Part shown: one piece after another, positions 1 to 64,000 of the stretch
How positions within the stretch are numbered: the stretch's first letter is position 1
How the letters are laid out: every line of letters starts with the position of its first letter
Assembly (NCBI RefSeq): GCF_009914755.1
Contig: NC_060933.1
Source: the human T2T-CHM13v2.0 reference genome, Homo sapiens
Reading direction: 5' to 3' (one strand)
DNA: 64,000 nt
Program-made: the position numbers and the translations under genes
Notes under the pieces: model-generated
What the model saw: the letters and a program-made list of their open reading frames with translations, nothing else
Databases searched by the model: none
What the model was told of the DNA's origin: nothing

Positions 1-3000
1 TACAATAAGTTTGTATATATTTATCATGTATCCTGCACCTTTGCAGAATTTGCTTATAGTTCTAAGTTTTGGTTAAGTTTTTTTGTTTTTTTAAGTTTTT
101 TGGTTAAGTTCTAAGTTTTGGTTTAAGTTTTTTGGTTTGTTTGAGAATTATTTAGGGTGTTTTACATATAAGAACCTGCCATTTACAAATAGGATAATTT
201 TACTTCTTCCTTCTAATCTGGATGCCTTTTACTTCTCTTTCTTGACTAATTGCCCTGGCTCCACCCTTGCATTACAGGGATAAACCTCACTTGGTGTTAT
301 GATGTACAATCCTTGTAATATGCTGCTGGATTCAATTTGCTAATATTTTATTAAGGATTTTTATATCTATATTCATAAAGGATATTGGTCTGTGGTTTTC
401 TTGTGTTGTCTTTGTCTAGCTTTAGGATCAGGGTAATAGTGATCTCATGTGATAAGCTATAAAGTGTTTGCTTCTTTTCTGTTTTTTGGAAAAGTTTGAG
501 AAATATTGGTGTTAATTCCTCTTTAAACATTTGGTAGAATTCATTAGGGAAGCCATCATCTGGTCCTGGACTCTGTTAGAAGTCTTCTGGTTACTGATTT
601 AATCTCTTTTATTCTCATAGGTTTGCTTAGGTTTCTAGTTCATATTCAGTTAATTTTGATAGTTTCTGTGTTTTTAGGTATTTGTCTGTTTCATCTAGAT
701 TATCCAATTTGTTGGCATACAGCTGTTCATAGTATTCTCTTATAATCCTTTTTATTTCTACAAGGTCAGTAATGATATCCCACTTCATTCCTGGTTTTAA
801 TAACTTGAGTCTTCTCTCTTTTTTTCTTGACTAATCTAGCTAAGAATTTGCCAATTTTGTTGATCTGTTCAAAGGACTAACTTCTGATTTTCTCTATTGT
901 TTTTCTATTCTCTATTTTATTTACCTCTGCTGTAATATTTTTCTCATTCTGCTTGCTTTGGCTTAATTTGCTCTTCTTTTTCTTTTCTTAAAGCATAAGC
1001 TTATTTTATTAATTTCATGTCTTTCTTCTTTTTAAATGTAGGTGTTTGCAGCTATAAATGTACCTCTGAGTATTACTTTTACTGCATCCCCTAAACTTTG
1101 GTATGTTGTATGTTTATTCTCATTTATTTCAAAGTGTTTTCTGATTTTGCTTGTGATTACTTCTTTGGCCCCTTGTTTATTTAGGACTATGTTGTTTAAT
1201 TTCTACATATTTGTGAATTTTCCAAATTTCATTCTATTATTGGTTAGTAATTTCATTCCATGTGGTTAAAGAAGATACTTTGTATGATTTATATATTTTA
1301 AATATATTAAAACTTGTTTTGTGGCCTAACATGGTTTATCCTGGAGAATGTTCCATGGGTACTTGATAAGAATGTGTATTCTGCTATTGTTGGATGGAGT
1401 GTTCCATGGATGTCTGTTAAACCTAGTTGGCTTATAATGTTGTTCAGGTCCCCTATTTCCTTGCTGAACTTCTGTCTAGTTGTTGCATACATTATTGGCA
1501 GTGAAATATTGAAGTTTCCAGCTGCCACTAGTGAACTATCTATTTTCTCCCTTCAGTTCTGAAGCAGATACTGATTTGCTTTATGTATTTTGGGGCTCTG
1601 TTGTTAGATGCATATATGTTTATAATTGCAATACCTTTTTGATGGATTGGACCTTTTATCATTGTATAACGTCCTTCTTTGTGTTGTAAGAATTTTTGTC
1701 TCAAAGTCTATTTTGTCTCATATTAGTATAGTCACTCCAGCTCTGGTTACTTTTTGTATAGAATATCTTTTTGCATCCTTCTACTTTCAATATATTTGTA
1801 TCTTTTAATCTAAAGTGAATCTCCTATACATGACACATAATTGGGTCATTTTTTTCAGCCATTGTGCTGTTCAATTGGAGGGTTTAATCCATTTACATTT
1901 CATGTAATTACTGATAAGGAATCACTTGCTTCTGTCATTTTGTGCCATTACAGCTTTATTTTATGTTGGATAGAGATGTTCTAAAGTACCATTTTAATTC
2001 CCTTGTCATTTCTTTTAATGTATATTTTTGAATTATTTTCTAAGTGTTCGTCCTGGGGGTTATAATTGACATGGTAATTTATAACAATCTGGCTTGGATT
2101 AATATCAACTTTCTCTCAATATTATGTAAAAACTTTGCTCCAATATAGCTTCATCTCATTGCTTTATGTTGTAGTTGTCATGAATTATATCTTTCTTCAA
2201 TGTTTGCCCATCAACAAAGATTTATAATGGCCATAACAAATCATTTATAATTATTATTTAATGCATTTGTCTTCTAAATCTTATAGAAAAATGAAGTTAC
2301 AGAGAAAAAAACAATGGTACTGGCTTTTATATTTACCTATGTAAATCTATGTCTTTACCAGTTTTCTTAATTTCTTTGTATAGCTTTGGGTTACTGTCTA
2401 GTGTCCTTTCATTTCAGCTTAAAGGACTCCTGTTAATATTTCTTGTAGGGTAGGTCTACCAGCAATGAACTCTCTCAGCTTTTTTGTTTGTTTGTTCGTT
2501 TGTTTGTTTGTTTTAAATCTTGGGATGTCTTGATTTCTCCTTCATTTTTGCAGTATAATTTTGCTGAATACAGAATTTTTGATTAAGAGTTTTTTTCTCT
2601 CAGAACTTTAAATATTGCATCCTATTTCTTTCTAACCTCCATGGTTTCCGATGAGAAACTGGCTATTAATATTATTGAGGGTCCCTTGTATGTGACTAGT
2701 CACTTCTCTCTTGCTGCTTTCAGGATTCTCTCTCTGTCTTTGGCTTGAACAGTTCGTTTGGACAGTCTGTGTGGATCTCTTTAAGTTTATCTACTTGGAT
2801 ATTTTGATTTTCTTAAATGTGTAAATTCATGTTTTTCATCAAATTTGGGAAGTGTATTACCATTATTTCTTCAAAGGTCCTTTATTCCCCTTTCTCTCTC
2901 CTCTTCTAGGATTCCTATTATGCATATGTTGATATGTCTGATGGTGTCCCACAGATCTCTTGGGTTCTGTTCATTTATCTTCATTATTTTTTCTTTCAGT

Positions 3001-3340
3001 TCCTCAGACTGAATAACTTCAATGGACCTATCTTCAAATTTGATGATTCTTCCTTCTGCCTGTTCGAAAATGGTATGATCCCTCTATTTAATTTTTTATT
3101 ACAGTTATTGTACTTTTTAACTCCAGAATTTCTGTTTGGTGCCTTTTTTAAATTCCTGTCTTTTTATTGGTATTTTCAGTTTGGAGAGACATTATTTGCC
3201 TGGTTTCCTTTAGCTCTTTGGTGATATCTAAAATAGCTTGTTCAAAGCCTTGATCTAGAAAGTCCAAGTCTGAGCTTCTGCAAGGGCAGTTTAGTTTCTC
3301 TTAATTGCTTTTCTCCCTATGTGTGAGCCATATGCTCTTG
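1..3340 (-). mobile_element. Old LINE-1 (L1M-type) fragment spanning ORF1 and the 5' part of ORF2, degenerate
   Basis: T-rich antisense L1 sequence. ORF 1307..1528(-) GNFNISL...LGLTDIHGTLHPTIAEYTFLSSTHGTFSRINH matches the L1 ORF2p endonuclease (GDFNTPL...DLIDIYRTLHP...EYTFFS.HHTYSKIDH). ORF1-like antisense sequence lies at ~2400-3100. Confidence 0.9.
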
Positions 3341-3359
3341 TTTCTTTGCACCCCCTTTC

Positions 3360-3540
3360 CTTTGCTTTCTGTGCACTGGATGCCCAGCCTTCTTTCCATT
3401 GTTCAGCTACATGTCTTCTCTCTTCAGAACCTTTGTCTATGCTGATCCTTTTTCCTGGAATGACTGCACGTACCCGCCCCCCTCCCAACCCCTTTACTAG
3501 TATCTTTTACCTCCTAAAGCCTCACGTTAAAATATTATCT
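3360..3540 (+). mobile_element. L2 3' fragment
   Basis: cctttgtctatgctgatcctttttcctggaatg resembles the L2 3' motif cctttgcacatgctgttccctctgcctggaatg. Confidence 0.55.
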
Positions 3541-4859
3541 ACTTGTAAGTATGAATATTAGCTAGAAAACTGTGGTCTGCAGTAAACAAAACTGTCTTTA
3601 TCTTTCTATATCTCTGAATCATTTTTGAGCTGTCACTCCATGGGCTATGGAAGGAAAGGGAGAATTACATGTTTCTATGGTTTCTACCCCTACCTTTGCC
3701 CATTTCTGGATCATGCATGGAGTGTGGCAAACCTCATGTTGCCCCATAGGACTGTCTCCTCTGGACTCACTCTGTCCCCTCACCATCAGTGAGGACTAGC
3801 CCCTTCCACTCTGGCCCCTAAAACTTCTGTTCCTCTCTTGTCTCTCCTGATAGCTGGAAATCTCTTCTTTGTATCAAAGAACTGATTCTTTCTTCATATT
3901 TCTGGCCGAGACTCTCTGTCTATGCCTCATATCTATGCCTGGAAATGAATGTATAGGGTTAGGCTATTGGTGAATAAAGTAAGGCCATTGCCCCTCCAGG
4001 TGAACAAAATTGACATGGGGTTCCTGAATGCTCTCAGGAAAGCAGGACCAAGGATAGTCCTTTGCCTCTCCCCTTGGAGTTTCGAGTTCTTAAACTATGT
4101 CTGATGGACTGGGGTGGACTGAGGGAGACCAGATAGCAGGAAAGGCCTAGAGGGTCTGAGGGAGACTTGTCCTGGGAATAGGGTCAGGGAGCCTGTCTGG
4201 TTGGCCTGGACTCAGCCCCAGGACTGGGCAGCTAGAGGAGAGAGGTTCTAGTCAGGGACCTTTGCTGTCAGGATCTTCTAATATGATTATCTCAATGCTG
4301 TTTGATATGAGAGAGAATGAGGGAGTGAATGAATAAACGGAAGGAACACTGGGGACCAGGCCACCTTGGGGAGCTGCAGCAATGGCTGGAGAGTGACCTT
4401 CCAGAGGCATCATGGATATCCGTGGTGATGGGGGCAGCATATGGTCTTCACAGGTGAGGTGAGAGTAACCAGGATTGGGGAAAGGACATATGGGATACGG
4501 GGCTGGGTGAGGAGTGATGTGGGGACCTTGTAGGAACAGGACCCCTGGGACCTGGCAGTTGGGAGCTTAGAGTCATTATTCACGGACAATCATGGAAACT
4601 TTACTTTGTTTCATGGTCTCTGGCTGGTGGGGGTCGAGGACCTTTAGATTCCATCTAAAAAAACAGAGAATAAGGGAGAAAGAGAAACAGAGAGAGAGCA
4701 AGGACATAAGAACACAGGGTGAGGCTAAGGAGGAGATGTGGTGGGAAGAATAGAGATGGACGAAGACAAAGGGAGAAAGAAAGAGGGATGAGGAGAGAGA
4801 GAAAGAGGGAAAAGCAGTTAGCAGTGGATACAAGTTGGAAGTGAAAGGCATCTGGCAAC

Positions 4860-5275
4860 CTTGCATTGCCTATGAAATGATATTAACATTTTATTATTGT
4901 AAGGTGAGCTTTTTAAAACGGAATTTTAAATGTTACCCTGCTGTTCTGGAACACAAAAACCTTTAATTTTATGCAAATGAACAGTGAGGAGCTGAGCGCT
5001 TAATGTAAACGAACACTTTCTTTGTAGGAGAGGTTGGAAGAGAGAAAAAAAATTCCCCAGGATTCTTTAATTGCTGTCTGAAATTATGTAAATCCCAGCA
5101 CCAGGCAGAACACAATTACCCCGCGGCCCTCCCTGCCAGCGCCGCTAATGTCTAACAAAATATCGGTGGGTGACATTTAGACGAGGTAATGCAAATGAGA
5201 ATTAATTTTTTTCCAAGACAAAGGGCAGCTGAAAGATCACCTCATTCATATACAGGAGCAGAGAAAGCTTGCGAA
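4860..5275. promoter_or_regulatory. Candidate enhancer with two perfect POU octamers
   Basis: Non-repeat island; ATGCAAATGA at 4971 and 5189, several TAAT/ATTA cores, some retained CpGs. Confidence 0.45.
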
Positions 5276-5499
5276 TGCTGGGGGTGGGGTGGGGTGGATG
5301 GGGAGCCCAGGGTGCCAGTCTCCCTCTTGGACCTGGGTCCCTCAAATTCTGGCCTCAGGGAGCCTTAGGTCACTAACCCTCTGACTGCAGCTCCCAAACA
5401 GTTCTTCATGGAAATTGGGTTAACAAATGTAAATAGCCATTAAAAAATACCCCATGACCCATTCTCAGTTCCATGCTCATGGCAGGCCCACAGGGTGCT

Positions 5500-5600
5500 A
5501 ACATAAACTTCTTATCTGAAGGAGGAAACTGAGGCTTGGGGGATCTGGTGACCCAGCCAAAGGCACACAGTTAACTCCAGTGGCAAGAACTGCATCAATT
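5500..5600 (-). mobile_element. MIR fragment
   Basis: gaggaaactgaggc...aaggcacacagtt...agtggcaagaactg is the antisense MIR core. Confidence 0.7.
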
Positions 5601-5839
5601 AGAGAAGGAAGGACGTTGGTTTTGTGTTTCTCTCCCTCATTCTTCCTTCCTTCCTTCCTTCCTTTCCTACCTTTCGTCCTTCTTTCCTTCCTTCATCTTT
5701 CCACTTATGGAAATGTTTTTCATTTTTAAAAATGTTTTTAGTGCAGAGGGCTTGAAGAGAGAAAACCAGGGCCAAGCACTCACTTCCACCCCAAATTCTT
5801 TTCTCAGCATGAAATAAGTTCCACATATGTAACTCAGCC

Positions 5840-6130
5840 TGGTCAGCTCCCACTTATCCTTCAAGTCTCAGCATAAAGTCTTCAGTTGCCTCCTTGAGGA
5901 AGCCTTCCTTGACCCATTCCCCATCCAAGCACCCAAAACTTTGACTTCTAAGCACTTACCAAAAACTGCAGTTACAAGGCCAAGTCTCTTCCCTATGAGA
6001 CGGTAGGTAAGTTCTGCAAGGGCAGGGGCAGTGTCCCTTGTGGTTGTCACTATAGCCCTGGTGTCTAGAACACTGCCTGGTGCTGCCTTTGCTCAGAACA
6101 TATTCAATGACTATATAAATAAATTAATGA
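5840..6130 (+). mobile_element. L2 3' end
   Basis: ggaagccttccttgaccc...gtaagttctgcaagggcagggg...tctagaacactgcctgg. Confidence 0.7.
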
Positions 6131-6198
6131 TCTAAAAGGAGACTGTGTATTGGTCAAGGTGAGCACAGTGGTTTATGCATATAAAAATGTGAGGCAGA

Positions 6199-6513
6199 GA
6201 CCAGGTGCAGTAGCTTACGCGTGTAATCCCAGCACTTTGGGAGGCTGAGGCAGGCCGATCACCTGAGGTCAGGAGTTCGAGAACAGCCTGGCCAACATGG
6301 TGAAACCCCATCTCTACTAAAAATACAAAAAAATTAGCCAGGTGTCATGGCACATGCCTGTAATCCCAGCTACTCAAGAGGCTGAGGCAGGAGAATCGCT
6401 TGAACCTGAGAGGCGGAGGTAGCAGAACCAAGTGGAGACTGCACAACTGCACTCCAGCCTGGGTGACAGAGTGAGTCTCCAGCTAAAAAACAATAAGTAA
6501 ATAAATAAATAAA
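6199..6513 (+). mobile_element. AluS, full length
   Basis: Dimeric Alu with gatcacctgaggtcaggagttcgaga and a (TAAA)n tail. Confidence 0.95.
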
Positions 6514-6845
6514 TGAAGCAGGAAGTAGTAATGATTCTCTTAACAATCACTGCTGGAATTCTAGAAATATATTTAACAGTTGGAGGGGTGGGAGGAAATG
6601 TTTGGGAGGGCAGAGGTCAGGGATCTTTCGGGTTAAGAGAGCTGTCTCTCATTAGTCTCAATGCCAGCACAACTCATATCTTCAATTCCGCAGATGACCG
6701 TAACTTAGTTTAGTCAATCCTGATTATTTTTATGCGCCTCTACTGCCAGTTTTTAATCTTGAGATAAAACCTCTAATCACTATGAAAGATGCTTTGGGCT
6801 TGACCCAAACTGAAGGTATCCAAATCTATCATTAAAAAGAAAACA

Positions 6846-7154
<309 letters not shown>

Positions 7155-7484
7155 CGCATTCTCTATGTGTTTGTTATTATTACTTTAAAAATACATCATC
7201 TGTATCTACAGCTTTTAAAGAATGATCTGATATTTGTTCATCTGTTTTTCTTCTTTAAAAATAATCTAAAATCTATGTAGATCAACAACCATAGGAGAAA
7301 TTGAGAAATTTTTCTAGCTTTCCACCAAAAAGCTTGAGGTCCAGACAGTTTTAAAGTGAATTCATCCAAAACCGCTAAGACCAGATCTTATCAATACTTT
7401 TAAATTCCTCTGGAACATAGAGAAATAAGAACTTCCTTTTCCTTTTTTTTCTTTTTTTTTTTGAAAGCAGTACCAACATACTTC

Positions 7485-7960
7485 TTCTCAAGGTCCAGGA
7501 GGAAAAAAAATTGCTCCAGATATGTCAAACAGAGGTAATTTAATATGGGAATTGGTCACCCTTGTGATAGGAATGCCGAGAAGCTAGATGGGACAGTGAG
7601 GTGACCCAGACATTGGCAATAGCAAGAAGCTGCCACCACAGGAAAGAGAAAGAGAAGATATGTTGCTAGGGATCAAAGGCAGAGGTCACCAGGAGGCAGC
7701 TGGAGCCAGGGAAGATGCGCAGCTGATGATGGAGAGGCTCCTGAAGGGGAGGGAGAGAGAAGCGCCACCCAGGCCTTTTCCTTCTTGCAGCTCTCTGGTC
7801 CCTGCCAGTGCCTCCCATTGGGTTTACCTAGCTGGGATCCAGCTGACAAAGGAAGTTGGGAAATGCCACCTCTATGGGTCAGCTCCCCAGTCCCCATTCA
7901 GAACAGAGCAGAGAAAGGTGGATGATTGGATGAAAGAGCAAATAGGCAAAACATTGAACC
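7485..7960. mobile_element. Old ERVL-class solo LTR (LTR33-like)
   Basis: caaacagaggtaatttaatatgggaattgg...gaggtgacccagacattggcaatagcaagaagctgccaccac resembles recalled LTR33-family sequence. Confidence 0.5.
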
Positions 7961-8239
7961 TGCCAAGACAGAGGCTGAGATAGACCTCTGAAACAAAGCC
8001 ACCCAGTGATCACCAAAGTCAGGCTGATGGGGCAGTCTTAATGAATGATCGGGTGGATGACACTGGAGCTCTCTGGTCAACCTTAACGCCCCAAGAACAG
8101 AAAAACAGATCTTTCGGCACCACTGGTGGAAGCACACAAACACCACCTCTGAAGAATTTGTACAAAAATACTGAACCTGAATTTGATCAAGCCTCTAAAA
8201 CCAATCATGAGTTTACAGAAGGGACATTGAAACACGTTA

Positions 8240-8708
<469 letters not shown>

Positions 8709-9077
8709 TTAGGGGACCTGTCAACCAAATGCAATGCATGAACCTTGATTTTTGTTTTGTTCTTGAGTCAAAATAAATCAACTGTGAAAAAAGCATTTAT
8801 GAGGCAATCAAGGAAACCCGAACACTAATTGGATATTTGACGATATCAAGAAATTATTGGGGTTTTTTTTTTAGGTGTGATGGTGATGGTGTAGCAATGT
8901 TTTGTTTCATTTTTGTTCCAAAGGAGTCCTTTGCTTTTAGAAAGACACATGGAAAATTTTCAGATAAAATGATTTGATGGCTGAGATTTGCTTCACAATA
9001 ATTCGTTGGGGGCTTGGAAGATGGAGGGATATAGAGAAACTGGACATGAATTGATAATTGTCAAAATTAAGTGATAA

Positions 9078-9431
<354 letters not shown>

Positions 9432-9930
9432 ACTTTTGTGTATATTTAAAGTTTTATGTAATACAAAGTTTTAAATATTTGTAAAAGAAAATAACAGTCC
9501 AAACTAACTTATCAATTTTTATCCAAAAATTGTACTATATATATACACATTTATATATACATACATTTATGTTATGTATATATGTAATTATGTAAGTAAA
9601 GAAAATGAGAAGTGCAAGTATTTAAAAAGAGGCCAAATTAGAATTATTTGCAGAGGATATGCTTTTGACTTAGAAACTCCCACTTTAAAACACCTCAAAA
9701 CTATTAGAAACAGTGAGTTAATATTGTTGCTAGTTACAAAATTAACATATGAAAACAAATAGGTTTCCTATATACAAAATAACCAAATAGAAAATGTAAT
9801 TGAAGATATCTCTATAAAAATAACAAATAAAATATAACAACTCAAAATAAATTGTAAAAGAAAGATGTGGAATCTACACAAAGAAAGTGGTATAACTTTT
9901 GAGGTTATATGTACCTCATAAGAAAAATTG

Positions 9931-10307
<377 letters not shown>

Positions 10308-11195
10308 TTAAGTAATCTATACATTAAATGAAATCCTAGTAAAAATCCTAGCAGGTTTTTTTGAACTTGATAAACAAATTCGGAACTTCAATTGGAAGAA
10401 TACACATGTGAAAACCAGGAAAATACAGAAACGTGAAGAATCATGAAGAGAGATTTCTGCTTATAGTACCATGGTAACCTGAGAACGCCTCTTGGTATAA
10501 TACACCTCAAAGTTCTGCGTAAAATTTTAAAATGTGCTTTTAAGTCTATGTCTGAGCAGACAAGAAACAGATCTCCAAGACTGTGAAAGGTACGATTCCA
10601 GAAAAGAAGACTAGTTGCTCAAAGCATCCTCTGATCCCATGCAAGGAGGGAAATCGGATAAAGAACTCCCATAAATCTGTTACCTTGAAAGATAAATTCC
10701 TCAGGAAATGGGTGCATTAGCAAAGAAACACCACCAACAACACCACCTCCCATGAGGGGATACTTGATGTCTTGACCGTGTTCTGATGAGTGAAAAAAAC
10801 AAAAAAATTTCCCTAGAGAACCCCAAACCTTAAACAGATCATCTCACAGATTATTAGAATTCATACTGTGTAGCCCACACACCACCCCACTAACAACAAC
10901 AACAAAAAGCTAGAGATTAGCTTGAAATATTCCTGTTATATCAGTGTCTCCAGGCACCTAGTAGAAACCAGTGAAAAAATTTCTGAAGGAACGCATCTTA
11001 AACCAAAGTCTCAAAGAATGCCGCTAGATAAATAGCAAATAAATGATTGTGAGTTTACTATAAAAACTCCCAAAACACACAAGTGAACAAAGCACCATGC
11101 GTGGGCGGTAGCAGAAACGAAAGACTACAGAATCAGACCTGCAAAGACAGTTGATGTTGGCACTGTTAAGTACATAATATAAAATAGTTTTGTCT

Positions 11196-11457
11196 GGCCT
11201 GGCATGGTGGCTCACAGCTGTAATCCCAGCACTTTGGGAGACCAAGGCGGGTGGATCACTTGAGGTCAGGAGTTCAAGACTGGCCTGGCCAACATGGTGA
11301 AACCCTGTCTCTACTAAAAATACCAAAAAAAAAAAAAAAAAAAAATTAGCCAGGCATGATGGGATGTGCCTGTAGTCCTAGCTACTTGGGAGGCTGAGGT
11401 GGGAGAATCTTTTGAGCCCAGGAGCCGAGATCACGCCACTGCACTCCACCCTGGGTG
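11196..11457 (+). mobile_element. Alu with an internal deletion and no A-tail
   Basis: A21 linker at 11325-11345; right arm jumps cccaggag|ccgagatc; ends at ctgggtg. Confidence 0.92.
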
Positions 11458-11698
11458 TATGGATTAAATGTGGATCAGACATGGTCCAAGTAAAGAATAA
11501 TGAATGAGCTGAGAGATAGAGCTGAACAAATGACCAATGATGAAGCACAGAGAGAAAGAAAATGGGAAACATGAAATAAAAGCTATGGCATATCAAGGAT
11601 AAAGACATTAAGTCTACAAACACATTTTTTCCAAAGTAGCAGTAGGATATAATCAAGAGAATGGGGAGTGGGGGAGATAATATTAGAAGAGATATTAT

Positions 11699-12086
<388 letters not shown>

Positions 12087-12151
12087 CTAGACATTTTGCA
12101 ATAAACCCGAAGAACGGCAAAGACAAAGTGACAATCTAAAAAGCAGCCAAA

Positions 12152-12814
<663 letters not shown>

Positions 12815-13157
12815 TGACTTTTCATAAGCAATGATGAAACCCAGAACACAATAGAATCTTTTTCAAAATGTGTAGTCAATGAAACTATCACTCAAGAACA
12901 ATCATAAAATAAAGTCATGTTCAAGCAAATAAAAACCCAGAGAATTAATATTAACAGACTCTCACTAAAACATCTTCTAAAAAGTGTCCTGCAAAGGAAA
13001 ATGACCCTAACAGGAAAGTTTGAGTTATAGATAGAAATGATGAGCCAAGAAAATGGTGACTATATTAGCATATCCAAATAAATATTTATTATATAAAATG
13101 GTAAAAATCATAATACCAAACTTGGGGGGTTACAAATGAATAGAAGAAAATACTGGA

Positions 13158-13720
13158 TGCAATGGTTAATTTTAGCTGTCGGTTTACTGGATTGAGGGGT
13201 GCCTGGCTGGCTGGTGAAATGTGGTTTCTGAGTCTGTCTATGAATGTGTTTGCAGGGAAGATTGGCATGTGAGTGAGGGGACTGAGAGAGGAACACTCGC
13301 CCTCAATGTCGGTAGGCATCATCTAATTACTGGGCAAAGGGGTTGGGACCAACAGGCAGGCAGAAGGGAGGGGGATTCTCTCTCCCTCTGCTCTCTCTCT
13401 CCCTTCCATAGCAGGCCACCTTTTCTCCTCCTGCCTTTGGACATCAGACTTCGGTTTCTTTAGCTTTTGGGCTCTTGCACCAGTGACCTCCTGGGGCTCT
13501 TGGGCCTTTGGTGTCTGCCTGGAGGCCTCACCGTGGGCTTCCCTGATTCTGAGGCTTCTGAACTTGGATTGAGCCAAGCTACCTACTTCTCTGGTTCTCC
13601 AGCTTGCAGAGACTATGGGACTTCCCCATCTCTGTGATTGTGTGAGCCAAGTCCGCTAATAAACCCACCTTGTATTATATCCCGTTGGTTCTGCCTCTCT
13701 GGAGAACCCTGACTAATACA
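13158..13720 (+). mobile_element. MLT2 (ERVL) solo LTR
   Basis: Starts tgcaatggttaatttt and ends ctctggagaaccctgactaataca. Confidence 0.9.
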
Positions 13721-14044
13721 TTGGGTAGTAATAACACATAAGTCAAGCAGGGTTATCTGAGTTAGTGTTTTAAGGTCCTTGTATTGTTTGAGAGAAGGGT
13801 AAATATATTGATTAATTTCAGAATTTATTAAACAAAACATGCCTATTAATTTTTATCTTTATATACAAATAATTTGGTGCTTGTTTTAAGCCATTAAGTT
13901 TCGGCTTGTTTGTTACTCACCAATAGTTAATGAATACATTTGCCCTACTTGCTATTAAAAATGCATTTTAAAGCTACAATATTAAAGCAGTCAGGTACTT
14001 GTACGTAAATAAACACACAAAATAATGAGACAGACTAGAGTCTA

Positions 14045-14365
<321 letters not shown>

Positions 14366-15639
14366 GGATTCAACAAACGATGTTAAGACAATTAGCTAGC
14401 CATTTGGAGAAAAAAAAAATACTGAAACTGTTTAATTTCCAGCACTGTTGGGTGGTGAATTTTTTTGTTTTGTACAACATGTGTAGTTATTACCTCTGTA
14501 TGTATAAGTCCAGTAGGAACAAAACTCTCAAGGGTTTTACTTTTACCATGTACATTCATCATGAATGAAAACTGTAAGACGAAAACCGTAACGTGCTAAG
14601 TTTAAGCAGAACTGTGCAGTAGTGACAATAAGTGCATATGGAATGTCGTGTGCTCCTCCACGAGTCATACAGCCTCCTTCGCAGTTAAGTTAGAGCTGTA
14701 TTATGTTTGCGTCCTGGGGAAAATGCTGCTAGCCACTTACCCAAGACCTAGCCTCCTTGTTTCCCCCAGTGGAAGGTTGATATTGAGGGAGATGCAATAT
14801 GCCCTGCTAGAGGAATAACGAACAGAAGTACAATAAAATGTGAGGTAATCAGAAAACAAAAAAAGGTCTGCAGAAGGAGAAGCAATTGAGAAAAATGAAC
14901 TAATTAAAGGTATTCGTGAAAGAACAAAAAAAGAGTGTGGAAGGACATAACAAAGCTATTACCTCTCAGTTGTTGAAGCACAATGATTTTGGTGTTCATC
15001 TTCATACGATTCTGCATTTTCTCGGTTTCTTGGAGCATAAATTGTATTTTTATTAGAAAAAGTAAATGCTCAGGATGTTTTGAATTGTAATCAATTTATT
15101 CAAAGTAGCATACTGTTTCATATGCTTTTACAACCCAGGTCTCCTCATCATGCACTGTCGTCTCCTTTGCCAACATTTTTCATTGGGGTCTTGATTTTTC
15201 CGTTATTGATACAGATCCCTTATTGATATAGATTGATTGATTGATAATAAGGATAGTAACACTTTCTGATTCTTTTCTTAGTTTGTCACTTGCCTTTTAA
15301 TTCTGACAATGGGATTTTTAACTTATAGAATTAAGTTATTTGAATCAAATGGAATTTATCAGTGTGTTCCTTGATACTTATTCCTCAGCTGATGTGCCTG
15401 GAAAGTCCTCACTTTGATGGAGTTAAATATGCCCTTTATTAGAATACACATTCTTCTAGTTTTCTGACTTTACTTTTCATTCTATAAATCCTATGGACAT
15501 TATATTCATATTCGGTGTGGATAAAAATTTAACTTGAGGTTGTTTTTTAATCAAAACATTTTAGCCACTTTCTCTACCCTCATTAGCCAAATAATTGCTC
15601 CTTCCCACCCTTCTTCCTCATAGTGATTGAGATGTTTTC

Positions 15640-16009
15640 TGTTGGCAGATATTGCTGGTTGCCTAGAATAATTAACCCTTCTTACCAACAGAATCTTAAT
15701 TTTGTTTGGGGAAGGAATGTGCACACCTATTTTTTAAAAAGTATTTTTCCAACTGGGTGAGGTGGTTCATGCCCTATAAGCCCAGCACTTCGGGAGGCTG
15801 AGGCAGGAGGATAGCTTGAGGTAGGAGTTCAAGACCGCTGTCTCTACAGAAAATTTAAAAATTAGCTGAGCATGGTAGCAGGTGCCTGTGGTCCCAGCTA
15901 CTCTGGAGGCTGAGGTGGGAGGATCTCTTGAGCCCAGGAGTAAAGGGTACAGTTATCTATGATCACACCACTGCAATCCAGCCTGAGCAATAGAGAGAGA
16001 CCCTATCTA

Positions 16010-16050
<41 letters not shown>

Positions 16051-16450
16051 CCCAGCTTCCCTTACAGTTGGGGTGGTAGTTGACTCAATTCTGGGCAATG
16101 AGATATAAGTGCATATCTGCTGAGGACTTACGGGAGATAGTTCTACTTCTAGATATAGATACCATTCCTTCTTCCTTTCTCCCTCCCTTCCCCTCTCCCT
16201 TCCTCACTCCCTCCCTTCCCTCCTTCTTCATATGTCTATAATGTGGATGGGATGTCTCAAGATGGAGCAGCCATTTTTGCAGCTCCAGATGGAAGGCACT
16301 CACCAAGCATGGTGGAAGAGAAATGAAGAAGCTCTAATCCCAGAGTAGCTGTATCATCTTGAACTGCCCGCCCTTGGCTAGCTTGTTTCACGAGAGAAAT
16401 GACACCAACAGCCAGGTTTCTGTTACATGTAACCAAATGCAACTTACATG
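15640..16450 (+). mobile_element. MLT1 (J/K-like) LTR interrupted by an AluJ
   Basis: aacagaatcttaattttgtttgggg...cccagcttcccttacagtt...caatgagatataagt...ggagcagccatt. Confidence 0.65.
15751..16048 (+). mobile_element. AluJ with an internal deletion and a pure A37 tail
   Basis: J-type arms; caagacc|gctgtctctac lacks agcctgggcaacatag; A run 16012-16048. Confidence 0.92.
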
Positions 16451-16489
16451 TTAATGGAAATTACGCGTTAATGAAACATCTTATTTGTG

Positions 16490-17690
16490 AGTCCTCGCAA
16501 CCAAAGTCTGTTTCCAGGCTATTTATCATGTTCCATTGAGTTGTCTGTGAAATACAGTAAAAGTGATATTCTTTTTAAATTACTACATTACTGTGCAATA
16601 TGTTTTATTATTGGATGGGTCTAGTGTCCCCTCATTACCTCTCTTTTTTCAATAGCTCAACACTTTATTCCTCCTGATGAACTTCAGAATACTTTATCAG
16701 ATTGGTCCAACCCATTTTATCTTTGAATGGAACTGTATTAAACCTATTAACTAATTTGGGAAGCATAAATATCTTCACAATATTTCATCTTCTTATTCTT
16801 GAGCACGGAATACATTTTCATTTTTTTCAGTCCTGTATATCTCTGTAAAAGGTTTGGAGCATTCTTCACATAAAATGTCTGTGCTTTTTTTAAACGATTA
16901 CTGCTAAATATTTTATGTTTTTATTGCAATTGTAAATAGAATCTATTTCCTGTTATATCTTATAACTGGTTATTGCCAGGAGATAAAAAACTATTGATTT
17001 TCAAGTATTTATCTTGTATTCGACTACTCATTAGCCTAAGAGTTCTTCAGTTAATACTTTTATGTTTTCTAGGTATATAATTGTATCATCTCTAAGTGAT
17101 AATGGTTTCATCTTTTCCCTTCAAATACTTAGACCTCTTATCTATGCTTATGTATTTTAATGCATTGAGCAAAACAGTGTTGAATAAAAATAGAAGTAGT
17201 CATGCTTGTTTTGTTCTTGATTTTCAAGAGAATGCCTCTATTGTATCCCCATAATTCTATTGTTCTCTTAATATAAGTATGCTTTATGATGTTAATGAAT
17301 ATTCTCCTCTTCCTGGTTTTTAAACAGGTTTGTAAAATTAGCAATGAGTGTTAAATTTTATTCTTGTCTTTTTCGCATTCATTGAGGTTATCACTTGTTT
17401 TTGTTATTGGTCCTTCTGATATGATGCATTATGTTATTGGGTTTCTTACTTGTAAGAAATCCTTAAAATCCTGTGACAAATTATACTTCGACATAAAAGG
17501 TGATTTTCTGAATGCCATCATAGATTTTAATTTACTAATTAAAATTTTTTTTCACATTTTAATTTACAAATTAGGTTTATCTATAACTTTCTTTCCTTTA
17601 AAAAATTTTTGTGCTATCTCTGTTCAGCGTCGGCTTCAGATTCTATTAGCTACGTACAATGAAATAGTTAAGGTAGATTAAATTAGATAG
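16490..17690 (-). mobile_element. L1ME-like ORF2 fragments
   Basis: Antisense L1 ORF2 sequence (ctaatttgggaag...atcttcacaatatt; aacagtgttgaataaaaatagaagtagtcatgcttgttttgttcttg). Confidence 0.7.
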
Positions 17691-17694
17691 AATT

Positions 17695-18139
17695 ATGCAA
17701 CCAAATCTTTACTCCTTTGCAGTAGAATTTGATGTCCACATCCTTGTCATGTCTTCATGGTGTGCAGAGTGTATGTTCTGCCCCTTGACATTGGGCTCAG
17801 CTATGTGACTTGCTTTGGACAATGAAACATGAGTGGATGTTTTAAGAGCAGAAGCTTAAAATGTGCTTGAGCAGTGTGATTGCTTTCTTGCAATTCTGCC
17901 ATCGCTGTGAGAAGAACATACCCCAGCTAGTTTACTGGTCCAAAAGATGAGATAAACATGAAGTATACGTGGATCTTACCTTCAGCTTGGACACAAGTCC
18001 AGCCAAGCCAAGATGAGATAAGCCAATACTAAAATGACCTACAGGTGTGTGAGCAAGGATAAATGATTGTTATTTTAAATCATGTAGTTTGGAGGTGATT
18101 TGTTATGTAGTAGTATTGTGGCAATAGCTGACTGATGCA
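17695..18139 (+). mobile_element. MLT1 (G/H-like) LTR
   Basis: ccccttgacattgggctcagctatgtgacttgctttggacaatg...gtggcaatagctgactgatgca. Confidence 0.8.
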
Positions 18140-18632
18140 CTAGATAACTTTGCACCTTTTTCCTGTGTTCTGGAACAATTTATTATACCCATGGGAATTA
18201 TTATTTTTTGCTCACAAGATTAAAAGAACTCACCAATAAATCCAGCTTTTAAATGTCTGCCTTGCTTTGGTGAGGGGTTTGAATTTGTTCGATTTTATTC
18301 TTTGTTTTTCTTTCAAATCTTTTAAAAATGAAATAAGACATTACAGATAGTTGAATATCCTGAATTTTTCCATGGCCCTATCCCTCTTCCTCTCTCCCCA
18401 GAGATAACCATGATCTGGACCCCAAGTATATTATTTCCTCCAAGTTAGAAAACTTTTACTACATAAGATACATATACATAAAAATATATAGTGTTGTTTT
18501 ACCTGTTTTAAAATTTTACATAAATGGTATCTTGCTAAAGATATCGTCCTATAATATAATGTCCTATTTGATGGGCTTCTATTGTTTCTCCCTTTTTTCT
18601 GCAATTACAGCAATGTTCCAATAAACACCTTT

Positions 18633-18925
18633 GGCCCAGCACGGTGGCTCACACCTGTAATCCCAGCACTTTTGGGAGACCAATGCAGGAGGATCTCTTG
18701 AGCCCAGGAGTTCGAGACCAGCCTAGGCAACATAGGGAAACCCCATCTCTACAAATACTCAGGGGGCTAAAGTGGGAAGAGCCTGGGAGGTCAAGGCTGC
18801 AGTGAGCCGAGATCACTGTGCTATACTCCTGCCTGGGCAACAGAGCAAGACTCTGTCCCAAAACAAACAAACAAACAAAAAACACCACACACACACACAA
18901 AACCAAAACCAAAACAAAACAAAAA
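18633..18925 (+). mobile_element. AluJ with the linker and right-arm start deleted
   Basis: ctctacaaa|tactcagggggct junction; mixed (CAAA)/(CA)/(CAAAA) tail. Confidence 0.9.
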
Positions 18926-18984
18926 GCCACCCTTTTACATGTTCCTTTAGAAATCGTATCTGAATTTCTTTGGGCAGTGACTTT

Positions 18985-19213
18985 CAAAAATTTTAAAACT
19001 TCAACTAATAATCACAAGTTATTTTATAACACAATGCAAGGCACATATGTGTATTATTAAAGCAAAAGTTTTATAAAATAATGTTTATCCTTATAAGTGA
19101 TGCAATCTGATAATTTCCATTCTGTTCTATTTATTTTAATACTGGTTTCTACTCTCCAAATCGAGTTCATGACTTTTTAACGGATCATGACACCAGTTTG
19201 CCAAACAATACTC
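18985..19213. mobile_element. hAT-Charlie DNA transposon relic
   Basis: ttcatgactttttaacggatcatgacaccagtttgccaaacaatactcta resembles a Charlie/MER terminal region. Confidence 0.45.
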
Positions 19214-19214
19214 T

Positions 19215-20060
19215 AAGGCACATGCCTCAAAGTAGAACTGCTTAGTTGGATGTGAGCATCTTCAGGTTTATTAGCTATTCTAGTTGCTCTCCAAGGTGAT
19301 TATAACTATTTTATTCTTACCAGCCGTGTACAAGAGTTTCCATTTCTCAACACTCCCATCTATGCTTGGTACTGTTAGATTTCTCAATTTTGTCAATCTG
19401 ATGGATATTTGAAATGGTTTCTCGTTGTTTTAATTTGTATTTTCTAGTACTAATGACATTAAACATCTTTCCACAAGTTCATTTGCCACTTGGGTTTCCT
19501 CATCTCTGAATAATTTGTTATTCATATACTTTGTCCATTTTTTATTAGGTGAATTGCCTTTTCTTCTTACTTTGTAGGATATTCTAAATCTAATTTATTG
19601 CTATATACTGAGACAAATATCTTCTCTGAATATGTGTGCCAGATATTTTTACTCTCTAGATAAACAGAAGGTCTCAAGCTTAATATAATTAAGATTATCA
19701 ATTGTTTCACTTATACTTTGTGCTTTTTGGTCTTATTTAGGAAGATTTTCCTACTCTGTGTTTGTCAAGTAACTTGCCTAAATTTTTTTCCAACTGTTTT
19801 AATGTTTTGCTTTTCACATTTATATCTTTAATTCATCCATAAACAGCATATTATAATTGTTTATGGTATAAGATAAGGATATATATTTTTCATGTGGATA
19901 ACCAGTTGTTCTAATCCATTCTTTCCTTGATGGTTTGCAATCCTGACTCTGTAATATACCATACTTTTTTAAATGCAGGAGATTGATTTCTGGGGTCTTC
20001 ATTTTATATCATTTGTCTATTTTGTAGCTTATGCTACATTGCCTTATTAACTTTTACTTT
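19215..20060 (-). mobile_element. L1ME-like 3' ORF2 fragment
   Basis: tacaagagtttccatttctcaacactcc...tggtttctcgttgttttaatttgtattttt. Confidence 0.7.
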
Positions 20061-20516
20061 TATACTCTTAATGGTTGGTTCAATCTTTCTTTAGGGGGTA
20101 GGTTTTTATAACTTTAAAATTTTTTTTCATTATTATTAGTCCATTTAGTTTTTTTTTAAACTTAAACGTTGAGTCAATTTGGTAATTTATATTGTCCCAG
20201 AGAAGTATCTTTTATTGAAATTTTAACATATAAGTACAGAGATTCCCATAACAATCCCTTATAATGTTATTTTTTAAAATCACTTCTTTAGCTATTGTTT
20301 TATCTAATTTCTCAATTGTATCTTGATATATTAATATTCTGTCTGATATTTTTTGATTTGTCAGAGGTTTGCCTGTTTTTGTTTTTACAAAGAGCTTTCT
20401 GTTGTGACATAGCTGGATTTTTGGTTTCTCTAGAGGACTCAGTTAACCTTTAGTTTTACTAACTGTGTTCAGAGAAAGAGACTTAGAAATTTTAGCTTTT
20501 TAAATGTGTGGGCTGC

Positions 20517-20881
20517 TGATAAGATTTGGCTCTGTGTCCCCACCCAAATCTCATCTTGAATTGTAATCCCCCCATGTCTAGGGAGGGACCTGGTGGGAGG
20601 TGATTGGATCATGAAGGCGGTTTCTCCCATGCTGTTCTCATGACAGTGAGTGAGTTTTCCTGAGAGCTGATGGTTTTAAGTGTGGCACTTCCTCATTCGT
20701 TCACACTCTCTCCTGCCGCCTTGTGAAGAAGGTACTTGCTTCTCCTTTGCCTTCTGCCATGTTTGTAAGTTTCCTGAGGCTTCCTAGCCATGTGGAACTG
20801 TGAGCCAATTAGACGTTTTTTCTTCATAAATTACCAGTCTCAGGTAGTGTCTTTACAGCAGTGTGAGAATGGACTAATACA
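20517..20881 (+). mobile_element. THE1 (THE1D-like) solo LTR
   Basis: tgataagatttggctctgtgtccccacccaaatctcatcttgaattg...gaatggactaataca; perfect 5-bp TSD GCTGC. Confidence 0.95.
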
Positions 20882-21339
20882 GCTGCTATATAAACAATTT
20901 TTATAAATTTTCTAAGAATATTTAAAATACAGGTTTTTTATTATTAAGGTACAAATTAAGTGTTTCTGTTAATTTGGTCATATTTTTTAAATGACTAAAG
21001 ATTAATTCTACATTTTACGGGTTGTCTACTTGGTATATGGAGGAATCAAATAGTGCTCCTAAAAGTCTCCCCCAGCAATTATTTCTGTTCATTCCTTATG
21101 TTCCCAATTTTGCTTTATATAGAGATATATGGTATTAGTAATTGCATAAAAGTTAATATCTGTTTGTATTCATTATGGATGATCACTTTGATCAATATAA
21201 GATGAAGTAATATTACTACTTTTGCTTTCGTTTCCCTTGCATTTGCTTGAAAAATTTTGCTCATCATTTTTTTATCTGTTATGTTTTTCTTGGTGTTTTC
21301 TTCTAAGTAGCAAATGATAGATTTTTTTCAATTTGAAGA

Positions 21340-23300
21340 TTAAAATGTTAAGAGAGATCAAATCTTCCTAAATTAATATATACATTTAGTAAGATCACAA
21401 TAAATAGGCCAACAGAATTTTTTAAATAGACAAGCCAATTATAAAGCTTATCTGGAAAACCAAATATACACAAGAATAGCCAGCAACATTCTGGAAAAAA
21501 AAAGAGCAATGAGGAAGAAATAGCTCTACCATATATTATGACAAATCACTGAAGTTCAGTAATTAAAATGTTGTGATTGTGATATAAGAGTAGAAAGACT
21601 GGCCAGTTGATCAAATGGAGCACAGAAATGTATCCAGTAAGAAATGAGAATGTAATGTATGATAAAGGTAGTATTTCTTTCTCTTTTTTTCTTTTTTTCC
21701 TTTCAATTTTATTTTAAGTTCTAGGTACATGTCCAGGATGTGCAGCTTTGTTATATGGGTAAATGTGTGCATGGTGGTTTGCTGCACAAATCAACTCATC
21801 ACCCTGCATCCATTAACTAGCCTTCCTGATGCTCTCCCCGTGCCACACACACCTCCAACAGGCCCCAGTGTGTGATGTTCTTCACCATGTGTCCATGTGT
21901 TCTCATTATTCAGCTCCCACTTATAAGTGAGAACATTCAGTGTTTGGTTTTCTCTTCCTGCATTAGTTTGCTGAGGATAATGGCTTCCAGCTCCAGCTAT
22001 GTCCCTGCAAATGACATGATCTCATTCCTTTTTAAGGCTTTTTAATGGAATACCATAGTATTCCAGGGTGTATATGTACCACATTCTCTTTATCCAGTCT
22101 AACATTGATGGGTATTTGGGTTGATTCCACATCTTTGCTATTGTGAATAGTGCTGCAATGAACATATGTGTGCATGTATCTTTATAATAGAATGATTTAT
22201 ATTCCTTTGGGTATATATCCAGTAATGGGATTGCTGAGTCAAATGGTATTTATACTTCTAGATCTTTGAGGAATAACTACGCTGTTTTTCACAATGTTTG
22301 AACTAATTTACACTCCCACCAGTAGTGTAAGAGCATTCCTTTTTCTCCACAACCTCGCCAGCATCTGTTGTTTCTTGACTTTTTAATAATCACCATTCTG
22401 ACTGGTATGAGATGGTATCTCATGGTGGTTTTGATTTGCATTTCTATAATGATCAGTAATACTGAGCGTTTTTTCATGTTTGTTGGCTACATGAATGTCT
22501 TCTTTTGAGAAGTGTCTGTTCATGTCCTTTACCCACTTCTTAATGGGGTTGTTTGTTTTTTTCTTGTAGTATTTCTTATCAAAGGGAAAACATGGAGTAT
22601 TTAATAAATGGTATTGGCATAACAGGAAACCATCTGGAAAAAAAGCCATCAGATCCCTACCTCACGCCTTACATCAAAGCCATTCCACACAGCTGAAACA
22701 TTTAAATATAAAGTTTAAAAACATAAAAAGTACTATAACAATAGAGATTTAAAAATAACAATCTTGTCATAAGAGAGGGCTTTTGAAATAAGACACAAGA
22801 CCCAGAAGCCATAAAAGAGATGAATTCAAATGAGAAAAAAAGTTTAATGTGCAAGAATAAAATAGAGTGACAAGACAAATAACACACTAGGGAAGTGTTT
22901 GCAACAAACAGATTGATAAATGACTGATTTCTTTAATACAAAGAATGCCTACAATAGGTTTAAAAATAAATAAAAAACAATGACCCACTAGAAGAGCTAA
23001 GGGCTTGAAGAGACAGCTTTCTAAGAACACAAACTCAAATGGCTCTTAAGCAAATGAAAAGATGCTCAGCCTAGCTCAAAATAGCAGAAATGAAAACCTA
23101 TGGCAAAATACCCCTTCTCATTGATTATTCCATCAAACATCAAAACCTTGTTAACACACAGTGTTGACACAGGTGTGAAAAATATATCAATGCATAAAAC
23201 ATTTGTTGGAGAAAATTGGGCAAAATCTTTCAACATTAAAAGTGCACAAGCCCTTTGATCTAGCAATTTCACTGTTAGGGATTTATTCTACAGACATATT
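21340..23300 (+). mobile_element. L1ME-like ORF2 3' fragment hosting the L1PA insertion
   Basis: gacaagccaattataaagcttatctggaaa; ccctacctcacgccttacatc; ccctttgatctagcaatttcactgttagggatttattc. Confidence 0.7.
21680..22565 (-). mobile_element. 5'-truncated L1PA 3' end
   Basis: ORF 22289..22477(-) [34 protein letters not shown]...HYWWECKLVQ is the ORF2p C-terminal Cys-rich region; poly-T at ~21680-21720; TSD gtagtatttctt at 21668-21679 and 22566-22577. Confidence 0.95.
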
Positions 23301-23938
23301 AGCCAAATCTCATCTGAATTTTACCCAACAGTGGTGGATTGAGCACTTGCCATGTGCCAGGCATGGTAGCAGACAAGAAGGATACCCAGAGAAATGAAGC
23401 AAAGTTACTGTACAATCTTACAATGTGAGCTGCAATGGAATTTAGAGATTTCATTCCAGAGATGAAAACAGTGAGGTTCAGAGAGGGGAGTGTCTTTTCC
23501 AAGAAGTGACTGAGCAGGAACTGGAACTAAGGCCAAACATTTCCACACGAGTTGCCCTCAACCCTGAGAAAATAGAAAATATTCCCTCAAAGATCTGGGG
23601 ACGCAGTCTAAAGTGGCTTATTACCAGCAAAGAAATATTTATTATTTGTTTCTAAAAGGTCATGCAAATTTTGCATTTTATTTCATCTATCTCTTTATTT
23701 AAATACACACATATAAATTGTTTAATATGAAGTAATGTTTTAAAAATTATTTTATTACTTACCAATTAATGGTAAATACTACAACACTTTCCATCCTCCC
23801 CCCCCCATCTTTAGGTACAGTAGCTATATGAGGAAAAAGCTCCTCCTTCTTCTCAAACCCCAAAATATCCCCAAAGGGAGAAACATCCAGCTAAGCCAAG
23901 CTGCTTCTTGAATCTATGGCTTAGAAGATACTGCTCTG

Positions 23939-24220
23939 GGCTGGGCACAGTGGCTCACACCTGTAATCTCAGCATTTTGGGAGGCCAAGGCTGGCAGATC
24001 ACGTGAGGTCAGGAGTTCAAGACCAGCCTGGCCAATATAGTGAAACCTCATCTCTTCCAAAAATACAAAAATTAGCCAAGCATGGTAGCAGGCACCTGTA
24101 ATCCCAGCTACTCAGGAGGCTGAGACAGGAGAATTGCTTGAACCTGGGAGTCAGAAGTTACAGTGAGCTGAGATTGTGCCATTGCACTCCAGTCTGGGTG
24201 ACAAGAAGGAAACTCCATCT

Positions 24221-24255
<35 letters not shown>
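23939..24255 (+). mobile_element. AluS with an A32 tail
   Basis: TSD agaagatactgctctg / agaagacactgttctg. Confidence 0.95.
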
Positions 24256-24259
<4 letters not shown>

Positions 24260-24264
24260 GACAC

Positions 24265-24760
24265 TGTTCTGAAGCTGCTGTTTTGAACTTCTTAATCATT
24301 TGACCTTTGCATCTGTGTTTTGTAAGTGAAGTCTGATAGGATAATGGAGCTAGGAGTCTGACACCTGGGCTCACACACAGTCTCGCCTTCTGGCTTCTCA
24401 GGGACAGGTTCTTGGCTGCCTACTCCCCAACCTTGCTTGGCACACCAGCAAGAGTCGGGGACAGGTGCACACCTGGGGTGGGTCAAGGTAGTGTCTGTCC
24501 CCACTCTGGCTGACAGTACCACAGCACATTCAGCAGGTGAATCAGCAGGGGTCTTTCACCCACCCCTGAGGCAAATACTCAGTCCATCTGGCAAAGAAGC
24601 TGCAATCCCTTGGGGGTTGCCTGACTGCTGTGGGTTGTGGCTGTGGGCCGTGGGAGGGAGAGATTGACTTTCCTGTCCTGGCTGGGTCCAGCACCAGACA
24701 TTGCCACATATTTATCAACTCCCACAGATCCCTGCCGTGGCAGCTCACAGAAGTTCACTG
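24265..24760 (+). mobile_element. MER45-family (hAT-Tip100) relic
   Basis: ttttgaacttcttaatcattt...tgtgttttgtaagtgaagtctgataggataatggagc resembles recalled MER45B/C. Confidence 0.55.
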
Positions 24761-24949
24761 AGGTGGAGCAGGAATGGGAATAGGTGGTGGCAGGGCGAGG
24801 CTGGAAGGGAGAGGGCAACTGGACTGGGGGAGCTTGGAATAGAGTGATGCAGGGAAGGCAAGGCACTGAATGTTGGTGTTTGGTCACTGTCTGCTGGACT
24901 GAGACCTTCTGGGTAAAGCCCTCAGGCCAGGGTGGAAATGTAGAGGGCA

Positions 24950-25165
24950 TGATAGGGAGATTGCAAAAATGCCCCCAGTTCCTCCCAGCTCCCTGCTATG
25001 TGGCTCTGCAGCTCCCCTCACCAGGAGGTGCTACATTCCCCTGCCTTTTGCATTCAGGCTGCCTGTGACTTGTTTTGGCCAATAGAACGCAGCAAGAACC
25101 GTGGTTCCTCAGTTGTGCGGAGTCAGGGCCTTGGGCTCAAGAGCGCCCCTGCTGGATGGAGCCAA
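24950..25165 (+). mobile_element. MLT1 5' fragment
   Basis: gattgcaaaaatgcccc...ctgtgacttgttttggccaatagaa. Confidence 0.65.
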
Positions 25166-25171
25166 GGTGAC

Positions 25172-25710
25172 TGTGATGCATACACTAATGTGCTAACTTG
25201 ACTGGGCCACTGGGTGCCCAGACATTTGGTCAAATGTTAGTCTGGGTGTGTGGATTGTTCTGGGTGAGAGTGACATTTGAATGTGTAGACGGAAGGAGAC
25301 TGATAGCTTCCCTTGTGAGAGTGGGCCACATCCAATCAGGTGAAAACCTGAGTTAAAGAAAAGGGTGGACCCTTCCTCGAGGAAGGGGGAATGTTTCCTG
25401 CCTGACTGCTGGAGCTGGAATGTCACTTTTTTCCTGCCTTCAGACATGGATGGAGACATCAGCAAGTCCTGGGTCTGGTGCCTGCTAGCTTTCAGACTGC
25501 AACTTACACCACCAGCCATCCTGGGCCTCCAGCTTGCTGACAGTAGATATTGGGACTTCTTAGCCTCCATAGTTGTGTGAGCCAATTTCTTAAAATAAAC
25601 CTCCTTTTAGACACACACCCACACACAGACACACACACACATGCGCGCACACACACACACACACACACATCCTGTTGGTTCTGTTTCTCTGGAGAACCCC
25701 GCCTAATACA
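25172..25710 (+). mobile_element. MLT2 solo LTR containing (CA)n
   Basis: aacttgactgggccactgggtgcccagacatttggtcaaa...ctggagaaccccgcctaataca; perfect TSD GTGAC at 25167-25171 and 25711-25715. Confidence 0.92.
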
Positions 25711-26179
25711 GTGACCTCCATGGGACTTTGCTAACATGGCAGCCCTGCTTGGCCTTCCTTCCTCTTGTCCCCACACCTGTGTCCTCAGGAAGCCATCCTA
25801 ATGCAGCCCTTCATGGGACTCCCCATTCCACCTTCTCACCCTAGGCCTTGTTCACACTCACACACATGACCCCCGACTCCACTCCCAGGCACCCTAACCC
25901 AGCTCAGGAGTGCCTCCCCTTGGTCCCTACCCCCACAGCACACACAGACCCTACCCCTGCCACTCACTGTCACGCTCCTGCCTCCCCTCAGCCTGGGGTT
26001 CAGTCAGTCACCAGAGAGGAAAGGCCAAGGCTGCCGAGAGGCGCCCTGCCCACACCCCAGCCTGGCCAGCGGGCAGGAAGGGGCCAGCCACTCTCTCAGA
26101 CCTCCTGGCCCAGTGGCTGAGGGCTTGGCAGGGGACTTTCAACCCACTGGCTGCCCCAGGTAGGCACTGCAGCACCCAA

Positions 26180-27014
26180 TGTGTGTGTGTGTGTGTGTGT
26201 CTGTGTGTGGGATGTGGGTGTGAGTGTGTTGTGTATGTGTGATGGGGTGTGTCTGTGTGGTGTGCGTGTGTCTGTGTGTGTTTGTGTCTGTGTGTGTGAG
26301 TGTGTGTGTCTGTGGTGTGTGTGTCAGTGTGTGTGGTGTGTGTCTGTGGTGTATGTGTGTGTCTGTGTGCATCTATGTATGTATCTGTGTGTGGGGTGTG
26401 TGTGGTATATGTGGTTGTGTGTGATGTGTGTGTGGTGTGTATCTGTGTATGTCTGTGGTATGTGTCTGTGCATCTATGTATGTGTCTGTGTGTGGTATAT
26501 GTGGTATGTGTGTGGTGTGTGTGTCTGTGTATATGGTGTGTGTCTGTGTATGTGTGTGTGGTATGTGTCTGTGTGTGTGTCTGTGTGTGCATCTATGTAT
26601 GTGTCTGTGGTGTGTGTGCATGGTGTGTCTGTGTGTGTAGTGTGTGTCTGTGTCTGTGTGTGTGGCGTGTGTCAGTGTGTCTGTGTCTGTGTGTGTGTTT
26701 TGTGTGTGTGTGTCTGTGTATGTGTGTGTGTGTGGTGTCTGTGTTGGTGTGTGTGGTGTGTGTCTGTGTGTCTGTGTGTGTGGTATGTGTGTCTGTGTGG
26801 TGCGTGTCTGTGTCTTTGTGTGTAATGTGTGTGTCTGTGTGTGTGGTGTGTGTATTTGTGTGTGGTGTGTGTGTCTGTGTGTTGTGTGTGTTTATGGTGT
26901 GTGTGGTGTGTGTGTCTGTGTGTTGTGTGTGTGTGTGTATGGTGTGCAGTGTGTGTGTGTCTGTGTGGTGTGTGTGTGTCTGTGTGTGTGTGTGTGGTGT
27001 GTATGTGTGTGTGT
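26180..27014. repeat. Complex (TG)n-rich tandem array, ~835 bp
   Basis: Almost pure TG with recurrent TCTG, TGG and TATG interruptions; source of the Val/Cys- and Thr/His-rich ORFs. Confidence 0.97.
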
Positions 27015-27084
27015 TGAGGGGCAACCGCTGCCCTCCCCAGCCCCAAACCGTCCTCATTCCCTCCAGCCGGGTGGTGGATGCTGC

Positions 27085-27240
27085 AGGAGCCGGCTGCCGG
27101 CTGCCCTCATTAATATTTATGACAGGGAGAGGAAGTTGCATAAATCTTCCCTGATACTTAATTAAACCAAACTTCTTTTGATTTCCCCTTTTTTCTGCCT
27201 CATCGAGTGTGGCCAGCATGCCTATTAGATGTTCATCCTC
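27085..27240. promoter_or_regulatory. Candidate homeodomain/TALE enhancer
   Basis: ATTTATGACAG 27115-27125, TTGCATAAAT 27136-27145, TTAATTAA 27158-27165. Confidence 0.4.
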
Positions 27241-28108
27241 CCCAAGTGGCCTGGGGCTGGACAGGATCCTCCAAGGGCCTCCACACACGCTGGTCACTCC
27301 AGCTACCAGCTGGGAGCTTGGGGAAGCCAGGTGACCCCCACCTGCCGTCGGCAGACTCTCTGTGTGTGGCTTTGGGGAGAGGCTCCCTGCAGCCTCTGGG
27401 GAGTAGAGGAGACCTGGGAAGATACTGGCTGCATCCCCTCAACAGATGCCCCCTCCAGACCTGAAAGATGGAGGCTTTGAAGAGTAGCAAAGCGAAGCTG
27501 TGACCTCCCATCCTCCCTGCTTCTCAGACAGGGAAGACCTGTGAGTCCCCAAGCCTCAGGAGTGGCTGAGTCCCACAGAGAAGCTGGCTTTGGCTGTGTC
27601 CCCCTCAATCCCCTCTCCATTTCCCACCCTGGCACCCTGGCCCGGGGACTCCACTGCGAACCCAGCCAGCGCTGGGCGTCTCCCTGAACAGCAAGAGCTG
27701 GTTAGCACCCGGCTGACACATCTTTGATATGGAATCATATCCAGGAAGCAGCTTGACCCCGAAGGCCCCTCTTAGCGTGGGATTGACACCGAGCATTGAC
27801 TTTGCTTCAGGCTTATCCACAAATCTCAGCCAATTTTATTAAAGAGCTGCGTGTGGTGTGGAACATGCCAGAGAGACAACTTTATTTATATATCTTGATC
27901 GGCAGAGAGGAGCCCACGCTTGATTCTGTTGGCGCCCCGGCCTGCCTCGCTCCACCTCAGGGGGGAGGGGGTGATTGGCAGGTGCGGCTCCTCACCAGCC
28001 TCCCTCCCAGCCCAGCTGCTCGCAGAGACGCAGACACATGTGTGGACGGACACGCGGGCCTTAACCTGGACAGACATATCCACGTTCACCAGATGCAGAA
28101 TCCCACAC

Positions 28109-28544
28109 TGTGATGGATTGAATTGTGTCCCCTCAAAATCCATATTTTGAGGCTCTAACTCCCACTGTGACTGTATTTAGAGATTGGGCCTTTAGGGAGG
28201 TAATTAAGGTTAAATGAAGTCATAGGGGTGGGGCCCTGATCTGAAAGGAGTGTTGCCCCTATAAAAAGAGGAAGAGGCGCCCAATCTCTCGCTCTCCCTC
28301 TCCTCTTTTCCCATTCCCCTTCCTTCTCTTGCTCTCCCTGCCTGTGCCCAGAGAAAAGGCCTTGTGAGGACGCAGTGAGAAGGTGGCCATCTGTAAGACA
28401 GGTAGAGAGCCCTCACCAAAAACTGAATTTGCTGGCACCTTGATCATGAACTCTAGCCTCCAAAACTGTGAGGAAAATAAGTATCTGTTGTTTGCCCACC
28501 CAGCCTGTGGTATTTTGTTATAACAGCCCAAGCTGACTAATGCA
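28109..28544 (+). mobile_element. MLT1A-like solo LTR
   Basis: tgtgatggattgaattgtgtcccctcaaaat...gctggcaccttgatc...agcccaagctgactaatgca. Confidence 0.9.
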
Positions 28545-28944
28545 CATGTAGACACACTCATGCACAAGCGTACAGACGTGTGGAGTCATCACTACAGACA
28601 CCCACAGCCGTGCACCAGTTCACACGCACACTGAGACACAGACACACAAGGACATAGAGTGACCTTGCTAGACCAAGGCAGCACCTTCCCTGATTTGCCT
28701 CTATCCTGGAGAAGGTGTCCGGAGGTGAGTTGGGGACTTAGTGAGGGAGGGAGAGAGGGGCAAGTGCATGTAGACAGAAGCCTGAACTCTAAGAACATAA
28801 ACCTGTAGATATGCAATACTACAGGTTTGTAAATATGAATACTCTGCAGTCCCCATAGACAACATGCATAGAGTTCCACAATTAATAATAATAATAATAA
28901 TAGTGAATAATGCCTGCAATGCTGGCCTAACCTAAATAAATACA

Positions 28945-29160
28945 GCTGGCATTGACTGATGTTTACTAGGAGCCAGGCACTCTGTCAAGCATTCACATGC
29001 TATCTCATGTTTACCTTCGCAACTCTGAAAAGCACGGCACTCTAAACAGAACTGAGAGATATGAGGTAGTGTGCCCAGGATGACATAGCTGAAGAGAGGC
29101 TGGGCAGGCATCAAGCCAGGTCTCCTGGCTGGACCTGAGCCCCACCCTTAACCACTTGCC
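28945..29160 (-). mobile_element. MIR
   Basis: gccaggcactctg...aactgagagat...gcccaggatgacatagct...cttaaccact. Confidence 0.7.
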
Positions 29161-30359
29161 AGCCGTGTCCATGGCATGGGGCATGCACAGTGATGCCAGT
29201 ACCCTGGGGGGCTCGCCATGTGCCAAGCACCTGTGCTGTAAGCGCCAGAAAGCCTGCAGAGATGCTCTCTTTTCTTAACCTGCAGTCTCATTGACCGGGT
29301 TATAGCTGACCCTGCACAAGCTGGGATCTAGACCAGCTAACAGCTAGGAAGGGAAGGGCGAAGAAAAGCCCGCCAGCCATGCCGCCACCAAAGCCGGCTA
29401 ATGGGAGAGGTCTTTGGGGCACCTCATCATTAATTTCAGGCCGCCATGTGTCCATTAACATGGACTAAATCTAGACATGAGCAGGTGACCTGTCTAGGGG
29501 GTTGTCAGACAAGGTTTCTCTCTGGCTGTGGTAAGGTCAGACTGAAAATGTTTTGGCTCCAGAAGCTTCTCTCTATGGGGACAAAGGGTTCTGACGGGAC
29601 ACGTGGATTCCTGCCAAGTATATGTGTTCAAAGAAGATGGACTTTAACTGAAATTCCTCTGGCTCCTTGTGTTAAGCCCTATGCATAAGACTCAATGAAT
29701 CACTCGCAACCACTGAGCCTGAGAAGCTCTGGGTAATGGGGGGACCTGGTGGGACTCAGAGATGTCCCCCAGACATTGTCTCCTGGAGGGGCTGTGCAGG
29801 ACCAGGGCCACAGCTCGTAGGGAGGTTGGAGGGAGTGATGCTGGGCAGAGTAGGACAGGGACTGGGGAAAGTGGCCTCTGAGCTCCAAGTTACGTGGATT
29901 TGGGGAGCCTCAACTCCTCATTTTTACCCAAGAGTTGGTAATGTTGAGCCCAGGGGCTGCTGAAAGGATTAAGGAAGATGACTGTGTGTGAGTGCCCTGG
30001 CCATTGCCTGGTACATTCCTGTTTCTTCCTCCCAAAAGAGAGGAAGTCTTCCCCCTGCCCCATGCCCAGGAGGCATGGAAGGACCCAACTTCCTTCTTTA
30101 TGGCCCTGAAGCCCCAAGAGCTCCTGCAGGCAGCTGGGCAAGGAGGAGTAAGAAGATACTCATGGGATCCTCAGGTCAGGGCAGAAACTGGGCTCAGACC
30201 CTGGGCATGAGGAGGGGCAAGGCTGCTGGGGCAGTATCAGGGATGGGCCTGAGGCAGGTTTGGGGGTGACAGGGTTCACCTACCCCACGCTAATGGCAGC
30301 AGGGTGGCCAGCAAAGATGGAGTTTCCAATATGGCTGAGAAGGTGTGATTAAGGGCACG

Positions 30360-30530
30360 AGTGGAGTGACTGCTCAGTGGACTGGTGGTTTTATTTTGGG
30401 GTGATAAAATGTTCGGAAGCTAGATAAAGGCAATAGCTGCACAACATTGTAAATGTACTAAATGCCATTGGATTATACTTTTGAATAGTTGATTTTATGT
30501 TATGTGAATTTCACCTCAATTTAAGAAAAA
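30360..30530 (+). mobile_element. L1MB-like 3' end
   Basis: ggggtgataaaatgttc...tgcacaacattgtaaatgtactaaatgccattg...atgtgaatttcacctcaatt. Confidence 0.85.
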
Positions 30531-30544
30531 GAGAGCAGGAGAGC

Positions 30545-30720
30545 ATGGGCATTTAGCTCTCTGCACCTGCCCTTGAATCCCAGCTCTGTCACCTGTTGGC
30601 TGGGTGTCTTCATCTGTGAGATGGGCTAATATTAGTACTTACCTAGCACATTATTGTGGATAAAATGATGGAATAGATTTGAGAGCACCTAGAACATAAT
30701 AGGAACGATGCCAGTTTGTA
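30545..30720 (+). mobile_element. MIR
   Basis: ttgaatcccagctctgtcac...catctgtgagatggg...agtacttacctagc. Confidence 0.75.
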
Positions 30721-31299
30721 AAATGCACTAAAAGTCTTTCTAGATATGCTCTACACTCTCCTACCATTCCAACTCCAACACACACACACATACAAAAAGA
30801 AAGGCAGGCATCACCAAGCAGTTGGGACCAGGGCTCTGATTCAAAGACCCGCCAGCCCATGGGAAAGATTTCCAGTAGCCAAGGCAAGGATAAAACCCTG
30901 AGCCGAACGAAGAGGACAGACAAGAAAAAGATGGCAGGGGATTTACTTCACTGGTCTGTTCTTCTGAGCCCCACTTCAATGACGGAGAAGGAAGCAACTC
31001 CCTGCTCTACAGAGACATTTTAGGGCAGCAGATTTGAGTCCCCCTCACCACTCCCCACTCCCTAAATCATTCTCTCATCCCAGAATTTAAGCCTCCTTGA
31101 ACTATAGTTCCCAGAAGAGAAGTGCTGCTGGGTTCCACCCACCTGGGATTGAGAGGATCCAGAGGAAACTGGACCAGACAGAACGGCAGAGGAGGAGAGG
31201 AGTTGCATTCTGCAGATAGTAATTGTCCATTAATTATTTCCTGCATGGAAATAGGTACAGCATTCACAGAAATCAAGAATGCATTGTCCTCATGACCTG

Positions 31300-32350
31300 G
31301 TTGCTCAACAAAGAGGTTCCTCTTCAAGTCACAAAATCCACGAAAATCATAAAATTAAGAAAGAAACCATCAGAACGATGCCTGGAGTTAGTTCACAGGC
31401 ACCTCCTTGAGGAAGGAGGTAACAGCACTGGGTTATCAAGAGATTCTGCATTGTGAAATATGAAAACTAGAGGAAACACAGATTTTTAGGGAAATTTTGC
31501 CATAGGAAGCAAAAGTGAATTAAAAAGCATTTGCTTTGTTCTCTCAGTAAGAGTCAGGAAAACACGAACATTATGAAAACAGAAGATAATAAGGCCAAAG
31601 ATTGAGTTGAAAAGGAATGTAGCAATGAGGTCAGCAGAAATGAAAATAGAATAGCATCAGGTCTAGAAATATTGTGAAACAAGAGAAAAACTAAATTACA
31701 GTTAAAACCAGAATTAGAAACATTAATAAAAAAAAATCAACCCTGTAATAAACTGAATCTGTGTTGTGAAGGAAAACTTGAAAAGCTCTTCTGAAAGTCA
31801 AGGAAGGAAAACCAGTTTTTCTAAAAAGTGATTGATATAAATGACAGAGTGACAGAGAAGAGACTCAATTAATTGATAACCAATAGTTAACTAATAGATA
31901 TTGTTGAATTAATTGATATTGTTGAATAAGAGAGAAGAAAACCAGAAGTAATAAAGATACTATAGAAGAAAATTTTCAAAAATGAAGAAATTAGTAAACC
32001 CATGGATTAAAATATTCAAATTAGTTATTAGAAATACACACATAGACATGTTCTGTTTGATGTTTTTATTATAAGAATAAGACCTTATAGAAATGTAGGC
32101 AGACAAAAAACAAGTTGCCTCTGATGAGCCAAAATTAGATTTGCTCAGACTTGTCCAACACACACTAAACACAAGATAGCAATGAAGCAAAATCTGTAGA
32201 GTTATGAGGGAAAGATCTTGTGTCATAAGAATTTTGTGCTTGTCTTGTCTAGCATGAGAGCAGCTGATTTGCTTTCATAGATGAGAAAAAGCCTGTAAAG
32301 TCTATACTCCCAGCCTCACCCTGCAAAAATACTGAAGAAATTTTCCAGCC
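31300..32350 (+). mobile_element. HAL1/L1 ORF1-like relic
   Basis: A-rich ORF1-like sequence (aaagatactatagaagaaaatttt; aaattagatttgctcagacttgtccaaca...agatagcaatgaagcaaaatct). Confidence 0.55.
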
Positions 32351-32474
32351 CATGTCTTCTGAAACTTTTTCATGTGATGGCACAACAATAAGGTGATAGA
32401 AGCGTTCCACACACAGATTTCAAAAAGCCTATTCTTGCTGATATCTATAGCAATGAGATTTGAGCTTTGGGGAG

Positions 32475-32851
32475 TGTATTAGTTTGTTCTCACATTGCTA
32501 TTAAGAACTACCTGTGACTGGGTAATTTATAAAGAAAAGAGATTTAATTGGCTCACCGTTCCACAGGCTGTACAGGAAGCATGACTGGAGAGGCCTCAGG
32601 AAACTTGCAATCATGGTGGAAGTTGAAGAAGCAAGCACATCTTCACACGGCCAGCAGGACAGAGAGCAAAGGGGGAATTGTTACACATTTTAAATAGCCA
32701 GATCTCGTGAGAACTTCCTCACTATCATGAGAATACCAAAGGGGAAATCTGCTTTCATGATCCGATCACCTCCCACCAGGTCCTTTCCCCAACACTGGAG
32801 ATTACAATTCAACATGAGATTTGGGTGGGGACACAGAGCCAAACCATATCA
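32475..32851 (-). mobile_element. MSTA-like solo LTR
   Basis: tgtattagtttgttctcacattgctat...gctgtacaggaagcatg...gagatttgggtggggacacagagccaaaccatatca; perfect TSD GGGAG. Confidence 0.94.
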
Positions 32852-32856
32852 GGGAG

Positions 32857-34750
32857 ATCATTGTGGATGCAAGAGTAGAAGGGAGTGAGAGGAGAACAGG
32901 ACTGGCAGCACAGAGCAGTTAGGAGGATCTCCCAACAAAACAGGAGAGCATCTGTGAGGTGAGAGGAAAGCCAGAAGGGTGAGGAAGGTGAAGAAAGTGA
33001 AGAATGTGTTTCCAAGAGAATGAGCAACGGTGCCCAATGCTGCTGAGAGTTCAGGGAATGTGAGGATGAAAAAGTGATCCCCCAGAATTAGCAACATGGA
33101 GGTCACTGGTAGCTTGGATATGAATGGCTTCCAAGGAATGATGGGTTTAAGAAAGAATGAAAGGAAGAAAAATGGAGAAAATGGGCATAGATAACACTTG
33201 CAGGATTTTGCTGCCAAAGGGCGTTGAGAAATAGGGCAGTAGCTGATGAGGGAGATGTAATCAAAAGCGGCTGTTTGTCCTATGAACATGGGACATGTAC
33301 TGGCATGTTCACAGGACAAGAGGAATGATCTATTGGGAGGAAAATTTGGTGATGTAGGAGAGGGGAGAGAACTTCTGGGCAATGCCCTTGAGTAGGCAAG
33401 AAGGGAAGAATCTATCCAGTGCTCAAGTGGAGGGTTGACTTTGTTGATTTGGTTTACGGGCATGGGAAAGAAGCCAGAGGATGTATGGGTGCACATGCTG
33501 GTGGGTGGATGGAAGTGGTGGTGGATCTGAGAGAGAGAGAGAGGATGGTGGAGGAGGTGTTAAAGGAATGAGGAAAGAGGAAGTTTTGAAAGAGTCTAGG
33601 AGGTGGGAGAGAGAATGGACTAGGGAAGTAGATTACAATGGCTGGGCCACATCAAGGCCCATTGAGTTTCCTGGTGTTATTTTAAAGCAAGAGCAGTGAT
33701 GGTGGTTGTGTGTTTTTCTTCAGTCACATTCAGCTGATTGGCAGCTGAGAAGGAATTGGATTGCACTCGGATTGTGGTCTTGCCAAATGTATATGACAAA
33801 GTGAGAGAGGGATGAGGGAGGTGAGAAAGAAGACTAGGAGAGATCTTAATGTGTGGCTGTGAATTTGAAGCTGGGTCAGAAGGTGATATAGTTTGGATAT
33901 TTTACTCACCCAAATCTCATGCTGAATTGCAATCTCCAATGCTGAAGGTGAGGCCTGGTGGGAGGTGTTTGGAACATGGGGGCAGATCCCTCATGGTTTG
34001 GTGCTGTCTTCATCACAGTGAGTAAATTCTTGTGAGATCTGGTCATTTAAAACTGTGTGCCACCCCCACCCCAACTCTCTCTCTCTTGCTCTTCTTCTTG
34101 CGGTATCTTGTGCCTGCTCCCCCTTTGCCTTCCTCTATGATTGGAAGTTTCCTGATGCCTCCCCAGAAGCAGGTGCTGCTATGCTTCCTGTACAGCCTGC
34201 AGAACAATGAGCCAAATAAGCATATTTTCTTATAAATTACCCAGTCTCAGGTATTTCTTTATAGCAATGCAAGAACAGCCTAACACAGGAGGAAAGAAGG
34301 TAAGGACAGTGAGAAGATGTCATCAATGATTGTAGGTCTCTAGGGGGTCAAAGGATAGCTAGGGATGAGGCACTAGAAGGAATGAGTTGGAAGCACAGAA
34401 GGTGGTGTTCAGGGAGGAGGGTGAATAAGATGGAAAGGATGGAGGGACTACTGGTAATAACAAAGTCTAGAGGATGACCATGGGAGGGAGGGGCCCAGAT
34501 AGGATGGAGATCATGGAGGAAAGGAACTTGGGCACTGAGAGCCCGGGATGTCATAAGGATCATCTCCAGGCATATTGAAATCATCAGAATAAAACAGTAG
34601 TAGTGTTGAAGAGAGAAATAACAAGCCAGGAGCTAAAATCAATAACCAAGGAGTGACATGGGCATCAGTGAATTGATTACAGGAAGGATGAGGGGCAGAG
34701 GATAGATTTGTGGGATGACTTTGGGTGAAAAGTAGGGGTTTTCAGGGATG
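32857..34750 (-). mobile_element. Long L2 fragment (endonuclease to RT region) interrupted by an MSTB
   Basis: Minus-strand ORF residues FILTFPELSAALGTVAHSL resemble L2 RT (LILLDLSAAFDTVDHSL); SHGHPLDFVIT...LPEHHLLCFQL resembles the APE endonuclease (HGHTLDLVIT...LSDHHLLSFQL). Confidence 0.85.
33884..34287 (+). mobile_element. MSTB-like solo LTR
   Basis: tgatatagtttggatatt...cttcctgtacagcctgcagaac...aacagcctaacaca; TSD gaagg/ggagg. Confidence 0.92.
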
Positions 34751-34759
34751 AGAAAGCAA

Positions 34760-35238
34760 GGGAGATTGTAACCCCATTTTTTGTACCTTCCTGTAGGTAC
34801 ACCCATTGCAATGCAACTTTGCAGAAATCCCTTTCAAGAGATCAAGTCTATTTCCCACCCCTTGAATCTGGACAGACTTTTGACTTACTTTGGCTAATAC
34901 GATGCAGCAAAAGCAATCCTGTGCCAGTTGATCAAGAGGCCCAGCAGCTCCCACTGCCTTGGACCCCTGTCCTGCTGTCATATAAACAAATATGGGCTAG
35001 CCTGCTACAGGCTGAGAGACCATGTGAAGCAGAACCAAGTTGTTCCAGTTGAAGCCATCCAGATCATCCTATAGCCAGCTGACCCCAAAACATGTGACAG
35101 ACCCCAGCCCAGATCAGCAGATCTGCCTATCCAATCTGCAGCTGACCTGAGACACATGAGTGAGCCCAGCTAAGACTACAAGAACCATCCAGCTGATCTG
35201 AAAATTCATTAATCAAATCAATGCTTATTGTTGTTAGC
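34760..35238 (+). mobile_element. MLT1 (H-like) LTR
   Basis: tctatttcccaccccttgaatctgg...gagagaccatgtgaagcaga...catgagtgagcccagc. Confidence 0.8.
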
Positions 35239-35378
35239 TGTATTGCTTTTCTATTGCTTTGTAACAAATTACCACAAATTTAGTGGCTTAAAACAACACC
35301 CATTTATTAGCTCACAGTTCTGTAAGTTAGAAATCTGGATGGGTTCAGTGGGGTTAGAGTCTCCTTAGAGTCTCACAA
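35239..35378 (-). mobile_element. MLT1 3' end
   Basis: tgtattgcttttctattgctttgtaacaaattaccacaaatttagtggcttaaaacaacac. Confidence 0.8.
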
Positions 35379-35477
35379 CCAGTATTTAGCTTCACTGCTG
35401 AGCCATGTAGTGTACTATATTAATATTTCCTTTCTTATGCAACTTGGAGTTGATAGCTGCTGGCTTTTTTTATTCAC

Positions 35478-35785
35478 TTATTTTTATTGATACATAATAT
35501 TTGCAATTTATGGGGTACATGTGATATTTTGATTCCGGCACACAAGGTGTAATAATCAAGTCAGGGTGTTTAGAATATCCATCACCTTGAACATGTATTA
35601 TTTCCTTGTGTTGGGAGCATTTCAAATCTAGCTATTTTGACATATATGGCTGTTAACTATAGTCATTCCACTGTGCTATTGAATACTAGAACATATTCCT
35701 TCTCTCTAACTGCAGGTTTGTACCCATTAATAAACCTTTCTTCATCCTTCCACCCCCACTTTCCCAGCCTCTGGCAACTAATATA
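35478..35785 (-). mobile_element. L1MA 3' end
   Basis: tttattgatacataatatttg...ggggtacatgtgatattttga...ttcccagcctctggcaac. Confidence 0.88.
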
Positions 35786-36054
35786 TACATAATATCTATC
35801 TATTCCCTTGCTGGGTAGGGGAGGGACAGTTGCTGTGTGGGTTAGAAAAATAGGCCAGGGAGCGGGTGGGAGATCTCACAGCTCTTTCTACAAACTCTCG
35901 TCTAAATCCAACATCTAAATCCAACACATAAACACCCTATTATTTCTCTCATAAAAGCAAAACAAAACCAAATCCAAAAAGCCTCACTCCTACTCCACCT
36001 CCCGCCTTCTGATCTCATGTCTCCCTTCCATTTGTAGCAAAACTTTTTGGAAGA

Positions 36055-36372
36055 CCTTTCTTCTGTCCAATATGGCAGCCCCTAGCTACATGTGGCTCTC
36101 GAGCACTTGCAGTGTAGCCAGCAAAATCGAGGTGCATTGTAAGGGTAAAATATACACCACATTTCAAAGACATCATATGAAAAACAATGCAAACTATCTC
36201 ATTAATAATTTTATATCAATTACATATGGAAATGATAATTTTTATATACATTAGGTTAAATAAAATATATTAATAAAATTAATCTCACCTGTTCCTTTTA
36301 ATTTTTAAAACGTGGCTACTATTAATTTAAAAATGACGTAGGTAGCTGTATATACTGGACACGGCTGGTCTA
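36055..36372. mobile_element. MER33-like hAT-Charlie MITE within an L2
   Basis: ctgtccaatatggcagcccctagctacatgtggct...ggttaaataaaatatatt...tggacacggctg. Confidence 0.85.
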
Positions 36373-36374
36373 AA

Positions 36375-37640
<1,266 letters not shown>

Positions 37641-38031
37641 CCTACAATTGTTGAATGAGTGACCAAACAAATCCTCCTCCTTCGACCCCATGCCTCAACC
37701 TCATATTTCTTGGTAGGTGATGCTCCAAGCTCCTACCTCTTCCTGGGGTGCTGTGCTGTGGAGTTCATTGCCAGCATCCCCTCTGCTGGCTCACAATGCT
37801 CATCTTCATCAGCTGCTCTAATTAATTATCCTCACTCCACTTCTCCCAAATTCCTGTCTCTCATCTCCTCTCACATTCACTTTGCCTTGTGGGTTTATGC
37901 ATTTTTATCCCTTTTATTTTAGTGCGGTTTCAGGGGGAAGCAGAAATAAAAACATTTTTTCAACTTACCCTATTTAGCCAGAAGTCCCAATGTAGTATTT
38001 TGGGAACACCTTTTTACACATCATTGTATAG

Positions 38032-38061
38032 TGTGAGCGTGTGTGTGTGTGTGTGTGTGTG
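38032..38061. repeat. (TG)n microsatellite
   Basis: Directly visible. Confidence 0.95.
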
Positions 38062-38089
38062 TTCATTGTAATTAGCTGCAAGGATTCTG

Positions 38090-38770
38090 CTTTGTAGATA
38101 GATCACAACTTATTACACTAATTCCCAGCCCTGGCCTGTTAGAGTTGTTTCTAATTTTTTGCTATGATAAAATAGTGTGATTCGCATTGTTATATTTTCT
38201 CCTATCTTCGTGATTATTTAAATGCTAAGGAGTGGAATTTTGGAGGCCAAAAGGCATGCATATTTTTAAGCCTTCTGATACATATTGCTGGATTATTCTT
38301 CAAAAAAAATTCCAATTTACACTCCTCCCAGCAATGATTGTTTGGAAGAGCCTGTTTCTGCATGCATATACCAGCAGTGGGGATTATCATTATTCTAAAT
38401 CTTTAACAATGTGATAGCCGAAAATTTATGTCTCACTGTTATTATAATTCGTATTTTCCTTAATTACTAGTGAGATTGTCTTTTCATATTTATTTGCCTT
38501 TTCTATTTCTTCATATATTTATGACATATTATAAAAGATAAAAGCAGGTTAGAAAACATTATGTATAATATAATCCAAAGTTTGTAAAAAGAAGTTTATC
38601 TATGCATAGAAAAATAAGACTGGCAGGAAATAAGACAACATGGACTGTGGTTTTGTCTGGGCGGTGAGATAATGAATGAGTTTTCTTTTTCATTTTCAAG
38701 CTTACGTATTTTCCAAATTTTATCCAAGAACCATCCATTATTTTGTAACTAAAAATGTGATTTTAAAAGT
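38090..38770. mobile_element. L1ME-like fragments (antisense 38090-38510, sense 3' end 38520-38770)
   Basis: ccaatttacactcctcccagcaatg; tctgggcggtgagataatgaatgagttttc. Confidence 0.6.
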
Positions 38771-39019
38771 AACTATTATTATAATCATATTAAAATAGCC
38801 CAAAGTTTCCAGAACAGAGTCGGGCAGCAAAGCAGCCCACAGGTTCTTGAAAAAGCACCGTCCAGCCAAACCCCCAGGGACATTCAAGATTGGCTTCCTT
38901 ACAACTGCAGAAAACCCATATGCGATGTATTCTGTCTCTAGAAGGGCAAAGGTGGGCCACTGGGGGTGGGGCAGCAGGCCTGGGATGTGGCCAGTGGGTA
39001 CCAGGCGCTCACAGGCATC

Positions 39020-39135
39020 AGTGGGTAATTACATCTCCTTTTAACACATGCAAATTGTATCAGTATTATTTATATATTCAAAGCCACGGATGAATAATAT
39101 ATGCATTTATGCAGAGGTAATTGCCTTAGCCAGGT
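39020..39135. promoter_or_regulatory. Candidate POU-site cluster enhancer
   Basis: ATGCAAAT 39048-39055, ATGAATAAT 39090-39098, ATGCATTTATGCA 39101-39113, flanking GGTAATT x2. Confidence 0.45.
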
Positions 39136-39421
39136 TCTTCCTGGGACTTTTATTGTCTCCCCAGATACTGAATATTCAACTCCTCTCTCCCGACTGGAGC
39201 TCGGGGTGCAGTGTGCTGTGTGCAGCCCCAGCCTCCTCCAGGGAAGGGGAGAAGGCTGAGCAGGGAAGGAGGCCTCAATTTGAGGTGTATGGGTAATGAG
39301 GCTGAGGGTCAGGGCTCTGGACTTGCAACCCCAGCTGCTTCCTCCCTGGCTCACCCCTGGTTCAGGGATGACACCCAGCTTCCTTCTTTGGTGCAAACTC
39401 TAGTACTGCAAGAGTCTGTTA

Positions 39422-39696
<275 letters not shown>

Positions 39697-39899
39697 TTAA
39701 CCCGTGCATTTTTACAAACTGCTGCAGCCAGATCAGTTTAGGCTGTGACCGTGGCGGGCAGTTCTGGTCTCTGTGGGGGCATCCCGGGTAGACACCCTCC
39801 CATCTCATGCAGCCTCCTCTATTTGGTGCAGTGTGGCCCAGCCCTGGCCATGCCCCGTGGGAGTGCAAGAGGAAGCAAGGAAGCAGGAAGCATTGTTCT

Positions 39900-40598
39900 A
39901 GATGTCTTCAATGAAGACGCAGGAAACAAAGTTAGATTGCAGTGAGTGAAGGGTGCAGTGGAGAGCCAGACTCACTGTCAAGGGAGTAGATCTCTAAGCC
40001 TAGCCTTGCTTTTTGGTGCTTTCTGTGCACCTCTTGTCTGAAAAGGTGTCACTTTGGGGGAAATGAGCTCAGGGGCAGCACCTGCAACCCCCACCGCCCT
40101 CCCCAGGGTGAGGCCATGAGCCCACGAAGAGATCCCATATAGACTATTTTAAGAAAGTTGGCAGAGTAAGGAAATTGAGAGCTTTGATGAAATGAGAAAT
40201 TTGCTCCCAGGGAAATTTTAAGAGATGGGACAGCATAAGGTTTCATGGCAGGATGTGCCAGGGAAGGGGAGGCGGCTGGGGACCCCAGAAGAGGAGGGCT
40301 CTCGGTGGAGGGGGTTTCTGGGGAGATGAGATGAAATGGGGGTGTGGGCACAGGCAGAGGCAGCGCCCTTCAGGAGCAGAGACCCCCATTCTCCTGAGGC
40401 CGAGGGGAAGCAGGGCAGAGGCTGTGAGTCCAAGAGACGTGCAAGTTTGGCAGAGGCAGGCAGGAGCTCTGATCTGTGCCTTCTGTTCTGTCCATTAACT
40501 GTGAGATGAAATTCCAGAGAGCAAGTGGAGGGGTGGGGAGAGGGGATCCTTGGGGACATAGGAAAAGTTTGGAATAACTGCTGAGAGGGTGGAGGAGG
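39900..40598 (-). mobile_element. L2 fragment(s), antisense
   Basis: ORF 40049..40351(-) SQFPYSANFLKIVY resembles L2 ORF2 SLLPFTAKLLERVVY. Confidence 0.65.
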
Positions 40599-40604
40599 GG
40601 TCCG

Positions 40605-41660
40605 ACATCCTCTCTGGCCCCCAGTCTTACCAGGCTTTCACTCTGCTACCACACCAAAGTGCCCTCGGTCAAGGTCTCCAGTGACCTCCTGACCTCCTTG
40701 TTGCCCAATCCACTCATATCTGTCCTCTAGCCAGCACTTGACATGGTCATTCGCACCTTCCTCCTGAAAACACTGCCTCTGCTTGGCTTCCAAGATGCTC
40801 TCAGTTGTGCTCCCACCTCTCTGACCATCCTCCCTGGCCTCCTTTGCTGGTTCCTCCTCTTCTCATCCTAAAACCCCGACGTGCTCAGGGCTCAGGCCTC
40901 AGACACCTCCAGCTGCACACACTCCTCAGGTGGCCCCTTCCTGTGTTATGTCTTCCAATCCCGTCACATGGCTGAGTCCCTGAGTTTAGCCTCCAGCCCT
41001 GGCCTCCCCCTGCCTCCAAGCCTGCACACACAGGGGCCCGGTCCACAATTCCCTGTGACTGTGCACTGAGCACCATATACCTGACATGGCCACAGCCACG
41101 CTCCTGATTGTCCTCCCTAAACCCTCCTCCATGGCAACCCCATTGTCCCAGCTGCTCAGGCCAAAACCTGGGAGATATTCTTGACACCTCCCCTTCTCCC
41201 TCAACTCACCTCCAACCCATAAGGAAACTCATCAGCAATTCCCTTGACATTCATCCCCAACCAGACCACAAAAGTGGTCAAAAGGCCACCTCCACCACTG
41301 CCACCCTAGTGCAAGCCTGTGTCAGTCACAGTCAACCTGGATGGCCAGGGCAGCCTCCTACCTATCTCTCTGCCTCCATCCAGCAATTTATGCATGAGTC
41401 CCAGGCACCTCTCACAACACAGGGCTGACACTGCTGCTTCTTCACTCCAAGCCCTCCTCCAGGGGGCCCACCTCACTTCAAAGGCCAGCCACAACCCCAA
41501 AGCCCTCCACAATCTGCTCCCCTCCCTGCCCCCCTTCTCCGACCTCCTCTCCCGCAACCCCCTCCCTGCTCTCGGTGTCCAGCCACACTGGCTGTCGCTG
41601 CTTGGGGCTGGCCTGGGGCCCTGCCTTGGGCTGTGGGTGGCAGCTGTTCCAGTTCAATCA
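40605..41660 (+). mobile_element. L2 RT region to 3' region, sense
   Basis: gtcaaggtctccagtgacctcc...ttcctcctgaaaacact...ttggcttcc; gctcaggccaaaacctgggag. Confidence 0.82.
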
Positions 41661-41929
41661 TCTTAAAAATCATTTGAGGTGATGTGGAAACCCACCTGCC
41701 GACTCCACATCAGGAGACGCCCGGATACGGCCAACTGCACAGCCAGGTCACGCCCCCACAGGGTCAGCGTCTGCTCCGTGATGCACGGGGCATGGGGACA
41801 GAGTGGCCACTGGGGACGCTGCAGATGGCCAAGGGGTTGTCATTAACCAAAGAGCAGCAGGATCCAGGCCCTGGCTTGGGGTAAATAATGGGAGGGGAGG
41901 GAGGAGGTTGACTCATTGGAGAGGGTATA

Positions 41930-42118
41930 TTTTTTAAATTTTTGCCATAAAAATTGCAAACATTCAAAGGTAGAGCTGATAATATCATGAGCCCTCTGCA
42001 GCCTTCACGAGTTTCAATCATGATCAACTCATAACCAATTTTGTTTCATCCATTTTACCATTTGCTCTCCCTCAATTATTTTGAAGCAAATCCCAGAGAT
42101 AATAACATTTCAACCCAG
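41930..42118 (-). mobile_element. L1MC/ME 3' end
   Basis: aattattttgaagcaaatcccagagataataacatttca. Confidence 0.7.
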
Positions 42119-42464
42119 GCAATGACTCTTGTTTCTTTACCTCTAGGACTAGATTGCACTGTCACAATAAGCGTGGGGTTCTGGGCTCTTGGATACCCCA
42201 GCCTTCTCTCTGGGCCGGTTTCTATTAAAGGACAATGTCCTAGGTGAAATAGTGATTTTTCAGGAAATGATATTAGCAGGAAGGATAGTTGAAGGTGGCC
42301 ACTCAGGGACTTTCAGAGTGCCAAGCCTGGAGCTTGGGCCAAACTGGCAGGGTAGGGCACCAAAGCCAGGGACAGGGGAGCCAGGTAGCCTCCTGAAACC
42401 CTTTATAAAGTGACTTATGGAAAAATTTGGATCCCAGTTGAAGTCTCAAGAGACCTTCAGCAGT

Positions 42465-44030
42465 AATTGACAAGCCAATTCTAAAATTTATGTGGAAAAG
42501 CAAAGGACCTACGATAGATAACATCATTAATCTTTAAAAAGAAGATTCACTCTACCTGATTTTCAACCTTACTCAAAAGGTACAGTAATCAAGACAGTGA
42601 GGTCCAGCACAAGGGCAGAAAAATGGATCAACAAACTCAAATAGAGTCCAGAAACAGACTCACAGATAGAGAATCCATTGATTTTTCTTTTTTTTTTTAA
42701 CAAAGGCAGCAAGGCTATTCAATATGAAAAGGAAAGGCTTTTCAACAATTAGTGCTGGCACAACTGAATAAATGAATGTGAAAAAAAACTCAACCCCTAC
42801 CTCACACCACACAAAAATTAATTCAAGATGAAGCATAAAAGCTAAATCTATAAAGCTTCTACAAGCAATTATAGGAGAAATACATTCCTAGGCAAAGATT
42901 AATTTGAGAGGACAGAAGAAAGCATGAACTGAGAGAAAAAGTTGATAAACTGGACTTTATTAAAGTTAAAAACTGCTTATCAAAATATACTGATAATTAA
43001 CAGGCAAGCTACAGATTTGGAGAAAATATTCACAATACACATATCTAGCACAGAACTTGTCTTTTTTTTTTTTTTTAAGACAGAGGTCTCACTCTGTCTC
43101 ACAGGCTGCAGTGCAATGGCACAATCATAGCTCACTGCAGCCTCAAACTCCTAGGCTCAAATGAGCCTCCTTCCTCAGCCTCCTGAGTAGCTGAGACTAC
43201 AGGTGCACACCACCACACCTGGCTTTGTCTTTTTAATATAAAAATATATCCTACAAATCAATAACAAAAAGGTGAACAATCCCTCCAAAAATGAGCAAAA
43301 TATACACTTCACAAAAGGAAATATACAAATGGTCAATAATTACCTGAAAAGGTAATCAGTAATATTAGTCATAAGGGAAGTGAAAATTAAAACTACAATG
43401 AGACAGCACTACACTCAATAGAATGGTTAAAATTTAAAAGCCTGACAATTCCAAGTGTTGACATGGATGTGGAGCAACTAGAAAACTAACTTAGTCAGTG
43501 AGAGTCTAAATATAACCTTTTGGAAAATCGTTTGAAAGTTGCTTTCAGAACCAAATATAAGCTTATCATGTGAGCTAGAAATTTCACTCCTAAGTATTTA
43601 CTCAGAGGCAAAAAGACCCCCATACAAATATTCACAGAAGCTATTATTATTCATGATAGCCAAACACTGAAACAACCCCGCATGCTTATCAGCAGGCAAG
43701 AATGGATCTGTGACAGTCATACAGTGGAGTATTATTCAGCAATAACATGAACAGACTGCGGATAAAAACAGTACATGTCTGTATGATTTAATTGATATGA
43801 AGTTCAAGAACAAGCAAAACTAATGTACGGCAAAGGCTCTCAGAGCAGTGGTTGCCTTTGGGAGTATGAGAGGGAGCTTCCTGCCTTCAAGGGCGCAAGA
43901 AGAAAGCTAATGGGGTAGGGAAAACTCTGTATCCTGATTGGGGTGTTGATTTCACGGATGTGTACATTGATCAATATTCAAGCCTTGTATAGGTAAGATC
44001 TGTACATTTCACTATATGGACATTTTACTT
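42465..44030 (+). mobile_element. L1MD/ME 3' portion (ORF2 C-terminus plus 3' UTR)
   Basis: ttgacaagccaattctaaaatttatgtggaaa; ORF 42942 INWTLLKLK...RQATDLEKIFTIH; ggatgtggagcaactaga. Confidence 0.85.
43062..43223 (-). mobile_element. Alu monomer (FRAM or truncated AluJ)
   Basis: Single right-arm Alu with poly-T; flanks cttgtctttt / ctttgtctttt. Confidence 0.88.
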
Positions 44031-44379
44031 CCTCCCCAACCCCCTTTAAAAAGCTGAGGAACTTTCAGGGGATTCACTCCAACCTTTAGTTTTAGAGAGG
44101 TCCCTGAGAGCCACAGAAGGCAAGGAGTCTGCCTAGGGTCACGCGGCAAGTTGGGGCAGGCATAGCCCCTTCCCCTCCCAACTCTCCCAATCTGTCCACT
44201 GAACTGCACCCACCTGAGATTCCATTCTCCTTACTTTCTGAGGTTCCCGACCGGGGAAAGAGGAGGGAAGGAAGACAGAAGGAAGTGATGGAGCAAAAGA
44301 TGGACCCCCAATCAGGGTTGGCCACAGAGCTAGGGAGAGGCCTCTGCACCCGAACCTTCTTCCTGGTATTAGGAGATTC

Positions 44380-45170
44380 CAGTGCCGCCGCAGGGCCCAG
44401 AAGGGGTGTAGGAGGCGTGGCCGCAGCCCCACCCTAGACCCCAGGGCCGGGCAGGAAGATGCGTCTGCGCGTGCGGGCAGGTGTAGGGGGCGAGGAGGTG
44501 GGGAGCGGTAGGAAGGGGAAGCAGCGAGGGGAGAGGCTGCCGAGCCGAGCCTCCGCGGACCCGCTCGCCCCTAAATCACGCAGCCGCATGAATAATAAAT
44601 AAGGACCGCTCGGATCCTTAACAGTAGTCGCATGTCTTATTAAACTAATATTTCACAAACTTTTATTCTCCCTGTGGTTGGAGGTCGGGAACGAAGCCCC
44701 CCGCCCCCTACCCCGCTGGCTCTGCACAGCCTGGGGCGGACCCTGGATGGGAGGAGCTCAGCGCGCCCGGCAGGGCCCTGGAGGGGGACACCTCTCGCCC
44801 CCGTCTCCCCTGTGGGTTCCTTCTTTCAACTCACGTGGCCCTGGTTCCTCCCCTGTGCCAGGCCCTGCCCAGAGGATACAGATGGGTCCACCCCGCTCCC
44901 TCTCAAGGAGCCCCCTGGGCCCGGGACGGGGAGACAGACCCTTAAACCAACCGTGTCCGTGAGAGGGCCCAGGGCTGGAACACAGTGCGGCGCAGGGGGC
45001 TTGCTGGTGGGGAGCGGAGGGGCGCAGGGGAGGTCTCGCCCGGGAACCCTAAGCAGAGCACCCAGGGGTTAGCGTGGAAACTCTGTCCTGTGGAAGGCGC
45101 CGCAGCGCAGGGCCTGGCAGCCTCGCGACACAGACCTGATGTGAACCTTGCCTCCACCACCAGCCGTGTG
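44380..45170. promoter_or_regulatory. Orphan CpG-island-like region with an AT-rich motif core at 44570-44675
   Basis: High GC and many CpGs in non-repeat DNA; TAAATCA 44572-44578, GCATGAATAAT 44586-44596. Confidence 0.55.
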
Positions 45171-45849
45171 GCCTTGGGAGGACAAGGGACAAGACCCTGA
45201 GAGGAGCATGCTATGTAAGAAGCCAGGAGGGGCACTGGAGACCCAGAGGGTTCACCTCGGAGTCAGAAGGGTGGGGGGCTTTGGGAAGGCCAGGGCCCAG
45301 AGTAGGGGCGGTCCAACTGGGTCCATGCTCTTCTCCTTAGCAAAAGATGTGTTTTCCTTGAAGATCTGGGCTCCAATCCTGGCCCCGTCCCTCATCTGTG
45401 AAAGCAGTCACAGAATCCACCTTGCAGGGCTGGTGAGGGAACAGTGTGAGATGGAAGCCCGTGTGGGTGCCAGTGGGTATCCATTCCCATTGCTTCCCCA
45501 AAAACCACAGCCTTCTGCTGTGCCCCCACTCCCCAGAGGCTCTGATGGGCTGCACCTGGTCCGGGAGGTCTCCTCCTCCTGCCCTTCTGTGCCTTCCTCA
45601 GCTCCATGCTGCATCCTCCTTGCCTTCCCCAGGGACCTACACTCGCCAGGTGCCAGGCTGTGTGCTGGCACCGGAGCTCTGGGCTGGGTGCAGACAGTGA
45701 TCTCTGCCCTGAGGAGCTCCCAGTCTTCCCAGTCTGATGGAAGAAGCAGCCACGAAGGCCCAGCATCACCATGCAGGGGTGAAGCAATGCTGGGCAGGCA
45801 CACTGGCTCTTCCAGGCACCCCATTCTCTCTGGTGGTTCTGACCCCCAG

Positions 45850-46480
45850 GCCTGCCTGCCCACCCTGACTCTATCTCTGGCCAGACCACACTTCTGAGCA
45901 TCAGTCATGTTCAGGGGCCTCCCGAACACAATATCTCCCAGGCTCCTCCAACTCCACACAGTCACCACTGAATTGCCCATCTGCCTCTTGGCCTTGACCC
46001 TCAGCCAAGCTGCCTTCACCCCTTAGGAGTGGCAGCACCACTCCTCCATTAATGGGGTCCCAAACCAGCGATCAGATCTGGTTTCTCCTTCCCCCACCCC
46101 AAACCCATGCAGTCAACTCAAATTCAGCTAGGCCTGCCTGCAAACTGGCTTCAAACCTTTCCTCTCCTCTCCACCTTCCCCACTGTGCTATGCTGGCCTT
46201 CCCTCCATCCCCCCAGGCTGGTTCCCCAGACCCTTCGCAGGTCTTCCTGCCTCCACACTCCCCCAATCCCATCCATCTAACACCCACCATCAGGGTAATC
46301 CTCCAGCTGCTCAAGCATAACCTCAGAAGGCTTCTGTGGGTCTCCACTACTCACAAAATAAACCCAGGCTCGTTAACCTGGTGTTCAACGCTTTTCTGCC
46401 AACAGCTAGTATCCACTCCTTATTCCGCACATAATTCCCTCCACCTCCTTCCCCACCCTCACACATACACTGGCTCAGCC
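45850..46480 (+). mobile_element. L2 fragments
   Basis: gtggcagcaccactcctcc; tcttcctgcctccacact...ccatccatct; tactcacaaaataaaccc. Confidence 0.6.
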
Positions 46481-46611
46481 ACCCATCCTCTACTGTGTCC
46501 TTGGAGACCCATAAGGTGGGAAAACAACAACGGCAAAAACGAGTTAACTGCCCTGCTCAGTAATAATAGTATTGTATGAGTTTCACTAGCTCAGTTAAGA
46601 TTCCAGAATGA

Positions 46612-46904
<293 letters not shown>

Positions 46905-46933
46905 TCTAGAATGGACTATAAAGGGATGTTCTA

Positions 46934-47320
<387 letters not shown>

Positions 47321-48399
47321 TCAGATTGGTCCATGTCCTTGTCCACAGGGTGACTAGCCCAACAGGTCAGAGAAGTGAGGCTGTAAGATGGGATCTAGGG
47401 TCCTGTGAAGTGCATGGTAAGATCCCCAGGACATGCTCAGGCAAGATGGGGAAATGTGGGATGGACAAAGACACAAGCAAATAACCCCACGACTACAGCC
47501 AATGTCCACGGGTGGGTGGGGGTGGGATCTCCACGGAGTGCCCCAGGCTCCATCCTGTTCAGCTGTATTTCACTTCCTTGTGCACGAAGGTAGAGGTGGC
47601 ACCTTCGCAGGTCCCACAGAGTGTGAGCAAGAGAGCTCCGCTGGGTCCAGAGCCCAGGCAAGGAGAGAGGAGCCCGGTCGTGTCAAGGCAATGTGTCCAG
47701 GACCCATAGGGGCTCTCATATTTGAGTCCTAGACACGGAAAGGAGAGAGTCTCAGGCTACCCAGGGTGTGTGGGAAAAGGGGCCATGGTTGGGGGAGAGG
47801 TAGGGGCCACTAAAGGGGCTTTTCCTCTGCTGCTAAGCACTTTCCTCGCAGGCTCTGTGACACAGGACGAAAGTGGGGCTCCCGCAGGTTGCAGTACCTG
47901 TGCATGGTCACCTGGTCGATGAGCAGCAGGGCCAGAGCACCAACCCAGGATGTGCCACTGTTCTAGGCTGCCTCCCATCTGGGCAGCAGCCTCCACAGCC
48001 TACAGACTAGCAGGGTTCATGGTTTTTTTCTACCTGGAACAGATCACAGAGTTGGAAGGGAGAGGAGTCACCCCCTCAGCCCTGGGGCAGCCCCCAGCAC
48101 TCTCCAAGAACCCCGGGGCTCTGGGCAGCAGAGTTTGAGCACTGGGTCTAGGGTGAAGTGAACAGCCCAGGTGGCTGGTTTTGCCTCTGTGAGAACAGCC
48201 CAGGAGAGCAGCCAGCCGAGGAGCTGCCTGAAGCTGGAGGGGCCAGGCTGGCTGACCAAGGAGAAGCATCGGGAGCAGCCGAGAGGGGCTGCACCTGATG
48301 CTGGGGGCAGGAGGGGGCTGCGAAGAGCTCCCTGTTGCTGACTGCCCACCTCTGCAGGGCTGATTGGAGGGGGGAGTAGAGGGAGCTGGGGGGTAGCAC

Positions 48400-48590
48400 A
48401 TAAAGGCTGATTCTGAGGAAGGACCTTCTCGGAGTTAGAGTTCTGCAAGGATGAGTGAGTTTCCCATCCCTGGAGATGGCCAACTGGGTGAACCCTGCGG
48501 GGAGAAATTACAGAGGGAATCCAGGCATTGCTGGACACACTGGGCCTTCGAGGGTCCTTGCAACCTGGAAATTCTGTGATGCTGTTGCAT
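48400..48590 (+). mobile_element. L3/CR1 3' end
   Basis: gtgagtttcccatccctggag...gagggtccttgcaacctggaaattctgtgatgctgt resembles the CR1 terminus ggtcccttccaacc...attctgtgattct. Confidence 0.6.
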
Positions 48591-48804
48591 AAGCTGTTCC
48601 CACCATCTGGAATATGCCGTTTCCTCGAATTCCACCTCCACACTCAAGTCAAACCTTTCCTCTTGCAGGGTGTCTCCCCAAAGCCACCCGTCGTCCCTCA
48701 TCTCATTTTCTCTGGCTCATGCGTTGTAAACTAGACACCCTATGGAACAGAAGAGAGTCAAATCAAATGCAATTGCAGGAAATTGACTAGAACCAGGGAA
48801 AACA

Positions 48805-49050
48805 ATAGCACACACTTGTATAGCACCCACTAGTACCAGGCACTGATCCCCAAGTACACAGACATGGACCTGTTTAACCCTCACAACCATGATTGGCATA
48901 GGTATCGTGTTGGCGCCATGTTCCAGATGAGGGCAGCTGGAGACCAGGAGGAGAAGTGACCTGCCTAAGGCAATGCAGCCAGGGCCAGGGGAAGAGCTGG
49001 GATTTGAACCCAGGCAGTCTGGCTCCGGAGTCCATACTCTGAATCACTGC
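48805..49050 (-). mobile_element. MIR, near full length
   Basis: gagctgggatttgaacccaggcagtctggctcc. Confidence 0.88.
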
Positions 49051-49539
49051 CTCGAGGCTGTCAGGACGATAACATGAGCCAATGCTATGAGAACACAGAG
49101 CAGAGCCGGCACTTAGTAGGCACTCGGCACTCCCGAGGCCCGTCTCCCTTTGTCTCTGCCCCTGAGTGTGCCCACCACTGTCCCTGCCCTGCCCAGCTCT
49201 GCCGCTCCCTGCTGCTCATCCTCTCTGGCTTTGTCTAGCTCTCCCTGCCCCTGTGTGTCACTCTATGTCTGCCTCCCTGTTCTTCTCCCTCCCCTGCCCT
49301 GTCTTTTGCTCTGTGTCCTTGTCTGTCCTTCTGTCCTCTCTGTGTCTTCCTGTCCCTTTCCCACCAGCCCCCACCGCGTGGACCCCGCTGACTCGTGCTT
49401 CTGCTTTCCCCGTATCCCTGGCGCCTCTCATCATCAACGCGTCCTTTGTCTTTACAAGCCGGCCTGGTCTCTCTCCATCTCTCCCTCCATTTACGAGCCT
49501 GTGTGTTAGTGGACAGGGCAGCCGATGGAGGCCACTCAC

Positions 49540-49685
49540 TAGTGACCCATCTCTGTGATCACCTCATTATTTATCACCAGGGACGCCAGTGTTTCCATAA
49601 ATTACCCCGACCTGGAGCTGCCCGCGCTGGAATCAATAGTCGCCTCTCACCTAATACCCAATTATTAATAATCACGGGGTGAAGG
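49540..49685. promoter_or_regulatory. Candidate HOX/ONECUT enhancer
   Basis: CCATAAATTA 49595-49604, AATCAATA 49631-49638, palindrome ATTATTAATAAT 49661-49672. Confidence 0.4.
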
Positions 49686-50379
49686 GTGGCCAGACATGGC
49701 CAGACATGGCACTCCAGGTTCTTGCCTGGCAGGGGGAGGGGCGGGCTGGGAGGGTGCTGGACCCCATGCTGCAAGATGCCAGCACAGGGCAAGAGGCAGG
49801 GCCTGGAAAAGGACAGGGTCCCCACATTCTCTCTAGGACTGGGCGATAAAATCTGAGCCATGGTTCCACCCTGAGGGCAGAGGGAGACACAGAGCCCCAT
49901 CTTTAGGGTCCTCTAGTCTGAGGACAGGAGACCTGGCCAAGCAGTGAAGTCTGCCCTTTTAGGACCCACCGGGGCCCCTAGCCATAAGGGTGCACCTTCC
50001 CCAGAGAGGAGAGCTTCATCCTGCGGGCAGACGAAAGACTACCAGAGGCAGGTGCTAGAGTGGGGCTTTGGTTCCACCACGGCACGGGGGTCAAGAGGTG
50101 ATTTTTCCAGCCCTGCCCCCCGGCCCTGCAACACACACTTGGAGCCCTGCAGGTACATCTGGGTAAAGATCTGAACCTGCAGGAGCTGGTGCTTGGTGGG
50201 GTGGAGGCATGGCAGGAAGGACAGGAGGAGGAGCAGGACACCTTAAGGGGATCTACACCTGCTGGAGCCCGAGGCTGGGGGCTGGGGAGCGAATCAGAAC
50301 AGCTGTCCATACACATGATGGTGGGAGAGGCAAGGCCAGCGGAGGGAGGCCAAGCCCTCAGTGTATCCTGATACCCAGA

Positions 50380-50765
50380 TATACACACGCGCTCAACCAC
50401 TGACTCTCCCTTCACTGCACCAGAGGTTCAATGGACGGACACACACACACACAGAAACACACCTCACATGCACAAACCAGCGGCATGAAAACACTTTTGC
50501 ACCGAAGGCATTCTTACAAAGCAGACAGTTACATACACACACACATGGACACCTGCATAGAGTCACTGATAAACACAGATGCGTGAGGGCACCCACACAC
50601 ACCCACACGCAGAAATACAAGTGCATGTTTAGGCCTATGCACACATACACCCCAGATATCCCCCACACACACAAACACACAGGCACCTACACACGCTGAC
50701 ACAATGCACACTTGCAGCCCATCCTGCGCGCACACCCTTTTGTGCACACAGTGTGCACATGCAGC
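50380..50765. repeat. Degenerate (CA)-rich low-complexity tract
   Basis: Directly visible. Confidence 0.8.
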
Positions 50766-51348
50766 GACGCGGCCTCTAAGGGCATCTTGCGGAGTGAGGC
50801 TGAGGCTTCGTTCAACTCCTCCAGAGCCCAGTCGGTTCCAACACTGCCACCATGTGGCCTCAGGTGCACAGTGCACAGGCCATGAGGCTGGAACACCCGG
50901 CCGGTGGGGAGGAGGTCTGGCCCCAAATCTTGGGTCCCTCCATCTAGTTGAGCCGGACTGCCATTTGGCCACTTCCCAGTGAAACCGAACACAGTCCTGG
51001 AGAACTGGGTCAGACTGTGTGACAGCTGGAGCCTGCTACTGTGTGCCATTGCTGTCCATCCAGCAGGGCTGGCACCATGGCCTGTCTTTGCAACCCATGG
51101 CTGGTGACACGTGGTAGGCAGGCGGCCCCCATGTTAGTGTAGACTTGGTGCGAAGTTGTTTAAACTCTCCCAGAGAGACTGGGGTTTAATCCTGACCTGC
51201 AATGTAATCATTAGTTCACCCATCACAGTATCGAGGCTGTAATCTGTGTCGGTGTATGATGCTAGGTTGAAATTATGGTGAGCAACAGACAGTTGCCTCT
51301 CCTAAATGTCAGGGGGCCCAACACTGAAGAGATAACACAACAAATATT

Positions 51349-51425
51349 TATCAGGTTACACCATAGAAAACTGACATTGGTGTAGGTCTAAAATGGTCAA
51401 CCACTGGCAGAGTATTCACGCAAGA
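51349..51425. mobile_element. MADE2-like mariner MITE relic
   Basis: atcaggttacaccatagaaaactgac...tgtaggtctaaaatggtc resembles recalled MADE2 ttaggttgaaccatatgaaattgcc...tgtaggtcaaaaatggtc. Confidence 0.55.
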
Positions 51426-51459
51426 TCCTTTGATTCACCCTAATGATGGCAAGTGTCAT

Positions 51460-51955
51460 ACGGTTACAGAACAGGGCAGTGGGGCTTAACCTGGGGTTGG
51501 AATGGCAGGGAAGGCTTCCTTGAGAGGAACTTGACTCTAAGCTGAACTTGAAAGGGTGAGTAGTGATGAAGTTGCTCACAGGGTGGGAAGAGCTGTGCAA
51601 AGGCCCTGAGGCAGGAGAGAACTAGCATATTGTGGAAACTGAGAGAAAGCCAGTGTGCTTAGAACCCAGCACCAAAGGTGAGGGGCGTGAGTAAAGCCAG
51701 AAGGATTGGAGAACCAGGAGCTCCAGGCAGGATCCAAAGTTTAGGGCTTGGGATTATTTAGTACTTGGGACTTTTTTCCTCCCAACAGCACCAGGGAGAG
51801 GCTCGCTGAAGAAGAGTGTAAGCATGGGAATGTCATACTCAGCTTGGTGATTTCAAAAGCCCACTCTGGCTGCAGAGTGGAGAAGGACTGAGTGATGGGG
51901 TGGGGAGTACAAGCTGTTACCCACATCCAGGTGAGAGATGGCAGTGGGGAGAAGT
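51460..51955 (-). mobile_element. L2 fragment
   Basis: gggaaggcttccttgagagg; gtgcaaaggccctgaggcaggag; cactctggctgcagagtggagaa. Confidence 0.8.
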
Positions 51956-51964
51956 GCACAGAGC

Positions 51965-52145
51965 CAAGATCTTGGTCCAGCTGCTCTCTGAGTCCAGGTT
52001 TTGTCCTCTGTAAAGTGGGCTGTAATTTCTACCTTGCAATGAGGATGAAGTAAGAAAATGAATATAAAGCACTTGGTAGGTGCCTGGCACATAAGGAGTA
52101 CTCAGCAAATGGCAGCTGTGATTCCTCATCTTATCATCTTATTAT
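51965..52145 (+). mobile_element. MIR
   Basis: cctctgtaaagtggg...taaagcacttggtaggtgcctggcacataag. Confidence 0.75.
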
Positions 52146-52574
52146 TAGAAAGCACAGAGGACCTGTCCCCCTGCCCTCGCTGTGGGCTTCCAGTGGTCTG
52201 TGCCACTCGGGGCCAAGCTCACAGATGGCGCCCAGAGCTCGTGGAGGCACAGATGTTCTCGCTTTTGTTCTCAGAGGCCCTGGAGCCCTCAGGTGCCCCC
52301 ATGCTCCTCAATTTACACTCAAGGTCTCCCCAGGCATAAGCACTCTTAGGGAATTGGTGCCTGGGAGGACCTTGCCAAGGTTTTCTCTCCTCCTAGATAC
52401 TGCAAGGAGCTGAGGCAGACACCCAGCCACACAGGCCTGCCAAGGACGTTCATGATCTTGTAGAGATGGGGAAACTGAGGCTCGGGACAGTACATCACAC
52501 ACTGAGTAGCAGTGCTGGGATTTGAGACCACCCTGACTCCCAAAACTGTGCTTTTTAATTTTTTGATCCGAGGT

Positions 52575-52770
52575 TCAGAAACTTGAGTTAATCACACATC
52601 TCAGTTCCCGGCAGACTATTCATGCAGGATCCGTCTCCTGACTTGTTATTACTAAAAAATCGATACATGTCAATCATTCCCAGAGCCTTATTTTGCACCC
52701 GGCTCAGTGACAGGGCCCGCGCGGGCGCATCCACAGGTGGTTCAGCGGCAGGTCCTATCCTTGGGGAGCA
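52575..52770. promoter_or_regulatory. Candidate enhancer with adjacent ONECUT, PBX/MEIS and POU motifs
   Basis: TATTCATGC 52617-52625, AAAAATCGATAC 52655-52666, TGTCAATCA 52668-52676, TGACAG 52708-52713, local CpGs. Confidence 0.5.
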
Positions 52771-53107
52771 TGTGAGCTGGTGACAGTCAACTCTGGGCAA
52801 AGAACTTCCACTCTCCTGCCCGGAAGTGCTGATTTAAGGAATTTATCCAAGAAAAACAAGGACGAGGGTCTATAAAGGTGTTTGCATCAGACTAATAATA
52901 AAGATTTCATGCCCTTCAGTGAGGAATAAATGCATTATGATATATCAGTCCAGTGGAACATTATGTATCTATTAAAACTGGTGGCAAGAGCATTCCTTTA
53001 TTGATGTGGAAAGATGGCTACACTTTGTTATTCAGATTTTTAAAAAAATAGGTCATATAACAGTATTCATAGAGATTTCCATTTTGAAAAACATAGATAA
53101 TACATGC

Positions 53108-53287
53108 ATATATTTTCTTTATTCTAAGATGCACATTTTTTAACATTTGAACATTTCTAAAATCAGGATGTGCATTGCAATTAATGGATATGTTTAATGC
53201 ATAGTTCTTTTCTCCAAAAGAGCCGTGTAATTAAATCAGTGATGCATCCCCCAGTCAGTGTTGTCCCAGAATCAAGAAAAACATATA
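53108..53287. mobile_element. TcMar-Tigger MITE relic (MamRep434-like) within an L1ME 3' fragment
   Basis: ttctaagatgcacattttttaacatttgaacatttctaaaatcaggatg; ends ttttctttattct / agaatcaagaaaa form an imperfect inverted pair. Confidence 0.5.
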
Positions 53288-53837
53288 TATACGTACACAC
53301 ATAGGACAAATTCCAGAAAGACAGCAACCAAAATGCTAAAAGTCATTAAATCTAGGTGATTTCCACTTTCTTCATCAACCTTCTGTACTGTCTGGGTTTT
53401 ATAAACTGAACACGAATTATTTTTATAATTAGAAAAAAATCCCCCATTTCCATATTGAAAAACAAAACAAAGTCTCAGGTCAAAAAAAGTCCAAGCTTCT
53501 CATACACAGCAGGCCAGAATACTCGCTAAACAGAGCCCCAGAAGCAGGGGACGGGAACCAAGGGGACTTGGCAGCCTGGTTGTAAAGGAGCTGGGCTTCC
53601 TAACACAGGAGGGATCTGGGTAGATGGGGAACAGGTTTAGACCCTGCAAGCCGAGGAGACAGTCTAAAAGGAGGCCTGGGGATCCAGAGCATTCCCTTAG
53701 GGTCTGGAGGGAAATAGTGTGACCGAGGCCAGGCAGATGGCAGTGGTGGTAGTTAGAATAACAACCCTAGCTGACATTTATTGAGTGCTTACTCTGTGCT
53801 GGGTACTGCTCTAAGCATTTCATACGCATTTCCTTAT

Positions 53838-54231
53838 CGTAACAGACTGCCTTGTATCCCCGCAAGATGCATATGTTGATGTCCTAACCCCCAGTGTCTT
53901 AGAGTGTGATCGCATCTGGAGATAAGGTCTTTAAAGAGGTGATAAGGTTGAAATGAAATCACTAGGGTGGACCCTAATCCAGTATAAGTGGAGACTTTAT
54001 AAGAAGAGGAGATTAGGACACACACATCAACAGACAGAAGAACAGGCAAAAGCACAAGGAGGAGAAGACGGCCATCCACAAGCCAGGAAGAGAGACCTCA
54101 GAAGGAACCAACCCCTGCTGGCACCTTGACCTCAGCCTTCTAGCCTTCAGAAGAGTGAGAAAATACATTTCTGTTGTTTAAGACCCCCAATCTGTTGCTC
54201 TTCGTGATGACAGCCCTAGCAAACTAATATA
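53838..54231 (+). mobile_element. MLT1B-like solo LTR inserted in a MIR
   Basis: atatgttgatgtcctaaccccc...ggagataaggtctttaaagagg...gccctagcaaactaatata. Confidence 0.88.
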
Positions 54232-54264
54232 CTTCCTTACCCCACAACAACCCCGTGGGGGTGG

Positions 54265-54752
54265 TTGTTTCAGTTATCTCTTGCTGCGTAACAAGCTGCC
54301 CCAACACTTTGTAGCTCAAGATATCAATAATAATTTGCTTTGCTCTGGAGCTTGGCAAGGTCAGCTTATCTACACTCTGCATTGCTGGGCAGACGACATT
54401 CAGGATGGCTCATGCATGTGACTCACATGACAAGCTGGTGCTGTGAGCCAGACACTTATTGTGGCCTCTCCATGTGGCTGCTCGGCCTCCTCACAGCATG
54501 GCCACTGGAATCCAACAGTGGGCATCCCAAGAGAACCCGATGAAGTACGTGGCATTCTTAAGACCGAACCTTGGGAGTCTTGTAGTGTCACTGGTGCTAC
54601 ATCTATCAAGGCAGTGACAAAAGTCCTCCCAAGTTCAGGGCAAGGGACCACTGTCTCCACTATCCCCTGGGAAGAGTGGCAATGCTCTTGTAAGAAGACC
54701 TTGTGGGATGGGATATATATTGTAGCTGACATCTTTGGAAAATGCACTCCAT
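54265..54752 (-). mobile_element. MLT1 LTR inserted in the same MIR
   Basis: tgtttcagttatctcttgctgcgtaacaa...gtggcctctccatgtggct...cctcctcacagcatgg. Confidence 0.8.
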
Positions 54753-54869
54753 CATGATAGGTACTGTAATTATCCCCATGTTACAGGTGAGGAAATGCAG
54801 GTGGAGAGAGAATTTAAGGGACAGGCTAAGATCATGCAGCTTGTAAGTGGTGGCATTGGGTGGGTTGGT

Positions 54870-55100
54870 GCTGGATCATGAAAGGCCTTGAATGCCAAAT
54901 CCAAGGTTGAGGTTTAAAGTCGGTGCACAATAGAGAGCCAGTGAGCTTTTGGAAGCAGAGAATGAAATCATTAGGTCTGTGTTCAAGGAAAATCGTTCTG
55001 GCTGCAGGATAGAAAAAGGAAGAAGGATAATCTGGAGGCAAGAGGAGGCCGGGGCCACAGTGCTAGGGAGGGGATGTGGACCAATCCAGGGCAGTGCTTG
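54870..55100 (-). mobile_element. L2 fragment
   Basis: gatcatgaaaggccttgaatgcca...tctggctgcagg. Confidence 0.7.
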
Positions 55101-55589
55101 GGGGCTGGAGGGAAGGGCCCCGCTGCTGCTTCTAGGCAGGAGGGCCTCTGGGTGATGAGTAGCACCGACCCCACTCCTCTGCGGACCAGCTGAGGTCCCC
55201 GCTCCCTTGGCTTCCCAAGATCCACCGTCTCATAAGATACCTGTGGGCCCTCCTTCTTCAGGGAGTCTGGCGAGGGCCCTGCTGGGTTTGATCTCACTGC
55301 ACAAAGCCAGCACATAACAGGTCCTTAGTGTTTGCCGAATGAGCAAATGGTGAGTGAATGAATTAATGAGTGGGAGACAGGCCGTAAAAGAAAACTGATA
55401 AACTAAGGGAGAAAAAAAGCCAAATATACCTTAACCATGCAACTTCACGGAATCACAGATCTGGGGGGACTAACTGGGTGGTGACTAGAAGCATGGCCAG
55501 AATGTGGGGGGGTGGGTGGGTGGAGGCAGGAGTTTAAGAGGCCTCTTGAAGCTGTCCCAGGAGAAAGACCAGAGCCGGGATGGGGCTGA

Positions 55590-55775
55590 GCCCTGATTGG
55601 ATATAAGGGTGTTCATCGCGGATGTTCCACCAATGAGGCAATCAGCTCTTCCGCCGCGTCCGCAAAGGCGAGATTTCGCGCGTGTTTGAATCCCTGCTCT
55701 GCGACCCATTCACAGAGATGTCTCGAGCGCAAGCCTTCTCTGCAGTTTTCTCAGCTGCACCGTGGAGGTGAGAGC
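55590..55775 (+). promoter_or_regulatory. Putative NF-Y + E2F/CDE-CHR cell-cycle-type promoter with a first-exon splice donor
   Basis: ATTGG 55596-55600, CCAAT 55630-55634, TTTCGCGC 55674-55681, CHR TTTGAA 55685-55690, dense CpGs, donor GAG|GTGAGA at 55767/55768. Confidence 0.6.
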
Positions 55776-55850
55776 GGCACAGCCCTCCCCTGGTAGCAAT
55801 GCGGACCTGGGAGGCACTGGGTGAAAAGCACCAGCTTCGGTCGGGCTGGA
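55665..55850 (+). mobile_element. CpG-enriched MIR overlapping the promoter
   Basis: gtttgaatccctgctctgcgac...gcaagccttctctgcagttttctcagctgcaccgtggag...gtgaaaagcacc follows the MIR consensus GGTTCGAATCCCGGCTCTGCCAC...GCAAG...CCTCAGTTTCCTCATCTGTAAAATGGGG...GTAAAGCGC. Confidence 0.7.
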
Positions 55851-57379
55851 ATTGGGGGCTACTGGGGACTCCTGGCCAGGGCCATGGCCCCGCAGTGGCG
55901 TGTGCTGGAGTAATGGTCCTCTCACTTTTCTTCCCCGCCACCGGACTGGGAGCTCCTGACGGGTAGAGACTGTGTCCCAGGGCTCATCCCAGGGCTGGCA
56001 GGAGGAGGACTTGGCAAGGTCTAGGGTGTTAGCTTCAAGAACGGGTGCACTTCCCTAGGGGGCTGTTCACAAAGGGACGCAGAGCATGGAGGGGCAGCCA
56101 GGCCTCCACTATCTCATGCAGCCTGCCCCATCGGCAGACCCTGTCTGGATGCCAGCCGGGAAGCCCGGGGCCACAGAAACGCCGCAGCAGAGCCAGCCAG
56201 GCCCATGGGAAACGGGTCAAAGGCAAATGAGGGACTTCCAGCGGCTAGGAACCAGAGAGAGAGGAGGCAGGGAGGGGACACCTGGGTGGACAGAACACCT
56301 ACAACATGCCAGGAGGAAGTCATGTTCTCCTCCCCATTTTACAGATGGGAAAATTGTGAGCTTTGTCCTGTATTACTCCACGGAGACTTCGAGGAGGGGA
56401 AGGAGGGAGACGTGGATAAGGCGCAGGGTGGGCCGTCCCCGGCAGCAGCATCTTGGGATCAGAGAACGGCCAGCTGTGGTCTCCAGGTCCTTGCACCCCA
56501 GGTTCTGTGCCTCAAGCACCCTGGCTTGGGCTTCCCCTGGGTTGGGCCTCTAAGTTTCCTCTGAGGGGCATTCCTTCTGGGTTCACCATTCAGATCAACC
56601 TAGGCTGACAGAAAGCCAAGAAAGAGTAGATTTCTCTCTTCTGCGCTTGAGGGGCAGAGACAGTGGGGGTCACTGGTACCCTGGAGGATGGGGCCAGTTC
56701 AGAGATCCTTGTGAATGAACACCAGTGAGACAGGATCACAGGACAGGCTGGTGGCTCCCATGTTCCTGCCTTCTCTCGGGGCCAGATTCACCTTCAGATT
56801 CCAGGGCCCACACCCCTGTGTCCCAGCATGACCTGGAAGGAATTCCAAATAGTCCCAAGGGTTCCCGGACCTAAACCTGGGGCTACGGGCTGGGCTTTGG
56901 GCTCAAGCTGAACTCACCCCCCGTCTTCTGCCTCATGTCATCTTCACCCAACTAGGATCCCTGCTGGTCACCGCTCAGCCCCTTGCCTGCCCTGGTCAGG
57001 GCAGGAAGCTCGTCTGGTGCCAGCAATAGGCACCAGAATTGGCCACACTGCCCTAAGGCCATCAGCAGCCCCGCAGGACCCCAGCCTTGCCCATGCCCTC
57101 TCCAGCTGGCTCAGCTCAAGGCCAAGCTCTCATAGCCCTTTGGACACTGATTCAAACAGCTCCCCGTCCTGCAGCCTGGCCTACAGCCAGGCCAGGTCCT
57201 GCAACGTTCCCCCCCCAACCCCCTCAAACCAGCGTGTTCAGAGCCCCCGTGCCCCGCCTTCCCCCAAAGCCTGCCTCCCCTGATTTCTGTTGGATTTGAC
57301 ATTCGCCCTGTGGCTCAGACGCCCAGGACCCCCCACAGCCCTGCCTGGGGACCCAGCCCGGGTTCCAGCTGGCTGGCGA

Positions 57380-58170
57380 GCCCAGCCAAGCATCACCGCT
57401 CCCGCGACATCCCTGAGTGACAGGAAACAACTCGCTCCTTCCAAGAGGCGAAGCTCTGACAAACACTCACTAGGAAATAATAAAGTGGCAAAATAATTCT
57501 GCATCGGACACACTTACCAGAGCAGAAAGCGTCTGCGGAGGAGACAACATCTTGTACCATCTATCTTCCTTAAATCCTCACGCTGTGACAAAGTGGAGGG
57601 CGAAATCATGATGAATGATCGGACACATTTAGCCAGTACCTGTGCTCTGTAACGAGCGTGGCCCGGGAAAGGGGCCCTAATGAAGATCTGTGCCCCCGCC
57701 CCAAACCGGGCCTCGTCGGAAACAAGTCTTTATTACGAAATTGGCGCCTAGTTTTCATACCACGCAGGATGGAGGCGCAAGGTGTGACATGAATTAACGC
57801 CGGCACCTGCAGGGTCAGCCCAGCCCTCGCTGGCGGTACAGAGACAAACGGGTTCGGCTCCCGCCACCACCCTGCGTCTGGTTGACAAGGCGCCAGTCGC
57901 CTTCGGATTGTGCGGGAACACGCCTCGGTTTTGTTCCTACCCGGCCCGCCATCATTTATTCTGCTGCCTCATTTGAATATGATGAATACTGTAGTCCTTT
58001 ATTTGTTCACAACAACCAAATAATTGTAGATCCGTGGGCTTCGGGGCAATTAATCACATTTTTCCCTCCACCAATCCACTATAAACATGACATTGAACAA
58101 TAAAGTACATTAACCTCTGCTTTGCACAAAACTTTGCTTATTTAAACACCGCAAGGTTATTTGTTTTCCT
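57380..58170. promoter_or_regulatory. CpG-rich unique block, candidate multi-module developmental enhancer or promoter
   Basis: TGAGTGACAG 57414-57423, AGGTGTGA 57780-57787, CATGAATTAA 57788-57797, AACAAT 58096-58101, many CpGs, no repeat signature. Confidence 0.55.
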
Positions 58171-58344
58171 TCTTGCCAGGCCCCTGCCATGAAGAAGAGG
58201 TAGTGCGGAGAGAAGGCCCACCCCATACTGGGCAACCACACCAGCCCAGCCCAGCCCCCAGCTCAGCCAGGCCCGGGGCCTAGTGTTAGGAGCGAGCAGG
58301 TGTGGCTGCAGGCCCTGGAGTGGGCATCCCGGCAGGACCTGAGT

Positions 58345-58510
58345 CTGTGTATACGTGTGTGTAAGCATGTGTGCACATTTGTGTGTGTATGCACAGCTGT
58401 CACTATGCGCATACTTGTGTGAATGTGTCTGTATTGCACATGTGTTCCTGTGCATATATATGTTTATATATGTCTGGTCTCAGAATAGAGGTTCTGAGGA
58501 AAAAGTCTAA

Positions 58511-58542
<32 letters not shown>

Positions 58543-58565
58543 ATAAGCGTTCTTGTTTGCACATG
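58345..58565. repeat. (TG)-rich low complexity, including (TG)n at ~58511-58538
   Basis: Directly visible. Confidence 0.85.
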
Positions 58566-59097
58566 TGTGGCCATTTTAAAATACGGCTGCAAATTATTTC
58601 ACATCCTTCCCATCAAGAGGTGGGATCTATGTCCTCCCCTCCTTGAATCGGGGTAGACTTGTGACTGCTTTGACCAAATCTCAGTGAGGTCAAAAAAGGC
58701 CACGCAGCCTTCGCTTTGTTCGTGGGAACACTTACTCTTGGAGTCCTGAGTTGCCATTTAAGAATCCCAGCTACTCCGAGGCTACCACGCAAAAGAGGCC
58801 ACATGGAGAGGCCCTGAGATCTCAAGGAGAGAGACAGAGAGAGAAAGAGATGCCGGATGAGTACCCAGCCATTCAAGACATCCCAGCCCAAGCACCAGAC
58901 ATGTGAGTGAAGACACCTCCAGCCATTCCATTCTTCCCCATGGAGGATCCAGATGTGTTGCAGCAGGGACAGGCCATTCCCACTGCATCCTGCCTGAATT
59001 CTCGCCTCACAGAATCCATGAGCATAGTAGAAGGGTGTTGCTTCGTGGCACCAAGACTGGGGTGGCTTGCTATGTAGCAATAGATAATAGGGCTGAA
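58565..59097 (+). mobile_element. MLT1 (E/F-like) LTR
   Basis: catcaagaggtgggatctatgtcctcccctccttgaatc...gaggccacatggagaggccctgaga...gctatgtagcaatagataa. Confidence 0.85.
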
Positions 59098-59524
59098 AAT
59101 CTGTGCAATGTGTGCATGTGCATGCATTTGGGGGTGCGTACATGAGCAAGTGATGTATGTGAGCAGTACATATATGTGCACCATGCATCCAAGTCTTCAC
59201 TCGGCACCTTACTGAACACCTTCTGGGCCAGTCTTTTTCTAGGCATGTGGGATACATCAGTGACCAACGCAAAGGCCATGTCCTCATGGAACTTGACTTC
59301 CAACAGATGGAGATAGACAATAAATAATAAACTAAAGAAGAAGTTAAATTAGATGGCAAGTTATAAGGTGAATACTACTATGGAAAAAGGGAAAGCCAGA
59401 GCTGGGTGTGGGGATCAAGAGAGCTGGAGACTGGGGGTGGGTCACATTTTTCTACAGGGTGGTAAGGGCAGGCCTCTTTGAAAAGACGGCATTGGAAAAA
59501 TCCTCGAAGGGCATGAAAGAGTTT

Positions 59525-60306
<782 letters not shown>

Positions 60307-61053
60307 GTGATGGAGATCTGGGAGAGGAGCAGTCTGGGCAGGAGGATCAGCCAGTGTGAGGGCCCTGCAATGGGCAGAGCAGCAGGTTCAAGGATCAACA
60401 AAGAAGTGGGTGGGCAGGGAGAGAAGAGGAGGAGACGGGTGAGCCAGGTGACAGGGGCTGATTCACACAGCCTTGAGCCATTGTAGGGACATGGCTTTCA
60501 CTGTGGGTGAAACAGAGCTTTGCAAGGTTCCGAGCATCATCTTTTCTAACCAGGATTGAAAAGGCTCTCTCAGTGCTTTGAGAATAGACTCTGGGGTTGA
60601 GGGCAGATTAGGGAGAACAATTAGGAGCCTGGTGCGATAATCCAATGATCCATGTGGTGGCTTGGACCAGGTGGTGGTGGTGGAGGTGGTGAGAGGTGGT
60701 TTATTATGGATATATTTTAGGGGTCCAGGCAACAGGACTCCCAGATGCATTGGAATGTGGGGTGTGAGAGAGAAATCAAGGAGGACTCCAAGATCCCTGG
60801 CTTGAGAAACGGGAAGGAGAGAGTCATGATCAGCCAAAATGGAGAAGGCTATGGAAGGATCAGGTTTGGGATTGGGATAGACCAGGAAATGTGAGTATAT
60901 ATCATCATATGCATTTATGTGAATGTGAGAGTGCATAAGTGTGTATGTATGTGTGTGTCTGCATGTATCTTTGGACGCATTATGCACTCAGATAGGTCTA
61001 GGTGCTTTTGTACGTGTCTACTGATGGATATTTTTATCTTTAAGAAGAATTTA

Positions 61054-61359
61054 GGCCAGGCACAGTGGTTCACGCCTGTAATCTCAGCACTTTGGGAGGC
61101 TGAGGAGGGCGGATGACTTGAGGTCAGGAGTTCGAGACCAGCCTGGCCAACATAGTGAAACCCATCCCTACTAAAAATACAAAAATTAGCTGGGCATGGT
61201 GGCAGGCACTTCTAATCCCAGCTACTCCGGATGCTGAGGCAGGAGAATACTTGAACTTGGGAGGCGGAGTTTGCAGTGAGCCAAGACTGCGCCACTGCAC
61301 TCCAGCCTGGGCTACAAAGCCAGACTCCTTCTAAAAAAAAAAAAAAAAAAAGAAAGAAA
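61054..61359 (+). mobile_element. AluS
   Basis: Dimeric Alu; flanks aagaagaattta / aaggagaatcta. Confidence 0.94.
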
Positions 61360-61832
61360 AAGGAGAATCTAAATGAGTACCTGCAATGTGTTTGCATATG
61401 TTTGTGCATTTATGTGACTTTTTGTAGTGCGTGTGCCTGAGGAGTGTATGTGTATATCCGTGGAGGGGTGTGTGTGTGTGCGTGTGTGCATGTGTGCATG
61501 TGTGTGTGAAGTGCTCCAGAGAGACAGTGCAGGGAGGCCAGTCTCCTGTCAATGGACTTGTCTTGGGTGGACAGGATGGAGGTGGGGTTTACATAGGCAG
61601 GGCTGTACTCAAAAACCTCTTTGAAGCCAGACCCCAGGGCAGGGAGAGTCTGTTCATCCAGGTTCTCATTGAGAAGGAGGTGGTGAAAGAGAGGTAGGCC
61701 TCCCACGGATGGGCACAGAGCTCCAGCCGCACCAGGTGGTACCCACATGCCAACAAGGGGGGAATTGGTCAAGTGGATTGGGAGTCTCCACAGGATGGAA
61801 TGTAGGTTTGCCTTCAAAATATGGCATCTTTA

Positions 61833-62477
<645 letters not shown>

Positions 62478-62719
62478 AAGAAAGAGTTAATTATTTGGGA
62501 AAAAATGTCCCAAAAGAATAGTAAACTTTAATAAGAGCTAATGAAGTTCTTCACAAAGAGAAGCCATCTAATGAATACTCCCTCAACTCATAGCTGCCAA
62601 ACATCTTGGCTATAGGATCTGTACCCTTACTTTACTCTCTTTGCTTCCCACCAGGCTGAACGGAGGAGCTTCCCCTACCCATCTCTGAGGTACCCCCTCT
62701 CTCTCAGTGGAAACTCATT

Positions 62720-63090
62720 CCACCTATCAATCACTGTGGCCCTCACTGCAGCTGCCAGGTTGGGCATGGTATCATTGCTAGAGTAGATTAATAAAGCCTC
62801 AGGTACATGGTATGTGGCCATTCACCTCATGAACACATTCTTTTCTATTCCAATCAAAAAGAGGATCTGAAACAGACTGCAATAGTTATTTGCAGTTTTG
62901 TAGTTTTGCCCAGAGGCTATATTAACTCTTCCATCCCCTGTCATAAAATTGTCCAAGGAGATACAGACTGCCTCCAGATTGCAAAGAACATCACATTGAT
63001 CCATTACATCAATGATATCATGCTGATACAGACAAGCAAAAAGTGCTAGCTCTTTGGAGGTCTTGGGAAGACACAGGCACACCAGAAGGT
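62720..63090 (+). mobile_element. ERVL-class internal pol (reverse transcriptase) relic
   Basis: ORF 62807..63049 FVVLPRGYINS...CHKIV...NITLIHYINDIMLI matches ERVL RT (FTVLPQGYINS...CHNLV...ITLVHYIDDIML); YIDD has decayed to YIND. Confidence 0.88.
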
Positions 63091-63094
63091 GTGC

Positions 63095-63950
63095 ATGTAT
63101 TTATAATTAGTGTAAACGGTATTGTATAACTTTGCCATTCTCTTACTAATTGTTTTTCAATTGGCACTATGTTTTTAAGATCTATTCATGTTGCTATGTG
63201 TACATATATGATCCTTTGCTTCATAATAGTGGGGGCCAAACCAGGTGGCTACTGTCTGTCCTCCTCCCACAAATCTGCAACAGAAATCCTTGTAGATTTC
63301 CCAGTGTACAGCTGTGTTAGAATTTCCTTGAATCCTAGGGTACCTATGTGCTTAATTTGCATAAGTAATGTGGAATCACTCTCCAAAAAGGCCTTACCAA
63401 TTTACACTCTCATCAGCCATGTGTGAGGAATCCTATCTTCCTTATTTCTACCATTAATTGGTATTACACAGCTTTCTAGTTTTTGCCAGTCTAAGGTGTA
63501 AAGTGATATCTCGTTTTAATTTGCATTTCTCTAACTACTAATGAGTTTGAGCATCACTTCATGTGCTTATTAGCTTTGGGGGTTTCCTTTTCTGTAAATT
63601 GCCTGTCATATCATTTGCCCATTATTCTATTGGAGTTGATGTCCTCTTGTTGTTGCTTTGCAGAGCTCCTTGTATACTCTAGGTGTTAATCCCTTGTCAA
63701 TTTTAGACTTAAAAAAATCTTAATCCTATCATCTGACGCTTAATTGGTTTACGTTCTTTTTTTGTTAAACACAGTTTCTTAATTTTGATGTAATCAAATT
63801 CAGCAAATTTGTGCATTGTGGCTTGTGCTTTTAAAGTTTTGTTAAACAAGCCTCCTTCCCTTTCCTAAGCCCAAAGATATCCTTCCACATTTGTGTCTAT
63901 TAACTCTATGCTTTTTAAGTTTCACATTTAAATCTTTAGTGTACCTAGAG
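63095..63950 (-). mobile_element. L1M 3' fragment
   Basis: tttttaagatctattcatgttgctatgtg; accaatttacactctcatcagc; gttttaatttgcatttctctaact. Confidence 0.85.
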
Positions 63951-64000
63951 CCCCCGCCCCGCCCCCACCACCCCGCCGCACATGAGGCAAAACAGGAGTC

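What the first reader, a model, noticed from the sequence alone, without database searches (positions are those of the whole stretch)
55590..55850. MIR SINE apparently converted into an NF-Y + CDE/CHR (DREAM/MuvB) cell-cycle promoter with no coding gene attached
Seen: an inverted CCAAT (CTGATTGG, core 55596) and a CCAAT (55630) 34 bp apart, then TTTCGCG-CGTG-TTTGAA (55674-55690) in a CpG-dense patch. Established: G2/M promoters such as CDK1, CCNA2 and CDC25C carry CCAAT boxes spaced about 32-33 bp apart plus a GC-rich CDE, a 4-nt spacer and a CHR (typically TTTGAA) bound by MuvB/LIN54; TTTCGCGC is also the classical E2F site. Seen: the TTTGAA lies in GTTTGAATCC, the position of the MIR B-box GGTTCGAATCC, and MIR-like sequence continues to ~55850. 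Inference: one CpG transition (TTCGAA to TTTGAA) turned a Pol III B-box into a CHR. The MIR is CpG-rich, unlike the other MIRs here, which suggests it is unmethylated in the germline. It may drive a cell-cycle-regulated or meiotic (A-MYB/MuvB) non-coding RNA. More generally, SINE B-boxes would be one mutation away from CHR elements.
Basis: partly seen in the sequence, partly recalled or inferred. Interest (0 to 1): 0.85.

Follow-up and report, generated by a model that had tools for sequence, protein, structure and literature searches.

The report
Small CpG-rich promoter-like patch beside MIR
A 130-270 bp CpG-rich patch in a lncRNA intron carries the CCAAT/E2F/TTTGAA motif layout of cell-cycle promoters and touches an old MIR repeat, but the repeat supplies only the TTTGAA, which is its normal decayed state, and no activity could be tested.

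Summary
A 131-bp patch has 13 CpGs, o/e 1.27, against 0.23 for the window.

The MIR call holds only for 55680-55782. The 18-mer at the TTTGAA recurs 193 times in the genome against 0 for a reversed control. A 60-copy model then hits B-box plus core (E 4.5e-5). Both CCAAT boxes and most of the E2F site lie outside detectable MIR sequence.

The "conversion" is the default fate. Of 621 MIR heads in the same context, 594 read TTTGAA or TTCAAA and 27 read TTCGAA. TTCGAA is itself a published CHR variant. The published CDE pattern fails at the 4-nt spacing and passes at 3 nt.

The whole layout is rare: five sites genome-wide, controls 0. Two of them are the AURKB and UNG promoters.

My reading is a promoter-like orphan CpG patch at about 0.5, cell-cycle regulation about 0.3, and a required MIR-derived CHR about 0.13. 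No expression, binding, methylation or conservation data could be reached.

The parts
55610..55740 (.). CpG-dense patch. The wider patch with at least 8 CpGs per 130 bp runs 55541-55808.
   Evidence: It has 13 CpGs in 131 bp, GC 0.565, o/e 1.27, against window o/e 0.23. It is one of three such patches in 64 kb. The 201-bp stretch 55600-55800 has GC 0.567 and o/e 0.93. The surrounding 1 kb has o/e only 0.45.
55596..55600 (-). Distal CCAAT box, inverted (CTGATTGG on the + strand)
   Evidence: It lies outside detectable MIR similarity.
55630..55634 (+). Proximal CCAAT box (ACCAATGAG), 34 bp from the distal box and 55 bp from TTTGAA
   Evidence: It lies outside detectable MIR similarity.
55674..55681 (+). 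E2F-type octamer TTTCGCGC
   Evidence: It is the only TTTSSCGC in the window on either strand. TTCGCGC matches the published E2F pattern TT[CG]5 and ends 3 nt before TTTGAA.
55685..55690 (+). TTTGAA, a CHR-type hexamer, which is the decayed core of the MIR B-box
   Evidence: The 18-mer 55685-55702 recurs 193 times genome-wide against 0 for the reversed control. The ancestral CpG column reads TG here.
55680..55781 (+). Fragment of a MIR-type SINE running from the B-box through the core domain. The head upstream of the B-box and the 3' tail were not detected.
   Evidence: nhmmer with a model of 60 genomic copies gives E 4.5e-5, 16.8 bits, model positions 83-193. The part after the 18-mer scores E 0.19 on its own and is colinear. 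Identity to the majority base is 61 of 100 columns.

Best explanation
The site is a small orphan CpG-rich patch of about 130-270 bp with the layout of an NF-Y/E2F-type Pol II promoter: two CCAAT boxes 34 bp apart, then an E2F octamer, then TTTGAA. It abuts a 5'-truncated or 5'-unrecognisable, strongly decayed MIR.

Most likely it is kept free of germline methylation because factors occupy it. This is inferred from CpG o/e 1.27 and from CpGs gained at non-ancestral positions. It most likely acts as an unannotated weak promoter or promoter-like regulatory element. In the canonical geometry the start site would fall at about 55690-55730 on the + strand. An alternative start for the minus-strand lncRNA LOC105376275 is also possible.

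NF-Y would give basal activity and the E2F site would link it to proliferation. The MIR contributes only the TTTGAA, which is the usual decay product of its B-box CpG.

Shown: the motifs, the CpG density, the limits of the MIR, and the rarity of the layout. Inferred: hypomethylation, factor binding, transcription, and any cell-cycle periodicity.
For: - CpG density: 13 CpGs in 131 bp, o/e 1.27, against 0.23 for the window. The same frame holds 0-5 CpGs (mean 1.07) in 60 of 60 sampled MIR heads.
- CpG gain: the CpGs in the MIR part lie at columns where the copies have CC, TG, CC, TT, GC and AA, so they are gains. Substitutions lean W>S, 16 against 9.
- E2F: this is the only strict E2F octamer in the 64 kb.
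- Rarity: the full layout appeared in 0 of 200 window shuffles. Genome-wide it matches five sites over four orientation patterns, with reversed controls 0 in all four.
- Company: of the three CpG-dense sites among those five, the other two are the AURKB promoter and the UNG promoter region. Aurkb is named as a TTTGAA-CHR gene in PMC4176359. UNG is listed among p53-DREAM targets in PMC5729532.
- Geometry: ATTGG-34-CCAAT-55-TTTGAA here, against ATTGG-36-CCAAT-(33-CCAAT-22)-TTTGAA in AURKB.
Against: - Annotation: the supplied RefSeq table has no start site or functional element here. No paper names the lncRNA.
- Size: the patch is tiny. The surrounding 1 kb has o/e 0.45, against 0.66 and 0.73 at AURKB and UNG.
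- Post hoc pattern: the composite was written from this site, so its own match counts for nothing. Single-CCAAT versions are mostly background, 24 against 13 control and 149 against 112 control.
- Chance matches: two of the five full matches look like chance, one CpG-free and one AT-rich.
- Splicing: no strong splice donor follows on either strand. The best is GAG|GTGAGA at 55767, 7 of 9 on a crude score. There is no ORF of note.
- Not testable here: conservation, methylation, CAGE and ChIP.
Confidence: 0.5

Rival explanations
1. The site is a true CDE/CHR promoter: repressed by DREAM in G0/G1 and activated by MMB/FOXM1-MuvB (or A-MYB-MuvB in meiosis) through LIN54 binding to the MIR-derived TTTGAA. 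NF-Y acts as activator, and the promoter drives a periodic non-coding RNA.
For: - The canonical TTTGAA lies 55 bp after the proximal CCAAT, and the boxes are 34 bp apart. The literature gives about 33 bp and places the CHR on or near the start site.
- An E2F/CDE-like GC run lies directly upstream.
- The layout is shared genome-wide with AURKB and UNG.
- CDEs are dispensable: only 23% of CHR promoters have one.
Against: - The published CDE pattern [CGT][CG]5 fails at the defining 4-nt spacing (TTCGCG) and passes only at 2-3 nt. It passes at 4 nt in AURKB and UNG.
- The hexamer carries little information. There are 53 CHR hexamers in the window, one per 1.2 kb, and 594 of 621 MIR heads carry one by default.
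- Published CHR calls needed phastCons >= 0.9 and a start site within about 200 bp. Neither is known here.
- No annotated start site is present.
Confidence: 0.13
2. There is no promoter. Either the patch is a different kind of non-methylated island, such as a Polycomb-marked or poised-enhancer orphan CpG island in a developmental gene desert, or it is a neutral product of GC-biased substitution. In both cases the CCAAT/E2F/TTTGAA layout is a coincidence picked out after the fact.
For: - Three CpG-dense patches cluster within 13.7 kb (44340-45170, 55541-55808, 57579-58020). This suggests a regional property rather than a single promoter.
- Each motif part alone is at background frequency.
- Two of the five genome-wide composites look like chance.
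- W>S excess in the MIR part is +7, which is within the range of the 60 copies, -11 to +13.
- Nothing is annotated here.
Against: - CpG o/e 1.27 is hard to reach without protection from methylation.
- The joint layout was seen in 0 of 200 shuffles, and reversed controls were 0 in all four genome-wide patterns.
- The other two CpG-dense matches are both cell-cycle gene promoters.
Confidence: 0.35

Closest known systems
[quoted passage not shown] Passages read in PMC4176359 and PMC3287175.
   Same: Two CCAAT boxes 34 bp apart, a GC-rich E2F-like element directly upstream of a canonical TTTGAA, and a CpG-rich setting. The distal-box-to-CHR geometry is almost the same as in the AURKB promoter of this genome.
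   Different: The GC element is 3 nt from the CHR, not 4. The third, proximal CCAAT box of AURKB is absent. There is no annotated start site or gene. The CpG patch is far smaller. Binding, periodic expression and conservation are untested.
Orphan CpG islands acting as unannotated or alternative promoters (PMC2944787, PMC5927659; search listing and abstract starts only)
   Same: A CpG-rich patch away from any annotated protein-coding start, inside a lncRNA intron. It meets the classical minimal CpG-island numbers over 201 bp (the criteria are recalled).
   Different: It is much shorter than typical islands, and the 1 kb around it has o/e 0.45. Its non-methylated state is inferred only from sequence.
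MIR SINEs exapted as regulatory DNA (MIR-derived enhancers, PMC4090950, search listing and abstract start only; MIR structure and Pol III B-box, PMC5381342, passages)
   Same: A MIR fragment lies inside a putative regulatory element, and its B-box remnant coincides with a transcription-factor motif.
   Different: Only about 100 bp is recognisably MIR. The NF-Y and E2F motifs are not in it. The B-box breaks the invariant C of GWTCRAnnC, and ARAGORN finds no tRNA-like gene, so Pol III or TFIIIC use is unlikely.

Membership tests
CDE/CHR (DREAM/MuvB) cell-cycle promoter | CHR hexamer TTTGAA or a validated variant | tested here: met
   TTTGAA is at 55685-55690. The variants are listed in PMC4176359.
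CDE/CHR (DREAM/MuvB) cell-cycle promoter | CDE [CGT][CG]5 exactly 4 nt upstream of the CHR (pattern of PMC4176359) | tested here: not met
   At 4 nt the hexamer is TTCGCG, which fails. At 3 nt TCGCGC passes, and TTCGCGC also matches E2F TT[CG]5. The same paper says a CDE is optional, present in 23% of CHR promoters.
CDE/CHR (DREAM/MuvB) cell-cycle promoter | CCAAT boxes about 33 bp apart upstream of the CHR | tested here: met
   ATTGG 55596 and CCAAT 55630 are 34 bp apart, and the proximal box is 55 bp before the CHR. The spacing of about 33 bp is from PMC3287175.
CDE/CHR (DREAM/MuvB) cell-cycle promoter | CHR on or within about 200 bp of a transcription start site | not testable with these tools
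   The supplied annotation has no start here. The nearest is the minus-strand lncRNA start at 57652, 1.96 kb away. No CAGE or PRO-cap data are available.
CDE/CHR (DREAM/MuvB) cell-cycle promoter | Phylogenetic conservation of the CHR (phastCons >= 0.9 in PMC4176359) | not testable with these tools
   No other vertebrate genome or conservation track is held. The criterion was read.
CDE/CHR (DREAM/MuvB) cell-cycle promoter | DREAM, MMB or FOXM1 binding and periodic expression | not testable with these tools
   No ChIP or expression data are held. No paper names LOC105376275.
MIR (tRNA-derived core-SINE) | B-box segment of the tRNA-related head | tested here: met
   The 18-mer is shared with 192 other places against 0 for the control. 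The candidate has 4 of 23 mismatches to the recalled head segment, best in the window together with 48988-49010. The family name MIR is my recall. No RepeatMasker or Dfam was available.
MIR (tRNA-derived core-SINE) | Conserved central (core) domain downstream of the B-box | tested here: inconclusive
   The model of the downstream part alone gives 55737-55782, E 0.19, 6.0 bits. It is colinear and on the same strand. The full model gives E 4.5e-5, but it includes the 18-mer used to choose the copies.
MIR (tRNA-derived core-SINE) | tRNA-related head with A-box upstream of the B-box, and a LINE-related 3' end | tested here: not met
   The head model gives no alignment on 55560-55690 even at E <= 1000. 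The full-model match ends at 55781. The MIR structure is from PMC5381342.
CpG island | At least 200 bp, GC >= 0.5, CpG o/e >= 0.6 (classical criteria, recalled) | tested here: met
   55600-55800 is 201 bp with GC 0.567 and o/e 0.93. The stricter 500-bp criteria are not met: 55000-56000 has o/e 0.415.
Pol III-transcribed SINE or tRNA-like gene | Intact B-box GWTCRAnnC and a tRNA-like fold | tested here: not met
   GTTTGAATC has T in place of the invariant C. ARAGORN finds 0 genes in 55000-56500. Rfam gives no relevant match in 54500-58500.

The most novel reading that the evidence does not exclude
An unannotated, germline-unmethylated promoter of a periodic (G2/M or meiotic) non-coding RNA that works like the AURKB promoter. 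Its CHR was donated by the decayed B-box of a MIR. More widely, tRNA-derived SINE heads would be a standing reservoir of CHR sites that become functional wherever NF-Y/E2F-bearing CpG-rich DNA arises next to them. At least 594 perfect-context copies read TTTGAA or TTCAAA, and the intact TTCGAA already binds DREAM in vitro.
Probability: 0.12. Interest if true: 0.55.

Novelty: new member of a known kind. Interest (0 to 1): 0.35.

Why it matters
If active, this would be one more orphan promoter with cell-cycle grammar in the region upstream of MVB12B. It would also be a clean example of a repeat remnant lending one motif to a promoter that was otherwise built from non-repeat DNA.

The general idea that SINE B-boxes seed CHR sites is true as sequence arithmetic but explains little. 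The hexamer occurs about every 1.2 kb anyway. Nearly every MIR head already carries it, yet none of the 60 other heads sampled sits in a CpG-dense patch or beside a CCAAT pair.

The useful by-product is a specific, testable candidate. It is one of only five genome-wide matches to a layout shared with the AURKB and UNG promoters.

Tried and rejected
- Self-BLAST of 55560-55900 against the window found no other copy.
- An own-genome DNA search found only the site itself, so this is not a duplicated promoter or a young repeat.
- nhmmer with a single window MIR as query found only itself.
- A crude model from 6 window copies did not hit the candidate at E <= 50.
- Pairwise local alignments to 6 window MIRs gave weak z-scores. 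The best were 2.47 (2 of 200 shuffles reach it) and 2.24, and the others ranged from -0.26 to 1.53. The MIR call therefore rests.
- ARAGORN and Rfam gave nothing relevant.
- Coding potential was rejected. There is no ORF of note in 54800-58200. A 17-codon ATG frame from 55718 to the GT at 55768 was seen by eye only.
- The donor scan gave no site scoring 8 of 9 or better downstream of the element.
- Literature searches: LOC105376275 gave 0 papers. LIN54 + B-box + SINE gave 0 papers. None of the 12 listed papers from the LIN54 / MIR elements / retrotransposon / TTCGAA search held LIN54. A search for a printed MIR core string gave one unrelated paper.
- The supplement of PMC4176359 holds promoter sequences of protein-coding genes, so it cannot contain this locus. 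File 1 was not searched.
- The chr18 and chr21 composite sites were not identified further.

Full report
**1. Observation**

ATTGG (inside CTGATTGG) starts at 55596 and CCAAT at 55630, 34 bp apart. TTTCGCGC lies at 55674-55681 and TTTGAA at 55685-55690.

The stretch 55610-55740 has 13 CpGs in 131 bp (GC 0.565, CpG o/e 1.27). The whole window has o/e 0.23. Only two other places in the 64 kb reach a similar density, 44340-45170 and 57579-58020. The second covers the annotated start of the minus-strand lncRNA LOC105376275.

Only 3 nt (GTG) separate the E2F octamer from TTTGAA.

**2. Is it a MIR?**

The first tests were weak.
- Self-BLAST found no copy in the window.
- A single-copy nhmmer query found only itself.
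- A crude 6-copy window model missed the site.
- Pairwise alignments reached z = 2.5 at best.

Whole-genome pattern searches settled it. The site's own 18-mer TTTGAATCCCNGCTCTGC occurs 193 times (95 + 98) in the assembly, against 0 for the reversed control. It is therefore a word of a repeat family.

From the first 30 listed loci of that search and the first 30 of the TTCAAA search (60 of 594 copies, all on chromosomes 1-3), I built an alignment and HMMs.
- The majority sequence has the tRNA-type B-box and the central domain that I recall as MIR. No RepeatMasker or Dfam was available, so the name is my recall. The MIR layout of head with A and B boxes, core domain and LINE-related tail is described in PMC5381342 (passages).
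- The full model hits 55680-55781 on the + strand (E 4.5e-5, 16.8 bits, model positions 83-193). This includes the 18-mer used to choose the copies.
- The model of the part after the 18-mer hits 55737-55782 on its own (E 0.19 for the whole window). That hit is on the right strand and in the right order.
- The model of the head upstream of the B-box finds nothing there, even at E <= 1000 on 55560-55690 alone.

So about 100 bp is MIR, covering the B-box through the core. Similarity stops near 55782, not 55850. Both CCAAT boxes and most of the E2F site lie in DNA with no recognisable MIR similarity. That upstream DNA is single-copy in the genome.

**3. The 'conversion' of the B-box**

In the fixed context ATCCCNGCTCTGC the genome holds 27 copies reading TTCGAA, 193 reading TTTGAA and 401 reading TTCAAA. 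Reversed controls are 0 in all three searches.

TTCGAA is a palindrome, so either CpG transition yields the CHR hexamer on one strand. Thus 594 of 621 copies (96%) already carry it. The change here is the normal decay of a methylated CpG, not a special event.

The paper that defined CHR variants reports three relevant points (PMC4176359, passages):
- TTCGAA itself binds DREAM above background and occurs in validated promoters.
- Inverse TTCAAA sites are functional.
- About 45% of non-palindromic CHRs are in reverse orientation.

A CHR hexamer also occurs 53 times in this window, once per 1.2 kb. A SINE is not needed as a source of CHR hexamers, and the general claim explains little.

In the 131-bp frame, 60 of 60 sampled MIR heads have 0-5 CpGs (mean 1.07). 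0 of 60 have a CCAAT pair at 31-36 bp, and 7 of 60 have a single box within 100 bp upstream.

**4. The CpG richness**

It has 6 CpGs in 102 bp (o/e 0.73). The 10 other MIR hits in the window have 0-3 CpGs (o/e 0-0.58).

The CpGs are not retained ancestral ones.
- The B-box CpG column reads TG here.
- The CpGs at 55679, 55681, 55702, 55724, 55728 and 55761 fall on columns where the 60 copies mostly read CC, TG, CC, TT, GC and AA. The alignment is confident only for some of these.
- Substitutions against the majority base lean W>S, 16 against 9. The 60 copies average 8.3 against 8.6, and the net excess is within their range.
- The densest part, 10 CpGs in 55617-55681, lies almost entirely upstream of the MIR segment.

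This fits a patch that became protected from methylation after the MIR had begun to decay. It does not fit a MIR that has been unmethylated since insertion.

**5. Fit to the published grammar**

- Neighbouring CCAAT boxes lie about 33 bp apart (PMC3287175, passages).
- A GC-rich CDE lies 4 nt upstream of the CHR, the canonical CHR is TTTGAA, and the CHR sits on or near the start site (PMC4176359).

I applied that paper's search patterns, CDE [CGT][CG]5 with a 4-bp spacer and E2F TT[CG]5.
- At 4 nt the hexamer is TTCGCG, which fails.
- At 3 nt TCGCGC passes.
- TTCGCGC is an E2F match ending 3 nt before the CHR.

The defining spacing is therefore missed by one base. A CDE is present in only 23% of CHR promoters, so this does not exclude a CHR function. 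The strict E2F octamer TTTSSCGC occurs only once in the window, at this site.

**6. Chance and base rate**

In the window each part is at background.
- CCAAT pairs at 31-36 bp: 3 observed, 4.3 expected.
- Pair plus TTTGAA: 1 observed, 0.5 expected.
- GC hexamer plus TTTGAA: 2 observed, 1.0 expected.
- The joint layout arose in 0 of 200 dinucleotide shuffles. It was defined after the fact.

Genome-wide, single-box versions are mostly background.
- CCAAT-N25-55-TTSSSSS-NNN-TTTGAA: 24 sites, against 13 for the control.
- The 4-nt CDE version: 149 sites, against 112 for the control.

I ran the two-box layout in all four box orientations. It gives 3 + 0 + 2 + 0 = 5 sites in 3.1 Gb, with reversed controls 0 in all four. 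The five sites are:
- This candidate.
- A site on contig 17, 3.3 kb upstream on the same strand of an exon whose translation best matches human Aurora kinase B (4af3_A, E 5e-37).
- A site on contig 12, between an ORF that I recognise from memory as the UNG2 first exon and an exon matching PDB uracil-DNA glycosylase chains (E about 1e-7). It is inverse to UNG.
- A CpG-free site on contig 18.
- An AT-rich site on contig 21.

Aurkb is named as a TTTGAA-CHR gene in PMC4176359. UNG appears in the table of p53-DREAM targets in PMC5729532 (one passage seen).

Of the three CpG-dense matches, the two with known genes are both cell-cycle promoters.

The differences remain.
- AURKB and UNG pass the 4-nt CDE test. 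The candidate does not.
- They sit in full islands (1-kb o/e 0.66 and 0.73) at coding-gene starts. The candidate's 1-kb o/e is 0.45.
- AURKB has a third CCAAT box 22 bp before the CHR, which the candidate lacks.

**7. What it most likely is**

My best reading, at about 0.5, is a small orphan CpG-rich, promoter-like element. NF-Y and E2F-type factors would keep it unmethylated. The MIR remnant forms its 3' flank and supplies the TTTGAA.

In the canonical geometry a start would fall at about 55690-55730 on the + strand. An alternative start for the minus-strand lncRNA, in whose first intron the site lies 1.9 kb from its CpG-rich start, is equally open.

I put any cell-cycle periodicity at about 0.3. 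I put a required, LIN54-bound, MIR-derived CHR at about 0.13.

The main rival, at about 0.35, is that this is not a promoter. It could be another kind of non-methylated island, given the cluster of three CpG patches within 13.7 kb, or a neutral patch with coincidental motifs.

Pol III or TFIIIC use is unlikely. The B-box breaks the invariant C of GWTCRAnnC, and ARAGORN and Rfam find nothing. Nothing supports coding or a clear first exon.

**8. Limits**

No expression, start-site, chromatin, ChIP, methylation, variation or cross-species data could be reached. No paper names the lncRNA. The two searches joining LIN54 with SINE or MIR terms found nothing on the B-box/CHR idea. Only the searched library is covered by that statement.

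**9. Verdict**

The motif layout is genuinely promoter-like and rare. The 'MIR converted into a promoter' framing overstates the repeat's role, and the B-box change is ordinary. This is a new member of known kinds, orphan CpG-island promoters and repeat-assisted regulatory DNA, with function still to be shown.

Noticed in passing
window 57579-58020: A CpG-dense patch (30 CpGs in 442 bp, GC 0.55, o/e 0.91) covers the annotated start (57652, minus strand) of lncRNA LOC105376275. It holds several TAAT-type AT-rich motifs, seen by eye.
   Followed up: partly
window 44340-45170: The largest CpG-rich stretch of the window: 35 CpGs in 44340-44843 plus 18 in 44887-45170, GC 0.64-0.68. The supplied table has no annotation there.
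   Followed up: no
genome-wide: MIR heads in the fixed context read TTCAAA twice as often as TTTGAA (401 against 193). This could reflect subfamily source sequences or strand-asymmetric CpG decay.
   Followed up: no
window 48791-49051(-), 51969-52158(+), 52458-52560(-), 54625-54850(-), 30538-30703(+), 23338-23503(-), 53763-53839(-), 28928-29100(-), 56311-56356(-), 5470-5585(-): Other MIR-type copies found with the 60-copy model (E 1.9e-28 to 0.0012). All are CpG-poor.
   Followed up: yes
window 55290-55375 (+): By eye this looks like the 3' tail of another MIR-type repeat, AT-rich with ...GAATGAATGAATTAATGAG. The 60-copy model does not hit it.
   Followed up: no
L063 (G000:C12:109067800-109077799), positions about 4959-5044, minus strand: The UNG promoter region holds an inverse two-ATTGG / CGGCGG-CTAT-TTTGAA layout. 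It lies between an ORF I recognise from memory as the UNG2 first exon and the exon that matches PDB uracil-DNA glycosylase chains.
   Followed up: partly
G000:C6:25913431-25913484(+) and G000:C6:26139936-26139990(-): Two near-identical matches to the single-box 4-nt pattern, each with two CCAAT boxes, a CGCGCGGG-type run and TTTGAA. They look like paralogous promoters.
   Followed up: no
window 58306-58496: Weak Rfam matches far below the gathering scores: mir-297 at E 0.092 and sno_ZL1 at E 0.25. They are probably low-complexity sequence.
   Followed up: no
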